A stretch of DNA of 59,419 nt, filler included, from Platydemus manokwari (lineage: Eukaryota): assembly GCA_037951405.1 (NCBI GenBank). It is 5 parts of 5 records of this genome, joined end to end, with 100 filler letters (N's around TTAATTAATTAA, not from the genome) between each part and the next. Parts side by side here need not be neighbours in the genome. Positions count along the whole stretch, not along the records: positions 15,870 to 26,133 come from JBBMOY011152104.1; 4 more parts are not named here. One strand, 5' to 3'. Below, in pieces: positions 1 to 59,419 of this stretch. The position numbers were made by a program, and so were the translations under genes. The first letter of the stretch is position 1. Each line of letters starts with the position of its first letter. The notes beneath the pieces were generated by a model. The model had not been told where the DNA came from. It saw nothing but the letters and a program-made list of their open reading frames with translations, and did not search any database.

Positions 1-2244
1 TTATGCTTAATAATTTCTCTTACCCTTTGTGGAAATATTTTAAATTAATATTTCTTATAATATTTAACGCTTAATTCTTACAATTATGCTATATTTTAAT
101 TTATTTCGTTTGCTTTATTTTATTATTAATATCCTAAGGTCTGTCATGATATCCTTTATCTTTCTATTGTAATACTGCTTCATATTATTCTATATCCTAT
201 CAACAATCATATTACACTTTTACATTTCATTCGTACCAAAACATTAAATCAATCGTAATTTACAAAAAATAAAATAAAAAATGCTATGTATAGCCATGTA
301 AATAATTATTGTGAATAATTTATACGCTTAATCTTTTAGTAAATTCATATCAAGATATATTGATTTTCAATATTGGTTGGAATATTTGGTGTGTTGTAAA
401 ACTGTACAAGATGAATATGAAGCTAAGAACGGTTCGATATCCGATCCCGTGAAAACATAATCATGTGATTTTTGACTTTCTGAATAGTATCGATTTCGTT
501 GCTATCATATTGGATATTTGTGTTTTGGGGTACTAAACTCGGATTCCTTGGTTTGAAAAACGTGTTTTCGAAACTCATTTGATCCGCGTAATCCAAGATC
601 TGAGAACCTGTATTTTAATACAATCTTCCCGCTTCACCGATTTTGTTGGATGCAGTTCCGGATTCAAGATTTTTTAATATATTTCCAGAATTTCTTTAAT
701 ATTGTTGAAAATATCGCATTTATGACATTTGTAATATCATGACCACAAAGAAGGAGTTTCAAGATTCCAGTAATATCTTAAGATTTTAGTTTCCCTTGAT
801 GATTCCTTTGAAGCTATAATAATCAATTCACTTCTAAAGAGTAATTTGAAATGAGAATAATAATATTTCAATATTTCTTTCGATATTTTACGTACGATTT
901 TCCGTATGTTACTTGTGTTTAATTTTGAAATTAGCATTCTTTTTATATTATCCTTGTTTGGTCAGTGATGTCGAAAGAAGTCAATTAAGAAAAGTCTAAA
1001 TAAATAGAAGGTAAAATTGATAAGCACGACGAATTAATTGTTAATCAAACCAAAGTTTAAAATATTTAAGAAAGAGCTCCCTTGAATTGAAGAATAAGTA
1101 TTCTTCTGTTATACAATTTTTATTTATTTTTAATATATGATGGTATTTTAAAATTTCTATCATTGTTGTAGATTATAATTGGATAGTGTTTGCGTTGGTT
1201 TCTTCCATCAACTAAACAAAATGCGATTAAAAAGTCGTCATTCTCTTAATATGAATATTGTAACTTTAATTCAAACAATTTAATATTTTATCGTAGAGAA
1301 GTAAGTACTTTATGCAACATAAAGTTCGATTGAGTGATGTTAACTTCATAATGAAAATTAATTATTAATAAAGAGTGATTGAAATTTTGTTAGAACTACA
1401 TTGTCTTTAAAAGTAAAACTCTAAATATAAATAATAATTGCAGAAAAAATTATATATTTGAAACAGATATCCTGATTCGAAATTACTAGGTCGGTTTTGC
1501 TAATACTAATTGTATATCATGCTAATTTTAATATTTCTAATATGTTCCAGAAATCGTTTGGTGAGTGGTTAAACCATTTTTAAATAAATTTCACATAATG
1601 CAATATATTGTTTATCTTTGGTTATATTTGTGCTCTTTTATAATTATTCTACTGGTTTGACTAATATTTGTGAAATAAGAAATATTGACCAAAAATATTG
1701 ATACATTTTTCAAGCAGAATAAGTACAAACACTATTTGGCACACATACCAGTAGTCAATCCGATGCTTACTTATTAGCAAACAATGATAAGATTTTGATT
1801 TTCAATTGGTATATACATATAAAAAGCTTAGAACTTCAGAATGCACCCATGATATAAAGGCAATAAGGAATCTACCTACTAAATTTACGAGCAATATAAA
1901 AATAAGATAAAAAAACAAAATCAAAAACCGCAAACATTAAGTTGACATACAGATCTAAGTATATTAATTTAGGTAATTTAAAAGAAGACTTTCCAGACTT
2001 TTGTGGTCACTAAATCTTGTACCTGCTTATTTTTGCATGGTTATCTTTGAGGAGTATTAAGAATATTTTGTGTAGCGATTAATTATATTTTACTTATTTC
2101 TTTTTTGATGACAACACTGTTGTTGAGTGAGACGAAATCTTGCAAAAGAAAAACTCATTTGCACCTTGGAACCCCTGTTTTAGCATTTGTAATGCAGAGA
2201 AGATACCTAACTCACACGTATATGCGACACTAGATCACACTTTC

Positions 2245-3770
2245 CATGTGGATTAAGTTAAATAACAGATAAGTTGATGCAATTATTGACTCGGGATCAA
2301 ACATCATCATAATATCAAGAGATTTTCTAACACAAAAGAACTAAGAAAATGTAATTTGGGGAGAGGAAAATTTAAAAATAATGTCAGCGTCGATACCACA
2401 AATGATAGGGTGGATTGTGCTAAATATTGAAATGACAGGGAAAATAATACAACACATTGTAGTTAAAATGGAGGACTGTCCATTTAAATGTCTGTTAGGA
2501 ATGGGTATACTAGAACGACTAGGAAACAGCATTGTATTTTTATCAAGAAATCTTGTCGAAGACACTTCCGGCAAATGAATGCATAAATCTAATGAAGTGT
2601 ATTTAGACAATATATTGATTATAGCACCAGGTTCAGAGATCCTATACTATGCTAGCACATCCGAAACTGGAAAAATATGTTTATTATTTGAACCAAACCT
2701 TTAATTCATACAAAATATGAAATGCCAGTTTGTTATGAATTAGTATCGATATTGAATCAGAAGATTCCAGTTAGGTTACCTAACTTTGAAAATAGAATGA
2801 TTCAATAGAATGATTAAATTATGGTAATATAAAAATTGATAGCGAAATTATAATTGAAAATCAAAAATTGAAATTGAAATTACTAATTAAACAATATGGC
2901 TATATAATAGCAAAACAAGAATTTGGTATAGGTAGCATTCATGTAGTAGAACATGAAATACGATTATTACCTGATAAGAAAACATCCATAAGAATGAGAC
3001 CGTACCCAATATCGTACTCTCATTTAGAAGTGTGTAGAAGACAGTAGTAGAAAATGCTTGAGAATAAAATTATAAGACCCAGCTTTTCTTCGTTGTGATT
3101 CCTAGTTGTATTGGAATAAAGAAGGAAGGTAGCATCCGATGGTGTGTAAACTATTGTTAATTAAATACTGTCACCAGAAAAGATACATATCCATTATCAC
3201 TATTAAACTATTTGTGATGAAATAGGAAATTTGGTTTAACTGGAGCTTCTGTAATTTTTCATGTTGACGATATTATTTTTTCTAAAGATTTTGAAGAATG
3301 TTTTTTGAAATCTGTAAAAGATTAAAATTAGAGCTTCGTAATGCGAATGGGCCAAGTCAAAAGTCACATACATCGGTCATACTATTTCCAAAGAAGATTT
3401 AAAACTAAACCAAGCTCGGGTAGATAAAATACTAAAATTTTCAACTAGAACCAATGTAGATGAAGTCAGATCTTTCCTTGTTCTTAATTACTAATTACTA
3501 TAGAAAATTTAATCTAATTTTTTCACATATTGCTCATCCTATTAACACACTACAAAAGAAAATGCACTATTTCAATGGCAAAAACAGCAACAATAAACTT
3601 TTGAATTATTAAAACAAAAATGAACCACCAATCACGTATTGCGATTTCCAGTTATGAAGAAATCTTTTATTGTAATAACAGGTGCTGTATTTGGACAGGA
3701 AGATGATGGCAGATCATAATCCCTAAAATGGCTTATGAATCATAGAGATGTTGCTAGTAGATTAATTAGA
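2245..3770 (+). mobile_element. Decayed Gypsy/Ty3 LTR-retrotransposon pol (protease, RT, RNase H remnants)
   Basis: Hand translation across stops and frameshifts gives protease VDAIIDSGS...CLLGMGIL; RT VEHEIRL..RMRPYP..KMLENKIIRPS..GSIRWCVNY..LNTVTRKDTYPL, FHVDDII, VTYIGH, VDEVRSFL, NYYRKF; RNase H GAVFGQ and DHNPLKWL. Order is PR-RT-RH. Confidence 0.9.
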
Positions 3771-6700
3771 TCAGACTCGATTTCATATTCGATTGTGCAG
3801 GCGTTAGATAGTTGAAAAATAGATTATAATTTTTTTCTCTCAATTTCATTTCAAGGCACATTATCCCACTAGCTTAGGCTTAATATTTCTAGATGAACAT
3901 TAAAATATTAAAAAAAAAACAAAAATTTACCTTATATTGAGTACAGTCCAAACTTAGCGGCTTTCATTGTCTATTGTGACTCAAACCATTAAATTGAAAT
4001 CAAAATGGTAGAGACCGGAAATCGCGAATCTCCTTCGAAAAGCAATTAAATTATAGAAAAGAATATGAAAAGAAAAATGAATCGTAATTATAATTGATTG
4101 AACTGCATTGTACAACTTAAGGAAAAAGAAAAATATATCATATTCAGATACTCAAATGACTTCAATATTTAAAAGTGCAACAATTAATCTTTTTTATTGA
4201 TTTATTTGAAAATAAAAATGAAAACATATTCGGGAAAACTAAAGTTTTATTAAATATATAGTTTATGTTAAATAAATAAATTATTGATTATTCATCACTT
4301 GGTATATAATCCGTACTAAACTTCAATATTCGAAATTCCTTTGATGCCTTGTAGACTAGCCCTCTTGTTGTCTTGAGATTGTGAATTATTTATACTCCCA
4401 ATCATTAATGAACATGGTCATTTACAAAATTAAATTTTCTATTTCTTCGGTGAAATACAAATCTTATCATTAGATATTAATTGATTATTATCTTTAAAGG
4501 TTAGAATTTAAATTTATTTTATTTGGTTTTAATATACTTTTTTGTTCATAATGTTTACTTTTTTAATATTTTCGAAGCTAAATATTTTATTCAAACTACA
4601 TATTTTTATAGTTAATTATTCAAAATGTTGGAATTCCTCAGGTTTTTATAGACGTCGTTAAAGTGCTTTATCTGCTTTAGAAAATATACAGGCAATGTGA
4701 TCATTCTTGCCAACTGCATTTCCTTAGTTTGATTAAATTTTCTCGCATACTGCATTGTGGGCCTTTCTGATTCTGCGAAAAACAGAACTTCGTTTTTTTA
4801 ATTATCTCGTGTCACTTAAATCTTATTGTTTGTTTCTCTCACTATTTTACATATATACATGTTGAATAAAAAATAGTTTTATTTAAGAATTTTTTTCGAA
4901 ATAAGAGAGTAAAGAACCGAAAATATTAAATATAATAAAACTATTGTTATTGTTTATTCAACATTTATATATGTAAAAGTGTATATATATATATGTGTGT
5001 GTATGTTTGTAATTGGTCAAATTAGATGTTATGAAAAACAAAGCCTTGTCCTTGAAACAATACTAGGATACCAACACAAAATTCATTCTGGATGTTACTA
5101 CTAAGCCAAATAGTTATTTGATTACTTCCGAATATTTTTTGCTCAGGATATTGTTATTATGGCCTCCTTTCAATTTTATCATATTTGTTATTATAATTAT
5201 CACTATTGGCATATTTAGGCGTTGTTCATGACTTAATAAATCTCCACAGTTCTGATAGCTCATGGGTAATAATAAACCTTCATTTTTGTTGATAGTTCGC
5301 CTCGATCGTTTCTAATGCTCGTGCAAAAGCAAGGATAGCAGTACTGAACAATGTGTTAATTAATAATCGATATTTTAATCTTATAAACAGGTTTCTAAAT
5401 TATTTCTCACTTATCCTACAGCAACGGTATATATGCTGTACGCTAACTCATTGATTCCTTTATTTAATTTTATATCTTTATCAAAAGGTGGTAAATTTAT
5501 GAAGCTGATATCAAAGTAATATGATTCTCTATTCCATCCTTAAATTGTATCAACTGAGCAAAAGCTTTTATGCCAAACGTTTATTATTTTAACTTTATGC
5601 TTACGTAGAATTTTACAGTATATACCAAAATATCGGTATAATTTGTCCAACAATTCAAGAATACTGTTAATAAACTCATGAAGAGAATAAAGCAGTTTAA
5701 CGCAAGGAATTTGAGCACTGTTCGATAAGAAATGAGAATATGTGTCCGCATTGAATATCGATTTTGTAACAAACGTATCTAACTATCTCATGCTATCCTT
5801 TTGATGTCCCCTTGGTATGAGTTGGAATCGGTTACCTTTAGTATGCATACTGGGCATATAAAACATCCTGTGGTTTAACACTTAATGATGACTCATGGTT
5901 GAATTTGGAGCAATAGTTTTTCAAAATTATGGGCTAGTTGTTTTGAAATAACATGCACGTTATTTGAAATTATTCAAGTCTATATGAATTTTATTCATAT
6001 GCAAAATGCGGATTTTGTTAAAATTATATGTTATTTCCTTTTATTATTTATTATAAATGCATTTTATGGTTTTCTAGGAAATAATCTTTATTATATTTCT
6101 TTAGTTGAAACTCGGTTAAGTTTCTAAGCTGGTTCAATTATCCGTATTTATTCACTTATCTGGGTTAATTAAGTAAAATGTCAGAAGGAAATAAAGGGAA
6201 TACAATATTTTGATTTTTTCGGCCTTTATTGCTGTTCATATATTTTATATTTTGTTTTTTTAAAAAATTATTTTATATAAATATTATCCAAAAATATACG
6301 TTATTTATAAATAACCAGTATTCTCGAGAAAATATATTCAATATTTTTTCTTAATTATCTTTATAAAATATTTCATATGACTTGTCAATACTTATTCTCA
6401 AAAATACACTCAATTTACACAAAATTATCAAAATAATACATGATTGTTTTCATATTACAACAATTGTTCTTTCTCTAAAAATTATTTCAAACATTATTCA
6501 CATAGACATCCTGAGTTATTTTCAATGTTGCAGGTACAGAAAATATTTGTACATTGATTTTCTATGTTTTATACAATGCAGTATTTTACGGTACTCTACA
6601 GTTGATTGGTTACACAAGCATATGAATAGCATTTATAATTAAGATCCATGGTTATCTTTTCTGGTTTGCTAGTCGAAATAGTATATATATATATATTTCT

Positions 6701-9700
6701 GCAAGTAGCATTTGTGGGTATGGTTTAATGGATTATTTTAACTTGACCTTTCCAATTTTTCCTCATTTTACTACTTTTAATAAACAGATAATAAAATATA
6801 AATTCCATTAAATAACTAATTTACTTTGGCTGTTTATTAATATTTAATAATATTTTTCATATTTTTAAGTCTCATCATCTTAACTTAAATTATTAATGAT
6901 GAGACAATAAAATTAAAAATAACTAAAAGACAAAGAAAATTAACGAATTAATTTAGAAAACCTGAAAAATGTTATTTGATCATTTCATATTGCCATTTAA
7001 TATAAAAGATTAATTTTAAATAATACAAAATTGCTTTTGAATAAAATAAATTTTTAATCAAAAAATTGTGGCTCAAATAAACAAAAAATTGCTTTAACAA
7101 GAATTTAATGAAACAAAATTAATAAATGATCATTTTAATTAAATAGAAACCAATGTGGAATTATTTTAAATTTCTGTTATGTACGTCAGTAAGTGTGCAT
7201 TGGGGAAAATAATATGTATAAATTGATTGTAACGTTCACAAAAGCTCCGGTAGTTTAGAAAATTATTCATTGTAGTGTACAGCGAATTTAAAAGAAAAGT
7301 ATCTGCGGTAGGCATACAACCAGGAGATTATTCTGCGTTGATATTGCAAGATCATATCTACGAATTGTCTTATTTTTCTTTAAATTACCATGCGACTATA
7401 ACTCTTTTTATCGGAATGTTATCTCTTATAACCAGAAATAAAGTATTAAAAGACTATTCAGCTCAGTGAACTAAAGGTTATTTTAAAGCTGAAGATGTAA
7501 TCCGGCATTAATAATTATTTATATACTTTTAGGTTTGCGTAATTAATTGATATATTTGATTACAAATAATTTATTTTGTTTTACGTTATTGATTAATTTT
7601 CCTATTTTTTACTTATTAAATTTTTATTTTACGATTATTTGTTGATAATCTATTTTATTCGACATAGCATTTATTAATGATTGTGAATGACATGGTGAAA
7701 CATATGCCAATGGATTTTTCAGTTTGAAAACTTCATATATGACATCATATATGAAAAATTAATTAATATCTATAGTATTAAACAGATTTTTAAAATTAAA
7801 AATTAAGTTTTTCTAATTAATTAAGAAGTCGTTAACCTTTACATTTATGATACGAATATTGAGTCTAAACTTGCTGTGATGAAATCTATGTGAGAGTTAT
7901 ATTAAAACGTATTCATTCTCCTGTTTAGAGATTTTTTAAATTCAAAATTTGTACTGGTTGTCTGTTTAGTATTTTATAGTTATATCTTCATTGGTTCACC
8001 TATTTTATTATTTTGCTATATATAGATGAATATTTTTTTATTAACAAATCTTTTTCTCTTACCTATTTATTTTTTCCGAATATAGGTTTATTAAGTTTAT
8101 CTAAAATTTGAAAATCATATGCATAATTCATTTTATTTCAATTTATTTTTCACTTTAATATTTACATTTATTGGTGTGTTATTATTTATCAAAGAATATT
8201 TTTTGCGAATGTCTATTTCTGTGCTACTTTATTTTATTTATTCTGAATAATAAAATATATAATTTTTATATCTTTTGTTGTGTTGGGTTTCTACATGTTA
8301 TTGAGAAAATAACGGCAACTTATAATTAATATTAAGTGCGGAGAGATACGACTACAAATAATACCTGAAACCTTTATTAAACTCTTTGAATTCGAACACA
8401 TGCATAGATCCACAGTCATGCGAACACGTAAATGCTAACAATTTTCAAATGTTCAAGAATGCACCATACAATCCAAAACATTCAATATGTGAAATACCAA
8501 TAAAATTTATTGTGTAACTTAGTTTTCATTAAAAATTTACTCTTTGCACTGTAATGAGTACCAGGAAATATGTCTTATTATACGGCTGCTGATACTTTGT
8601 TATTATTTGATCAGTGATAATTGATCAATAACTGACTTCCATATCTATGATTTCCTTGTTAAAATAGAATATCATTTGTTAAATGTTTAATTGACTAAGA
8701 TGTGAAATTGTGTAATTAATCAAAATCAATAACTCAAATTGCACTCAATTAAATACGATCAAATCAAGCATTGGTTCAAACTTACTCAAGAAGAAATAAA
8801 AACAAATGACAAGATCACAGTGACTTTAAATCGCGAAGAAAGTACATGTAGCAAGTTACTAATCATAAAAGACTAGCGATTTCTGACAAGAGCTCATTCG
8901 TTGCATGGAGTTAATTTGGGTATTTTGATTGATGTCATGTGCATTGATTTTTATTTATCCAAAGTTTCTTAATATTATTTGATAGTTTTTAATGGAATCT
9001 TTTCTTCATATTTTATTGCCTTTGGCTCATCTGATAGTTCGTTATTTTCTGTTGGCATGTCTCGAATGTAATCCAGCAAGAGAGTGCTGATTTGATAATT
9101 CCGGGGTTTTGCGCTATAATTTCGAGTCGTTTTTGAGGGATAATTAATTATTTAATTTATTTCAAACGACGAGGTAATAAAAATTGATAAATTGATTGTA
9201 ACATTGTAAATCCATGACAAAAAATATAACGATAGACATAGTTAAACTTGGTCAATCTCACTTGCTTAAAATCACCATAATTGAAAATCCATTCATTATT
9301 TACTATAGACTACGAATAACTCGCCCCATCTAATATCACTAAAAATTTATAAATTTCGTTTTTGAAATCTTTAATGTCACTGTCACTTATGCAATGAAAT
9401 CTGATTATCCAAATTAATGGAAAAAGGATATTGCATGAGTTGGAAAAAGTTATACGTTTAATTTAAAACAAACATATTTTGTAAATATTGCTCGTTTTAT
9501 TTTAGCATGACATGAAACAATTCTAGTTATAGGTGAATCTAAGATGTCTCGTTGATTGTGTTTAGTTAATAACTGAATTTGATCATTTTTAAATTAATTT
9601 TTGTTTAATAAATTATTTAAGCAAGTTAATAATCTTTCTTTTTTCTGTAATATATTAGGTGATATTAATAGAAATCAATTTGTAATAACGATTTCTAAAA

Positions 9701-10128
9701 CAATCGAAATGAACAATTTTGATCGATTCACCATTTTTTTTATTATTGTATCAATATATTTCATATCATCTGGGATTAAAATTTTCAAAAATTAATTTTT
9801 CTATAGTTTAACGATTATTTGTATTTTTTAACTTTTATCATTTCAGCAAAATTTAAAATTGAATCATGTTTTAATTTTTCAAAATTTCATTCACCTAAAT
9901 ATAATATATCGTTTTGATAAATCATTATTTCAAAAATATTCTTTAATTATTTATTACTGTAATGCTAGCAGACTCTTAAAAAGCATGAATATTATATTTC
10001 ATTGTGTTATTAAAACAAACCGGATACTAGAAAACCGATAAATTTATTTCATTAATTTTTTAATACAATATCCGACAATAACAATTTAAGACTAGTTTTA
10101 TTTATAAACATTCAATATTTCCAAAAAA

Positions 10129-12141
10129 ATGTTTTGTTCAATTATCAAGAATAAAAATTGCGGAATGTTGTAAGTATTTCCTGCAAATGTAGTCAAGATT
10201 AAATAATCGATACGGTAATAAAAACATATTTAAAAAATATCCTAAAACAACTCTATTTTAAAACTAGGTTTCAAAGAATGATAAATTGCGTTAAACGTGG
10301 CAATCATTATTATTATAATTCTATATTAAATAATTCCAAATTGGCTTTTTATAATGAAATTGCTAAAAAATGTCGAAATGAAACATCAGACAAAATTGCC
10401 ACAGCACCCATTGCGAGTAGTAATATTCGGATTTATAAATGCGAAGTGCGCATATTTGACCAAATTATGAAAACGTATGAATTCAATGTAAGTTCATATT
10501 TTTTCTTTGAATACTTATAATTAATATTTCACAGAGTTTATACAATGGATTAGATTTAATTAATAAAATCTGTAAAGATTTAAATATAATCGAACAGAGA
10601 TTTTTCGGTTTGCAATATCTTTCAAAATGTGAAGGTAATAAACGATGGTTGAAACCAGATGAAAATATTGTCAAAATTATGAGTAACATTTCATTATATT
10701 TTTATTTTGTATTTATCTTTAATTATCTCTTCAGAACGAATAAACAATATCGTTTTCATTTTCAAGTTCCAGTTTTACCCTCCCAGTTTCTATAATATTA
10801 CGGATTTCATGACAATGTATTACTTGGTCGAGCAATTGAAAAGTAATATATTAGGGGAAAAGTAAGGAAATTAAAATTTTGTGATTTTATTATTTGGAAT
10901 TCGTTTAAACAACAAATAATTATAATTTAATTAACTGTTATTCATTACGAGTTTTGCGGTTATTTATTAACGTTTATTTAATTTTTAGAGTCAAATGTAC
11001 GATGGGTATGAAAATTCTTCTTGCAGCAAAACAATGCCAGGAACAATTCGAAAATTTCCTAATCGATGATTTTACGATAGAAAATGTTTTATATCCGGAA
11101 ATTATTCTCGATCAAGATTTGAAAAATGAATTTTATCACCAATATCTAATTTTCTGGTAAAAATTTCATTTATATTTATGTATTTGTTTATAAATCGATT
11201 TCCTTTAGTTCGTGGACCGTTTTGCAAGGAGATAAGATTTTTATCGAAGACAATATCCGACAGCCAAATTACGGAATGGAGCTCTATCATTCAATGGTAA
11301 TCCGATTGATATTTTATTTATCATTAATTTACAAATCGATTTTATTTCTTGTAGGCAATGAAAAACATTGGCATTTCACCACAGGGGATTTCACGATATA
11401 AAATTGATCTTAGATACCGAATATGCGATTGGGATCATTTCATTGGCTGTTCAAGCAAGATGGGATATCTTGTCATCAAATTCTACAACAATTTTAGAGA
11501 ACAAAGAATTAAAAAATTCAAATCTTCTGACAAAGAATTTCTATTGGATCTCATTAGAACCAATGAATGTGCTTACAAGTTGGTGAATATAATGGAATAT
11601 TGATTGATTTGATTGATATATTTTAGATTGCTTTATAAGATGCTGGAACGCCACAGTTCGCCATTAGACGCTAAAATGAATGTAAGTTCAATATTCTATT
11701 ATTGCATTTTATATAATCTTAGAATGAATAAAAAACACTTAACTATTGTAAAATAATTAAGCAAATATTTAGTAATTTATAAATAAAAACTTACTTGTAA
11801 TAAAGTTAAAGTAATATTTGCAATGATATATATTATGAAATTTAGCTGCTATAATAATTTTATATTGATTGATTGTATTGATTATATTGAAATATGAATG
11901 AATTATCATTTCATTCCAGAATGAAGAATATATCAAAGAAAAACCACCGGTTCCTCAAAAGAGGTTTGTCACATCCCATACGATGATAAATTCGACATAT
12001 AATCATAGTCGAATGAATTCACATATGTCAACACATGTTTGTTCCAGTGTAAAATCAAAGAATTCTGAAAGTGATGCCGGTCAATACACTAATAATGAAT
12101 TAGACATTGTTGATGACCAAGTTTATGAATGTGACGATTGA
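10129..12141 (+). CDS. Divergent FERM-domain (band 4.1 family) protein, about 430 aa, 9 exons
   Basis: Exons 10129-10169, 10268-10487, 10535-10682, 10735-10861, 10989-11156, 11209-11296, 11355-11578, 11627-11681, 11920-12141, all GT-AG, total 1293 nt, open. FERM motifs: CEVRIFD, GLDLINKICKDLNIIEQRFFGLQY, RWLKP, FKFQFYPP, YYLVEQLKSNI, NYGMELYH, IGISPQG, YKLLYKMLERH. Confidence 0.85.
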
Positions 12142-12892
12142 TGAAAGTTAAAAAAAAATGAAAACGTTATGGTGTTTTGTAAATAAAAATCAGTAAAGCA
12201 TTGGTTATAATATTCGTGAAATATCAATATATAATGTCAAAAAATAATGTTTGAGCTGGTATTCTTTAGATATTTGTTGAGTCTTTACTAGATGATAAAT
12301 ATATACATAATTTGTAGTTCTATGTGATTATCCACTTCGGTATTCACTATAAATATTTATTAAGACTTGACAATTTAGAAAAAACGCAGTATATCATGTT
12401 ACCCTTGCTAATTGTCAAAAATAAAATTGAATTGAATTCCACAAATAATGGACCTACCCATTTAGAAACTATTCTCGGTGTTATAATACCACACCGTATG
12501 TTACATAATATTTTACAAAGTTACTGTACGAATAGATACAGTACAGTAATCTTTAACGTTTATATTTAGTGCCCTAAATGATATATGAGTGATCATTAAG
12601 CTCACATTCTTAATCCTGATTTACTGTAATGTTAGAATTCGCTATTTTTTCTTTCATTATATATTAGTAGGGCCTGAATTACCTTGATGTGTATAGTGAC
12701 TTGTGTTTCTAAAATTGTTAATTTGTTTCAAGTACTTTGAAATTTGCAATTTTATTGTTTCATTTTCACATATTCACTTAAATGTCTCACTAGGTTAGCA
12801 TTTAATAATCTTAACACATTGACCAACAGAAGGAACAAATGAAGTTCGAAATTTAATACTATATGTGCGTACTTAAGCTGCAAATCGTGTAA

Positions 12893-12910
12893 TAGGGTTA
12901 GGGTTAGGGT
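12893..12910 (+). repeat. Short interstitial telomere-like (TTAGGG) tract at the edge of a GC-richer repeat fragment
   Basis: TAGGGTTAGGGTTAGGGT read directly. Confidence 0.6.
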
Positions 12911-13119
12911 GGAAAACAAAAAGTCAATCGAAAGAATCGTTTCCAAAACATGACACTAGTCTTCTATTTGAACGCCAGCAAATGTACATTTGTACCGCTA
13001 TAACCGCATTGTCCAAAAAAGCCTGTTTCGTTTTAGACGCCTATTGCCGTCATGCCACATAGTGAACTGCGCTTTGACGGTTATAAACGCAAGTGTCCGT
13101 TAACGTGTTAAGTGAATCT

Positions 13120-13355
13120 TAGATGGGTATTAGTTATGACTTTGCATCCCAATTATCAACACCACATCCCACGGTTCTACACAAATCACACACAGTCGAT
13201 GAGCTTAAAAGGCCGACCTCGTTCATAAAACCGAGATAACCAATCGCACCAGTTAAACCAAACCCAATTAAACTAAATCAAAAATGTGAAACATGGGGTA
13301 TGAGAAACTGGAGTGTGGATCTGGACGTCTGATAGTCAACAAGAATATCAAGGGT
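13120..13355 (+). mobile_element. Decayed coding fragment of an unidentified dispersed element (homologous to 49590-49690)
   Basis: Aligns by eye with 49590-49690 with many third-position differences (PIKLNQKCETWGMRNWSVDLDV vs PIKTNPK*ETWGM*NCRVDLDA). Confidence 0.6.
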
Positions 13356-13965
13356 ACTGCTCCATATTCATTCATTCGATTCGTTCAACAATCCATAATC
13401 TACTCAAATTTTCATTTTAAAATTTATTGTGATCTGATAACTTTGACATTGGATTTTATTGTGACAATTGATAATAACTTTTTATGAATTTATTTGTAAA
13501 AGTCTGATTATTTTTATTTGAACATGAATTTGTAAATACCTGATTATTTTTAAACTATATACCTTATTATTATTATATTTCAATAAAATATAATATTATT
13601 TATAAATAAAATAATTATAATCAGAAATAAGAAAGAAATTTAATTAATAATTTTAAAGGTTGAAAAATTATATAGTAAAACTTATAATGTCAACCAAGTT
13701 ATTACATTTTAAGGTTAAGGTACTCTTAAAATCATTAAGAGACAAAGTAATAGAAAATGTTTAAAATTTACAAAAGTGATGGAAAATCCTAAGTAAAAAG
13801 TACCGAATGCCAGCATCTATATAAGCTGACGGATTTCCATCACAATTCATCCTTAAAATTTAGAATTGAAAATTCTAGCTGTAGATTTCAGCTTAGCAAA
13901 TTTTTACTCTCTCTGAAATTTCATTGAAAAGAAACTTATGGTAAACAATCAACAAAATAATATTT

Positions 13966-14010
<45 letters not shown>

Positions 14011-14295
14011 CCAAATTCTTGCTATTCTGAACGATCTTACCTTAGGAATTAATATGATAAAAAATATATATTAAATTTCATATGACATGACAATAAGTTC
14101 TTACGTTCTAGGCGAGGTCACTTCACCCATTTATTATAAAAAATTTAGTGAGTTAAATTTGGTTTGAGTTAATTTATTACATAATCAATTTATAATATTA
14201 TAAATAAAAGTTGTTATTTAATTGTTGATTATTTAATTTGATAAATCATTTTAAAAATTAATATTGAAGAACTTACGCTGTTGAGTTGGACATAA

Positions 14296-14855
14296 TGTTG
14301 GGTATATCACAAATCAGTTAAAAGGGTTCCAAGAACCAAGGTAAACCCTTAAAAATGGTCAATACATACAAAGCCGAAAAACACACTTGCTTTAAACCAA
14401 TCAGATTCGTTCTAATTTTAATCCATATTTAGAAGCTAAGAATCGACATGCACATACCTACAAACGGCAGTAAGCTGAAATATCCGGCAATTATATGAGA
14501 GATATAAGAAAAATCACAAATAAATCGATCCACAAACAAATTCAGTGAATTGAAAACAAAGATATGCGAAATCAAGCAGACACACGCAATGTGTCTATAA
14601 AAGAGGTTAAATTCCATGGATTCTTGCCAGTCTATTTTTGGTCGGTAACTTTATTGCTTAGCTTATGTGTGATTTCAGTAATCAGTCGTTTTGATTGCCT
14701 TTCATTCTGTTTTTGACTTTTGGGTGCTGATCCCATCTTGAATGATTTTCTTTGTGAATTTCGTAAATATTTTTTATTGTTATTATTGAGACTTTGAGTG
14801 TGTTATTTTCGTTAATATAGATTTTCAGATTCAAATTGTTGTTAATAACCCAACA
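14296..14855 (+). mobile_element. Probable solo LTR
   Basis: 560 bp bounded by inverted termini TGTTGGGT...ACCCAACA (TG..CA). Internal TATAAAAG near 14597 followed by a T-rich tract. Flanks ATAA/ATAT resemble a 4-bp target-site duplication with one mismatch. Confidence 0.65.
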
Positions 14856-15769
14856 ATATCAATAATTAAAACAACATACCCAACCAAACAATTATAAATA
14901 AACATATAGAATTATAGATAAATAATAATTTTTTTTACAAGTATAAAATCACATTGTGAGCCAAAATAAGATTTCATGAAAATAAATTAGTTACGATTGT
15001 TGAAATGAAATTAAATAGAAATTTTGGTGTTATAAAGTAACGATGAATATCACTTAAATTATCGAATTGAAGATAAATATAAGTATAGGTTGCGATTTTG
15101 TTCCCAACAGAATCTGCTCGAATCAGATACATAGGAAATGTTTGAATCACTCTCGTATAATAATAATAATAATACTAGTTAAGATATAAATAAACAGGTA
15201 AAATATGAGCTGATCCTGAAAAATATGACAATAAATTATTAAATAAACGAATACAATAAAATAAATTGGATTTTAATATACTCTTTAAGATAAAATTCTA
15301 TTGTGGACGGGTGGACTCTTCAGGAGAACATTGAGGTGTGCCCAACTAGTTGGCGAGACACCCTGTGCTCAAAAAAGAAGGTGGGAGATAATAAAGTAGA
15401 GCTCAAATAAGTTTAGAACAACTACACAGCTATCGAGATAGCTGTGGGCGCGTAATAAAAACATAAAATTTTACTCATTATGGTTGCAACAACATAGGTA
15501 GCTAAATTACGAAAATTTAAATGTTTCGCTGTGTGCTTCTTGAACAATAAAAAGGATTTGTAGAAATGCTTCGTAATCAATCGATTGATAAAACTGGATG
15601 CGCTTGAATTTTTCGTTAGTAATTGTTTAATAATAATTGCTTCGTCTGAATTTTTCTTCGGAATAATAAATTTTGAATTGTGAGTTAAACTCTTGAAAAA
15701 GAATTGAATAAATCGCTTGCTCTTATATACTGATTTTGTAAGTCGCATGCGTCATATCAGTGTGTTAAT

Positions 15770-15869
15770 NNNNNNNNNNNNNNNNNNNNNNNNNNNNNNN
15801 NNNNNNNNNNNNNTTAATTAATTAANNNNNNNNNNNNNNNNNNNNNNNNNNNNNNNNNNNNNNNNNNNN
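15770..15869. other. Artificial contig spacer (44N-TTAATTAATTAA-44N)
   Basis: 100-nt spacer with a six-frame stop linker, identical at 26134-26233, 36995-37094 and 50197-50296. Confidence 0.97.
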
Positions 15870-16192
15870 AAAGAAGCTTTAGTCAGAATGAAATGTTCAA
15901 ATACCCAAATATCTGATATTGATTTGGACGATATGTTAAGTGATGACTGTCGTTATTAATTGACTTTGTGTTGTAAATAGCTTTATATGATTATTTTAAT
16001 CATTTAAACTTTTTTCTTTACGTAAAATACAAATTTAATCCTTTTTTTTATTTAAAATTGTTGGATTTATTTTATTAAAAAAAATTTAAAAAAATACAAA
16101 AAATGTTTATTTTTTAGAGGCAAGGTTTCGATATAACGCCGTTTTGATATGACTCGGAACGAATTAACCGCGATATACGAGGGTTGCCTGTA
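15870..16192 (+). mobile_element. 3' end of a pogo/Tigger-like Tc1-mariner superfamily element
   Basis: Ends ...CCGCGATATACGAGGGTTGCCTG|TA (reverse complement TA|CAGGCAACCCTCGTATATCGCGG), with a subterminal TTTCGATATAACGC repeat. A short open tail EALVRMKCSNTQISDIDLDDMLSDDCRY* lies at the contig edge. Confidence 0.55.
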
Positions 16193-16800
16193 CTTGATTC
16201 ATCATATTAGGCGTTATTTATTGTTTTGCTGATGTCTGAATATTTAATAACTTTGTATTCTATTAATGTGAATCATATTGTTTCCTATTCTTAATTTTTA
16301 TTTTTTTTCATTAAATATTTACAGTTGTCTTGTTAATCAACAATGAGCATTCAGACAGAAATCATATTCGAACTTCAACCAAAATTATAAGCTCTAATTT
16401 TTATTGAAGTAAGCATAATTGATAAGAAATATTATTACAAAATTATTGTTACTGAAAAGTAAAATATTTTCAAAAATTTTAATGTATTCTTGGTTCAAAT
16501 TTGAAATCTCAATTCAAATTATTATAAGAATCTAGCGGATATTTTATCTTCTTGAAACATCTGAACTCAACATATATTGTTTTCAAGCATTCTATTGATG
16601 AATCATATATGATTCTATTTTCTCTTTCAATCCTATAGTCTTTAATCACATAATTATTCAAGATATATACAATTATCTCAAGAGTCGGATAAAATATAAT
16701 TGAAAACAAAATCTATTAAATTAAGTTTTTCATTGGCCAATAAGTATCATTGGATAAAATTATCAACATCAAATAATGCAGTACGATTTTTGTTATTTTT

Positions 16801-17310
16801 AAAATTATATTTTATTTCTCATTTCTACTTTATTTTGATCAATCAGAAAGAATCATCTGTCTAAACATTGAGCATCAAAACTTTGTCGTTACGAACATCA
16901 AGGCCAATCAAATTGTTAGGCTTCAGAAAGATGTCTTTCAATAAATGGAAGACTACCAGTTGGCACAGAAATAGGAATAATTAGGTCATTTTTAAATATT
17001 AATTTTTTTATTTAGGATTGATGTACTTGTTAATTGAAATAATTATTGATAAAAAGCCTTGATGGTTACCGATGTGATAGTTACATTATCTGTCAACATA
17101 AATGTTTGGTAAAATACTGAACCAGACAATCGTAGTGTGAATAAATACTGCATGTTATTACACAGGTCATACGTGTGTCTTAGCTATAATTTAGAATAAT
17201 TCCATCCAATTATCTTTAAAATAATTCTAAATCACATTTATAATATGATAATGAAATTGTTTGTTATAATTAAATTACTTTGACCTGTAAAATGCACTGA
17301 TGATCAGTGT
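16801..17310 (+). pseudogene. Pseudogene copy of the C-type lectin-PAN gene at 22488-23226
   Basis: Colinear with exon 1 of the intact gene: ATG changed to ATT at 16804, YFDQSE, C*ASERCLSINGRLPVGTEIGIIRS, NVW*NTEPDNRSVNKYC, up to the same GTAAAT donor at about 17309. Multiple stops and frameshifts. Confidence 0.85.
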
Positions 17311-18492
17311 AAATTATTTTTTCTTTTCTGAGATTTTTCCTAAAAAATTATTTGTTTTTAAGGTGAAAATTGTAAATCTTTTTACTATAACGTTGTAGGT
17401 AAACACTGTGGACTTAAATATACTTTGCTGACAAGTAAGAACAATAGATAACTTACATGGCGAGAGTACCACACTATTTCTTAATAGAATATCAGATCGA
17501 TTTAATTCGGGAGATAAATAACTTGGAATTTTATTCAATTCCATCATTATTGATTTTCAATAGAATCAATAAACATGTGATATTTTGATAATAAATATGG
17601 TAAATTCAATATTGGTATTAACTCATAAATATTAAATAAAAATTTATTTTCAAAAGTCAGTTTGAATTTTGAAATGAATTTAAACTCATGCGATAATCCC
17701 CATCAACACAATTTATGAATCACATAATCAATTTAATTTAATAAACCCCAATAATATATTTTATTTAAATATTCTGACTTGATAAATAAATATTTGAGAT
17801 ACTCCACAGTTTCAATAGTCGATATCGACATGTTGAAGCACTTCATCGAGTGTTTACATAAACATGTAATTGAAAATATTAATCATTTTTAGAATAGTTA
17901 TTCTTATGAGAATTTTATTGATATTTCTCTAAAATATATTTCTAATATCGATATTTATCTATTGTTTTCGAAATTGAATAACACAACGATTTGAAAATGG
18001 ATTCATAGTTTTTCTATTTCTATTTGTCACCAGAAGAGTTTAACCTAAACAAAATTATTTTTCGGATTTTTGAATATTGACCCATTCATCATCATTACCA
18101 TCACTATGATAGAAATTCTGTATTTTGAATAAAACTTATTTGTGATTTACACTTGTTATCATATTGTTGATAAACAGGACACCTGAAAATATTAAATGAA
18201 AATATCACCAAGTTAATGAAGAATAGGAAACAATTTGATTGGTCTTCATAAAATATAATTAAACTGTTAGTAGGCGTCTTATTTATAAAATGTTGATAAA
18301 AATATCTGCCTTTCTCAAATATTAATCTATTTTCAACACCGTGTCTAATGCTGAATATGGTATTCGATCCATTAAGAGTTAAATGTAAAACCAGTTATGA
18401 AAAGTTTGTAATAGAATTACAAAATAACATAATATTAAGTTTAATAAAATTTAACAATCACAAAGAGATCTTTTTATGTGAAATTTATTTAT

Positions 18493-19017
18493 CTACTTAC
18501 AAAAATCACAATCACTAATAGCTTTATTGAAGCACGTACCAGGTGCACAATCACGCAGCATGAGTCGTCCGTGAACACATTCTAAATATTTATGTCTGTC
18601 AGAATCACAAGGACCCAAAATGGTGACGTTACATTTTGTGTTAATTATTTCAGTACATGTTTTGGTTTCCTATACAAGAATTATGAACTAAAATATGCAA
18701 TTTAAAATCCAAACCTTTGTATCAGTTGGAGTTTTCCACGGGTATCTCATTAGCATTCTATGTGGTTTGTCAATTATGCAAAAACGATCCTCGTTGAAAC
18801 CACAAAAAGATCCATTTTCATCAGCTACTATTGTGATAGCGTTGCATTTTGTTTGTCTGGTACATGATATTATGCATTCAATAGACGATCGATATTGTTG
18901 AAATTGACAGTTAGTTGTTTCAAACATCCCACGAGGTGGTGTTCGAAATAAATATTGAAATGATTCTCTGCAATCACCAAGAAAAATAAATATGATGTTG
19001 ATTAATATGATTTTCAT
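18493..19017 (-). CDS. Secreted PAN/apple-like + chitin-binding type-2 (CBM14/peritrophin-A) protein, 159 aa, 2 exons
   Basis: Exon 1 19017-18715 has a hydrophobic signal MKIILINIIFIFLG and PAN-type ECIISCTRQTKCNAI...FC. A 45-nt GT-AG intron (18714-18670) leads to exon 2 18669-18493, ETKTC...PCDSDRHKYLECVHGRLMLRDCAPGTCFNKAISDCDFCK*, a CBM14-like pattern. Confidence 0.8.
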
Positions 19018-19419
19018 GAAATCATTAATTTATAAAAAAATATTGTAACTGATATACTCATATATGAGCGATTAACCAATCATATTAGTAGATATTTAAA
19101 ATGATAACAAATAATTACCAATGCATATATATATATACATATATATAATCGAAATTATGTTATCGAAACTTTCTCCAAGAACTTTAAATTAGGGAAAATA
19201 ATGTCAAATAATAATAATAATGACTACAAAAGTAAAGCATACAATATATTAGTTTTAAGAACCATTATTTATCTTCAGATACCAAGAAAATATAAAAAAT
19301 GATGCTATTTACTGAAATAAAGACTAGTTATTTTTAATCCAATCAATATGAATCTTTGGCTTACACGAATGCTAGCCTTTTCTTTATTTATTTAAATAAC
19401 TCGTCTGGTAATAAATGGT

Positions 19420-20020
19420 ATTGGAAACTTTCACCTCTTATTATGCAGAATCGATAACATTTAGAATATTAGACTGTTAGCGATGAAAATATTTACATTG
19501 CCTATGTTTAGATAAATGCCAAAACATTGACAAGATTGTCAACATATGTACTTTATAGAAGTTTCAAAACAAATATAATGATGGAGCAAATGAATATCAC
19601 CACGAGTTCATATAGCAATGGTAGTTCACCAATTTTATGTGACAATAATAAAATATGAGGCACAACAATAAAATATGTTGTGTTTAAAATATTTCTGAAA
19701 CACCATCTAATGTCTCACAGGAATTTCTGTATGAGCGGAATTTTTATCTTTCGTACCTTGTAAAATCGTAATAAATGTAAATTGGAACTTAAATAATTTT
19801 ACTTATACCAACGTAAATATGGCAATTATTGCTCCATATATCGATATGTAAAATGAGTGGTAGTATCTTCAACAAAAGATAGGGATATTGGAGTAGAAGG
19901 AAATTACCTCTGTATTACTTTCTTTGATATCACTACATTTTATTTTCTTAATTTAAAAACAGATTTAGAAGATTCCATCTTTCCAAATGATTTATATATA
20001 TATATATATATATGTGGATT
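19420..20020 (+). pseudogene. Third, 5'-only relic of the lectin duplication unit (upstream region plus start of exon 1)
   Basis: 19420-19620 aligns with about 21925-22165 upstream of the intact lectin. At the expected distance, LEDSIFPNDLY..CGL resembles LEGNVCPKDY..CES, interrupted by an (AT)n expansion. Confidence 0.55.
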
Positions 20021-22487
20021 AAAAAAGGCCATGATATACACGAGATATCGCCTTTCTACTAAAATGAATGACCTTCGTCGAAAGATCACAGAACGATTTT
20101 CACTTTTCCTATTTAACAGGTCTCTCAGCAATATGTAATGTGATATCTAAATCTTGAAAATCGAAACCTGGTCAAATAATACACAATAGAAAATATATTG
20201 AATAAATATTAAAAATATGGCATTTTCACTAGACTGGTGTTCTGATAAATTTCATCTAAAGGCGAGATATGCGTAAGAAGAAAGAAACAGGCCATGTCTT
20301 TACTGAGCCTGTAAAGTCATGAACCAAAAGCTTTGAGACCAAAGAAAGTTAAAATCAATCATAGAAAAATGAACTAAACATATATTTCAATAAATCTCTC
20401 TCTAACACTCTCTCAAACCAAAGTTTAACTGCAATGGTCAAAATAGTTTATCATATATCTGATATCAAAGACACCACAATCAAATAAAATGAGTTGTCAT
20501 TCTCAGGTAAAATAGCCTTCATTATCATTTGTAGTAATGTGTTTTTGTACTGCTGTAATATTGCTATTACAGGGTAAGGCAAAAGATTTCTTCCGATTTC
20601 TATACTAACAACGCCAACCATTTGAGTTAAAGCAAGCTGTGAAAATACTCATTACGGGTGTCCCAAAAATAATCGAGAGATCATCAATATCACCCATGTA
20701 CGAGAACGAAATGTGTCTTTTCCAAAGATGTATTATGTACGCATTAATCATAATATCCACTAAGCAATATAGGAGCCTATCACCAAATCGATTGGCTGAA
20801 CTTTGTATCCTTTCTTTATATCAACATCAAGAATAATAGCAAAGCGATTATTATCACTTGTGACAAGAGAATTAACCATATTATTTAACATTGTTTCCAA
20901 CTACCTCCTATGTAACCTAATTTGTCGAATAATCATACTCAAAACTATACAAGATCAATCAGATTTGAAACAATCCTCGCAACCACACAATAAATACATT
21001 AGATTTGATACCAACTTGCTCAAATTAATCATCTTGTACAACATTACTTACGAAAAACAATGCCTTCAAACTAAACGTACGTTAATAATAGATTACAATT
21101 ATATCTTAAATATACCATACATTTCCCTACAAAATTTTGATAACCAATTAAATCAATATAAACACTCGAACGCTCTCACTTGAAGTAAATTGTAGGATTG
21201 TCTTTCCTCGACTGTCAAAGCAGAGTGCAAGAAATCTGCATAGCAATCGAAGCAAAATTTGCTACTGTGATTAGATGAGAAACTTGCAAGCCTTTTCTTT
21301 AAGTCTGCCCTATCGAATAGTGTAGAGAATTTCACGGAATGTTTCAGTAAACACATAATACTACGGATGTTAAGATAACTAACCTTTGATTTAATATTAA
21401 ATATCTTACTAATTAATTTAGAATACTTTGAATTAAAACACTAATTATTCGAGTGAAATCTAGCATAATATTTTTCAGCACTAGCTTTACAAATTCCAAG
21501 TATTTACGATATACAGTTTTATATTATTATTATTTCCCAATCAAACTTTTATGATTATTCGAGAACTTTGAATCGGTTAATAAATTTGTAAGTACCTTTT
21601 GGTTAAAGAAATATTATATAAATATAAATAAAAAAATATACTCATGTCTTGTAAATAAATATAAAAAATATATATAAATAAAAATAAATAAAAATATATT
21701 CATGTCTTGTATTCGTGCAATAAAACAGATAAATTTATTGACTAAAAATACAACAATAAAGTAAGTCACCGAGAGCTAAACAGAGAAAAGATAATAACAA
21801 CAATGTTTATGGTCAGTGCAAATCAAAATTTGTTTAAAATTTTATATTTTAAATACATATAGCAAACTCCATATATAATGACTTGCACAGTTACTAATAT
21901 ATAGTGAAAGTGAGAAGTTGTTTTATTGAAAATTTCACTCATGGGAATTTATTATAAATAAAATGACATCAACAGTTTATTTTGTAATGCAGAAATGTTA
22001 ACACTTACTGGATTGTGTTTTTGGTTATGCAAATATTGACATTGTAGCTGTTGAGATAAATATCAAAACGTTGACAAGCTTGTCAACTTATATACATGTA
22101 AGGAGATTCTGAACAAATATGAGTGACAAATCAGTAAATATCAATACAGGTTTATATCACATTATCAAAATATCAATTTTATTTATCAAAGAAGCAAAAA
22201 TATTTATTATTTTCAACAATGGAGAAATCAGATTTTTTTCTTTATAAAATTAGTTTATAAATTGCAATCAACATAAACCATATTTTTATAAGAGATCTAC
22301 ACTAAAACTTTTTGAATGACAAAACTTATTTTTATTAAATGAACGAATACGTTATATAAAACATTCGAATGTGAAACTGATAAAAAATCAATAAAAATTC
22401 CAAACAAAATACTCTATTGGTCATCGATTTCAGTTGGTTGAGATAATCAACATAACCCCATATACAATCCAATGTTGCCATTTGAAA

Positions 22488-23226
22488 ATGATATTTTATT
22501 TATTATTAATTTTTTATTTTGATCAATTAGAAGGAAATGTGTGTCCCAAAGATTACACAAAATGTGAATCAATATGCTTTAAATATGAATATCAAAGACA
22601 ACCATTTTGTGAAGCAGCTGAAAGATGTTTTTCAGTAAATGGAAGATTGGCATTGGATACAGAAATAGAATTAATCAGATCTTGTCTAAAGGATGATGCC
22701 GGATTTATTATAGGTATGACAGATTTGTTCAATGAACGATATACCAATAAAACTGGATGGATAAATACCGACGGATCTATTTTTAAAGATGAAAAAGTTT
22801 GGAAAAATACAGAACCAAATAATTTGGTTGGGAATGAAGACTGTACGTATAGTTCTCATAAAGGCCTGCACGATGTTCCATGTGCCTACAGGTTAGCCTC
22901 AGTGTGTGTTAGTTTAAATTTTATGAAGATAAACTCAAAACAATTTAAAATCGATATGAACAACATCTATAATAATGACAATGAAACCGGCTGTTATAAA
23001 GAAATCAAATCGAAAAGTAAATTACATTGTGGAACACTGTAAATATTATTCTTAATCATAAATTATTTTATAAATATTTACTTACAGATGTCTTCAAGAC
23101 GATAACTGTAAGTCATTCTACTACAGTAATGCTCGAAAACAATGTATATTGGTTAAATTTGCAAGAAGTACACTGCCTGCAAATTGGCAAAATAGTGAAA
23201 ATGAATGGCAAGGGTACCACAACTAA
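22488..23226 (+). CDS. Secreted C-type lectin + C-terminal PAN/apple domain protein, 2 exons
   Basis: Signal MIFYLLLIFYF. CTLD motifs CFKY, AAERCFSVNGRLA, IGMTD, WINTDGS, WKNTEPNN, EDC, LHDVPC, SVC. A 49-nt intron (23039-23087) joins in frame to HCGTLCLQDDNCKSFYYSNARKQCIL (PAN pattern). TAA at 23224-23226. Confidence 0.9.
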
Positions 23227-24419
23227 AATTAAACAAGAATCTTTTTGATTTTATTTGGTAATGGAATTAATTTTTGTTTAACTGTGATTGATAAAAAATC
23301 AACCTTTTCTGTAATCTTTTTTTTCTGTAATTGTTTTATTGATTAAACGGTCATTGATTTTTATATTTAACCGATAAACAAGTGATATTATGATGTGCAA
23401 TATTTTGTATGTAATGTGTTATAAATTTTCAAAACAATTATAAATTCAGCATTTCACTTTCAACTTTGAAATCAGATGTGAAGTATTGATGTGCAATTTA
23501 TAAGTGACACTCCATATTTGATTTAGAAAATTTCCAGTGTATAATATGGGGTTATCTCAAGAATATAACTTGCATTGCACACTTCATTTTATTGTTTATT
23601 GATTGGATTATAATGAACCGTGTTCAAAATTCTAATCATATTGAATTAGTTTATCAATCAATGATAACATTTTAAATCCTCTTTCTTATTATATCTTATT
23701 TGTTATACATTGATTTTATCATGTGATTTTATCGCAAGCAACATATAAGTTAGACCTTTGACGAATATATTTTGTATAAATTAGTTTGCAAATTATTTAT
23801 TGATAATTTATTGATTAATATAGATTTATGAATTTTTGTCTGCCGTCAAGGGTATCATCACATTAATCAATAATTTTTTAGAAAAAGTTCTAGTCATTTA
23901 TATTTTTTCAAAAACTTCACATCACTGTGTATTTCCAAAAGGGCGCTCATGTAAGTGTTCAGGAGATTGAGGCTTGTATTACCACAAAGCAGCACTCTTA
24001 ACGGGAATCGAGATCTGTTAATCAATGGGCTTTATCTAATATAAAATAAGGGCACTAATCTCATAATACTGAATGAACGAAAGAAAAATAATTGAAATGC
24101 ATTTTAGAAGCTCTATTTTGAATTCATCAAAGTGGGATATTTTGAATGAAAATCAACGACTCTGAATCAGCGTCTTTTGTTATGAACGCCAAATTTATAT
24201 TCTTACAAACCATAACAGAGCCTCGCATTTCATATTATGAGTATTTAAATTACAAAATTATTTTACCAAATATTGTCTCACAAATTGGAAAATCAAGAAG
24301 AATGGATTGACATTATAGACGGACAAGTCATGTACTAATTTGAAAAGAATAAACCTTTTTATCTTAAGCCAAAATCTTTACCAAACAGATAAATTATCAA
24401 ATAAGTTAGATGATGGTGA

Positions 24420-25200
24420 AATAGCTATAGTGAATGTGAGAATGTTAAATTTAATATTAGAAGATTTAGTGTTATATAGCATTTGAATTTAAAACGCTAA
24501 ATTTTATCTAGAATTAATTTGATTTGTTTAAATAATTGTAGTTAAATAGATTATTTGAAAATGTTTATAATGTGTGCTTTCCAATAAAGTAGTCACGTCC
24601 ATGACAAAGAAAGGAAGGTGAGAGGCGGTGAGTTTATAAACGATACGATATTATAATTAAATAATGTCAATCACCTCTATCTAATAAATGAGTTACCGGA
24701 TCGCTTAGAATCGACTGACCTATGTTCAAATATTAATCACGTAAAGCCCTTATCCATTTCAGTCTTCAAGGATGTCATTTGAATAATTGCTACTATTACC
24801 AAGATCCGTACCCAATACCTCTCCACTCTGCCTACTAATGTAAAGAGCATAGAGTTTGTTTGACTAAATTAAGATTTGGTTATATAACCATCGTGTATAT
24901 AAACTACTGGGTTGTATTTAAATCAGTAAATAATGCGTAGCATTTTATTGTTTTGTTAAAATTATTTTATCTAGCACCTAATCCACATAAGCTCTATTGG
25001 TGAAGTCTCATAATCTGAAATACTTAAAAATCATTTTTGAACGAGACTGTTTTTTGAGAGCAGTTATTTATGGAATAAAATTCCATGCATGTTAGAGGAA
25101 AAATTGGATTGGGAGATCAACATTATATAAAGCTCTAATCTCGGGATGAATCTAAAACAAGAGATAGACAATTTATTAGATATCTTAAATTGTAAATCTC
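24420..25200 (+). mobile_element. Possible highly decayed non-LTR (LINE) APE-endonuclease remnant
   Basis: Fragments IAIVNVRML, DKERKVRGGEFI, IEFV*L, TGLY and WIG in the order expected for an APE domain. Heavily interrupted. Confidence 0.35.
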
Positions 25201-26133
25201 ATATTTTCCGTTGAGTTCAAACGTTACTTTAAATGTCGGCTGAGTTGAAAATCATTCTAATATTAAATTCTAATATCAGTTTTATATTTTATATTTTTAT
25301 ATTTTATATTTTTGCATTTTATTGAATGAATTCTAGTCTAGATTTGTAAAATAATTTTGCAAAATCTTAAATTTTACCTTTATTCCGTTGGTTTTTACAA
25401 TATTGATTAAGAACATTAAAACAAAACTCACATTAAAATGAAATAAAATGTTAGTAAAGAAACACGAAAGCAACTAATGAAAGTATCTCATTGGCCATGA
25501 ATATACACTGCATATTGTTTATAGATGCTCAGGTTTATGAATAATCAATAATCAATTAAATACGGTAGTTATAACCACCTTGGTTTCATCAGAGAACATT
25601 GTCGGGAGATTTACAGATACCGATAAAAATACATGATTTAGTTTTCATATGAATCTTTAAATCTCAACTTCAGTCAGTATTCAGCAAGTTTGCCCTAAAG
25701 ATTAACATGATAATAACTAGCCAATTAAAGTATAATTTCTAAAATTGGATCCACTGATATTTTATTGAATTATTGATTAAATTGATTCTATGGATAAGTG
25801 GATATATTACATCACTAGTGTTTTACATTATATTTGACTTATTATACATTATATAATATTATGAACAAAAAGGTGTAATTATCCCATTTGAAAATAAAAG
25901 ATATATTTTATACGAAGGAATAAATGGATTAGTTTGGTGAAATTTTGAAAAGGGAATTAAAAATTAATAAAAATAAAAAGAAATATATTTTTTAACTACA
26001 TATTTCATAAGGAGAAGATGTTAAAAGACTTTCATAAAACACATTTCCTATCGAAGCGAAGGAGTTTGCTTTATAATAGTTTTTTTGTCACTTATAATAT
26101 CTAATACTTTTTTTATCATTTATGGTGAGAGTC

Positions 26134-26233
26134 NNNNNNNNNNNNNNNNNNNNNNNNNNNNNNNNNNNNNNNNNNNNTTAATTAATTAANNNNNNNNNNN
26201 NNNNNNNNNNNNNNNNNNNNNNNNNNNNNNNNN
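26134..26233. other. Artificial contig spacer
   Basis: 44N-TTAATTAATTAA-44N. Confidence 0.97.
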
Positions 26234-29200
26234 GTATTTGTTTAAATACTATATATTTGTACAATCTTTTGAATTAATAAATATTAATATTTACTAATCT
26301 TTATCACACTATCATTTATTATTATTCCTCAATTATATTTATTTAACGCCTTGTGCCGGTTGGAATTTTATTCTTATTTTATTATTGCGTTTTAAATTAT
26401 TATGGCTTATTATATATTTTATAAAATATTAAAAATCTTTGACAACAAAATAAATCAATAATCAATTTTTAATTAAAACAATAACCTGATTGTTAAATAA
26501 TTTAAATAGGATTCATTGTTCCTATTATTATTAAATTAGAGTCTCCTGTGCTTTCGCAGCAACAGCCCTTGTTGAAGTGTAAATTTCTGACGATTGGGCT
26601 TATTTATTTGGGCCAGCAATCAATTTGATCCAGATAAGTTTGCACAGTCAATTTGAAAGTAGTTAATGAAATGGTTGGATTGAGTCCAATCTATTTAAAT
26701 AAAAAAGTAAAATTATATAAATTCATTACAACAAGATTGATTATAAAAGTCATTTGATCAAAATAAAATTACTTGATACAAATACCTGTGACGTTGAACA
26801 ATTATAATTTTGCAAGAAATTTTGAGTTGTATATATATGATTGATTTTTCTGATAATAGGATTTTGTCTTAAAAAAATCCTCGTACAATTGAATAGCTAT
26901 AATAATTCTGGATTGTTTTGATTGAAGTTTCTTGACTGATAGAGTGCAATAATTGGCGCATTGTAAAATCAAATATAATATTGGGCGTGTTATAATATTG
27001 GATGCTCAGCTGCCATTTTTAGGTGCATAAATATTATTCTCTTCTTTCTTTGTTAGATGTTGTTCCTATCTTTGTATTTTATTTAATCTATTTTTGTCAT
27101 TTATAACTTTCCGTTGCTATTTTTGATGTGTTTTTTATCTCGTCATTCTATTTTTCATTCTATATTTCATGAATAGTATTTTTATTTTTTTGTCTATTTT
27201 TATAAAAAAATTTTTTATTATTTATTATTATTTCTATCTATAGTAGACTTCTAAGAGCTAACAATTATTATTTTGGAGATCTGGTTCAGCGATTTGATTT
27301 TAGTAAATTCTGACAAATTTAGCTTGAAGAATTATCATCGTAAAATTTCAAAATCCCATTTAACATTGTGTGCGTCATTGTCAAATGACTTCATAACTCG
27401 AATATTATTTCTGAATAATGTTATATTTAATACTCATAATGGACACGGCCTTGTTAAGTGTTTTATTTGAAGAACTTCAACATTGGATTCAATTTTGATG
27501 TCAAAATTAAACCCTTTGTAACTTCCTATTAGTATTGGTCAGATTCTTTATGGACATTCTGTTTTCCGTGCTATTCGACAAAAAATTTAAATAGTCATTC
27601 TGTCTGTTTAATTTTTTCTTACTACTAATCGTGAGAAAGACGCGTATGTCGCAAGTATATACAAATAAGATATTTAAGAAAATTCTGATGCGTTTCTATT
27701 CTTTCAATGGCTGGTGAATAATTCCAAATGTCGGCATATTTGTGTTTGATTATCTATTAGAGAAATAGTGACTCCAGTAACGACAAGTTAAGCTGGTGTG
27801 TCTAAAGAAGTGTAAATGTCTCTTGTATTTTCTCATCTAACAATGGTCTAGCAAAATTTAATATTCTGATAGAATATGTGAGTTCCATTTCAATTAATAA
27901 GTAGCTCGTAAGATCATTTCTGATCCAACATACATGGTAAGGATAATTGTAAGGATAATCCATCATGAACATGAAAACTATGATTCCAGTATGATAAAGC
28001 TTACGACTATTCTAGTAACAAGGTATATGATCTAAATATAAAAAATATTTTTGTAAGTGATTCCGATTTTTTGAGAGACTCGTATTATCTTCTATCTACC
28101 GGAATCCTTCTATATGTCCTCAACTATAAAAAATATATGGACAAAGGACCTTACAAAGATTTGAAGATAAATGAAAATTTTATGTCAGTAGTAGGATTAG
28201 AACATAAATAGCGCTAAAACTCCCCAACTCAATTGTGAATATATTCTACAACCTGATAAATTTAACAGAAAAATGGAGAGAAGTAATCTTCTGCTTGACA
28301 AGAATTAGATATTTACAATACCTTCGGCAGGAGCTACTATGTGCTGTAAAGTAAGTTAGGAAATACGAATTACTCGATAATGAATATACTTAAAATATAA
28401 TTTCGAAATGTATAAACACAGAAAATCGTTGAGCAATACCATTTCAAAGCTTTTAAAAAGCAATTTAAATAATAGAACAGATAGGATTCCGCAAATTGTT
28501 GCGATTCTAGAATATTATTAAAAAGCGAGTTTGTAATCAAATAATAACATCACTACTACCTGCAGATCACAATGGTATGTTTTAACTATTATGAATACAC
28601 AGCTTAAACAATTTCTCGTAACACTTTTTCGATATCACGGCTATTTAGCTCCATAAATAAGAAGAAGCAGTACGAGTACTCAAAGCTTGAAATTTACTGA
28701 AATATTTAAAAAATATTACAGAGTCCGATCATTAACAACTAGAGTAAGTGACGTGGGAGCCCATTATTCGTAGGTTATCTACTCCTACTCTGTACTTTAT
28801 TTTTATATTTAGATGAAATGTAATATGAATTAAAAAAGTATTTAAGAATGATCGATCGTTTTATTGAAATCTGAGGCTTAGAAGTGTTTGCACGCATTTT
28901 TTCGAATGAAACTAATCGATTACGCAAACTAAATGCTTTCAATACACGCGCAATCCATTGGATTGAAAGATCAGCCAACTCCCATTATAAAACCAATTAG
29001 TGAGATACATATGGCGACGCAACCATGATCATTTTACTAACAGTAGCTATTCAAATGTAAATAAAGCAAAAATTATTTACAAACATTTTATTTACTGAAG
29101 ATGTTTGTCAGAGACAATTTATTTGTTCAAGAAAATCCGAGAGATACTTCAAGCAAATAATAACACACACCCAACAAAACATCGATTAATATGAGATTCA

Positions 29201-30100
29201 ATCAATTAAATCCAAATTACGCAATCCAATATCAATGTTGACACAGTTATTAAAAATCTTTAGAAAAACATTAATCGATTATTTGATCAATTCGTTCAAA
29301 TCTTCAAAACAAACAATTATTCAATCGGTTTGTTTGGAAAACAAATTTGTTTATCTAAAATGTCATTATTTCCGTTCAAGAATAAAGTGAAATATCAAGC
29401 AACAATCTTGAAAAGGGCACACGTCTGTTGAAAATAATCGACAGAAAGAGGCTTCATATTAAAGTCTATTACATCATCAACCGATTCTATCCAAAACGTC
29501 TGTGATAAATATACAATATGTATATAATATCTACTGAAGAACGACCGGATTATGTATCATCATCGTGTAGTCGTCTATGAAACGTAATTGGTAACCTTAA
29601 TATTTATTAATGACAATTCCGTACATTAAACCACGCTTTACAACTGAAATTAGGTGGTACCTTGTGTAGATGTATGAATTTGACTGACCCTTCAGTAAGT
29701 GTGTGCCTACACAAGACAGTACACGTTCCTATCGTGCATGGATATTCAATGCATGTGTGTGTTCAAGAATAGAGAATCCATATGTTGTAGCTCATCATCA
29801 ACTTTATCACCATCACTTCTCAAATGAGATCAAACAAAGAATGCAACATGTATGTGCATCGATACACACATACCATCGTGTACATTTCGTAATGTAGCAC
29901 ACACGTCTCCATCGAGCATGAGTAACACGATACACGACAAATATACACACACAAAACCATTGTACACAATGATTGTGAAAGGTAAATGTATGACAATAGC
30001 CAGATGAATTCATTCCAATCTATCATAGCGATCAGCATCTGCACTAACAAAATCACACAATCAATTGTAAGAAAATCATTATTTTGTTATTTGTGGTATA

Positions 30101-30238
30101 CGCTGCTACACTTGGTCGCTTGCTCTTTTGCTTATCAAAGAAGCAATCATTTTTTCAAGGTTTAATTGTATTACTGTAAAATATTTGCTCCTTGCTGTTT
30201 CGCTAAAACTGGGTCCTAGCTAAATCAAATTGCTTGCT
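30101..30238 (+). promoter_or_regulatory. YGCY-motif cluster (candidate MBNL-binding element) in the presumed 5' UTR of the muscleblind gene
   Basis: Ten TGCT/CGCT motifs in 138 nt, ending 11 nt before the ATG. Confidence 0.65.
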
Positions 30239-30249
30239 TTGTCCATAAA

Positions 30250-33200
30250 ATGATGTAAGTCGATATTTATTGATAAAATTATTTTTATGTTGTATTGATT
30301 GATTTAATATTTTATACGAGAATTGATTGATTTATTGATGTATAAATATAAATGTGCATAATCCGATTTTAGATTTCCAAATTCTCCAGTTAATAGTAAC
30401 ATTAATGCTACACATATCCCGCAATTCTTTAATCCTACTGCTATCTCTTTACCGTTTTGTTATAGTGGAACACAAATCAATTATCGGGATTCCAGTTGGC
30501 TGAAATTGAATGTCTGCGAATTATTTCTGAAAAAAGAATGTCCAAATCTTGACAACTGCTCATTGGCTCATCCTCCAAGCACTGTAAAAATAGAAAACAA
30601 TACCGTAACGGTGTGCTATGATTATATAAAGGTATTTTTTAAATAATTTGCCATCAAGAAAAAACTCGATATTAGTTGAATAAGTGAAATTGATTTTAAA
30701 ATTTCAATTTTTTCTGTGATAGAAGTTCAACGAAAAACAAAATTCAATTCAGATTTTTAAAATCGATTTGTTTCCATTTAGAAAAAAGATTGCAAACATG
30801 GAAACTGTAAATACTATCACCCGCACGATGCTTTAGCTTCTGCCATTTTACGAAGAGGAGACGATTCGAAAAAGAATGGGGTATGGCAATTGTTGGAAAT
30901 TGATGTTTTTCAAACTCTTTATTAACATCTTATATTTTTTATTTTGTTTAGAATGCTTTGAACAATATAGGATTAAATTTAAGCATTCGCAATCCATTAC
31001 AGATTAATCGATCTCATGAATTATTGAATATTCCAAATCCGAATATATTATCTAGTCAAATCAATAATAATTTAATATCAGATTCACAAATCAAATCGAA
31101 ATTAGAAGTAATTATTGTATTGATTTTTCTTTCTTGTCAGTAATATTAATCGATAATTATTTGTTTTTTGTTTAATCGAAGTTATTCATAAATGATTTTT
31201 GAATTTATTGATTTTTTGGTATTCCTTCCAATCGATACGCTTAAAAATTTTTTATTATTGTGCTGTTGCTTATATATATTTTTTATAATAATTTTTAAAA
31301 ATTTATTTGTTTCCTGATTGATTGCATGTTGAAATAACTTAGGTAATGCGTCAGCTAAATGCTGTAAATGCCTCAGCTTGGCTGCCTGGGTTAAATGTTG
31401 CAAACGCTCAGACATTGGCTAACCCCACAAATCAAGCGAATGTGTCCTTGCATACTTTATTACCTGGTGTTTCTGCTAAAAGCTCTATGTTCAACCAACT
31501 CGGTGTAATTGTTTCTATGTCTTGTAGTACAATGAATCCGCCAGTTGGTGGCAACATAGTCGATACAAAAGTATCTAGTAAAAGAGCAGCCACTGAAGCT
31601 TTTGGGCCAAATTCCAGCAGCAATATGATCCATGCTAGCAGTGATAATGTAAATTTCGCCTGCTTCTAACAAAATAGCACCGATTATTGATTATAAAAAG
31701 AAATTCATTTTAAAAATATCATATGTATATCTATATCATAAAAGCTTGTTATGGAAAGATAGAAACAATTAATTACTTATGCTTTATATGCTTGTTATTC
31801 TAATGGAATTATTTTTTTGTTTCGTATTTCTAAACGATTTGTAATATTCTCAATTTTTTTCAAAATTTAATTTTAAAATTGAAGATATTACTTATTATTT
31901 TGTAAGTAGATTTCGTAGATTACCTAACAAAATTGAATAATAAATTATAATTTGTCAGTAATTTGGTATTGATTTTTGTGCCATCGGCAAATTATCTGCT
32001 TGATTACTCAGCTAATCCCTGGTCGAATGTATGTGATTTTTTTAGAATTACCAGAACTTTGAGTGTTATTTTTTCTGTCTTATCCAATGTCTTGCCATAA
32101 ATCTTTTCATTATTTATGATTGCCTACAATTTCTCCCATTAAATCATATTTCTAGGGTTCGATAAAAGATTATTATTGATTGAAATGCCTTGATAGATTG
32201 TATGTCATGACCAGTGATTACATGTGATGTCGGCATTTAATTTTCCTTTCCAAGTATAAAAGCAAATTTAAAATCTCTTAATCTCTTAAAAGGTATTCGG
32301 TGTTATTTACCATGATATTACGAAACCAGGTATGTGATGAAATTCCTTTTAGAGATACGCAGGTATGTCCGATGTAAAAAAGATCAAACAAGATGAAACG
32401 GAACCATCTTTGAAAGAAAAATGTGATATTCCTACTGCTGAACCCGGTGTATCCATCCAATATATGGTGCCTCAAATGATCAATAGCAGTCCTCAATATC
32501 TTCAATCTCCAGCTCAGTTGACAATGTCCGGCTTGACCGGTACAAATATCAATAATGCTTACAACATACTCCATAGTACCCCTATACAGACTCCAACAAT
32601 GTCTCCATATACTCAACTGTCACCATTGAATCTTAACAATCTCATGTTCCAGTCATTGCTGACGAATCCAAATATGTCTACCAATAATCATAATTTGGAG
32701 TCAATTCTCGGATTATCAGCTCAAAAATTATATCCTCTCGCTGGCACATATCCACAAATCAATATGGCACAATTATCTCTTCTTAATCAACTCTACTATC
32801 AACAACTCTATCAGAATTCATTGACCAATCAAACTCAAATGCTTTGTTAGTTTCATTGAATATTTAATCGATATTAAAATGATATGTTTGCAAGTGATAT
32901 GATTTTTAAAGCGTGTGGAATGATGAAATCAAAATATTGATTAATGTCACTATAAATTTCACATTTCATCGATCATTTAAATATTGCTGTTGAAATCTTG
33001 AGGTCGATGTTAATTATCGATTTCTTAAATTTAATTGAATATTTATAAATTTAAATTATTATTCCAATTAATTAGAATTTGCTAAGCAACCTCGTAAATA
33101 ATGAAATATTTTTTAATGAAATATTTTGACTACTTTTACACATGATTTTAGTTATAACAGTTTTGAAACAGCACTGTACCTGTATTATATAAATATTGAT

Positions 33201-34092
33201 GTGTGCATGAGTGCAAAAATTAATCTGTATTTTGTCAACAACAGCAGAGAGAAGCTTTAAGTTATTCAATAAATAATAATCAATCATAATCAAATTAAAC
33301 TCTGATATTTACAATGTTAAGCATGGCATTTATTCAATAAAACTGATGGACCTGGATGGATATTCATAAATATTAAGCTGATTAATTTATTGGTTTTTCT
33401 ATTCAGTCGTCATTGTTTACATTCTATAATATTGATTATTATTTATTGAACGATTAATTTAATATTTAATTGATTATTATTAAGTTATCGATAACTCAAG
33501 TTGATTGTATTGATAATATTATCAATGACAAAATATTTCTTATTAATATTATTATTGTTATTTTAACATTATTTATTATCATTAATCATTATTTTTTTAA
33601 ATATTTTCTTAATGGAGATTGAAAAATTATCATATCTATCGATACATAATAATCGATAATAATAATTATTATTATCATTGCTTGTTGTAGATCCTGGCTC
33701 CATTAATATCGCTGAACTGCAACAACGATCATTTGAAGAAACCAGTGTAGCATTTATTAATGACAAAGGAACTGTAAGCCGATTGAAAATTTGATAATTC
33801 ATGAATGGGTTATCTTTTATAGATTTTAGAGACTTTGCCAGTTTGTAAAGACTTTTTACAGGGAAAATGCAAGCGCAATCAATCGTGTAATTATGTTCAT
33901 CTATTGGATTGTAGGAATATTTTATCCTATAATAATTATTAATAATATTTAAAATTTTTAGCGCATGTTGAAGTGAAAGATAACAAATTGACAGTTTGTA
34001 AGAATGCATTGAAGGGTCAATGTCACCGTCCCGTCTGTAAATTCTATCACATTCCTTCGTATCAACTGCAAAAACTCGGTTTCTCGACTTAG
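30250..34092 (+). CDS. mbnl: Muscleblind-like RNA-binding splicing factor with four CCCH fingers, about 539 aa, 9 exons
   Basis: Exons 30250-30254, 30373-30631, 30782-30880, 30952-31107, 31343-31648, 32353-32845, 33691-33773, 33823-33910, 33962-34092 (1620 nt, open). ZnF1/2: RDSSWLKLNVC..C..C..AHPP..IENNTVTVCYDYIKKKDCKHGNCKYYHP. KRAATE motif. ZnF3/4: LPVCKDFLQGKCKRNQSCNYVH..VCKNALKGQCHRPVCKFYHIP. Confidence 0.9.
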
Positions 34093-36798
34093 AAACCACG
34101 AAAACAACGAGATATGAACTATTGTGACAGAAAATTACCACCGACCAATACTATTATATATCATATCATCAATACTTTTTATATTATCTTTTTTTCTAAA
34201 GGTCAATAATAATTATATATTGTATTCAATGATTTTTGGTTTTAAAATCGATAATTTTCACGGAGTTTATCGATTATTGTGAAGTTTGGACGAAATCATT
34301 ATTATTGTTATTTTTTCTTTTTTGAACACTAGTTTGTTATCTGAGCTTATTTTTTTGTTTTTTGGATCATTAAACACACAAACACATCGATTTTTTGTGA
34401 TGTAAATAAAAGTATGAATATATACATATATATATTTGATATCAAAATTTTATGTCGTTCTCTCATACGGAACGATAATCCTGTACATGTAGTGATTCTT
34501 TGTATATTGAAGATATTTTTTATTTCATTTTCAATTGTGATGATGATGATGGTGAAATGCTGATGTGAAAATTGTAGTTGTGTGTAATCTCAATATTCAC
34601 ATGCAAACATCTATTATTTATATTGTATTGTTGATATTGCGATGATGATCCTCGTACCTTATTAGATCATGTTGACGGATAATTTCCTGTTGTATTACTA
34701 TCAGGTTTATTAGTTAGACAATATTATTTAAATACATTTTCTTTATTATCTTTTCATTTTATTTATCTTTAATTGGTTTAATAGTCGTCATGATTGTTTG
34801 AAGTATTTAATCTTGCCACATAACTCATGTATTGAATGCCATCCTAAAATAACCATTTGGCGAATATTTACAGCGTTATGAAGGATCATATCGATTATGG
34901 TGTGCATTTTAATCATACTGGAGCGAACATCATCATAAAATGTATTTCATTTCCGTATAAAATATATGCCATGAATAATGATGTATTATGTAATATAATC
35001 GATATCCACACATGTCTGCATAGTTTATTTCCTTAAACAACACTTGTCTAATCATGTAAAGACCACTGATTTCTATATTTAATCACTCATTTGCTATTTA
35101 TATAACCCATTGCTATCTTTTAAATCTATAACATCAGATATGGTTTTGATGATATTGATTTTGATTATTTCTTTGATTAATTAGACGAACAATGAATTGA
35201 TTGAAAATAACGTAAATTTCTTGTCAATACTACAACAGTAAGGTCGATAACTCATATTGAGAAAGAAAAACAATATTTATTAAACACTAAAACCAATGAT
35301 TTTAATGAATGATTATTTGAAATGAGGTACCATATCGGTCATCGTTGACTGATAATGTCATAGTCCAATTAATTTTGCTACTTATACGGCATCAGGTGAA
35401 TATGATTATGAAATAAATCGCTTTTATCTCGTGTGATGGTATCATTAGCAGGTGAAGTGGCAAAAATAGAAGAAATTCTGTTGATGTGATTTTCATCAAA
35501 AAAGTATGATTTCAAGAAACGAAATCTGAACATATTTATCATTTGGAATATCGATTTGAATATTAAAATTGATTAGAATTGTTTGTATTAATGATTAATG
35601 TCGAATGAATAATTCTAATCGATCATCGGATTGATTTTATAAATGAATAATAATATTTATATTATTATTGAACATTGACCAATGTTAACGTTGTTGAGGA
35701 TCTGTGCTGGTAACCTTCAAATGAAACAACAGATTGCCACTTTTTGACCGAATTCCATTAGTTGAAAAACCATAAAAATATTCACAAAATTATAGTTTAT
35801 TTAGAAATGTTAACCATGTTACCGTTGTAAAAATTAAAAGGGTTGTCTTTATTCAAACACTGTAGCTGGTTAATTTTTTCATCGGTGATTCAAGCTTAGT
35901 AAATAAGGTATCGACAGAATTAAGAGAGAAGTTAACAACCATAAAGCGATAGTGTTCATCGACATTTGGATTTTGATGAATACGTTGAGAATCACACCCA
36001 AACCACGCATCTCCAAATTTTAAACCCAATCCAAAACTCTGGAAATAATCCATTGTCATTCAAAATTATTCTATCAAACAATCACCCCGAAAAAACAACC
36101 AATTTGATTCCCAAATTTCTCCAATCCAATAATATTCAACCAAATATAAAATTCAACGATCCAATGATGATCCAGTCTGATACAAACTTTTACATTGATT
36201 GAATCTTTTGAATTTTTAAAAGCATTGACTTGCTTCTGTTCGATGTGATGATTTTCGAAATAATAATATTTTATAATTGTCGCTTTGTATGATATTGATT
36301 TTATAAATCTCAGAAATTGTAAATCGGAATAACTAAAGAGGGTGACAGAGACTGCATACTTAAAGTAAATGAGATAATAAAAGTTATAGATTTTGACCAT
36401 AATAATAATATTAATAGAATTATTATAATAATCATTGTTAGTAGCGGCTACTTCACTTGCAATTGATGTTCAACAGAAGAAGTCATTGTTACTATTTTCT
36501 TAATATTTATTTTATTCCAACATTTAATACAATTTTTTTAAACAAATAGGAATTCCTTTTTCAGGGAGATTTCATTTCAATCTTAATCAGGTATAGATAA
36601 AAATATTTAAAGAATTTTCTAATCATTTTGTTTTAAACAATAAATTTTGAAACACTATTTATTATTTTTAAAATTTATTAAAATAACCAATGCACTACGA
36701 GTGATTCATCACTGCCTATATAAGGTAGCAGTCACAATTAACACTGCCACTTTAACACATTTTTGAAGACCCAGTCACATGTTACACTGATTGTTATA

Positions 36799-36994
36799 TA
36801 CGAGGATAAGACATATTATTCTATATTCAAGAACAGTGAGATATCGCCAAACCGCACACGGCCAAAAAGAATAAGGACAAGTTTGAGGAATTGGACGGAG
36901 TCGAGCTTTTGCCGCAACCAGCTTACAGCCCAGATTGTGCACCATCCGATTACAGTCTTTTCCGCTCAATGCAACAATTTCTGAAAGGACGCAG
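36799..36994 (+). mobile_element. Internally deleted mariner (DD34D) element, cut by the contig end
   Basis: TA|CGAGG.. terminus at about 36799, then DIAKPHTAK...LLPQPAYSPDCAPSDYSLFRSMQQFLKGR, matching the mariner YSPDLAPSD motif. Confidence 0.85.
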
Positions 36995-37094
36995 NNNNNN
37001 NNNNNNNNNNNNNNNNNNNNNNNNNNNNNNNNNNNNNNTTAATTAATTAANNNNNNNNNNNNNNNNNNNNNNNNNNNNNNNNNNNNNNNNNNNN
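36995..37094. other. Artificial contig spacer
   Basis: 44N-TTAATTAATTAA-44N. Confidence 0.97.
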
Positions 37095-40000
37095 TATATA
37101 TATGTGTGTGTGTGTAATGCTGTTGTTATTGCGTGTTTTAATTAAATATTACGCTTCACAATTCTTTCTCGTTAATCCTTAGAACTGTAACGAATAACTA
37201 AAATAACTAATTGTCTCAATTAATTAAGTAATTAAAAGTATCAATAATAGTAGTAGCAACAATATAATGAAATATAATCAATTGATAAATTTATCTTTCA
37301 AAATATTTTATAACAATTTTAAAATTACTATTTTTCATTTTCATTAATTCTACTCCTCTCTAAGACGTTAACTGGTTTCTTGACTGGTTTCGTTTGTCTG
37401 AATTCATCAGACTTTTGCACACCTACACTCCTATCACAAGTAGTAGACATTTCTCGTCTACGTTATACATCTCTATCAAGTGAATACAACTATAGAATAG
37501 TCATTATTTGGCGTGCACACAATCACCAATCAAATTTTTTCAATTCCTCATAACATTGAAAAAGTAATTAAACATCCTAGTGATGAAATATTATCAACTA
37601 ATTCATTGGAAATATTCCTCATTGTATTATATTAGATTTATCAATCGATTTATTCATTATGCTGAAAATTGGAATGCATGCAGTGGACCAATTAAACAAG
37701 CTGATGATGTGCAAATCTTAATCTTTATGAGTACAGTAAACAAATATATTTGTTATCCCAATTATTCCTTGAAAATGGTATTCAAGTTTTTAGTTACAAA
37801 ATTATATTAATGGTAAATAATTATCGATCCATTCGATTCTGGGAATCATCATTATAATATTAAGAAATCATAATATTATTATGACATTTTCTAACCTATC
37901 AAGCTTATAAGATCAATAAATTGAGTCCCATCTGAGTCCCATTATTCAAAGAGAAATCAAGATTTCTGTTAACACTGAACTTTTGTTTCTTTATTTCTGT
38001 AAATCAATTTTCTAGTTCTTTTAATGTTTAGTATCAATATAGTTACATCGCGGCATGTCTATTTATGACATCATACTAGTAAACACATCAACTTCGTTAC
38101 ATAGAAATTAAAAATTATAAATTAATAATTTAAATTTTATCAAACTATTGATGCTTAATTCAGTACTTCAAAGACTTGTTACAATCTGTTCTGTTGATGA
38201 TGATGTAATGTTATGAGTAATTTTATTTACTCCTTTAAATAAAGTAAATAAATTAAATCTCAGTTCAATTTGGTGTTTTATTTTAATGAAATTAATCGAT
38301 TTCCTAATTTAAATTTAGGTTTGAAATGTAAATTGTGGATCACAGCTGAATCATGCTGATCACTTTCCATCCATTGGTCTTGTGGGTCTCACTGACTTTA
38401 ATGACAGCTTTCTGGAAATTATCGATTTAAAATTCCAATGAGATATTATTAATGTCTTCAAAAATTATATCCATCATTATATAATCAAAAAATGGAAATC
38501 TGAAGTTCGAATCGATAATGGAAAATATTCTGCTTCAAAACTTCTCGATGTGCTGCAAAATATAATAACCATACCATAATTCTTTTTTATAATTATTGAT
38601 TTTTATGAGTGTTTGACCTTGCGAGTGGATAAACAATCAATGACCAGTTAGAAGTAGTAGTGGTAGTCAATGAATGGATTTTATATAAAATCTCGAATCA
38701 TTTCGTTATTTTTTAGCTTTTATCCTAATAATAACATGTATTCCACCCATGTACATTATGACAGGAGTCAATACAGGAATAAGATAGTATTTATAATTAA
38801 TTTATTTAAAATTAAAATATTTTACAAGAATTTTCAAACTGATTGATAATACATAAACAAACAATCGAAATTATTAATAATAATGTGTATGCACTATGTT
38901 TTATTTTATACTATTAGCAAATAGTTCTCTTTGTTTCTTTATGGATAAATAGACACAAGAAAAACCTGATTAAAACCCAGAAATAAAGCGTTCAAGGAGT
39001 ATACATACATGCACAATAAGTAACAACTGCTAGCAGTGGCTTTCAAGTCAAAGTTCACTGATTGGACGGTTATTGGCTATTGAAGTATATCAACAGAAAG
39101 GAACAAACACTCCATTAAGCCAATGACATCGAAGAAAGAAGAAAAATTGCCAATAAAAATGTCTGGGTTACCCTTGGAGTTTATAACAAATGGAAATCCA
39201 AAACATAACACATTAATTAACACACATAAAGTGACACTATAAATTGAGTTTATCTGTGTTTATTTTTTGGGAATGTGCGTCGTTCGATTTTGATATTTTT
39301 TTGACTCTTGGATTGTGAATCTTAGAATCTTGTGTGAAGTGATTTTATTTGAGTTTCGAGCCAAATACAACAAACGATTCGTTTAGAAAATTATAAAATT
39401 TATTTTAAGAAATTTTAAAAAAGTGTGAATAGAATAAATATTAAAAAAAATTCTCGATTAAATAAAAATGGATTTAATTTGATGAAAGAAGTTCATTAGT
39501 TTTAAAATTTATTTTAGAAATTATATCCTCGATAATTATGAATTCCAAACATCATGTGAAGATATAGTTCAAATACTTATGAATTCAGCCTTCAACGAAC
39601 AGAATCAAATTATATTTCAATAATTACCTCTAATTATAAAAAAGAAACAGTAAAAATCTCAATCATGTTCTTTAGAAGAGATTTATTAAAAAATGTATTA
39701 TACTATTTTTGTTAGTTTTGAAATTGTAGGATTGTGGGAGATCATACGAATTCAGTATCAATCTAGTATTTAACTATTAATTTCAGTATTGATTATTAAT
39801 AAATTCATTTATTAGACTGAACATATGGGATTACTTTTTTATGAATAATGCAAGTTTGACATGATTAATGGCTTTTATGAAAAGAAAATTTCATTTTTTA
39901 TAAGAACCTTTATAATGATTAAATAAATTGTACATGATTCCAATGATGAGTATATAATCTAAAATTTCGACTCATTGGTATTGTTGGTTTAAAAAAATCC

Positions 40001-41362
40001 ATGTTTTACAGATTCCATATTTGATTGGAATAATTACACTGAATTCTTCTCGTTACAAATATTAACTTTTAGCTTTGAGAATAATTCAGAAAATTCTCAA
40101 GTTGCTAAGGAAGTATCGACGAAGTTCTACAAGACCTGGCTAATTATTTGAATGCACATGGTAAAATTGAAATAATATTTCATATTCAAAAATCAAGTAT
40201 AACCAGCTTTGATGATTATTTTGGAAAAAAAATTGACAGAAATATTTTTTCGTATTTTCGTTTCATGAAAAAGCAGTCGCGGTTATCTTGGCAAATCAAT
40301 TGAATTGATATCATTTGTTGTGTTTAGAAATCTATTTATAACTAAAAGCCAATCAAAACTCGAATATTTTATGACTCATTCCAGTACAAGCAAAGGTAAA
40401 TTTGATTTCTACGAATTATGTATTTATTTTAAAAACACTATCGTTATTTATTTATACCAGAATAATAAATGAATTTATTATTTAAAGATGATTTGATGAA
40501 TTGTGTTTTAACTGTAATAATGTATATATTTAGTGCAATTTTAAAATAAACACGTAATTATTTAATATAATGTAGAAAAACAAACTGTTTATATTTGACA
40601 TCATATTGCTCATCGCGATTATTTCGATAGCGTTTGTTAGATAATAGATTTTCACCAAATCAATCAAAAATTGATAAAAATATTTACTAATGGGTTTAGT
40701 CGAAACCACCTCTTAGATGCCAAAGATTTTTTTATATCTAAGCGTATAATTCCTCTTATGTACATCATGTCTCTAAACTTCGTTTCCCAAGCTGAAAAGT
40801 TACTTCCAGATTGTAAATTTTAAAATCCTAAAAGGTAGTCATCAATATTTGCTGAGTAATTGTCAAGAGTTTTATGTAATTTGAAGTTTTTTACTCTTAT
40901 AAATGTGATAACACTAGGTGGGTGCACCTATACGTTAAAATCTAGCCCACAAGTTTGTATCAGGCAATTGAAGATAGTGGCGGCTTGTTGAATAAACAAA
41001 GTGAAAGTAACGTTTCTGCAATGAAGTTGTAAATATTTATATTTCTTTGATACTTTTTAATTAAGATGAATATCTTAATCCTATCATTCAGTTTATTTAA
41101 TATCCTTTGTCTTTCAATCTTTTCTCCGAGGGATACTTTTTCATTTATATTTTTAAACTTGATATCTCAGTACTTATTATTTTAATTATCTATTGAAGTA
41201 CTCTTACTTTATCCTATAAATTTAAGTAATTATATTATAAATAATAATTATAATATTCGAAGTTATCCTTTTGTAATTCTCATGGCTATTTAAGTGCAAA
41301 GCTTATGTTCATATAATATCATTATCCCTGTAATCCATATACTTATTAAATAATCATGTTAC

Positions 41363-44300
41363 CTGTAAAAATCTCTGCAATTCAGATGATTCTGACAATC
41401 TGTCATCGCGATCGGCCAACATATCCCCTAAGTCTGCCCAATAATCTTCTAAGATAGCTCGTTCTTCTCGAATTAATTCTTCATCTTCCGGCCGTTTGGC
41501 TATCAATAATTCCATCTCCACATCTAGATGTTCTAATTTTGCTCGAATAGCATCCATATCACGCTGCAATCCTCCCATTCTTCTCTGTAACTGCATAATT
41601 CCTGCTAAATCATCACCCAATTCATCGGTTGACTCTACTAGTCTTGATTTGTCTCGAATCCATTCACCTGTCTGTTTACATTCTAAAAGATACTGATTGT
41701 ATTGATACGATATTTGTAATTGCTCTCGCCGTGCTTCAACAAGATCTGCCAAAGAATTCCAAAGTTTATTCAATTCAAAACGCTTATTAATAACATCCTG
41801 TCTTTGTGGGTGATCGATTTCTGAAAGGCCTTCTGCTAAAGTATTGACGAATTCTACTTGATCGGCTTGAATATTCATTTCTTTTTCAAATCCATCGAAT
41901 CTATGACGAAATATTTCCAATTCTTCCAATTCGTCGGTTGGAATCAGGGACATCAGTAGCTTTTCTTTCTCATCAATCCATGTCTTGACAGTGTCCGCTT
42001 TTCGTAGAACTCGGAACAGAGATAATGTATCATTCAATTTGCTTTGTTTTAGACCTGCCAATTCTATTAAGGCCTCATATTGAACTTTAACGCTTGTCAG
42101 CTTTTCTTCGACGCTAATCAACTCCAGATCTCCCTCCGACAATTTATTGATCTGATCATCAATAGATTTGATATTGACTTCGTAATCTTGGATTGATTTG
42201 ATTAGTTGTGCATGCTTATGAATGTCACTAATGATTGCTTCCTCATTGATGCCAATTTCGTCGATTTTCACTAATTTAACTTGTTCAACAATCCATATTT
42301 CTACTTCTCCGCAATCAGCTAAACAGTGGAAATAGGCTAGTGATTGCTCAAGTTTCGATCGGCGATTTTCTGTGAGTTCTATTAATTCGTTCCATAGAAG
42401 TTCAAGTTCCTTCAGATTTTCAGACACTTTCGCCGCTCCAGGATTTTCATCGTAAATTATCTGTTGGCCGTTTTGGATTACGGCTTGTAGATAATTCGAA
42501 TGATTTCTCACGTCTTCCTCAATCACTTTATGTTTACTTATTAGTCTATGAACACTAGATAAATCATGTCCCAAATCAGGATTGAGCATCAATTGAATCT
42601 TTTCCTTCATCCATTGCTGTTCATCTGCAACACCCCACAGGAATTCCCACATTATTTTTGAAGCACTCAAATTATTCATTCGATTTCTCGAAAGGTCAAG
42701 CAGAGCTTCATATTGTTCTTTCAAATAGTTTGTTCGTGATAATACTTCTTCCGGATCAGCTGGCTTAAAATCACCAAGTTCGGGTCCAAAATTACTGTCA
42801 ATAAATGGTTGTGCTTCCCTTAAAATATCATCTATTTTCGTTCCAACCATTCTGATATCTATTTCGAGTAAATTATGTTTGTGGATTAAATCTTCAACAC
42901 CCATCAAATGTCTACCTATATCTTCTGTTTTCAATCTTGCAGTTAAATCATTGATAATATCTAAAAGATCTTTGATTTCTTGGAATAGTTTTTGTACTTT
43001 ATAGCATCCATCCAATCGCATCTTACGAATGGCTATCATTTCCAATAATGTCTCCCACAGTCGGATTACATTATCCCTACGACACAACACCCTTTCGATA
43101 TCATGATAGCATTCATTTTCCAATTCACTTGTGACCAAAGTTACTGAATTAACTCGTTCTTCGTAGGCTAGAATATCTGTCTTTATGGCTTCATGCTTTT
43201 TGCCAGCCGCTTCAACAGCTGCCAAATCGTGCCCGAAATTATCTTGAGTTATAAGTCGCTGATTTTCTGCTAACCACGCCTCTCTCATTCCTGCTTTTCT
43301 ATCAAAACGTAAGGCTAACTGTTCCAATTTTTCTTGTCGAATCAATTCATCTCGCAATGCTAATTCTCGAGCATGTTCAGCTTTATCCAATCGTATCCAA
43401 GCACTATTAATGTCTGAATTCAACTTTCCTTCAATGGGTAAATAAGGCATTTGATTATTGGCTCGCATTTGACTCTGAATTGCAAACAGAAGCATTTCTA
43501 AGTTGCCTTTCTCTTGGAATTTCGGTGGTTTCTCCGTCACTCGGTATGTGTTGAAAGCCGCTAATTGTTGTTGGACACCAGATAAACTATTGGCAAATGT
43601 TCGATCATTCAATAGTTCAATAGTTTGACTAATCCATTCTAAAAGATTCGATGTCAATTTATCATAATGTATCATCATTTCTTCAGTTTCCATGGATTGG
43701 GAGATAATCTTTCCCACTCGTTTCGAATGGACGGAATCGGCTTTCATTTTAGAGAAAAAATGATAAAATGTAACAACATAAGTCATAATCGATTTTTCAT
43801 CGGGATTTTCCACATTGACATCTTCCGGATCTAGTAATCGTGGAATTCCGAGTTTTTCTTCAGCAATTCTTAAAGCTAGTTCGAGATTTTCGCTTGGAGT
43901 GTTTCGTGAAAGAGCATTATATTCAATCAAGTCAGGTCTATGGCGATGAATAATTGCATTGAGAGCTAATCCATCACGCCAGCAAGTGGAAAAATTGCGA
44001 ACATTTGTATTGGGATAACCTGCAGTTTTCATTTGACACCACAACAGCAGTGCATCTTTAGCTTGTCGTTTTTCCGAAGTATCATCCTGTTCAACGACAA
44101 TATCTTGAATCTGATGTTGACGAAAGACAAGTGATTAATGTTAACACAAATAAAATATCAAAACAAAACAGACTTGAAATCTAAGAATTATCGTCCAAAT
44201 CAATCCCAGAGTTAATCGAGCATTTCCATCCACTATGTCGTGAGCACCCATATTTTCGAGATGAACACGTTGTTCGATAAGAAAATTAAGAGATTTGTCA

Positions 44301-46141
44301 ACGTTTTCCAGGCAATGTATTCTCATTTTTCCTCTTGTTGGATAAGGCTAAATAAAAACGTGTAAAATTTGCAATACATCATAGTGATATCAACAATGCT
44401 ATCCTACGGCTCACGATTATGTATTTGATTTTGATCGACAACGTTTATGTTATTAATGTATAAATGTATAAATTAAATGTATAATTTCTGTAAACATTAT
44501 TATTTGAATAAAAATTGTTTCAGCACAGTTCAACTCGGTTAATATCACCTCACTTAATACCAATAATCGATTTTTATCACCACCATTGAAAATCAATTCT
44601 ACATTTAGTTATAGATTGCTGGTAATATATTTCATTCAATATTAATTTGGTTAATATTACTAAACAAAATTAAAATTTCGTATTTTAAATGTTTGATGTC
44701 ACTTTAACAAATATAGATAGATTGGATTGGGTGCATTCAAAACATTTGCTGACAATATTAAAAAAGTACACCTAAATATTGATTGACTATTCTTGTTCGA
44801 CCGATTATGACTGCCGACAAATCCAAATGTCTCATTATATGATAGTAGTTGGCAAGAAACTTTTATCGTTTTTTAATTAATTTTAATTAGTTTTTTTAAA
44901 TTTATCTAAAAGCAAATTACTCGGTAAATATAGTTATTTTTCTCGGGATGAGTGGGTTGATATTAATTTAGCTGACTTATACTTCGAATACATTGAATTC
45001 CATTGTCGTTTTATTTAAAAGGTTTTCAGACGAAAAAGTTCAAAAGATATTGTTTACTAAAAATATAAGAACATTTCAATATATGCCTTTCCCAATAGAT
45101 CATCTGAACTCAGTCGACACTCATTGAGGAAATTGTATTGATTTACTGCCATTTATCTTGAAATTATTTCAATAAAATTATCCAATGAATTTTATAATAA
45201 AATCAATATAATCAGCATTTATAATTTTTGAAAGAAATTTGAAAGAGTAATTTTAATTATTTTGATGAATTTTAAGAAATTTTCCACAACAATTTTTATG
45301 GGTGATTTCATTCAATTTATTATAAAACCAATAATAGAAAATCAATAAAATTCCATCATTGATTTCATCGAATCAAATCACAGATGGAAGAAGACTTTAG
45401 CTAAAAAAATATTGGAAACTTAGTCTTTTGACTAAACACTTATAAATTATTTTTATTTTTATTATAAAAATAATAATTATTATTATTAATCGTAGTCATG
45501 AAATATGAATGAGCATTTATAAGCAAATTTGGTATTCTGAAAATNNNNNNNNNNNNNNNNNNNNNNNNNNNNNNNNNNNNNNNNNNNNNNNNNNNNNNNN
45601 NNNNNNNNNNNNNNNNNNNNNNNNNNNNNNNNNNNNNNNNNNNNNNNNNNNNNNNNNNNNNNNNNNNNNNNNNNNNNNNNNNNNNNAATGATAATAATAT
45701 TAAGAATAATAATAATATCTTAGTGAAAAATTAGATCAGAACGACCCCATTTCACCATATGATATAATATGGATTTAAATGGTGGTATCTAATTGTTCTT
45801 ATCAACTTTTACGAGTATCTTTCGGGAAAATATATAATATAATCATAAACAATTTCGTATATTGATATTTTCCCAGTATTATTATTATAAATATCATAAA
45901 ATTATTATTATATATATATGTGGGTGTAGATGTGGAACCAAAATTCAGAGCGGAACACATTCTCAACAAGTGCCACGCCGAAGTTTTAAATGATAATGAA
46001 TGTGAGTGAAATGGCCGTGGGTTATCGGTCCTGTTGGATACTTTAAAAGAGAAAGTCTATGAAAAGCTCTTGAATAAGTCAATTATTCGATCACCAAACC
46101 CTTATGACTAATAATTGGAATATTAATTATTGTAATAAATT

Positions 46142-46176
<35 letters not shown>

Positions 46177-46556
46177 TTTCATTATCATAATTATAATAAA
46201 ATAACGCACCAACTGTTCACCGGATAAAATTTCCAAGAGAAGCAAAAGCATTTTTCCATCCTTGAGATCATTGTATAAATCATCTATTGATTTCTTTACT
46301 TTACACAAATGAGAATTGATCCATTTTGTGAAAGTTTTTTTTTGAACATTTTCTCTCTCCCCTGAACGAATGAATAATTGAAATTAAATTATGAATTGAA
46401 ATATTATTCATATTAACCAGCTAAGGCTTTGATTCGAAATCTTTCATATAGTTTTGAGGTGCTATCTTCAGTATCCCACTCATCGTCGGTCGTAACATTA
46501 CCATTGGTTTCAGCTGTACCATTACTCCATGGTAATGTGAGAGCAACATCAGCCAT
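41363..46556 (-). CDS. beta-Spec: Beta-spectrin, 5' portion (two CH domains + first spectrin repeats); 3' exons not in this contig
   Basis: Exons 46556-46418, 46361-46210, 44347-44174, 44110-41363 join in frame: [28 protein letters not shown]-like start, [63 protein letters not shown]. Ends at donor CAG|GTAACA. Confidence 0.95.
45545..45686. other. Assembly gap (142 N) within a beta-spectrin intron
   Basis: N run without linker; spectrin exons on both sides are in the correct order. Confidence 0.95.
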
Positions 46557-47238
46557 TCTGATGATAATACGTATATGTTATTAGATATTTATGATATTAA
46601 TCAACTTTAATAGCAATTAAATTAAGATAAAATAATTTATTTACATTTCCTAAAGAATAAAAACGAAATTAGTTGTTATTACAAATTAAACGGTGATTTA
46701 AATACAATTAATTACTTATTTTAAACAAAAAAGGTTATCACAAAAAATTATTTAATTTAAAATCTTGTTTGAAAATTAATTAAATGACTACAACTTATAA
46801 AAGAATTTTGTATCTGAGATAAATTATCATTTGGTAACAATTATTTAAATAATTATATTATCATATTATTTCAGTTAATCATAGTGATCCTAAATTCACA
46901 CATAAAAATTAGATAATAAAATGCGTTGTATGCAATGAATAAATATTATACCACCCTTCAAATTATTTAAATAAATGTAACTTCTTTCCAAGTTTAAGTG
47001 AAATTATTGTAATAAGTTTTATGATTAATTACCATGTCACATTAATGTTACTTTCCATATGTGTTCAGTATAAAATAATAATTTTATCTCATAATTTTGC
47101 ATTTGATTCTTCAAGTTATTCTTATATTATTTATAGACGATGTTTAGAGAAAGTAAATAGGGTTTTGGAATTAAAATTATTTTACTGACATTCCTCTGAT
47201 TAAAACAATATTCTGTTTGTAAAGATATAAAATTTTAC

Positions 47239-47470
47239 TTTTGTTGGAAAGGCACCCCAAGAACTAGCACTCAATTCAAATAAGGAAAGATGGAGCTGAA
47301 CGATGAAGTTAACTGGAACAGCATTGTTTATCAAAGAACCAATCTCGAAAAGGCCATCTGAGGAGAAAAAATTGAAAGAACCAAACTTGAATTGACAATC
47401 CCCGATGAGGCTATCCGTTTCTCAAGATAAGTATGTGGACATTGACGAGAACTATGATCATAGATATCTC
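47239..47470 (+). mobile_element. Decayed coding fragment of an unidentified element (homologous to 48810-49050)
   Basis: FCWKGTPRTS..KMELNDEVNWNSIVYQ...VDIDENYDHRYL. Confidence 0.55.
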
Positions 47471-48809
47471 CAAATATTAATTATTCGATTTTCCAACGCG
47501 ATTGATTTTATTTAATTATCAACGATTTCCCACAGCAAACAATACTTTTATACCATATACGAATTCGAATTTCACTAATTGCACACACAAATTATTTATA
47601 TTAGTTGTCGGTTAAGTCCTTACTCGGGGCATCAAATTTGTATTTTGGGTTTTGGGACTTATAAGTTGGTATTCCCAACTCAAGTGAGTTCGGTAAGGTT
47701 AATCTAATTTATATTCAAACTAACCCTCTCGAATATCAGTCTATTATATGACAACTGCGTATTATATAAACAACTACTAATTACGATAACAACTATTTAT
47801 TACTTGAATTCAAAAACAATTATAATAAATCAAAAGTAAAGACAATTCGTTGGAAATAATCCACTATTGAAAACTATTACTAATACAAATATTTCTTGAC
47901 AATTTACAATTGAGAATTAATTTATTCAATTAATAAACCGGTCCGACACTCAATTTATTTATTTTCAAACAATCAAGATTTAAACTCTCGTTGATTATGG
48001 TTTGGGAGTGGCCGATTCGAATTTAACGAAACGATCTTATAAATACTGATTTTAAAAGATATAGATTTTAAAATATATTTAGTTCAACTTTTTCAAGCAT
48101 CGCACCTTCGAAGTTGTTCCGTTCAAACACAATATCCAATATAGACAATTATTTTGGAGTTGAAATTTATGAGCCTTCCGGGGCTTGTGAATTCGTCTTC
48201 TTGACACGAGTATAGTCGTTGACAGTTTTTCTGTTTCAAAATTAACTCTTTTATCTCTAAGAAATTGTTTTTTATCGTTAAGATTTTTATGAGCGAAGAT
48301 TTATTATTTTGGTGCCTATTTATACTATTTTAGATGTGGAAAATTAGCTTTAGAAATTTAAAATATTTTTATTTTTACAAAAGTTTAAATTCTAACTATT
48401 TTAATAACTTTGTTTAATAAATTCCATTATTTTTAGACTTTTGGATATTTATGGAAATCCCATTGAATTAATTTTGGAATTTCTATATATTATTGGCGTA
48501 CTGAAACAAATTCTAAATTTTTATAAGTTTATTTTATCTTTGCTATTACTATTATTTTAGGCGCGCTATCTATCATTTTTGTTGTCCGATTTATTTTTAC
48601 TTTATTTTTGAGTTTATTTCTATTAAAAATTTCCGCTAATTTTAAATTCTAATTGTTAACAAAATACCTTATACATCAAATAAGATATACATGTATAATC
48701 AAGGAAAAATTTGAGAAGTACAATAATATAAGGCAAAGATTATAGACAGATTCAAATGTAAGATTTAAAATCACAAAATGTTATAGACAATGAATCAAAA
48801 TGTAAGTTT

Positions 48810-49050
48810 TTACAGACACCCGAGGTCATATTCCTCGTCCATGTCTACACGCTTGTATAGCTTCCACCATCTTGACGTTTCTACTCTTGAGTCTTCTTGG
48901 ATCATCGGGTTTGTTTTGATTATTTCTTTTGGCTAACTCCGGCCGACTTTTATCCCCACGATAAACCATTCCATCCCAGTCTGCGTTCCCGTCCAGTATC
49001 ATCCTCTTGTTGTTTGAGGTATTTGGGGCAGTTTCCCAACAAAACGGATG
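48810..49050 (-). mobile_element. Coding fragment (C-terminus) of the same unidentified element
   Basis: HPFCWETAPNTSNNKRMILDGNADWDGMVYRGDK...RVDMDEEYDLGCL*, open for about 79 codons. Confidence 0.55.
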
Positions 49051-49389
49051 ATATTCTTAATCGTTTTATTATTTTTAACCCTATAAAGAATATCCAGTTC
49101 AATAATTTGATATCTTTTTAAACTCTAAAACATATGTATTGATCACACCTTTTGTAAAGTCGCGAAACTAAAATCGTTCACTGCAACCAAAAATCAAAAA
49201 CTACTCTCATCAAATCCCTAAGTAATATATAAAAATGTCTATTAGATGGTGTTATCAACTATTTATCTCATTATCTACAACCTTTCAAATTTACCCATAA
49301 TTCATCGATATCCTTAAAAGAAATTGGATGATAAATCCATAGAGCTGTGCACTTAAGTATCATTCTACATGTAGGGAAAGCATAGACCG

Positions 49390-49690
49390 GCTAGTACTCT
49401 ACTCAGATAATGAGAAGAGCGAAGAGGAGAAAACTCTATTCACCGTCAGCTCATATTATGAATGGAAACACAAAATAGCCGGTGAAAAAACACAACAGCA
49501 ACCCCAACCACAACAACGACAGAAAGAATCTGTGCATAGAGAAGCGATATTTAAAAAGCTAACCGCAACTGTAAATTTAAATCCTGCCATACCCATAAAA
49601 ACAAACCCAAAATAGGAAACTTGGGGAATGTAAAACTGCAGAGTGGATTTGGACGCCTAATGATCAACGAGAATTCGAATCTTTGACAAC
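49390..49690 (+). mobile_element. Decayed coding fragment of an unidentified dispersed element (homologous to 13120-13355)
   Basis: SDNEKSEEEKTLFTVSSYYEWKHK...PAIPIKTNPK*ETWGM*NCRVDLDA**STRI. Confidence 0.55.
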
Positions 49691-49940
49691 CCAGACAATT
49701 TTGTGAATAACAATAATTGATGACATTTAAAAAATTTTATGATTTGATCAAAAAACATTTTTATAATTTGACATATCTTATGAGCTTTGTAAATGATCAT
49801 AGCAATTTTATGATGGTGTAACAGTTTATGATTCGTTACATGAAATTATTATGTCAAAAAATATGTGTAATATACGGGTGAAATATATAATTTATAAAAT
49901 ATATAAAATATATAATTTGTTGGGGAATTGGAAAAATCGT

Positions 49941-50000
49941 CAATAAACGGTTCAATGATTTTCTGACATTCAATAAACAGTTCAATGATTTTCTGACATT
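49941..50000. repeat. 30-bp tandem duplication
   Basis: CAATAAACRGTTCAATGATTTTCTGACATT x2, one mismatch. Confidence 0.9.
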
Positions 50001-50196
50001 TTTTGATAATTAATGTTTATGCCTGATGGCATTTCTGTTTCGGTGTAATAATTTTTAATGAATTGTATTCAAGCGTAACAATGTAGTTACCATTTTTAGA
50101 AATTTTTAGAGCTTGACTGTTCAAGCATTGTAAATTTTAATGGAATTTTTTGTAGGCTTGATTAATCAAGCAGTATATTATATTTTTTTATCATAC

Positions 50197-50296
50197 NNNN
50201 NNNNNNNNNNNNNNNNNNNNNNNNNNNNNNNNNNNNNNNNTTAATTAATTAANNNNNNNNNNNNNNNNNNNNNNNNNNNNNNNNNNNNNNNNNNNN
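50197..50296. other. Artificial contig spacer
   Basis: 44N-TTAATTAATTAA-44N. Confidence 0.97.
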
Positions 50297-50312
50297 GCAA
50301 ACTTTGATATTT

Positions 50313-53300
50313 ATGTTTAGAATTAATCAGAAGAGTAGAGTTGTGGTTAGATATAATTAATTTTTTTCAATTTCAAATTTAAATTATAATTTTTATAATA
50401 TCAGAAGTTAGAAAATATCCTAAAAAGGTTATATTCTAAAAGTAACAATTCTAATTGTAAGCCTTATCAGTTATTTCAACAAAGGTTTTTAATTATAAAG
50501 TCATGTAAGAACAAAATAATTTCATTTTTAGATATAATTATTATCAACAGTCATCGTTTTTCCCGGTTTTTCTTGGAATTTCATCTTTATCAATTGTTGC
50601 AGCTGGAGTAAGTTATCATTATAATGAAGATGTTCGTGAAAAACTTCGACCCTATATATCAAAAAATACAAAACAATTTTTAGATGAATATCTTGGCCCG
50701 AATAACACCACACGACTTAAGTAAAGATTATAGAATTGTTTTTTATTTTGATTTATGATTATTAGAAAGAGATTTGCAGATTTTTCTGGATTTAGGTTAG
50801 TTTTTTCTAAGAATTATCGTTAATAATTCGATAATAATTTCTTTGATATAAAGTGTTTGGATGGATTCTCCCGGTTCATTAAAGGTTCGATTATGGTGGA
50901 TAATCAATTGGATTTGATTTTTAATTATTAGGATAAGATGAAAAATAAAATAAATCAAAAGGAAGCCAAACCTATTGAAACAGAAATGAAAGAAATGGTT
51001 CAAGTATGATGTATGTTCAGTTGTAGCATTGGCATGAATATTTTCTAGACTCCACTTTCAATCAATGAAAATGTCATTGACAATGCTCAAAAAGAAGCTG
51101 ATCGAATTATGAAATTACAAGAAGGTAAATCCAATAATGATTTATTGATCATATTAATTTTTATCTGTTAGAATTAACCGAGAAACTCACCAAGCAAATT
51201 GAACAACTTGAAGCCCAATCGACGAGCGCAATTTTACAATTGATGGAATATGGCAATAAAATCGAACAACACAGTGAGAAATTAAAACGAGCCATAGAAG
51301 ATGATGGGGTAATGAATGATATAATAATGTTTATCAGAGATATATCAATGATTACAATCCATTGTAGACAACTGTTCCGAATCCTTGGGAGGATGTCACT
51401 GCAAGTATGCATTTACAACAGACAACTAAATTGAAATCTGATGCGGAAGCAAAGAAATTCGAGTGAGTTTTGATGGTTTAATCTATAAATTTCGAATCGA
51501 TGAATTATCCTGTTTTGATAATATATAATGATTATTATTATTAATGATTTTTTGATAATTTTTCCAGATTTTGAAAGGATTTTCAATTTTTCAAATAATG
51601 ATATTTAATGTGATGTTTGTTTATTTGATTGATAATATTATGTGAGGCACATTATATGATGGGTTCTAAATCTGTCCCAATTAATATTGAATCAATTGAA
51701 TCCCAATTAGTGAGCACAGGGGAGAAATATTAAGCAATAATTCATTTATTATATTAATTAATTAATTAATTTTGAATTGTTTGTGATTTAAATGGTGTGA
51801 GTGAAGGATAAAAATAATTGATTTAATATTTGGCATTTTTCAAACCATCAATGGGATTTGATTTTATTGGAATCAATTCAAAACAAACCATTTATATCGA
51901 TTTGATGGCCAATAATCAATATGTATTTGATATGGCGATGATTTTTCCATTTTGTGCTCTTTAAACATATATCGATTATTTCATATTTTTGAATAGATTA
52001 TTATCAAATTATTCCAATATATTACAATATAATCATTAATATTTTCATTTAAATCATTCCCATTAATCACAATATAATCATTAATATTTTCATATAAATT
52101 ATTCCAATATATCACAATATAATCATTAATATTTTCATATAAATTATTCCCATATATTACAATATAATCATTAATTTGATATATATAATCATTATGATAA
52201 ATATAATCATTAGCTTGATATTTATGTTGAGTTCTGTGTTTATTGCTGTGTTATATCATTAATATAATCATTATAAATATTCAAGATAGATTATAAACTA
52301 AAGATGATTCATTTGTGATTGATATATATTTCGGCTTATACATTTAGCGGGTTATTAGGAATTCTGCGTTTATAGCCTTTTGCACCAATATTTGAAAGAG
52401 CGCTGCAGTTATATTTATCATTATATTGATATCGATTTTATATTATTACTAATTATATTTATTAATAACAATTACGAGATTCAGGCAGCTATTAGATATT
52501 ATCTAGGAATTTCGAACGATTTCTTATTTACAACACTTGGTTGTTTATGAAAATATTTGACATATTTTAACAAAAAATTAATGTCAATGCCGACAGAAAT
52601 TGTCTATAAATAATGTCTATAAATATTAGATTTAAATGCCCGTTCCCACAGTGCTTTTATAAAGAATTTCTCGTTGACTTAAATTTTAGATATCGTTTAC
52701 AAATGCATTCTTCCAGCATGGTTATGAATTCAAAATTTCACACATTTGACGATATGCTCTACATATTTTTATATTAATTATCGATATCATTTAATACACA
52801 CCAACTCAATGTTTTTAGATATTATTTATTTTGCTCTAAATATAATCAATGAAGAATACAGTAATGGCGTGCATATATCGATTGATTATCGATTGTTTCA
52901 GATTTTCCATAGAAAAATTGCAGAAAATTATTGATGATGCACTAAAATCGAATGAATTAAAAACCAATGATTTATTGAAAAAAGCTCAGCAAACAATATC
53001 TGACTCGCGTTATCGTGTTCAACAAAAGCAGGCTGACATTGAAAAAGCCCAATTTAACGCTCAAATAACCAATCAATATAAAGAATTGATTCAACAAGGC
53101 CGTGAAAGATTCAAACAGGAAATGGCCAGTCTCAGTCCAAATGTGTCCAATTGGACTAAAAAACGAACAGAAAAGTTAACAAATGAAGACTTGAACGCTA
53201 TTATTGTCCATGCTCATCGCAGAATGCATCAATTACAAGCTCGAATCGCTGAACTTGAAGCAATGGAGGTGGTGAAATTGGAGGCAGCTCTGTTGGAACA

Positions 53301-54255
53301 AATAAAGAAAGATGACGTACAAGCTGATGAGAAAGTTCAAAGAGAGTTGGAACGGGAACGACAAAAACTAGCTTTGGAAAAACAGTCGGAATTCGAAGAA
53401 TTAGGCCAGAAACATGAATTAGATTTGAAATGGGCGCTCACTCGTCAAGCAGCAGCTCATGGTGAGCATGTTAATCAGTTATTGAGAATACAGAAAGATG
53501 AGGTGGAAAAACAGCAAAATCTTGTCATTCGAGAAGCATTAATTCAAGAACGGGAACGAATGCGTGCAGCGATCGAAGGTTGGCGAATGAGAGTGGAAGG
53601 CTTGGAAGCCGCCGTTGAAGGTCGAGCGGATATGGAGCTATTGTCAAGAGAAGCACAGGATTTATGGGTGGCATGTCATGCTCTTCATGGAGTTCTGACC
53701 GGAAATGGATACACTCCACCTCTAGCTCGATATCTGTCTTCATTCCAAGAGGCCGCCCAACCAGCTAGTTTACCGGTGTTGCAAGTTTTCCTAGATTCTG
53801 TGCCTCAATGTGCTTATGAACAAGGGGTCTGCACGCAGCAATTTCTCTCCAAGAGATTCGATAAGATCAAGAAAATCTGCAAACGCGTAGCAATGATTGA
53901 TGAAACCGGAGCACCATTGGCAATGTATGTCGTGTCTTGGTTGCGCTCAATATTCATGCTCACCCCATCACAACTGATAGAGGCCGACACTGAAATCGAT
54001 CCCGAAAATGATGTCATTGACACTCATCAGATAATCGCCAGCGCTGAACGGGCGATATGTCGTCAGGATTTCGATTTGGCTGTGCGTTTATTGAATTTAT
54101 TAAAGGGTATGCCACGGGCCGTGGTTCATGATTGGATTATTGATGCTCGAAATTATCTCGAGACAAAATTAGCTGCAGATGCTCTGAGTAGCTACACATC
54201 CTCCAAAACTGCCGGAAGTATTCCACCTATTGAAAGCAGGCCATTAGAGACATGA
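50313..54255 (+). CDS. IMMT: MICOS subunit MIC60 / mitofilin, about 698 aa, 10 exons
   Basis: Exons 50313-50345, 50405-50484, 50532-50720, 50766-50795, 50854-50884, 50932-51003, 51049-51124, 51172-51308, 51368-51462, 52902-54255 (2097 nt, open). Basic presequence, TM segment FLGISSLSIVAAGVSY, DLNAIIVHAHRR, RQAAAHGEH, and mitofilin domain DLAVRLLNLLKGMPRAVVHDWIIDARNYLET. Confidence 0.92.
52006..52175. repeat. 45-bp minisatellite, nearly 4 copies, in MIC60 intron 9
   Basis: Unit AAATTATTCCAATATATYACAATATAATCATTAATATTTTCATWT repeated. Confidence 0.85.
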
Positions 54256-55013
54256 CCAACTAATTGATTGGTGAATATTAGTTTTCAAATAGAAAATGTT
54301 TTAATTTCTCATTGATTTATATATATGATGTGTATTGTATTGTGTTTTGATTGTGTTTTCTTTGATTGATTTTCATTATTTAATGTTATCCTCGATTATT
54401 TGAACAAATTCAATTATTAATGCTCACCATTCAATAAACCCTCAAAACGACCAGCTCGATGAAATATTTTTAAAAATCACGAATTTACCAGTTAATTGAT
54501 ATTAAAAATTGTTGACAAATAGTTAGAGCTAGTAATTGCATGTCTTGACAACTTTGTATTGCTTATTAAGGGAGCATCTTTTATCAATTATTTCTTTACT
54601 AGTACAGTCATGTACGTTTTGTTGGTGTATAAATAGAAACAAATTATCTGTTTTTGATGAGATGATCAACACTGGCAACCACCATATTAACTTCTGTCGC
54701 CTGGGAATACCATTACAGTTGCTTCGTACCAAAAGCATTAAAGGAAGTACTGAAATAAAAAAGAAAGATCCATGCTATATTGTCGAATTAAAGTAGTTCA
54801 GCCATATGATTTTCAAAATTACTCAGCCATTTGTTGTACGTTAAAAAAAATTAAAAATTTTACTTATTATTTTTGGAAATTGCTCCATCGGTTCAAATTT
54901 TGAAAAGTAAACTCCAGTTTTAAATGAAATAGTTGGTATGGAACTTCTTCATCACTTACTTCAAATGAGGAAATTAAAATCTTTCACCTGATTCTTTACT
55001 CTGAATGTCGTTT

Positions 55014-55448
55014 TGTCATCAAATAAGTAGTTCAGTAGCACGTATCAAAAGAGTATAGCGTGTTTCTTACAAAAATCGTGATGATGGATTATACACTTAA
55101 CAAACATAATTTGATTCGTTTCTGTGATTGGTTCAATTTTGCATATAATTACATATATGCAACATTATTTATTATCCTACCATTTGAATTTTGATGTAAT
55201 GTTGGGTTATAAAAGAATCGAAGGCCTTCTACTGGCAGTTGGACATCTTTACATTGGTATTTGTACTTTATTTGTGTTTAATTTTTGTATCACGTTTTGA
55301 TTTGATATTTTATTGATTTTGTATACTGGGGATTGACTAATATCTATGTGTGCGTGTTACCGTGTGATTATGTCCATTTTGCAAATTATAATTTTCCATA
55401 AGTTAGCTGTGATTGATTGGTTCCTATGCCAGTACGGTTCTGTTGACA
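55014..55448 (+). mobile_element. Candidate solo LTR
   Basis: TGTCATCA...TGTTGACA termini and an internal TATAAAAG followed by a T-rich tract. No clear target-site duplication. Confidence 0.35.
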
Positions 55449-56707
55449 TGCAAATGCTAAAATAGTTGTAAAATTTCTTCTTTAATCAAAGGTAATTATC
55501 CTCTATTATTGCAGTATCATAATTCTTGTGCAGATGAAGTTTATAGTAAAATAATATGACTTACAATCTCGTTAGAATGCGAAAGTTATGATAAACGAGT
55601 AGTATTCTGGTGATCGAGACAAACTTAGTAGTAAAAGTAAAATTATCGAGTCATATATTACACATTGTACGCACTATAACAAATATTATTTTTACTCCAT
55701 ATTGTTAAGTTTAGAACTACTCTTACTTAACGGCTCGGTTCTAATAACTTAATTTGACTTCTATTCAAATTCTGGTTCACACTGAATAAAAACAAACAAC
55801 AATATACCTATTATAATTATATAAAATTATATATAATTATTTTCCTAAAAATCAATATTTTCAAAATAAAAATTAATTTGGTTCGTATTGTCACTGTTTA
55901 AGTGTGGTATATCAACCTAATTATACATAAAAACTCTCATGATATTGATGGAATTTGATGTCTCTTTATTTATGCTGCGAGGACTGAGATATAGATGAAT
56001 TAATTCTAACAATACCTGACTCAGTGTCTCCTAAGTGTGGGTTGCGTGTTACTTTTGAATGTAAATAATAGCATGAAAAGACAATGAAAAATCTTGATTT
56101 TATAATCAACAAATACACTAACAATCAGATGACAGTAATATCGACTGTGTCTGAAACTAATGCCACTCAACTTTGAAAGAAAAAGAAGGTCTAATGGTGA
56201 GTAAGTTAGAAAGATGTCAAATGTTTCTTGAAAACTTTGACTGGTTAGTAAATTATTAATAATTCCTTTACTTTAAAAATTTAAAATTTACTCATGGTAT
56301 CTTGTGGATTCGAAGAGTCACTGATTGTCTTAGCGGTAACCTATTTTATCATTTACTTTTTGTGCAATTTATTATGATTTGTGGCTGGTTTTATAATACT
56401 TTATAATATAAATGTATTTATCTTTTTCATTTTCTATTTCATATTGCCTTGGCAACATGCAGGTTGCTATGGTGTCCTTGATTATTTATTTGGGCTTAAG
56501 TTAAGAAAAAGGGTCCTTTGACCCAATTTTAATGTAATAATTTATTTATAATCATATTTTAATAAAATTTTTACATGAAATTCAATTTTAAATTAAAAAA
56601 GAATAAAGAACTCCATCAATCCGTATATACTATTGATCATAGTTTCACAAACCCTTAATTAAATAAAAATATCGTTATTAAATAAAATATTCTATTTAAT
56701 TTGTATT

Positions 56708-57338
56708 TATTGCTTCTATATTCGATGCGCTCCGGTTGCGAGCTAGAAATAAGAAACTATATCTCTCCAGTATTTCCACAAATCAAATACCAGGTCTTCG
56801 ACGTCCGCTATTATATCTGACGTCTCCAAAATAAACCTCATCAATTTCTACGACGCTTTTTATTCATTTGTGTGGAATCTACAAAATTTGTACCTTAATA
56901 AATAATTTAATAAATATTTTAATAAAAGCTGTCAACTTTTGCTAATTGTTGACTTGCTTATAGAAGTCATTTTCTTAATATACTTCTTGTGTGAGCTCCG
57001 TGCACCACAGTTACCTTATTCAGATTATCGAAAAAAGAACAAGGCCGAATTGTTGAACCAATTCCTTAATCGAATTCCTAAACTTCTTATATATTTGTGG
57101 CATCTCCATCTGTACGATATATTTGATTTGAATGAAATCTTCATTTCATTACAGTATCGACAGGTTATGGATCTATGTATCCAACCTATTAAATAAATAT
57201 TAATATACCTATTTTAAGATAAAACACAGATACCTAGTATCTGGAACTTCTCAATGATTTCCAAATCACTTTCTATAAAACAACTCAAAAAATCTTAGAT
57301 ATCATTCCATTTGCTTCCAATGTTAATAAGGGTCTTCG
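56708..57338 (-). mobile_element. Decayed Merlin (IS1595/ISXO2-like) transposase with apparent spliceosomal introns
   Basis: IIEKFQIL-G-WIHRSITCRYC...YRWRC..SLGIRLRNWFNNSAL...YKFCR...VVEIDEVYFGDVRYNSGRRRPGI*FVEILER..RNRSASNIEAI. This matches the zinc ribbon and VEIDE..FG..KYNRGR signature of the family. Confidence 0.8.
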
Positions 57339-57843
57339 CTAACTATTAATTAACTGCATTTTGACCTACTTTGACCCGTTTTTAAAATAATTAATATTTA
57401 GTAGATTTGAAAAATCCTACGTATATAATATTTGATTATAAACAGCTAAAATTTCTCTCAAGTACAAAACATTCAAAATGTTTTTAAAACATTTAATTAA
57501 ATAAACTACTTAGATTTTGGCAAAGCACTCCACAAATTAAAAATTTTAATTCACGACCCTTTTTTAAACATTAGTCTAAAATTTGTTCATCTCATTAATT
57601 TGATGTTTCTGTTATGATCAAATTTAATACAAATGAACTATTCACATTATAATAGAAAAAATTGAATGGATTTATTTCTTCAAAATAAGTTAAACAAAAA
57701 CCAGTAAAGCTATTTTATTTGTTATTTAAGTTACTGAAATATCACTAAAATAATGAATTATAAAATATCTAATTTCATAAAACAAAATTAAGATTATTTT
57801 TTAATTTAATTATATGATTATCATTTCAATTCCATATCAATTA

Positions 57844-59181
<1,338 letters not shown>

Positions 59182-59419
59182 CTTTTGTAAATAAAATTAA
59201 AATTAAATTAATATTATCACATGTTTATAATATCATTGCAAGAAATAAATTATTTTCCAAAAAAATAATTAAATATAGATAAATAAATTTATTATTTAAT
59301 AAGGTTTGTTTAAAATTTTTTAAATGAATAATGTAAGGGTTATTATAATATATCAAAAATATTATTATTATTAACATTATTATTGTTATTGTTAGTATTA
59401 CTATTATTATTATTATTAT

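What the first reader, a model, noticed from the sequence alone, without database searches (positions are those of the whole stretch)
16801..23226. Cluster of small secreted PAN/apple proteins fused to two different sugar-binding modules
Seen: within 6.5 kb of one contig lie a signal+CTLD+PAN gene, two decayed copies of it, and an oppositely oriented signal+PAN+CBM14 gene. Established: CTLDs with EPN typically bind mannose/GlcNAc-type sugars, CBM14 binds chitin, and PAN domains mediate protein or glycan interactions. Inference: this may be a modular secreted glycan-recognition kit (mucus, gut or antimicrobial) in which PAN is a shared adaptor and the lectin module varies, evolving by birth and death.
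Basis: partly seen in the sequence, partly recalled or inferred. Interest (0 to 1): 0.7.

Follow-up and report, generated by a model that had tools for sequence, protein, structure and literature searches.

The report
Two secreted lectin-type genes, one pseudogene
An AT-rich invertebrate contig carries a small secreted C-type-lectin+PAN gene, one dead duplicate of it and a neighbouring small secreted gene ending in a chitin-binding module; these are ordinary lineage-specific sugar-binding genes, with no sign of a coordinated "kit".

Summary
The domain calls mostly hold. Gene A (+, 22488-23226, two exons, 229 aa) has a hydrophobic N-terminus, a Pfam-significant C-type lectin domain with EPN, and a PAN_1 domain split by a 49-bp intron. 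Gene B (-, 19017-18493, two exons, 159 aa) has a signal-like N-terminus and a Pfam-significant but atypical CBM14 module. Its N-terminal six-cysteine domain gets no Pfam PAN hit. It is called PAN-like only from protein-language-model neighbours and a sub-threshold PAN_2 hit in its single known homologue.

There is one decayed copy of gene A (16797-17472), not two. It has lost its start codon, has at least six stops and nine indels, and keeps the intron position, so it is a DNA-level duplicate. The only other repeat of gene A is a 131-bp copy of its upstream region, which lies upstream of gene B.

The "shared PAN adaptor" idea is not supported. The two PAN(-like) domains show no detectable similarity and their introns sit at different places. 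The lectin's WND motif reads LHD, so sugar binding is not assured. CTLD+PAN proteins are already known in nematodes and molluscs. No RNA data exist, so expression and co-expression are untested. Both structure predictions failed.

The parts
22488..23038 (+). Gene A exon 1: hydrophobic signal-like N-terminus (aa 1-16), C-type lectin-like domain (aa ~17-141), linker, and the first half of the PAN domain (Cys169, Cys181)
   Evidence: The first ATG of the stop-to-stop ORF is at 22488. Pfam Lectin_C scores 33.9 bits. PDB sequence matches include codakine 2vuv at E 7.7e-8, Mincle, SIGNR1, DC-SIGN and MBP. The donor is CT|GTAAAT at 23038/23039.
22812..22820 (+). EPN tripeptide of the Ca2+/sugar site (aa 109-111). 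The downstream NEDC (aa 116-119) is kept.
   Evidence: it aligns with the EPN and NEDC of codakine.
22866..22874 (+). LHD where canonical CTLDs have WND (aa 127-129). The Ca2+/sugar-ligating Asn is replaced by His.
   Evidence: In the alignment to codakine, 'swnd' aligns with 'glhd'; positions are.
23039..23087 (+). Gene A intron, 49 bp, GT..AG, phase 2, lying inside the PAN domain. An in-frame TAA follows immediately if it is not spliced.
   Evidence: Sequence reading. The PAN_1 profile match resumes in frame after the acceptor.
23088..23226 (+). Gene A exon 2: second half of the PAN/apple domain, then the stop codon TAA at 23224-23226
   Evidence: Pfam PAN_1 scores 26.1 bits over profile positions 31-73 of 76.
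18715..19017 (-). Gene B exon 1: signal-like N-terminus (aa 1-15) followed by a six-Cys PAN-like domain (Cys37-Cys80, 18778-18909)
   Evidence: ORF. No Pfam PAN hit. 29 of 30 ESM-Atlas neighbour clusters are PAN_1 at 0.95. The only homologue, P0001 (50% identical), hits PAN_2 at E 0.018. The donor is AAG|GTTTGG.
18670..18714 (-). Gene B intron, 45 bp, GT..AG, phase 0, lying between the two domains
   Evidence: Sequence reading. The metagenomic homologue P0001 reads through into non-homologous sequence at the same point.
18493..18669 (-). Gene B exon 2: eight-Cys module with a CBM14 (peritrophin-A) match (aa 26-56 = 18502-18594), stop codon TAG at 18493-18495, and AATAAA a few bases after the stop
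   Evidence: Pfam CBM_14 scores 26.4 bits over profile positions 16-46 of 53. PDB sequence matches include 8in3 at E 7.9e-5 and the CBM14 modules of chitinase 3w4r, squid beak protein 7bwe and chitotriosidase 6so0. The 3' context is.
16797..17472 (+). Pseudogene: one full-length, collinear, decayed duplicate of gene A (both exons and the intron). ATG is changed to ATT, there are at least 6 in-frame stops, and the indels are -10, -4, -1, +6, -5, -31, -1, -6 and -12.
   Evidence: blastn 69.5% over 210 nt, E 2.7e-21, plus collinear tblastn pieces; pairwise alignment A2; translations with stops.
22027..22158 (.). Upstream element of gene A (330-460 bp before the ATG), with the perfect palindrome TTGACAAGCTTGTCAA at 22071-22086
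19483..19614 (.). Second copy of that 131-bp element, 466-597 bp upstream of gene B's ATG, with the palindrome TTGACAAGATTGTCAA at 19527-19542
   Evidence: Local alignment score 91 against shuffles of 30 +/- 3. The pattern occurs only at these two sites, with 0.06 expected by chance.

Best explanation
This stretch of an AT-rich (about 26% GC), short-intron invertebrate genome (possibly a rotifer) holds two unrelated, lineage-specific genes for small secreted cysteine-rich glycan-binding proteins, plus one dead DNA-level duplicate of the first. Gene A encodes a 229-aa protein: signal, long-form C-type lectin domain, then a C-terminal PAN/apple domain. Inferred mechanism: it is secreted. The CTLD binds a carbohydrate through the EPN-type Ca2+ site, which would give mannose/GlcNAc/fucose-type equatorial-OH specificity if the site is still competent despite WND reading LHD. 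The PAN domain would supply a second protein- or glycan-contact surface or mediate oligomerisation. Gene B encodes a 159-aa protein: signal, a PAN-like six-Cys domain, then a variant CBM14 module. Inferred mechanism: the CBM14 docks it onto chitin, which could be the animal's own chitinous structures or gut lining, or fungal or prey chitin. The N-terminal domain would then present a second binding surface. The A family turns over by local duplication and decay (the pseudogene) and probably has close paralogues elsewhere in the genome. The adjacency of A and B is most likely incidental or a loose clustering of secreted-protein genes, not a modular system. Shown here: the domain content, gene structures, pseudogene and repeat. 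Inferred: secretion, ligands and biological role.
For: Pfam matches above the curated cut-offs for Lectin_C, PAN_1 (gene A) and CBM_14 (gene B). PDB sequence matches of A's CTLD to EPN-type mannose binders: codakine, Mincle, SIGNR1, DC-SIGN and MBP. PDB matches of B's exon 2 to the CBM14 modules of chitinases and a beak chitin-binding protein. Canonical GT..AG introns of 45 and 49 bp that restore frame into the next domain, hydrophobic N-termini, and AATAAA just after B's stop. The pseudogene is collinear, including the intron. An independent contig set of the one DNA run matches both genes with 0 differences, and summed contig depth is 4-12x baseline over gene A. The CTLD+PAN architecture recurs elsewhere: five ESM-Atlas clusters combine PAN_1 and Lectin_C, commonest in Mollusca and about 226 aa, and C. 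elegans has class IV CTLD+CW/PAN-3 proteins (PMC5297725). No similarity was found between A's PAN and B's N-terminal domain.
Against: No transcript evidence at all: the only public run that holds this DNA is a DNA run. B's PAN assignment fails Pfam, and both AlphaFold models were too poor to test any fold (pLDDT 39.6 and 60.5). The WND motif reads LHD in A, and cysteine spacing in B's CBM14 is atypical (C-x2-C at the end, extra Cys), so either domain may have lost or changed its sugar binding. A shared 131-bp palindrome-bearing element upstream of both intact genes could mean that they are co-regulated after all.
Confidence: 0.6

Rival explanations
1. A and B form a co-regulated, modular secreted glycan-recognition kit for mucus, gut or antimicrobial use. 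PAN is the common adaptor, the lectin module varies (CTLD or CBM14), and the two act together on the same target, for example fungal walls that present both mannan and chitin.
For: Both are small, probably secreted proteins with a PAN or PAN-like domain plus a carbohydrate module. They are divergently oriented, 3.5 kb apart. Each has, 330-600 bp upstream of its ATG, a copy of a 131-bp element with a conserved 16-bp palindrome that occurs nowhere else in the piece.
Against: The two PAN(-like) domains have no detectable sequence relationship and different intron positions. The domain order is opposite: PAN is C-terminal in A and N-terminal in B. The 131-bp element could equally be a relic of a lost third A-type copy. 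There are no expression data. B has a homologue in another organism, but the contig is too short to show any neighbouring gene (731 bp).
Confidence: 0.12
2. These are structural matrix proteins, not immune lectins. B is a chitin-matrix component of jaws/trophi, eggshell or gut lining, comparable to peritrophins or squid-beak chitin-binding proteins. A is an extracellular-matrix CTLD protein whose sugar site is degenerate.
For: B's exon 2 matches a squid beak chitin-binding protein (7bwe) and the CBM14 modules of chitinases. WND reads LHD in A. PAN domains occur in apical matrix proteins (PMC4970718 listed; not read in detail).
Against: A keeps EPN and the following Glu and Asp, so 4 of 5 site-2 ligands remain. 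Rapid birth and death and high divergence (no homologues among 5.8 billion clusters) are more typical of immune or environment-facing genes than of core matrix genes.
Confidence: 0.18
3. Gene B's N-terminal domain is not PAN at all. It is an orphan cysteine-rich domain, so the two genes share nothing but secretion.
For: B exon 1 has no Pfam PAN hit at E<=10. A profile search of PDB sequences finds no PAN or apple structure. hhalign against gene A is negative. Only one homologue exists among 1.84 billion representatives.
Against: 29 of 30 nearest ESM-Atlas clusters carry PAN_1, at 0.94-0.95 with 174-182 shared features. The best Pfam family for the homologue P0001 is PAN_2 (E 0.018), with PAN_4 also listed. 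The Cys spacing C-x3-C-x5-C is the same as in A's PAN.
Confidence: 0.1

Closest known systems
CTLD + PAN (CW/PAN-3) secreted proteins of nematodes (C. elegans class IV CLEC proteins; PMC5297725) and the ~226-aa PAN_1+Lectin_C clusters commonest in molluscs (ESM Atlas)
   Same: A signal peptide, one C-type lectin-like domain and one PAN-superfamily domain in a protein of about 230 aa. Both belong to lineage-expanded gene families.
   Different: No sequence homologue of gene A was found by word-based search, so orthology is not shown. The nematode proteins use the PAN-3/CW subtype, whereas gene A matches PAN_1. The rotifer lectin survey (PMC8878817) lists single-CRD, double-CRD and EGF+CRD lectins and mentions no CTLD+PAN.
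Codakine (PDB 2vuv), the mannose-type C-type lectin of the clam Codakia; also Mincle, SIGNR1, DC-SIGN and MBP-A CRDs
   Same: These are the best sequence matches of A's CTLD (E 7.7e-8 to 1e-3). They share the long-form Cys pattern, EPN and the following N-E-D-C.
   Different: Those CRDs have WND where gene A has LHD. None of them carries a PAN domain.
CBM14 / peritrophin-A (ChtBD2) modules: chitinase 3w4r, chitotriosidase 6so0, squid beak chitin-binding protein 7bwe, the three-repeat protein 8in3
   Same: Pfam CBM_14 scores above its cut-off. The core K-Y-x-x-C ... C-x-x-G-x-x-F-N ... C-D-F aligns with them and the aromatic positions are kept.
   Different: Only profile positions 16-46 of 53 are matched. 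There are eight Cys with unusual spacing (C-x8-C where C-x5-C is usual, and a terminal C-x2-C). The module is fused to an N-terminal PAN-like domain, a pairing I did not find described in the searched papers. Chitinase PE of hemipterans and rotifers combines PAN with ChtBD1 modules, not CBM14.
P0001, a 109-aa predicted protein from an ENA metagenome contig of 731 bp
   Same: 50% identical to B exon 1 over aa 3-99, with all six domain cysteines conserved. Its reading frame leaves homology at the same place as B's exon 1 ends.

Membership tests
C-type lectin-like domain (Pfam PF00059), gene A | Profile match above the curated gathering score | tested here: met
   33.9 bits against a cut-off of 22.6, over profile positions 3-106 of 107.
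C-type lectin-like domain (Pfam PF00059), gene A | Conserved CTLD cysteines (C1-C4) plus the long-form N-terminal pair | tested here: met
   Cys19/30, 47, 119, 132 and 140 align with the codakine and Mincle cysteines.
Ca2+-dependent mannose-type CRD (EPN / WND site 2) | All five site-2 ligands present (E-P-N, Glu, and the Asn-Asp of WND) | tested here: not met
   EPN (aa 109-111) and the Glu and Asp of NEDC are present, but WND reads LHD, so Asn is replaced by His. Four of five ligands are kept. Actual binding is not testable here.
PAN/apple (Pfam PF00024 PAN_1), gene A | Profile match above the gathering score | tested here: met
   Exon 2 alone scores 26.1 bits against 21.4, over profile positions 31-73 of 76. 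The N-terminal half lies in exon 1 (Cys169, Cys181). The joined protein was not searched, by rule.
PAN/apple superfamily, gene B N-terminal domain | Profile match to any PAN family | tested here: not met
   No PAN hit at E<=10 for exon 1 or trimmed versions. The homologue P0001 hits PAN_2 at E 0.018 with 15.6 bits, below the cut-off of 21.1.
PAN/apple superfamily, gene B N-terminal domain | PAN fold and characteristic disulfide pattern | tested here: inconclusive
   The Cys pattern C-x10-C-x3-C-x5-C-x13-C-x7-C is compatible. 29 of 30 ESM-Atlas neighbours are PAN_1. The AlphaFold model has pLDDT 39.6 and is unusable.
CBM14 / peritrophin-A (Pfam PF01607), gene B | Profile match above the gathering score | tested here: met
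   26.4 bits against 22.1, but over profile positions 16-46 of 53 only.
CBM14 / peritrophin-A (Pfam PF01607), gene B | Canonical six-Cys spacing and fold | tested here: inconclusive
   Eight Cys with non-canonical spacing. The AlphaFold model has pLDDT 60.5 and Foldseek finds nothing at E<=0.001.
CBM14 / peritrophin-A (Pfam PF01607), gene B | Binds chitin | not testable with these tools
   Needs a chitin-bead pull-down of recombinant protein.
Processed versus duplicated pseudogene (16797-17472) | Retains the intron of the parent, so it is a DNA-level duplicate | tested here: met
   The alignment runs through the intron region, and both exons are collinear on the same strand.

The most novel reading that the evidence does not exclude
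The two intact genes are a divergently arranged, co-regulated pair driven by a shared palindromic cis-element (TTGACAAGNTTGTCAA, 330-600 bp upstream of each ATG). Together they would encode a two-component recognition system for mannan plus chitin, for example against fungal parasites. Signal + PAN-like + CBM14 would then be a previously undescribed small-lectin architecture.
Probability: 0.1. Interest if true: 0.55.

Novelty: new member of a known kind. Interest (0 to 1): 0.25.

Why it matters
The finding adds two very divergent members to large, well-known families of invertebrate secreted glycan-binding proteins, and it gives a small example of birth-and-death turnover. The CTLD+PAN architecture is already described in nematodes and appears in molluscan protein clusters. 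The PAN-like+CBM14 pairing may be undescribed, but it is a recombination of common extracellular modules. It would matter more only if the shared upstream palindrome proved to couple the two genes functionally, or if the proteins turned out to have useful glycan specificities.

Tried and rejected
1. Second decayed copy. blastn (word 7), tblastn (word 2) and Smith-Waterman against shuffles over the whole piece, on both strands, found none.

2. Homologues. Gene A exon 1 had no hits in the search for homologous proteins. HMMER over 1.84 billion representatives with B exon 1 gave one real hit, P0001; the second hit was a spurious match of the signal region to a protocadherin. A profile search added nothing. 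Two metagenome scans found nothing.

The cluster look-up shows a single 731-bp contig.

4. Structure. AlphaFold on B exon 1 (2-sequence alignment) gave pLDDT 39.6. AlphaFold on B exon 2 (single sequence) gave pLDDT 60.5, and Foldseek against PDB returned only noise. I draw no conclusions from these models.

5. Profile of B exon 1 against PDB sequences: only chance-level hits.

6. Expression. Only one DNA run holds the stretch and no RNA run does. Read laying therefore shows only that the assembly is reproduced.

7. Other genes. Pfam on ten other ORFs, Rfam and tRNA scans were all negative.

9. Every search was made exon by exon, by reference.

10. The joints reported by read laying (17772->21605, 21633->19207) fall in AT-rich low-complexity sequence, and I treated them as spurious.


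Full report
SETTING. The piece (15870-26133) is about 26% GC throughout. It has no tRNA genes or Rfam families. Its two convincing genes have 45- and 49-bp GT..AG introns, which fits a small AT-rich invertebrate genome. The organism is not given. The only taxonomic hint is that the nearest ESM-Atlas clusters to gene B's first exon are commonest in Rotifera. I treat "rotifer" as a guess. One public DNA run holds 96% of the sampled words, and no RNA run does. The contigs of that run reproduce both genes with zero differences. It is probably the source sample, so it is not independent support.

GENE A (+). The stop-to-stop frame 22395-23039 has its first ATG at 22488. Exon 1 (22488-23038) starts with a hydrophobic, signal-like stretch of about 12 residues (mean Kyte-Doolittle 2.05, against -0.99 for the next 28 residues). 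Pfam places a Lectin_C domain at aa 38-141 (33.9 bits, cut-off 22.6, E 5.5e-8). Against PDB sequences the best matches are EPN-type mannose binders: codakine 2vuv (E 7.7e-8), Mincle, SIGNR1/CD209b, DC-SIGN(R) and MBP-A/C. These cover aa 17-141, including the long-form N-terminal cysteine pair.

The position where codakine and the others have WND reads L-H-D (aa 127-129). From established knowledge of MBP-type CRDs, that Asn ligates both Ca2+ and the sugar hydroxyl. Four of the five site-2 ligands are therefore present, and sugar binding is plausible but not assured.

The frame hits TAA right after a CT|GTAAAT donor. A TTACAG acceptor 49 bp later restores the frame into exon 2 (23088-23226). 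On its own, exon 2 matches PAN_1 positions 31-73 of 76 at 26.1 bits (cut-off 21.4). The missing first half of the PAN domain is the end of exon 1 (Cys169, Cys181), so the intron sits inside the domain in phase 2.

GENE B (-). Exon 1 (19017-18715) starts M-K followed by 11 hydrophobic residues (mean Kyte-Doolittle 2.57). An AAG|GTTTGG donor and a GTATAG acceptor define a 45-bp phase-0 intron. Exon 2 (18669-18493) ends in TAG, with AATAAA a few bases downstream. The product would be 159 aa.

Exon 2 matches Pfam CBM_14 at 26.4 bits (cut-off 22.1), but only over profile positions 16-46 of 53. PDB sequences agree: 8in3 (three CBM14-like repeats, E 7.9e-5), the CBM14 of chitinase 3w4r, squid beak chitin-binding protein 7bwe and chitotriosidase 6so0. 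The module has eight cysteines with non-canonical spacing. I call it a variant CBM14.

It gives no Pfam PAN hit, even at E<=10 and after trimming. HMMER over 1.84 billion representative proteins finds a single true relative, P0001 (109 aa, 50% identity, from a 731-bp ENA metagenome contig). All six domain cysteines are conserved between them, and P0001 loses homology exactly where B's exon 1 ends, which suggests the same intron. P0001's best Pfam family is PAN_2 (E 0.018, 15.6 bits, below the cut-off of 21.1), with PAN_4 also listed. In the ESM Atlas, 29 of the 30 nearest clusters to exon 1 carry PAN_1, at scores of 0.94-0.95 with 174-182 shared features. By the tool's own calibration those figures are uncommon for chance hits. 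The cysteine pattern C-x10-C-x3-C-x5-C-x13-C-x7-C shares the C-x3-C-x5-C core with gene A's PAN. I put "PAN-like" at about 85%, but it fails the formal profile test.

Structure prediction could not help. The models had pLDDT 39.6 (exon 1, two-sequence alignment) and 60.5 (exon 2, single sequence), and the Foldseek output was noise.

THE DECAYED COPIES. There is one, not two. Region 16797-17472 (+) is collinear with all of gene A: the signal region, both halves of the CTLD, the first PAN half, the intron and the second PAN half. The best blastn segment is 69.5% identical over 210 nt (E 2.7e-21), and the chained tblastn pieces have a summed E of 1e-12. In the pairwise alignment the start codon is ATT, there are nine indels (-10, -4, -1, +6, -5, -31, -1, -6, -12), and the translated pieces contain at least six stops.

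Because the intron is retained, this is a DNA-level tandem-type duplicate and not a retrocopy. The middle of the pseudogene (about 16997-17100) is too decayed to align well. Nothing else in the piece resembles gene A's or gene B's coding sequence above shuffled controls.

Summed contig depth over gene A's exons is 46-147, against about 12 for the flanks. In addition, 58 of the 98 contigs laid are only 95-99% alike. This suggests near-identical paralogous or allelic segments elsewhere, though contig depth is not a copy number.

IS IT A "KIT" WITH PAN AS SHARED ADAPTOR? The evidence is against a shared-module origin.
- hhalign of the B-exon-1 profile against either exon of gene A finds nothing (probability 1% or less).
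- The domain order is opposite: CTLD-PAN in A, PAN-like-CBM14 in B.
- The introns are at non-equivalent places.

If both domains are PAN, they are ancient, independent representatives of a very common extracellular fold.

One observation could favour a functional link. A 131-bp stretch upstream of gene A (22027-22158) is duplicated at 19483-19614, upstream of gene B. The local alignment score is 91, against 30 +/- 3 for shuffles. Its best-conserved core is a 16-bp palindrome, TTGACAAG(C/A)TTGTCAA, which occurs only at these two sites; 0.06 would be expected by chance. This may be a shared cis-element. It may equally be the last relic of a third A-type copy, whose body would have lain at about 19940-20700, where nothing alignable remains. 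Expression data would decide, and none exist.

COMPARISON WITH WHAT IS KNOWN. CTLD+PAN is not new. [quoted passage not shown] The ESM Atlas holds five clusters combining PAN_1 and Lectin_C near gene A, about 226 aa and commonest in Mollusca. The one survey of rotifer secretory lectins reports single-CRD, double-CRD and EGF+CRD C-type lectins, does not mention PAN, and notes that rotifers lack massive tandem expansions (PMC8878817). If the host is a rotifer, gene A would be a small addition to that catalogue.

I found no description of a small PAN+CBM14 protein. The nearest case is chitinase PE, which combines PAN with ChtBD1 modules and has orthologues in rotifers (bioRxiv 10.1101/2021.10.30.466601). 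Absence from a limited paper library is weak evidence of novelty.

VERDICT. It needs two corrections. There is one pseudogene, not two, and PAN in gene B is probable but unproven. The interpretation as generic secreted glycan-binding proteins evolving by birth and death is reasonable. The "modular kit with a PAN adaptor" is not supported, and the co-function part is untestable here. This is an ordinary, lineage-specific lectin locus, and I rate its interest as low to moderate.

Noticed in passing
window 22027-22158 and 19483-19614: A 131-bp direct duplicate whose core is a perfect or near-perfect 16-bp palindrome, TTGACAAG(C/A)TTGTCAA. It lies upstream of both intact genes and is not high-copy by contig depth. 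It could be a shared cis-element or a relic of a lost gene copy.
   Followed up: partly
window 16253-16344 and 18163-18258: An inverted repeat (77% over 96 nt) brackets the pseudogene and the 3' flank of gene B. Its meaning is unknown; it could be a transposon end or an inverted segmental duplication.
   Followed up: no
window 20450-21440 (- strand): This is the most GC-rich part of the piece (0.32-0.33, GC skew down to -0.26). It has frame-hopping ORFs containing reverse-transcriptase-like strings (LDVDIKKGY, GTPVMSIFTACFN). It may be a decayed non-LTR retroelement, but Pfam finds nothing significant in the pieces.
   Followed up: partly
window 22440-23239, 17440-17639, 18840-19039: Summed contig depth in the one DNA run is 3-12 times the baseline of about 12. 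Many contigs are only 95-99% alike or fit only partly. This suggests close paralogous segments of gene A, and perhaps of gene B's 5' end, elsewhere in the genome.
   Followed up: no
window 15870-15959 (+): A reading frame enters from the left edge of the piece and stops at 15957-15959 (30 codons). It may be the 3' end of an upstream gene cut by the piece's edge, and it is too short to identify.
   Followed up: no
window 19116-19152 and 19983-20022: (TA)n-type microsatellites lie on either side of the 19483-19614 element.
   Followed up: no

What the first reader, a model, noticed from the sequence alone, without database searches (positions are those of the whole stretch)
30101..30254. Ten MBNL-type YGCY motifs packed in front of the muscleblind gene's own start codon
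Seen: CGCT/TGCT at 30101, 30104, 30117, 30121, 30129, 30186, 30193, 30201, 30231 and 30235 in U-rich context. About one would be expected by chance at this base composition (rough estimate). The exon carries only 5 coding nt (ATGAT) before the donor. Established: MBNL proteins bind YGCY, vertebrate MBNL1 autoregulates through its start-codon exon, and MBNL/CELF factors control stem-cell splicing in planarians. Inference: an auto- or cross-regulatory feedback switch among mbnl paralogues.
Basis: partly seen in the sequence, partly recalled or inferred. Interest (0 to 1): 0.7.

Follow-up and report, generated by a model that had tools for sequence, protein, structure and literature searches.

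The report
MBNL-motif cluster before planarian mbnl-1 start
Ten copies of the short RNA word that muscleblind proteins bind sit just in front of the start codon of a planarian muscleblind gene, which suggests, but does not prove, the self-regulation already known for this gene in vertebrates and flies.

Summary
Ten YGCY motifs (7 TGCT, 3 CGCT) lie at exactly the stated positions, 30101-30238, against about one expected. No whole-piece shuffle reached ten. The array is strand-specific and is not a tandem repeat. It contains two of the piece's three GCTTGC hexamers, the top in-vitro motif of planarian MBNL-1.

The gene is the orthologue of Schmidtea mediterranea mbnl-1. It has nine coding exons, all with GT..AG introns, collinear with the published transcript-derived protein. 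That protein begins MIFPN and has its first intron after coding nucleotide 5. The published cDNA primer begins ATGATATTTCCAAAT, which equals window 30250-30254 joined to 30373-30382. So the 5-nt "ATGAT" coding exon is supported.

The 246 nt before the start codon contain no ATG. This is the second-longest of 421 such gaps, as expected of a leader.

Four things could not be tested: the transcription start, binding, conservation of the cluster, and response to knockdown. No RNA run and no orthologous DNA were reachable.

Most likely (about 0.5) this is an MBNL binding platform giving auto- or cross-feedback, like vertebrate MBNL1 exon 1. If true it is a new member of a known kind. Interest is moderate.

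The parts
30101..30132 (+). YGCY sub-cluster A: 5 motifs (CGCT, TGCT, CGCT, TGCT, TGCT), including GCTTGC at 30118-30123
30186..30204 (+). YGCY sub-cluster B: 3 motifs (TGCT, TGCT, CGCT), spaced by 3 and 4 nt
30231..30238 (+). YGCY sub-cluster C: 2 abutting TGCT, giving GCTTGC at 30232-30237, 12 nt before the ATG
30007..30249 (+). ATG-free stretch before the start codon, the putative 5' leader. The ATG-to-ATG gap is 246 nt, second longest of 421 on both strands. YGCY density is 41 per kb against 3.4 per kb in the 3.8 kb upstream. The 5' end of the transcript is unknown.
30250..30254 (+). Coding part of the start-codon exon: ATGAT, with A at -3, followed by the donor GTAAGT
   Evidence: Smed-mbnl-1 intron position 2.2 and primer ATGATATTTCCAAAT
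30255..30372 (+). Intron 1, 118 nt, GTAAGT...TTTAG, with no YGCY
30373..30631 (+). Exon 2: N-terminal region and first CCCH zinc finger; 83% identical to the S. mediterranea fragment P0001. It has an in-frame TAA just upstream and no in-frame ATG, so the start must be spliced on.
30782..30880 (+). Exon 3: second CCCH finger; by eye identical in protein to Smed-mbnl-1
30952..31107 (+). Exon 4: linker, 52 codons
31343..31648 (+). Exon 5, 306 nt: counterpart of the stem-cell-enriched alternative exon SmeEX0003042 of Smed-mbnl-1. The second-richest YGCY window (31260-31413) straddles its 3' splice site.
32353..32845 (+). Exon 6: long linker; relatives are P0159 (75%) and P0160 (S. mediterranea)
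33691..33773 (+). Exon 7
33823..33910 (+). Exon 8: third CCCH finger
33962..34092 (+). Exon 9, coding part: fourth CCCH finger, C-terminus ...QKLGFST, stop TAG at 34090-34092

Best explanation
The ten UGCU/CGCU motifs form a dense, strand-specific array in the ATG-free leader directly 5' of the spliced start-codon exon of the planarian mbnl-1 orthologue. Most likely they are part of the mbnl-1 primary transcript and serve as a multivalent binding platform for MBNL-1 itself and for the single-pair MBNL-like paralogues. When MBNL protein is abundant, binding would lower output of productive mRNA. There are two possible routes. One is to suppress use of the start-codon exon; skipping it would remove the only ATG upstream of zinc fingers 1 and 2. 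The other, if this is the first exon, is to reduce translation or stability. Shown here: the cluster, its statistics, its strand bias, the gene identity and the exon structure. Inferred: that it is transcribed, that MBNL binds it, and the direction and mechanism of feedback.
For: (1) Ten motifs against about one expected; 0 of 1000 whole-piece shuffles reach ten; Poisson P about 7e-8 from the outside density. (2) Strand bias is 10 YGCY to 1 RGCR, which fits an RNA-level element better than an orientation-free one. (3) TTGCT is the most enriched 5-mer, 6 of the piece's 16. Two of the three GCTTGC hexamers on either strand of the piece lie here. GCUUGC is the top RNAcompete motif of planarian MBNL-1 (PMC4978528). 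(4) The array is not a tandem or dispersed repeat. (5) The gene is the mbnl-1 orthologue and the ATGAT start exon matches the S. mediterranea cDNA. (6) The 246-nt ATG-free gap ending at the start codon ranks 2nd of 421, as expected of a translated leader, and it covers the whole cluster. (7) In vertebrate MBNL1, nine conserved YGCY in about 190 nt of the non-coding 5' part of the start-codon exon bind MBNL1 at 3 nM and drive exon skipping by all paralogues (PMC5389549). [quoted passage not shown] (8) In planarians, exonic MBNL-1 motifs mark exons that go up on mbnl knockdown, that is, exons MBNL represses.
Against: No transcript evidence exists for this species. No RNA run holds the locus, and the one holder is genomic DNA. 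The transcription start is therefore unknown, and some or all motifs, above all sub-cluster A at -149 to -118, could lie upstream of it. No orthologous DNA could be fetched, so conservation is untested. The leader has no more predicted structure than shuffles do (z = -0.04). Part of the excess comes from a locally raised GC-step content. The planarian paper reports no autoregulation (0 occurrences of 'autoregul' or 'feedback'). If this is the first exon it cannot be skipped, so the vertebrate mechanism would not carry over directly.
Confidence: 0.5

Rival explanations
1. The array is a DNA-level element of the mbnl-1 promoter, made of clustered sites for a transcription factor that recognises TTGC(T) or GCTTGC. 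It lies at or upstream of the transcription start and has nothing to do with MBNL binding.
For: It sits 12-149 nt upstream of the ATG, where a core or proximal promoter of a gene with a short leader would be. 29734-30233 is the GC-richest non-coding stretch of the piece. No transcript data place the start.
Against: Orientation bias is strong, 10 to 1. The whole cluster lies in an unusually long ATG-free stretch, which points to selection at the level of translation. The motif coincides with the measured RNA specificity of the gene's own product.
Confidence: 0.18
2. The array is transcribed but is read by something other than MBNL. It could be a pyrimidine-rich tract of a cis- or SL-trans-splice acceptor just upstream of the ATG, or a site for another U/C-rich-binding protein that controls translation.
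For: Sub-cluster A is a 76% pyrimidine tract ending in AAAG|AAG at 30139-30143. Sub-cluster B precedes CCTAG| at 30218-30220, which would leave a 35-nt exon. A further candidate is CATAG| at 30027-30029. From my own knowledge, planarians trans-splice a share of their mRNAs.
Against: All eight introns of this gene end in TAG, six of them in TTTAG, and none of the candidate acceptors looks like that. Pyrimidine tracts do not need GC steps, yet 10 of the 12 GC steps here are YGCY. Even in this reading, intronic YGCY upstream of a start-codon exon would be a classical MBNL repression layout.
Confidence: 0.17
3. The array is a neutral oddity: a decayed low-complexity tract or a chance composition effect with no function.
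For: There is only one genome and no conservation data. Local dinucleotide content alone explains about half of the count (mean 5.4).
Against: 0 of 1000 whole-piece shuffles and 30 of 20,000 local shuffles reach ten. No tandem or direct repeat structure was found. The position is exactly at the start-codon exon of the gene whose product binds this motif.
Confidence: 0.1

Closest known systems
Vertebrate MBNL1 exon 1 (e1) autoregulatory element (Konieczny et al., Nucleic Acids Res 2017; PMC5389549)
   Same: A dense cluster of YGCY (nine in about 190 nt there, ten in 138 nt here) lies in the non-coding part just 5' of the start codon of a muscleblind gene, on the exon that carries the ATG.
   Different: Vertebrate e1 is a long internal exon (about 875 nt of 5'UTR plus coding sequence) preceded by alternative non-coding first exons, so it can be skipped. 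Here the coding part is 5 nt, and whether any exon lies upstream is unknown. The vertebrate motifs sit in semi-stable hairpins, whereas no structure beyond chance is predicted here. Binding, skipping and conservation are shown there and untested here.
Drosophila circMbl and mammalian circMBNL1 (Ashwal-Fluss et al. 2014, as summarised in PMC9352392)
   Same: A muscleblind gene whose 5' ORF-bearing exon carries multiple binding sites for its own protein and is used for feedback.
   Different: The circRNA route needs an internal exon with MBL sites in both flanking introns. Here intron 1 has no YGCY at all, and an upstream intron is not established.
Smed-mbnl-1 (comp2838_c0_seq1) of Schmidtea mediterranea (Solana et al., eLife 2016; PMC4978528)
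   Same: It is the orthologous gene. Exon 2 is 83% identical and exon 3 identical in protein. Intron positions are collinear, including the intron after coding nt 5, and it has the same MIFPN start and ...QKLGFST end. Its protein binds GCUUGC in RNAcompete.
   Different: It is a different planarian species. The linker exons differ in length (exon 4: 52 against 54 codons; exon 5: 102 against 111). The paper does not describe the leader or any autoregulation.

Membership tests
Muscleblind/MBNL gene, orthologue of Smed-mbnl-1 | Two tandem pairs of CCCH zinc fingers of muscleblind type | tested here: met
   Exons 2, 3, 8 and 9 hit CCCH finger models (PF22628, PF00642, PF18345). The best named relatives of exon 2 are lamprey MBNL and Sycon MBNL2a.
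Muscleblind/MBNL gene, orthologue of Smed-mbnl-1 | Collinear protein and intron positions with the transcript-derived Smed-mbnl-1 | tested here: met
   Nine coding exons give 1620 nt, i.e. 539 codons plus stop, and all introns are GT..AG. The phases match the published positions 2.2, 89.0, 122.0, then 450.1-, 478.0- and 507.1-type phases. P0001 is 83% identical over exon 2. The comparison with the full published protein was done by eye, exon by exon.
MBNL autoregulatory YGCY cluster on the start-codon exon (vertebrate MBNL1 e1 type) | Significant cluster of YGCY motifs next to the start codon on the sense strand | tested here: met
   Ten in 138 nt, about tenfold over background; 0 of 1000 shuffles reach ten; strand bias 10 to 1.
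MBNL autoregulatory YGCY cluster on the start-codon exon (vertebrate MBNL1 e1 type) | The cluster lies within the transcribed exon | tested here: inconclusive
   No RNA run was available. The only support is indirect: the 246-nt ATG-free gap.
MBNL autoregulatory YGCY cluster on the start-codon exon (vertebrate MBNL1 e1 type) | The exon is internal and can be skipped | tested here: inconclusive
   Candidate acceptors exist at 30027-30029, 30139-30143 and 30218-30220, but none resembles the gene's TTTAG acceptors.
MBNL autoregulatory YGCY cluster on the start-codon exon (vertebrate MBNL1 e1 type) | Direct binding by MBNL protein and response to MBNL dosage | not testable with these tools
   This needs EMSA, CLIP, RNAi or reporter assays.
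MBNL autoregulatory YGCY cluster on the start-codon exon (vertebrate MBNL1 e1 type) | Conservation of the motifs between species | not testable with these tools
   No orthologous DNA was retrievable.
circMbl-type feedback | MBL/MBNL sites in the introns flanking the circularised exon | tested here: not met
   Intron 1 (30255-30372) has no YGCY. Whether an upstream intron exists is unknown.

The most novel reading that the evidence does not exclude
Feedback of muscleblind on the exon that carries its own start codon would be ancestral to bilaterians: present in flatworms as well as flies and vertebrates, despite complete turnover of the sequence. In planarians it would wire mbnl-1 output into the CELF/MBNL switch between stem cells and differentiated cells. 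UGU words, the core of the BRULI motif, are interleaved in the same leader at 30085, 30092, 30167, 30175, 30196 and 30240. The gene's known stem-cell-regulated exon carries the second-richest YGCY window.
Probability: 0.3. Interest if true: 0.65.

Novelty: new member of a known kind. Interest (0 to 1): 0.45.

Why it matters
MBNL dosage is tightly controlled in vertebrates and flies, and that control matters in myotonic dystrophy. In planarians the MBNL/CELF balance sets stem-cell versus differentiated splicing. A feedback element on planarian mbnl-1 would show that self-control through the start-codon exon is an old feature of the family. It would also give a simple, mutable 140-nt element for testing how MBNL levels are buffered during regeneration. 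As it stands, this is a well-founded sequence prediction and not a demonstrated mechanism.

Tried and rejected
- **RNA evidence.** The one holder, X1, is genomic: its contigs span introns and it is identical over 28800-31247.
- **Orthologous DNA.** Two metagenome scans, with exon 2 and with P0001, found nothing. Exact look-ups of P0001, P0160 and the exon-6 ORF are not on record. A word search with the spurious 59-aa ORF that overlies sub-cluster A found nothing.
- **Big protein search.** It found no full-length planarian orthologue, only the S. mediterranea fragment P0001.
- **Repeat origin.** Rejected: no tandem repeats and no direct repeats among the sub-clusters.
- **Structured RNA element.** Rejected for lack of signal: fold z = -0.04, and Rfam gave nothing near the cluster.
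- **Bacterial-type promoter scan.** Uninformative.
- **Alternative start exons.** 46 ATG...GT combinations upstream keep the frame.
- **CELF-type UGU enrichment in the leader.** Not above background: 7 in 175 nt, against 23 per kb in the piece, which is about 4 expected.
- The spliced protein was not joined, searched or folded as one sequence. Exons were searched one by one by reference, and only their lengths were summed.

Full report
**Observation.**
CGCT is at 30101, 30117 and 30201. TGCT is at 30104, 30121, 30129, 30186, 30193, 30231 and 30235.
- They fall into three groups. Group A is 30101-30132 with five motifs. Group B is 30186-30204 with three. Group C is 30231-30238 with two abutting motifs, 12 nt before the ATG.
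- The piece (26234-36994, no N) has 78 YGCY on the + strand, or 7.2 per kb, so about one is expected in this span. It is the richest 154-nt window on either strand; the runner-up has six.
- In 1000 dinucleotide-preserving shuffles of the whole piece, the richest window on either strand reached at most eight.
- When only the 154 nt are shuffled with their own dinucleotides kept, the mean is 5.4, and 30 of 20,000 shuffles reach ten.
- The signal therefore has two parts. GC steps are in local excess: 12 against 3.3 expected. Their context is also strongly biased: 10 of 12 are flanked by pyrimidines on both sides, against 29% elsewhere (P = 1.3e-4).
- The reverse-strand equivalent occurs once.
- TTGCT is the most enriched 5-mer, six of the piece's sixteen.
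- The array is not a tandem repeat and its three groups are not copies of each other.

**The gene.**
- Downstream lie nine coding exons with four CCCH zinc fingers. For exon 2, the best named relatives are lamprey muscleblind-like proteins and a sponge MBNL2a. One 95-aa fragment, P0001, is 83% identical.
- The supplement of Solana et al. 2016 (PMC4978528) prints the transcript-derived protein of Schmidtea mediterranea mbnl-1 (comp2838_c0_seq1) with its intron positions. P0001 and P0160 are pieces of that protein.
- The window's exons follow it exon by exon:
  - exon 2, 30373-30631
  - exon 3, 30782-30880 (identical in protein)
  - exon 4, 30952-31107
  - exon 5, 31343-31648
  - exon 6, 32353-32845
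  - exon 7, 33691-33773
  - exon 8, 33823-33910
  - exon 9, 33962-34092, ending ...QKLGFST and TAG
- All eight introns are GT..AG with TAG acceptors, and the exon lengths add up to 1620 nt, which is 539 codons plus a stop.
- The window therefore holds the mbnl-1 orthologue of a planarian related to, but not identical with, S. mediterranea.
They were searched singly by reference, and the comparison with the published protein was made by eye.

**The start-codon exon.**
- Exon 2 has an in-frame TAA just upstream of its acceptor and no in-frame ATG before the first finger, so the start must be spliced on.
- ATGAT at 30250-30254 is followed by a perfect GTAAGT donor. It has A at -3 and joins exon 2 in frame to give M-I-F-P-N.
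- Of the 46 upstream ATG...GT combinations that keep the frame, it is the nearest and the only one with a full GTAAGT.
- The published S. mediterranea protein begins MIFPNTP and has its first intron at position 2.2. The published cloning primer for the full-length cDNA begins ATGATATTTCCAAAT, which equals window 30250-30254 plus 30373-30382.

**Is the cluster transcribed?**
- This could not be shown. Its single holder is genomic DNA, identical to the window over 28800-31247.
- There is one indirect sign. The ATG-to-ATG gap that ends at the start codon is 246 nt (30004 to 30250), the second longest of 421 such gaps on both strands of this AT-rich piece, and it covers the whole cluster. This is what selection against upstream start codons in a leader would produce.
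- The strand bias also fits an RNA-level element.
- The leader could instead be interrupted. Possible acceptors lie at 30027-30029 (CATAG|), 30139-30143 (AAAG|AAG|) and 30218-30220 (CCTAG|). None looks like the gene's own TTTAG acceptors.
- If one were used, by cis-splicing or by a spliced leader, part of the array would be intronic, just upstream of a small start-codon exon. That would still be a classical layout for repression by MBNL.

**Why MBNL is the best candidate reader.**
- RNAcompete with planarian MBNL-1 gave GCUUGC as the top motif, and its specificity correlates with the human protein's. Two of the three GCTTGC hexamers on either strand of the piece lie in the cluster, at 30118 and 30232.
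- In planarians, exonic MBNL-1 motifs are enriched in exons that rise when mbnl is knocked down, meaning MBNL represses them.
- In mouse and human MBNL1, nine conserved YGCY in about 190 nt at the 5' end of the start-codon exon bind MBNL1 with a Kd of 3 nM, and all paralogues induce skipping of that exon.
- In flies the second exon of mbl carries MBL sites and part of the ORF, and it is circularised as a feedback route.
- The present array has the same motif, a similar number and span, and the same position relative to the ATG. Its anatomy therefore matches the vertebrate exon-1 element.

**Limits.**
- Membership in that class is not established. Exonic location and skippability are inconclusive. 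Binding, dosage response and conservation are untestable here.
- The circRNA layout is not met on the downstream side, because intron 1 has no YGCY.
- No structure beyond chance is predicted (z = -0.04).
- The planarian paper mentions no autoregulation or feedback.
- Orthologous DNA could not be obtained by any route.

**Verdict.**
The gene model is confirmed and sharpened.
- I put about 0.5 on an MBNL feedback platform, about 0.18 on a DNA-level promoter element, about 0.17 on a transcribed element read by something else, and about 0.1 on no function.
- If true, it is a new member of a known kind, and of moderate interest.

Noticed in passing
window 31238-31413 and 31343-31648: Exon 5 (306 nt) is the counterpart of SmeEX0003042, the 333-nt Smed-mbnl-1 exon included at 97% in neoblasts against 50% in differentiated cells. 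The second-richest YGCY window of the piece (31260-31413, six motifs; a further motif at 31238, three of the seven in the intron) straddles its 3' splice site, and the exon has 23 YGCY per kb. Alone this is not significant: six or more occur in 147 of 1000 shuffles. It is a second candidate site of self-regulation.
   Followed up: partly
window 33456-33649 (intron 6): An AT-rich stretch with a word depth of about 11,800 in run X1, against about 15 for the rest of the locus. Many contigs break or rearrange here, so it is a very high-copy repeat or satellite.
   Followed up: no
window 36840-36992, + strand: An open frame that ends at the piece's edge and reads like the C-terminal part of a mariner/DDE_3-type transposase (...LLPQPAYSPDCAPSDYSLFRSMQQFLKGR). 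The Pfam DDE_3 hit is weak, E = 0.033.
   Followed up: partly
window 31248, 31693, 31720: Three single-base alternatives carried by short bubble contigs at about half depth in run X1, probably heterozygous sites. There are none in the YGCY cluster.
   Followed up: no
window 29700-29960: A CA/TG-rich stretch that, with the cluster, makes up the GC-richest non-coding window of the piece. It lies just upstream of the ATG-free leader, and a GTAAGT sits at 29695. It could be promoter sequence or an upstream non-coding exon and donor.
   Followed up: no
P0159 (ENA analysis ERZ27256860, 940-nt contig): A third planarian-like mbnl-1 exon-6 fragment, 75% identical to the window, sits in an assembly filed as a metagenome.
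   Followed up: partly
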